IMG/VR virus record: IMGVR_UViG_2706794698_000010
From: a virus
Lineage: Duplodnaviria; Heunggongvirae; Uroviricota; Caudoviricetes
DNA length: 4,456 nucleotides
Strand: one strand, 5' to 3'
Shown here: piece after piece, positions 1 to 4,456 of the stretch
Position numbering within the stretch: the stretch's first letter is position 1
Layout of the letters: each line of letters starts with the position of its first letter
Program-made: the position numbers and the translations under genes
The notes under the pieces: model-generated
Told to the model about the DNA's origin: nothing
The model's database searches: none
Seen by the model: only the letters and a program-made list of their open reading frames with translations

Positions 1-1
1 G

Positions 2-88
2 GGACGGAAGTCGCTGTCGTTCTCAAAATCGGTGGAGCTGCATGACAAAGTCATCGGGCATTATCTGAACATAAAACACTATCAATAA
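2..88 (+). CDS. insB: IS1 transposase InsB (InsAB') C-terminal fragment, 5'-partial at window edge
   Basis: Frame 2 translation GRKSLSFSKSVELHDKVIGHYLNIKHYQ followed by TAA at 86-88, matching the known C-terminal end of IS1 InsB. Confidence 0.85.
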   Translation, partial: GRKSLSFSKSVELHDKVIGHYLNIKHYQ

Positions 89-103
89 GTTGGAGTCATT
101 ACC
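81..103. repeat. IS1 terminal inverted repeat (IRR), left copy
   Basis: atcaataagttggagtcattacc is the reverse complement of the IS1 end GGTAATGACTCCAACTTATTGAT. IS1 sequence stops at 103/104, where identity with the right-hand copy also stops. Confidence 0.85.
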
Positions 104-421
104 CGTTAAAACATCTGCAGATAATGACGTTGACTTGGATACAGATGGATTCAGACAACTGAGGATATCGTGCCCATCCCCTTCTGCCAGCGGTGCGATT
201 ATATTGAGAAAAGCTTCTTATGAATTCGGCAAAAGTATAGGTGTATTTGATTTTGCAAACAATGCATCACCAGCGACGATGACATTTTTGATCCCAATAT
301 ATAAAGATGATGATTTTGATTCAGATACTGTTGGTTTTACATTTGCGTTCAAGATGCCAAGAGGCCAGTTTTTTGTAGATGTAAAAGAAAACGGGAATAT
401 CAGAGCTGGAGTTAATGTTAA
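104..421 (+). CDS. Hypothetical protein fragment, open in frame 3 from the IS1 junction into the first N run; probably the 3' portion of a gene 5'-truncated by IS1. Product unknown.
   Basis: About 106 sense codons with no stop in a roughly 40% GC stretch (the rest of the window is about 55% GC), which is unlikely by chance in AT-rich DNA. No in-frame ATG/GTG near the 5' end; the track's TTG start at 90 lies inside IS1. Uses AGA/AGG/ATA codons. Alternating hydrophobic pattern (VGFTFAFKM, QFFVDVKENGNIRAGVNV) suggests beta-rich structure. No family recognised. Confidence 0.4.
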
Positions 422-1751
422 NNNNNNNNNNNNNNNNNNNNNNNNNNNNNNNNNNNNNNNNNNNNNNNNNNNNNNNNNNNNNNNNNNNNNNNNNNNNNNN
501 NNNNNNNNNNNNNNNNNNNNNNNNNNNNNNNNNNNNNNNNNNNNNNNNNNNNNNNNNNNNNNNNNNNNNNNNNNNNNNNNNNNNNNNNNNNNNNNNNNNN
601 NNNNNNNNNNNNNNNNNNNNNNNNNNNNNNNNNNNNNNNNNNNNNNNNNNNNNNNNNNNNNNNNNNNNNNNGAAATGCAGGGCTGTATTGACGGGCAGGT
701 GACCGTTTCTCACTCCGGCACTGAAGGCCGTATGTGCCGGGTTTCATTTCAGTTTGTTGAGAGCGGGGAACTGTCATTTCCGGTCGCCGGAGCTGCAACC
801 GCCAGAAAACTGGAGGAGTCGTCCGTATTCCTGGATGAGTTGATTGAAGACATGTTCGGCGATTTTGATCTCGCGGGAATACCGGACTTTATTCAGAACG
901 ATGTTATTGCCCGGACGACCGATATGCTGGGAACCGTTCAGACAGCTTTCAAAATGGTTAATTCGGCTGTTTCTGCCGGAGCGAGACTACTGCAGGGCGA
1001 TTTATCCGTCATTCTGATGCCGCCGTCGGTTGCCAGTGATTTTGTGCATACGTTGCAGGATACCTGGCGGGCCGGAACCCGGCTGGTGGATAACACACAG
1101 GATCTGGTGCAGTCCATAACGACAATGTCCGGCATTACGCTGGACCNNNNNNNNNNNNNNNNNNNNNNNNNNNNNNNNNNNNNNNNNNNNNNNNNNNNNN
1201 NNNNNNNNNNNNNNNNNNNNNNNNNNNNNNNNNNNNNNNNNNNNNNNNNNNNNNNNNNNNNNNNNNNNNNNNNNNNNNNNNNNNNNNNNNNNNNNNNNNN
1301 NNNNNNNNNNNNNNNNNNNNNNNNNNNNNNNNNNNNNNNNNNNNNNNNNNNNNNNNNNNNNNNNNNNNNNNNNNNNNNNNNNNNNNNNNNNNNNNNNNNN
1401 NNNNNNNGCACAGGACAGGATGAGAGAGCGCAACCACCCACGCGGGAAAATCTCACCATCATACGCAAATCGCTGAACGCGGCGATTGAACAGGAGCTCA
1501 GGCGTACGGCGGATGACAGGCTGTTTTTTCAGCTGACGTCATTACGTACAGAACTGAACCGGGATATTCAGGCGCGTCTGGTTCAGACGGAGGAAACCGC
1601 AGAGCGAACGCCAGCGGAAGTTCTGCCTGCGCTTGTTCTGGCTGCGTCATGGTACGACGATGCGTCCCGTGAAACTGATATCCTGGATCGAAATGCCATC
1701 TCTCATCCGGGCTTTGTTCCGGTCAGGGCATTAAGGGTACCCGTCAGATGA
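415..1751 (+). CDS. Mu gpN-like DNA circularization protein (tail/baseplate-associated); 5' end approximate because it is hidden in the N run, and interrupted by a second N run
   Basis: Visible coding segments 672-1146 and 1408-1751 share frame 3 and end at TGA 1749-1751, overlapping the next gene's ATG. The motif TEGRMCRVSFQFVESGE resembles the distal part of the DNA_circ_N domain as I recall it, and the gene sits immediately upstream of P-Q-V-W homologues as in Mu. Candidate start ATG 415-417 preceded by GGAG 407-410, but this is in frame 1, so it is only valid if the true gap length differs mod 3 from 250. Confidence 0.55.
422..671. other. Run of 250 N (unresolved or masked sequence)
   Basis: Direct observation. 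Hides the junction between the AT-rich fragment and the gpN-like gene, and probably the gpN start. Confidence 1.
1147..1407. other. Run of 261 N (unresolved or masked sequence) inside the gpN-like gene
   Basis: Direct observation. The flanking coding segments are in the same frame and 261 is a multiple of 3, consistent with a length-preserving mask. Confidence 1.
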
Positions 1752-2830
1752 ATGATACCGTTTTACTTCGGGTTTCCGGTCGCGAATGGGGCGGCTGGAC
1801 ATCCGTCCGTATCAGTGCGGGCATTAACCGTATTGCCCGGGATTTTAATGTTGCCATTACCACCCGCTGGCCCGGAAGCCGGGATTATCAACCCCGGATA
1901 AAAAATGGTGAGCTGGTTGAAGTGCTTATCGGGGATGAGCCTGTGCTCACCGGATATGTGGAGGCACTACCGCTTCGTTATGACGCCAGCAGCGTCAGCA
2001 TGGGAATTGTCGGGCGAAGCAAAACAGCCGATCTGGTTGACTGCTCTGCTTTGCCACTCCAGCAGAGCGGAAAAAACCTGCTCAGAATAGTCAGTGAACT
2101 GGCTGCGCCATTTGGCATCACCGTTGTTGATGCTGGCGTGCCGCAGACAGCGGTGATTGATGCCCAGCCGGAACACGGCGAAACCGTTGCCGATTGTCTT
2201 AACCGGTTACTGGGGCAGGTTCAGACGCTGGCTTATGACGATGAATGCGGGCGACTGGTTCTGGGAAAACCCGGAACAGGTAAAGCGGCGACGGCGCTGG
2301 TGCTGGTGCTGGGAGAGAATATTCTTTCCTGTGACACGGAAAGAAGCATCAGAGAGCGGTTTTCTGAATATCAGGTCAGTGGGCAGCGCCCGGGCAACGA
2401 CGATGATTTTGGTGAGGCCACCATTGCCGCAATACGTCAGACCATTCAGGACAGTGGCGTGACCCGTTATCGCCCTTTGTTGATTCAGCAGTCAGGCACA
2501 GCAACGACAGCAACCTGTAAGGCCCGTTGTGAATTTGAAGCGCGCCAACGGGCTGCGCTTACCCGTGAGACAACATATACGGTTCAGGGCTGGCGGCAGG
2601 GCAGTGGCGCGTTATGGCGTCCGGGGTTATCTGTCATCGTTTTCGACCCGCTGAATAATTTTGATAATGATGAACTGGTGATCGCAGAAGTTACCTATAA
2701 CCAGGACGACCGGGGCACGACGACTGAATTACGGGTTGGCCCGGCAGATGCTTATCTCCCCGAGCCTGTTACCGCCAGGAAGAAAAAAATGTTGAGGAGG
2801 ATTTCTGATGAACGGGTTTTCTCTTCGTAA
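1748..2830 (+). CDS. Mu gpP (gp44)-like baseplate hub / phage tail protein
   Basis: Uninterrupted 360-aa ORF. ATG 1748-1750 overlaps the upstream stop (ATGA). The N-terminus TVLLRVSGREWGGWTSVRI has the pattern I associate with Mu gp44 / late control D-like hub proteins. Size and position between N-like and gp45-like genes fit Mu synteny. Recall-based. Confidence 0.6.
   Translation: MNDTVLLRVSGREWGGWTSVRISAGINRIARDFNVAITTRWPGSRDYQPRIKNGELVEVLIGDEPVLTGYVEALPLRYDASSVSMGIVGRSKTADLVDCSALPLQQSGKNLLRIVSELAAPFGITVVDAGVPQTAVIDAQPEHGETVADCLNRLLGQVQTLAYDDECGRLVLGKPGTGKAATALVLVLGENILSCDTERSIRERFSEYQVSGQRPGNDDDFGEATIAAIRQTIQDSGVTRYRPLLIQQSGTATTATCKARCEFEARQRAALTRETTYTVQGWRQGSGALWRPGLSVIVFDPLNNFDNDELVIAEVTYNQDDRGTTTELRVGPADAYLPEPVTARKKKMLRRISDERVFSS
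2794..2800 (+). promoter_or_regulatory. Shine-Dalgarno sequence (GAGGAGG) for the gp45-like gene, embedded in the 3' end of the gpP-like gene
   Basis: GAGGAGG lies 7 nt upstream of ATG 2808-2810. The genes overlap by 23 bp, indicating translational coupling. Confidence 0.6.
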
Positions 2831-3330
2831 TCTGATTTCCCGGGCTGTCATCACGGCGGTGGATTCCGCCAGAAAGTGTCAGTCTGTAGGGTTGAAAATG
2901 ATAGCCGGAGATCAGAAACAACACGTTGAGCACCTTGAACCTTATGGTTTTACATCTGCCGCACAGAACGGTGCTGAGGGCGTTGCTTTATTTCCGGCGG
3001 GCGATCGTTCTCATGGTGTGGTTGTGGTCGTGGCTGACAGACGTTACCGGCTGAAAGGACTGAAACGTGGGGAAGTGGCGCTTTATGACGATCTGGGANN
3101 NNNNNNNNNNNNNNNNNNNNNNNNNNNNNNNNNNNNNNNNNNNNNNNNNNNNNNNNNNNNNNNNNNNNNNNNNNNNNNNNNNNNNNNNNNNNNNNNNNNN
3201 NNNNNNNNNNNNNNNNNNNNNNNNNNNNNNNNNNNNNNNNNNNNNNNNNNNNNNNNNNNNNNNNNNNNNNNNNNNNNNNNNNNNNNNNNNNNNNNNNNNN
3301 NNNNNNNNNNNNNNNNNNNNNNNNNNNNNN
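2808..3330 (+). CDS. Mu gp45 (Q)-like baseplate assembly protein V / central spike; 3' end approximate (hidden in N run)
   Basis: ATG with strong SD. Visible N-terminal 97 aa (GLKMIAGDQKQHVEHLEPYGFTSAAQNGAEGVALFPAGDRSHGVVVVVADRRY) fits the OB-fold region of gpV/gp45-family spike proteins as I recall them. The stop is not visible; the end coordinate is an estimate. Confidence 0.6.
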
Positions 3331-3367
3331 NNNNNNNNNNNNNNNNNNNNNNNNNNNNNNNNNNNNN
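3099..3367. other. Run of 269 N (unresolved or masked sequence) covering the gp45-like/GP46-like gene junction
   Basis: Direct observation. Confidence 1.
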
Positions 3368-3767
3368 TGTTAACGGGCGACCCGTGTCGACCGGGGCTTC
3401 GATCGACCTTCTGACGCGTGCTGTGATTATTTCGCTTTTTACATGGCGGCGTGCCGGGCGTGATGATGCACCACGGATATTTGGATGGTGGGGGGATACC
3501 TGGCCTGCGGTTCAGAATGATCGCACGGGGTCGCGTTTGTATCTGTTGCGACGCAGCAAGCTGACAAATAAAACCCCGCAGCTTGCCAGAGATTATGTCC
3601 GTGAGGCGCTGGCGTGGATGGTGGAGGATGGTGTTGCTTCCCGTCTTGATATTAACGCTGTCCGGACCGGGACAGACTCGCTGGCACTTGCCATTACCAT
3701 TTACCAGCGTGACGGCAATATTCACAACATTATTTTTGATGATATCTGGAGTGAACTGAATGGCTGA
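3320..3767 (+). CDS. Phage GP46-family baseplate protein (Mu gp46/V-like); 5' end approximate (hidden in N run)
   Basis: Visible 133 aa contain AVIISLFTWRRA, GWWGD, GSRLYLL, REALAWMVEDGVA and LALAITIY, matching the GP46-family pattern I recall (SLFTDRRA...GWWGD...SRLWLL...EALAWL..DGVA). Stop TGA 3765-3767 overlaps the next ATG (ATGGCTGA). Confidence 0.62.
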
Positions 3768-4434
3768 CAGTCAGTTTTATCGCCCCGGCCTCCCGCAACT
3801 TATTTCTATGATCCGGAGCGATTTATTAACCCGCTTTGAGCAGGATACGCTGCTTCGTCGTATGGATGCGGAAGTGTATGCCCGTGTACAGGCTGCAGCC
3901 GTACACACGTTGTACGGGTATATCGATTATCTTGCCAGAAATCTGTTACCGGACGTGTGTGATGAAGACTGGCTGTACCGGCACGCCAGAATCAAACGCT
4001 GCCCGCGAAAAGAAGCGGTGGCAGCCCGGGGATTTGTGCGCTGGGATGGCGTAGAGGGGACGCCGGTATTGCCAGCGGGAACGCAGATCCAGCGTGATAA
4101 TCAGGTGACCTTTACCACGACGGCGACGGTGACCGCAGCCGATGGTCTTCTCCGGGTGCCTGTTGTGGCAGACGAACCGGGATCGGCGGGGAATACGGAT
4201 GATGGTATTGCCATGCAACTGGGAACACCCGTCAGTGGTCTGCCGTCCACAGGGTACGCTGACACCATTACAGACGGTGAAGATATTGAAAATCTGGAAA
4301 TATGGCGTGCCCGCGTTATGGAACGTTATTACTACATTCCACAGGGGGGCGCAGGTAATGACTCCAACTTATTGATAGTGTTTTATGTTCAGATAATGCC
4401 CGATGACTTTGTCATGCAGCTCCACCGATTTTGA
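3760..4434 (+). pseudogene. Baseplate J-like protein (Mu gp47/W-like) truncated by IS1 insertion; native part 3760-4353 (about 198 codons), then 27 IS1-derived codons up to TGA 4432-4434
   Basis: N-terminal region and the ...GEDIENLEIWRARVMERYYYIPQGGAG... segment fit baseplate J-family features (acidic stretch, LR.R, GG motif). The ORF crosses the IS1 boundary at 4353/4354 and ends in the IS1-encoded tail NDSNLLIVFYVQIMPDDFVMQLHRF. Full-length family members are roughly 350-380 aa. Confidence 0.7.
4354..4376. repeat. IS1 terminal inverted repeat (IRR), right copy
   Basis: ggtaatgactccaacttattgat at the insertion boundary inside the baseplate J-like gene. Confidence 0.85.
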
Positions 4435-4455
4435 GAACGACAGCGACTTCCGTCC
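4369..4455 (-). CDS. insB: IS1 transposase InsB (InsAB') C-terminal fragment, partial, on the minus strand
   Basis: Mirror image of the fragment at 2-88. Minus-strand translation ends ...VIGHYLNIKHYQ with stop complementary to 4369-4371. Confidence 0.85.
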   Translation of the reverse strand, partial: GRKSLSFSKSVELHDKVIGHYLNIKHYQ

Positions 4456-4456
4456 C

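Follow-up and report, generated by a model that had tools for sequence, protein, structure and literature searches.

The window, by which we mean the whole 4,456-nt stretch of DNA analysed here, begins and ends in IS1 sequence and holds tail genes of a prophage between the two ends. Three related loci are used below to read it: L001, the prophage locus of 'E. coli' FDAARGOS_944, which is our reference for the intact gene; L022 (GCA_001688145.1), a sibling contig that is 100% identical to all unmasked parts of the window; and L029, a 61.7-kb IMG/VR contig carrying a complete insertion event. The features under consideration are as follows.

1-103, + strand: IS1 end, insB-distal (right inverted repeat) side, with the last insB codons at 2-85, the stop at 86-88 and the end of the element at 103.
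104-112, no strand: right copy of the 9-bp IS1 target-site duplication, CGTTAAAAC; the same 9 bp lie on both sides of IS1 in L029.
104-421, + strand: 3' fragment of the disrupted, probable moron-type gene, running from the last base of codon 34 through codons 35-139 to the second base of codon 140.
422-671, + strand: N-masked run, which by comparison with L022 covers codons 140-160, the TAA stop, a terminator, a Shine-Dalgarno sequence and codons 1-107 of gpN.
672-1751, + strand: rest of the DNA-circularization gene gpN (Mu N-like, PF07157), annotated in L001 and L002 and 96% identical to phiP27 gpN.
4357-4456, - strand: second IS1 end, inverted, which cuts the baseplate J/gp47 gene after 199 codons.

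The left IS1 end finishes in ...GGAGTCATTACC, and E. coli matches to positions 1-103 are annotated as IS1 family transposase. At the other edge, mapping on L029 shows 4354-4456 to repeat 1-103 in reverse complement, and homology to L001 stops at 4354. The baseplate J/gp47 gene (3760-4456) retains 199 of its 360 codons before the inverted element, and both IS1 copies turn their insB-distal end toward the 4.25-kb segment between them.

The segment between the left IS1 end and the masked run had been described in the earlier note as an AT-rich orphan coding fragment, open in one frame without a plausible start and enriched in rare codons. All of this was borne out. Positions 104-421 have a GC content of 38.1% against 54.5% for the unmasked phage sequence (z = -5.9), and the lowest value among 222 sliding 318-nt windows of the phage part is 48.1%. 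The frame with codons from position 105 is free of stops throughout, the other five frames contain 1-12 stops each, and only 92 of 20,000 shuffles of the same letters (0.46%) gave any fully open frame. AGA, AGG and ATA account for 9 of the 105 codons (8.6%) against 2.8% of the 820 downstream codons; all five arginine codons are AGA or AGG, and GC3 is 0.29 compared with 0.55 downstream. The sole start-like codon for this frame is a TTG at position 90, which lies within the IS1 end and has no visible Shine-Dalgarno sequence before it. This TTG lies two bases past the insB stop (window 86-92; L029 3982-3988) and opens an ORF of 131 codons, MESLP followed by residues 35-160 of the protein described below, which NCBI lists as a 'partial' protein. 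Having neither a ribosome-binding site nor a signal peptide, the TTG-initiated ORF is probably meaningless.

The fragment is 100% identical to L001 9001-9318, within a gene for a 160-aa hypothetical protein (WP_000594909.1, L001 8900-9382), and 97-99% identical to copies in ten other complete E. coli genomes. What it lacks relative to the intact gene is the start codon, the signal peptide and a possible lipobox. Neither the fragment nor the full protein matched a family in Pfam, NCBIfam or PADLOC, and at E <= 10 Pfam returned for them no PF07157 and nothing but one chance match at 0.2. The full protein nonetheless aligns over residues 1-160 with positions 1-161 of the 161-position profile of PHROG 5586 (E = 9.7e-89). 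The earlier remark that known families do not explain this stretch thus holds for Pfam, NCBIfam and PADLOC, and fails for PHROGs, where the match of the full protein is unambiguous (E = 1e-88). PHROG 5586 is of unknown function, and RefSeq labels both WP_000594909.1 and WP_252861237.1 'hypothetical protein'. Literature searches by accession or PHROG number returned no paper, nor any characterised homologue.

The event behind the left junction is preserved in L029, where the order is tape measure gene, first 110 nt of the moron gene, a complete 768-bp IS1 (3232-3999, with insA of 91 aa and insB of 167 aa on the + strand) and the remainder of the gene. Window positions 1-421 are 100% identical to L029 3897-4317. 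The copies of CGTTAAAAC stand at L029 3223-3231 and 4000-4008, and both IS1 flanks match L001 9001-9009 in the uninterrupted gene. This is a simple IS1 insertion at codons 34-37 of the moron gene, and the complete element with its 9-bp duplication confirms the truncation by IS1 that had been put forward from the window alone. The window stops short of the start codon and signal peptide, which are found across the element; since these are lost and any upstream promoter is beyond IS1, the window copy can no longer be exported and is non-functional.

The truncated form, including the IS1-derived residues ESLP, is already present in NCBI: the S. sonnei 130-aa 'partial' entry WP_252861237.1 begins ESLPVKTSAD..., the exact IS1-junction reading of the window. 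Contigs with this entry measure 4441-4458 nt and are bounded by the same IS1 repeats, so the window is in effect a repeat-bounded draft contig. The IS1/fragment junction had no exact match in species-representative genomes and no junction-spanning match in complete E. coli genomes, and was located through protein cluster members and IMG/VR. The window copy itself matters little, being one more IS1-broken gene in a decaying Shigella sonnei-type prophage; the intact gene is of wider interest.

Intact, the gene has 160 codons at about 37% GC and is found in SfV/phiP27-like prophages, which, as SfV and phiP27 themselves, combine an HK97-type head module with a Mu-type contractile tail. In L001 the tape measure gene ends at 8832, the moron gene starts 67 nt later with a GTG at 8900 preceded by its own GGAG Shine-Dalgarno sequence, and the gpN ATG follows 46 nt downstream of its stop. 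A tape measure end upstream of a separate gene start is also seen in L029. The expectation that the 3' end of the tape measure gene should occupy this position is therefore not upheld, as that gene ends 67 nt before the start of the cargo gene in the relatives. The order tape measure, cargo gene, gpN recurs in phage vB_EcoM-720R4 and in Yersinia, Salmonella-type and E. coli contigs; among the IMG/VR loci, the gene is followed by gpN in 27 of 27, with a tape measure gene detected upstream in 26.

Two further arrangements were seen at this slot. A metagenomic contig (L019, 2387-3423) has a HIRAN-domain gene (195 aa) after the tape measure gene and directly before the family member, which suggests that the slot accepts more than one cargo gene. 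In L027 and L030 (2059-5917) identity to L001 is only 75% for the tape measure protein and 96% for the cargo gene and gpN, suggesting that a recombination breakpoint lies close to where the tape measure and cargo genes adjoin.

The slot is polymorphic. Phage phiP27, whose tape measure and gpN are 98% and 96% identical to those of L001, has 15 nt between these genes versus 596 nt in L001. phiP27 and L001 stop matching at L001 8821 and match again from 9429, and the insert has 36.7% GC versus 52-55% in its flanks. A cassette of approximately 581-600 nt thus distinguishes some prophages from near-identical ones that lack it cleanly. Within E. coli, 11 of the 50 genomes with this junction type carry the gene; in those without it, among the matches listed, the flanks are joined across about 580 fewer bases. 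The slot is empty in SfV, ST64B and YeP1. Phage propagation does not depend on the gene, given that phiP27 and other phages examined lack it.

Morons in the sense of Juhala and Hendrix, as restated in PMC3594210, provide the natural frame for such an insert. The GC content of the gene lies between 34 and 41% in all six tail-slot loci examined. A hairpin with a T-run terminator stands directly past the stop in L001, where it was found by scan, and in L022, and a terminator was read by eye in four of the five further loci examined, so that low GC and a downstream terminator occur together in five of six tail-slot loci. The remaining type is the Salmonella-type locus L018, in which the gene sits 16-17 nt from both neighbours and has no terminator, an arrangement that looks like that of an ordinary late-operon gene.

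A consensus scan for sigma-70 promoters over L001 8600-9600 found none; the best relaxed match in L001 reaches 8 of 12 positions and falls inside the tape measure gene, and the Yersinia locus is the only one with a fair candidate promoter. With no convincing upstream sigma-70 promoter, expression from the repressed prophage is an assumption on our part. RNA polymerase modified by lambdoid Q proteins reads through terminators. As the SfV/phiP27-type phage group carries the antiterminator Q (PMC3851460), the late operon could still be transcribed past an internal terminator. The gene is cargo that some prophages have and others lack, and it shows the classical moron features of extra DNA, deviant GC and a terminator. 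This agrees with the impression that the fragment lies outside the core tail module, as a stand-alone cassette absent from phiP27 and other relatives, and the moron or cargo reading offered at the time is supported by the low GC, the terminator and the presence/absence polymorphism together.

The family is small at the level of clusters and representatives. Nine clusters were found among 5.8 billion proteins, and 19 matches among 1.84 billion representatives, from which three were set aside. These are giant repeat proteins (P0018, P0021 and P0025), rejected as members since their matches are probably spurious and repeat-driven; P0018 was inspected and is a 'CDSTATL...ICRGESYTFNG' tandem repeat, and P0021 and P0025 were judged only by their length and 10-12 short matched stretches. 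One isolated phage, vB_EcoM-720R4, carries a member, as do two loci among 185,579 species representatives. The Salmonella cluster holds several sequence variants that each occur on at least 1000 contigs. A tblastn search of phages and plasmids with the Salmonella-type and phage-plasmid-type members added one weak match.

Distant members, at 24-30% identity, reside in phage-plasmid-like elements beside IncFII repA, parA, toxin-antitoxin pairs and a CI-type repressor, and all known occurrences of the family are on temperate elements. Two of these loci, L015 (660-740) and L016 (2840-2920), have in common an upstream motif that is rich in AT (TTATTTAAATAAATATTTAAT), and each has a terminator of its own. 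Their members adjoin HigB/HTH or MazEF toxin-antitoxin pairs, IncFII repA and parA, and their GC content of 49-55% is not low.

Conserved columns run across the family alignment, and dN/dS is 0.095 against the Yersinia homologue, the least saturated pair; by these sequence comparisons, this is a real gene under purifying selection. Identities of 50%, 74% and 42% for the gene correspond to 53%, 67% and 52% for gpN. Given that its divergence roughly tracks that of gpN, the gene has probably resided in this slot for long and been lost repeatedly, rather than arrived recently. The idea of horizontal acquisition raised by the earlier note accordingly survives in so far as this is a cargo gene, but a recent acquisition is doubtful, as homologues hold the same slot with similar divergence in tail modules that are about 50% identical.

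As for the protein, all full-length members begin with one or two K/R residues, followed by a hydrophobic core and an AxA-type site, and the product is predicted to carry an N-terminal Sec signal peptide. The lipobox pattern [LVI][ASTVI][GAS]C is fitted by LTSC in the Shigella/E. coli members and by LISC in Yersinia; eight other members have no lipobox and show AxA-type (signal peptidase I) sites instead. In the Yersinia locus (L010, 7973-8001), an in-frame ATG 27 nt upstream of the annotated one gives MKKPIYLCLMMLISCC..., with a complete signal peptide and lipobox, and the start of this homologue is probably annotated too late.

Across the 11 full-length members that were aligned, two cysteines, C57 and C150, do not vary. 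An AlphaFold model built on 16 sequences (pLDDT 83, pTM 0.77), a number that is small and includes distant members, shows a helix at 24-41 and eight strands arranged as an up-and-down beta-barrel, with C57 and C150 at the first and last strands; an earlier model with eight close sequences was unusable (pLDDT 41). The position of the invariant cysteines on the first and last strands of the model suggests a periplasmic disulfide. Foldseek searches of the PDB and BFVD gave no match below E = 1e-3; a weak one, at E 0.04, was to a Serratia phage Moabite protein labelled 'putative lysozyme inhibitor', and a profile search of PDB sequences returned only a chance Calx-beta match (E = 0.7). The profile search and structure prediction of the full protein proposed beforehand thus ended in PHROG 5586 and a beta-barrel model, neither of them gpN or tape measure.

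Our overall reading, with a probability of about 0.85, is that positions 104-421 hold the downstream part, 79%, of a small accessory gene of moron type that stands alone in the prophage and that a simple IS1 insertion cut in two, leaving a pseudogene here. The only unassigned stretch of the window is thereby explained.

A different origin for the fragment, as the C-terminus of the tape measure protein or some other structural part of the tail in this phage lineage, is very unlikely. A structural role would fit the retention of the slot beside the tape measure gene across tail modules that are only 42-71% identical, and also the tightly packed gene of L018 with no terminator. However, the tape measure ORF (PF10145) stops 67 nt before a gene with its own GTG and Shine-Dalgarno sequence, the gene is missing from the viable phage phiP27 and from SfV, ST64B and YeP1, and it is equally missing from the listed prophages among the 39 of 50 E. 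coli genomes that have the junction without the gene. Distant homologues, moreover, lie in plasmid-maintenance regions away from any tail genes. The predicted Sec signal peptide and the conserved cysteines point to export, and phage tails are assembled in the cytoplasm. Since virions form there and the product is predicted to leave it, we infer from sequence and model an envelope-exported protein that would not be part of the virion.

Still less credible is a fusion in which the fragment would form a divergent N-terminal domain of the DNA-circularization protein gpN. This reading comes directly from the masked sequence, where a single frame (ORF 90-1751) spans the fragment and gpN once the Ns are taken for codons. 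The bases beneath the mask, whose recovery had been proposed as a check, are available in L022, where 1-331 equals window 91-421 and 763-1237 equals window 672-1146 (both 100%). Here, 250 Ns replace 431 nt of real sequence, and these hold a natural TAA stop for the fragment's gene, a terminator and a separate ATG for gpN. The terminator consists of GCCGCCAgaaatTGGCGG followed by T7, a 9-bp GC-rich hairpin of -14 kcal/mol (z = -3.5). The gpN gene of L022 (442-1833) starts from its own ATG and encodes a normal 463-aa PF07157 protein, the same product as in L021, and in L001 the two genes are in different frames, 46 nt apart. The other two N runs are likewise wrong in length, with 261 Ns for 252 real bases at 1147-1407 and 269 for 259 at 3099-3367; reading frames and distances should not be carried across any of these runs. 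As the run length is false (250 versus 431), the shared frame is an artefact, and the fused-domain suggestion falls with it.

That the fragment might be no more than an accidental open frame in AT-rich non-coding DNA that IS1 activity left behind, as its want of a start codon or family match within the window could imply, can be dismissed in view of the 0.46% of shuffles with a fully open frame, the full-length homologues at 24-74% identity with conserved columns and a dN/dS of 0.095, and the presence of the gene in RefSeq annotation and PHROGs.

The moron-type gene, in its intact form, thus encodes an uncharacterised, predicted exported beta-barrel protein that is common in enterobacterial prophages and holds a fixed slot beside the tape measure gene, and its possible function deserves some discussion. 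In the scenario we favour, the protein would be made in the lysogen and exported to the periplasm, or membrane-anchored in the lipobox branch, where the barrel would be oxidised and closed by its disulfide. It would then work at the lysogen's envelope, either in the periplasm or on the outer membrane, and protect the cell, most plausibly by superinfection exclusion through a block of the receptor or of tail or DNA penetration. One possibility is that it could catch the tail tip or tape measure protein of an incoming phage, or hide the receptor from the periplasmic side. We place exclusion first among the candidate roles, at somewhat less than even odds, by analogy with HK97 gp15, Cor, Llp, Ltp and SieA; an inhibitor of lysozyme-like enzymes comes next at long odds, and a structural tail role is unlikely. 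PADLOC gave no family at E <= 10, and among PHROGs only the unannotated 5586 was matched and no annotated exclusion family.

A close parallel is HK97 gp15, the first-described moron, for which superinfection exclusion was shown experimentally and whose gene lies between that of the tail assembly chaperone and that of the tape measure (PMC3594210). Both are small tail-operon insertions beside the tape measure gene, absent from related phages and equipped with their own terminator, with a product that goes (in our case, by prediction) to the cell envelope rather than to the virion (PMC3594210). In contrast to the present gene, that of HK97 gp15 is not located after the tape measure gene, and its product is a small inner-membrane protein related to YebO. 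The family described here has no sequence relation to it, is predicted to be a soluble or lipid-anchored beta-barrel and showed no promoter in our scan.

T5 Llp and phi80/N15 Cor are phage lipoproteins that block FhuA and exclude phages from the periplasmic side (PMC9586334, PMC3594210). They share with the present family a small size, a phage origin and predicted export or lipid anchoring, the latter suggested by the lipobox-like LTSC and LISC of the Shigella and Yersinia members, but most members differ from them in having a plain signal peptidase I site and no lipobox.

Only tentatively do we propose the intact family as a previously unrecognised group of prophage periplasmic beta-barrels, lipid-anchored in some branches, that may block infection at the envelope. 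If true, SfV/phiP27-like prophages of E. coli, Shigella, Salmonella and Yersinia would have kept such a gene next to the one for the tape measure, phage-plasmids would carry it as an independent unit, and the site behind the tape measure gene would be a minor hotspot for cargo. Its fixed slot and clean presence/absence polymorphism make the gene a cheap and well-defined candidate for tests of superinfection exclusion or envelope protection.

The intact protein could alternatively inhibit lysozyme or other peptidoglycan hydrolases, as a periplasmic protein or lipoprotein in the manner of MliC, PliC and PhiA, and would then protect the lysogen from host lysozyme or phage tail lysins; we consider this unlikely, though much less so than the readings of the fragment dismissed above. 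MliC and PliC occur as lipobox and soluble variants and have cysteines near their first and last strands. The same combination of lipobox and soluble signal-peptide variants with cysteines near the first and last strands is predicted here, and the weak Foldseek match to the Moabite 'putative lysozyme inhibitor' (E 0.04) points in the same direction.

At the sequence level, however, membership of the MliC/PliC group was rejected by profile comparison. PF09864 is not matched even at E = 10, and when the family profile was compared with E. coli MliC by hhalign, the probability came to 1.3% with the signal peptides alone aligned, for an MliC sequence that itself matches PF09864 at 6e-18. The SASG and GESGxxY motifs are not conserved in the distant members. 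Compared with MliC, PliC and PhiA (PF09864 and relatives), the present protein is larger, has an extra N-terminal helix and an unrelated profile, and the likeness to MliC/PliC is no better than that to avidins, Cap15 or designed barrels.

Some other traits of these prophages were recorded along the way. The baseplate-hub gene (Mu P-like) of the window differs from that of L001 by one A missing from an A8 run near its 3' end (2776-2782), which changes the last 7 residues and extends the hub ORF 9 codons into gp45, and by a 6-nt tandem duplication, GCTGGT (2296-2301). As the identical sibling L022 has the same 360-aa hub ORF, this is probably real decay and not a read error. The FDAARGOS_944 prophage has its own lesion, a tail sheath gene split by ISEc60 (L001 3307-6107), and it adjoins a frameshifted ipaHe effector gene (L001 18275-18318); this 'E. 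coli' record looks Shigella-like, with the prophage apparently part of an ipaH island.

Follow-up and report, generated by a model that had tools for sequence, protein, structure and literature searches.

Equivalents of Mu gp47 among the Baseplate_J proteins are gpJ of phage P2 and gp6 of phage T4. In phage Mu, gp47 is the wedge protein BW2, present in two copies per wedge. Its N-terminus takes part in the core three-helix bundle of the wedge, and the remainder of the chain accounts for the trifurcation unit, for the "handshake" between wedges, and for a pin domain located near the hub (PMC11915804). The Shigella sonnei gene described here shares with Mu gp47 the length of its product, 360 residues once reconstructed, as well as its neighbours, gp43-44-45-46 upstream and gp48 downstream. 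Its sequence, however, has diverged from that of Mu gp47 to a phmmer-level match, and the head module of the parent element is of the HK97 type, not of the Mu type. Furthermore, the S. sonnei gene is split after codon 198, leaving a 198-residue fragment extended by a foreign tail of 26 residues.

The closest sequenced phage is the Stx2e-converting phage phiP27 (NC_003356 / AJ298298), which is 97.9% identical in DNA across 1.69 kb in the gpP/gp45 region. Its late genes follow the same order as those of the S. sonnei element, from the sheath to the tail fibres, and include L52, a protein of 360 residues. PhiP27, however, is a complete 42.6-kb phage carrying stx2e, whereas no stx is found in the S. 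sonnei loci read. Compared to phiP27, the S. sonnei element carries, in addition, two IS1 copies, an IS600-like element, an IS4, and an extra AT-rich gene, and is devoid of the capsid-to-terminator genes. Prophages of EIEC-like Escherichia coli, exemplified by those of strains RMDEC465 (locus L001) and FDAARGOS_944 (locus L002), are linked to ipaH and are 97-100% identical to the unmasked parts of the window, that is, the whole stretch of 4,456 nucleotides analysed here (IMG/VR record IMGVR_UViG_2706794698_000010). In both of them the IS1 sites are empty and gp47 is intact, although they carry IS4/IS66-family insertions of their own. Of note, the T3SS effector gene ipaHe is located just past their tail-fibre genes (L001 17475-18987, L002 21275-22916).

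Five IS elements have expanded in Shigella, and none of them is as abundant as IS1; the latter drives pseudogene formation in S. sonnei, where it accounts for the largest share of IS sites (PMC7373316). Prophage regions partly homologous to phiP27 have also been reported in S. sonnei, most of them with IS elements (PMC6128377). The present finding is thus already known in its essence, being an ordinary case of the well-documented IS1 expansion of Shigella, and the ORF concerned has been deposited since the Ss046 genome. The Shigella IS1 pseudogenes documented by Hawkey et al. 2020 (PMC7373316) display the same canonical 768-bp IS1, the same 9-bp duplication, and the same inactivation of the gene. 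The S. sonnei locus does not differ from them in kind, except that the target belongs to a cryptic prophage and not to a metabolic gene. It amounts to one more IS1 pseudogene in an S. sonnei cryptic prophage, with little weight beyond housekeeping.

The window is evidently a slice of a decayed phiP27-like prophage remnant, located at ssrA in S. sonnei. Its features are given below, together with the corresponding positions in the S. sonnei assembly GCA_965230885.1 (locus L003), which is 100% identical to all unmasked parts of the window.

1-103, + strand: IRR-proximal 103 nt of the left IS1 (insA to insB' direction), inside which the window starts (L003 6080-6182)
104-112, unstranded: inner one of the two target-site repeats (CGTTAAAAC) flanking the left IS1, from the comparison of the duplications in L003
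104-421, + strand: small AT-rich gene (phrog_5586) interrupted by the left IS1, present with its 3' part, the end of which lies under a run of N (by comparison with L002)
672-1751, + strand: gene for the DNA circularization protein (Mu gp43/N-like), masked at its start and in its middle (L003 6932-8002)
1748-2830, + strand: baseplate hub gene (Mu gpP/gp44-like), with Pfam GpP-like_1st, Gp44-like_2nd, NMB1110_3rd, and GpP_4th
2808-3098, + strand: Mu gp45-like gene (spike/baseplate assembly V), masked except for its 5' part (Phage_Mu_Gp45, E=6e-27; L003 9059-9592)
3368-3767, + strand: Mu gp46-like wedge gene, start masked (Pfam GP46, E=4e-33; L003 9598-10008)
3760-4434, + strand: ORF of 224 aa, the 5' part of gp47 fused to the IS1 end
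3760-4353, + strand: 5' fragment of the Mu gp47/Baseplate_J wedge gene, codons 1-198 of 360 (Pfam, PHROG, and comparison with L002)
4345-4353, unstranded: inner one of the two target-site repeats (GGGGGCGCA) flanking the right IS1 (L003 10586-10594; repeated at 11363-11371)
4354-4434, + strand: IS1-derived read-through tail, 26 codons and TGA (translation; the sequence is that of the IS1 IRR end)
4354-4456, - strand: IRR-proximal 103 nt of the right IS1, inside which the window ends, with the transposase genes on the - strand (L003 10595-10697)

A previous reading of the window, made from sequence only, had assigned to the ORF starting at 3760 about 198 residues of a baseplate J-like protein. 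Profile searches agree with it, as Pfam Baseplate_J (PF04865) matches residues 69-198 with E=3.5e-24 and 85.9 bits, for a gathering cut-off of 21.1. The match extends over positions 2-134 of the 255 in the profile, and hence does not span the whole domain. Codons 1-198 also match PHROG baseplate families, and the residues that they encode are identical to those of the intact 360-aa protein of L002. In a pairwise alignment with an intact gene, the two sequences are identical up to …CAGGGGGGCGCAG and wholly divergent thereafter. The switch from phage to IS1 DNA takes place at 4353/4354, as that reading had also proposed: from position 4354 onward, the window reads GGTAATGACTCCAACTTATTGATAG…, the IS1 terminal inverted repeat, beginning with GGTAATGACTCC. 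The filled junction is …CAGGGGGGCGCA directly followed by GGTAATGACTCC…, and the empty site reads …CAGGGGGGCGCAGACCCTGATT…. Translation confirms the stop codon, a TGA at 4432-4434, and yields GNDSNLLIVFYVQIMPDDFVMQLHRF as the foreign tail, 26 residues and not the 27 initially counted. The expectation that full-length homologues are much longer is also borne out. Intact gp47 is a gene of 1,083 nt coding for 360 aa in L001 (9393-10475) and L002 (15817-16899), and phiP27 L52 and Mu gp47 are 360 aa long as well.

Using megablast against complete E. coli genomes, 49 were found to be collinear with window 3368-4354 and not beyond. All 49 carry the annotations 'phage GP46 family protein' and 'baseplate J/gp47 family protein' in this stretch. 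The gene context is that of a contractile tail, with a conserved placement: a gp46-like gene precedes gp47, and Phage_Mu_Gp48 comes directly after the gp47 3' fragment in L003. As judged from these sequences, the locus is a disrupted member of the Baseplate_J family, and a pseudogene rather than a functional gene.

An IS1 end delimits the window on either side, positions 4354-4456 being the exact reverse complement of positions 1-103. Both elements are complete in L003: the left IS1 spans positions 5415-6182 (768 bp) and harbors InsA/DDE_Tnp_IS1 genes, and the right one spans positions 10595-11362, again 768 bp. The two copies are identical in sequence and opposite in orientation. Both possess the imperfect terminal inverted repeats GGTGATGCTGCCAACTTACTGAT / GGTAATGACTCCAACTTATTGAT, the insA and insB' genes, and an A6C slippery frameshift site at position 307, and Pfam analysis of their genes returns PF03811, PF12759, and PF03400 (Zn_ribbon_InsA, HTH_Tnp_IS1, and DDE_Tnp_IS1). 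A length of about 768 bp, the terminal repeats, these domains, the A6C site, and a 9-bp direct target duplication, for which IS1 at times makes 8 bp, all identify them as IS1. The left copy is flanked by CGTTAAAAC at L003 5406-5414 and 6183-6191, a perfect duplication of a sequence that is single at the empty site in L002.

The window is unique DNA comprised between two repeat copies, which accounts for where it starts and stops. Contigs of S. sonnei measuring 4.50-4.55 kb carry partial versions of the chimera, and the longest contig measures 2-5 kb in 186 of the 226 index blocks that hold the chimera. An IS1-bounded contig of 4.4-4.6 kb recurs in short-read assemblies of S. sonnei, and should not be mistaken for a separate element.

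The window exhibits the inner junctions only. The outer ones were read from other S. sonnei assemblies, 100% identical to it over its unmasked parts, and megabase-scale chromosomes were found by exact-sequence look-up of the 224-aa chimera. A duplication matching 4345-4353 on the far side of the IS1, which had been proposed as a test, is indeed present: GGGGGCGCA is found on both sides of the right IS1 in L003, the outer copy at 11363-11371. It forms a perfect 9-bp duplication of a sequence that is single in the intact genes of L002 and L001. After the second GGGGGCGCA, L003 continues with GACCCTGATTATG…, as in the intact gene, and the 3' remainder of gp47 is therefore found where it had been suggested to look for it, on the far side of the element. 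The C-terminal half had been presumed missing or displaced; it is displaced and not missing, since the remaining 162 codons (199-360) are intact, 777 bp downstream, in complete S. sonnei chromosomes. This 3' fragment is promoterless and devoid of start signals of its own.

When IS1 and one copy of the duplication are deleted in silico, a frame of 360 codons opens, with R238H as the sole change relative to FDAARGOS_944 (L002). The reconstructed protein matches Baseplate_J over positions 2-255 of 255 (E=2e-54), of which the 3' fragment contributes 136-255. Its residues 37-351 align with residues 35-359 of 9ki1_H ('Baseplate protein gp47'), an experimentally solved Mu gp47 chain of 360 residues, with a phmmer E-value of 4.4e-36. 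Twelve S. sonnei loci were read, complete or nearly so, and all of them display this split structure. Furthermore, many complete S. sonnei chromosomes, assembled independently of one another, share the junction along with the 224-aa product, and the pattern is not due to chance: IS1 interrupts the gene at 4353/4354, and the ORF is a truncated chimera. The phage/IS1 junction is found in none of 5,426 complete E. coli genomes, and the exact 41-nt junction has no match in a collection of species-representative genomes. It is almost certain, because the duplication is perfect and the flanks are collinear with the uninterrupted FDAARGOS_944 prophage, that gp47 was split by a simple IS1 insertion and that nothing was deleted from the gene.

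IS1 can cause deletions of adjacent DNA. The 3' half of gp47 might hence have been lost, together with the downstream tail genes, in a rearrangement rendering the truncation permanent; the window alone, which shows nothing past the IS1 end, would be compatible with such a loss, and IS-associated deletions are seen elsewhere in the remnant. In the complete chromosomes, however, the perfect 9-bp duplication is followed by codons 199-360, and then by the gp48, fibre, assembly, and DUF4376 genes in their ancestral order. The loss is thus very improbable, and is already refuted for the sequenced S. sonnei chromosomes. An assembly artefact, in which a short-read mis-join or a collapsed repeat would have created a chimeric ORF that does not exist in the cell, has an even smaller likelihood. 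It would find some credit in the ends of the window, made on both sides of the same 103-nt repeat as is typical of contigs broken at repeats, and in the size of most ORF-bearing records, the 2-5 kb contigs mentioned above. Such a repeat-bounded contig, however, accounts for the ends of the window and not for the junction, and over 10 megabase-scale chromosomes originating from independent projects show these junctions along with the full IS1 and the duplications.

The geometry of the window, with identical inverted IS1 copies around a segment, also fits a composite transposon, in which the IS1 pair and the 4.25 kb between them would have arrived as a unit with the tail genes as cargo. A single duplication is then expected at the outer ends, whereas the outer flanks, CGTTAAAAC and GGGGGCGCA, differ from each other, and each equals the inner flank of its own copy. 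Moreover, the DNA is collinear with the uninterrupted prophage both inside and outside of the pair. As the origin of the structure, this arrangement is already refuted and has hardly any probability left. The two IS1 copies are evidently independent insertions and do not form a composite transposon, because each has its own, differing duplication. In a reading milder than the decoy hypothesis described below, the inverted identical pair might allow the 4.25 kb of baseplate genes to be flipped or mobilised in one block; an inversion by recombination between the two copies was looked for, and the ancestral orientation is found in 12 out of 12 S. sonnei loci read. Finally, the ORF could represent a Baseplate_J protein naturally ending near residue 200-225, with IS1 lying just downstream of a complete gene. 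PHROG 2103 ('baseplate protein'), a profile of 162 positions, is fully covered by residues 4-166, as expected from such a short protein. The Pfam match, however, halts at profile position 134 of 255, the close relatives, phiP27 L52, and Mu gp47 all reach 360 aa, and the 3' fragment completes the profile. A naturally short homologue is therefore exceedingly unlikely and, on these comparisons, is already refuted.

According to the preferred reading, a simple insertion, the right IS1 transposed into gp47 at codon 198/199, creating the 9-bp target duplication. Translation from the gp47 start would then enter the IS1 end and stop after 26 codons, giving a 224-aa product in which the N-terminal part is preserved, as is roughly one half of the Baseplate_J domain. 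With no full-length gp47, the element would be unable to build the baseplate wedge unaided. Given the role of gp47 in Mu, a protein without residues 199-360 should fail in wedge and baseplate assembly, and the locus is not expected to make tails unaided, because its product does not include these residues. The initial reservation, that tails might still be made if the gene were only insertionally split, does not hold, as the split gene still yields no full-length gp47. Non-viability would also arise from the capsid/connector/terminator deletion, the IS4, the second IS1, the gpP frameshift, and the deletion at the fibre/assembly genes; the order of these decay events, like the loss of function, is one that we infer, whereas the junctions, the duplications, the in-silico restoration of the ORF, and the gene content of the remnant are observed. 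There is also a very slight chance that the 224-aa product, if expressed, could act as a dominant-negative decoy and poison the baseplate assembly of superinfecting phiP27/SfV-type myophages, because it retains the N-terminal region, whose Mu gp47 counterpart enters the three-helix bundle of the wedge core. Should this be true, S. sonnei would have kept the broken gene as an anti-phage factor that arose by accident.

The parent of the element is of a type combining an HK97-type head with a Mu-type tail. In S. sonnei, the order is IS4, a 120-aa fragment of the prohead protease (Peptidase_S78), an IS600-like element, sheath, tube, chaperone, and tape measure. It continues with the AT-rich gene interrupted by IS1, the DNA circularization gene, gpP, gp45, gp46, gp47 interrupted by IS1, gp48, fibre, and assembly protein, and ends with a protein bearing a fibre N-terminal domain, DUF4376, the tmRNA gene (L003 16090-16452), and smpB. 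Compared to FDAARGOS_944, the DNA from the protease to 19 nt upstream of the sheath start is gone. The genes for the capsid, adaptor, closure, and terminator proteins were located in this stretch, and the IS600-like element is found in its place in the complete S. sonnei chromosomes examined. A complete set of head, neck, tail, lysis, and regulation modules is not found in the S. sonnei remnant. The element is predicted to be defective from several independent causes, and is a remnant regardless of gp47. The defect foreseen in the sequence-only reading is thus borne out, with the capsid-to-terminator loss, other IS elements, and further lesions adding to it.

Other differences are observed at the right end of the element. 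A net of about 170 nt is missing at the junction of the fibre and fibre-assembly genes (L003 13170-13205 versus L002 18209-18412). The fibre protein has 346 aa in S. sonnei versus 402 aa, and the assembly protein 123-162 aa versus 181 aa. In the S. sonnei locus (L003 15892-16452), homology ends with DUF4376, followed by the tmRNA gene, and no ipaH is present there. When compared to L003, the locus of CP044151.1 (L008 16200-20675) has an IS-like pair and an integrase-bearing element replacing ssrA-smpB; the site has hence either been rearranged in this strain specifically or received a further insertion.

In databases, the exact 224-aa product is found on 230 contigs, under the names 'putative head assembly protein [Shigella sonnei Ss046]' (Q3YYR0_SHISS) and 'head assembly protein [Shigella sonnei]'. 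In the chromosome of strain 53G (HE616528.1, locus L006), a sequence cited in genomic papers on S. sonnei, the insertion site would lie near position 3,028,320, as estimated from the range of the locus. The name 'head assembly protein' of Q3YYR0_SHISS, SIY37681.1, and others is wrong, the product being a truncated baseplate wedge protein with an IS1 tail; Q3YYR0_SHISS and the related NCBI entries are to be handled as a pseudogene fragment. Prophage predictors that count these tail genes will also overrate the intactness of the prophage.

The rest of the window contains three N-masked runs, 422-671, 1147-1407, and 3099-3367 (250, 261, and 269 N), which stand for 431, 252, and 259 real bases, respectively, in the identical locus L003. 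Coordinates and frames across these runs are not meaningful, because the masked lengths differ from the real ones. An ORF spanning positions 90-1751 (553 aa) was rejected as a gene: it is an artefact that reads through two N-runs of wrong length, joining the IS1 end, the split AT-rich gene, and the DNA circularization gene. In L003, the latter gene spans positions 6611-8002 and possesses a DNA_circ_N domain (PF07157), and it is annotated alike in L001 and L002.

The AT-rich gene hit by the left IS1 is represented by window positions 104-421, which are 100% identical to L002 12001-12318, within a hypothetical CDS (11900-12382, 160 aa). It matches phrog_5586, a family of unknown function, with E=1e-88, and a Pfam search with it returned no match. 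Its GC content is 38%, versus about 54% in its neighbours. The tape-measure gene and the DNA-circularization gene flank it. PhiP27 lacks it, and among 5,426 complete E. coli genomes only 11 possess it. It looks like a moron-type accessory gene.

In the gpP hub gene, the poly-A run at 2783-2789 is A7 in the window versus A8 in L002, and the final codons are frameshifted. With A7, gpP has 360 aa rather than 351, and a 23-nt overlap with gp45 replaces the ATGA overlap. This is a second lesion of the baseplate module, subtler than the first. The same gene harbors, at 2296-2312, a tandem repeat of the GCTGGT hexanucleotide with a variable copy number. L005 has one unit more, as do several further genomes of S. 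sonnei, whereas strain 53G (L006), L008, L002, and L001 have one unit less. These changes keep the frame, with the gain or loss of Leu-Val.
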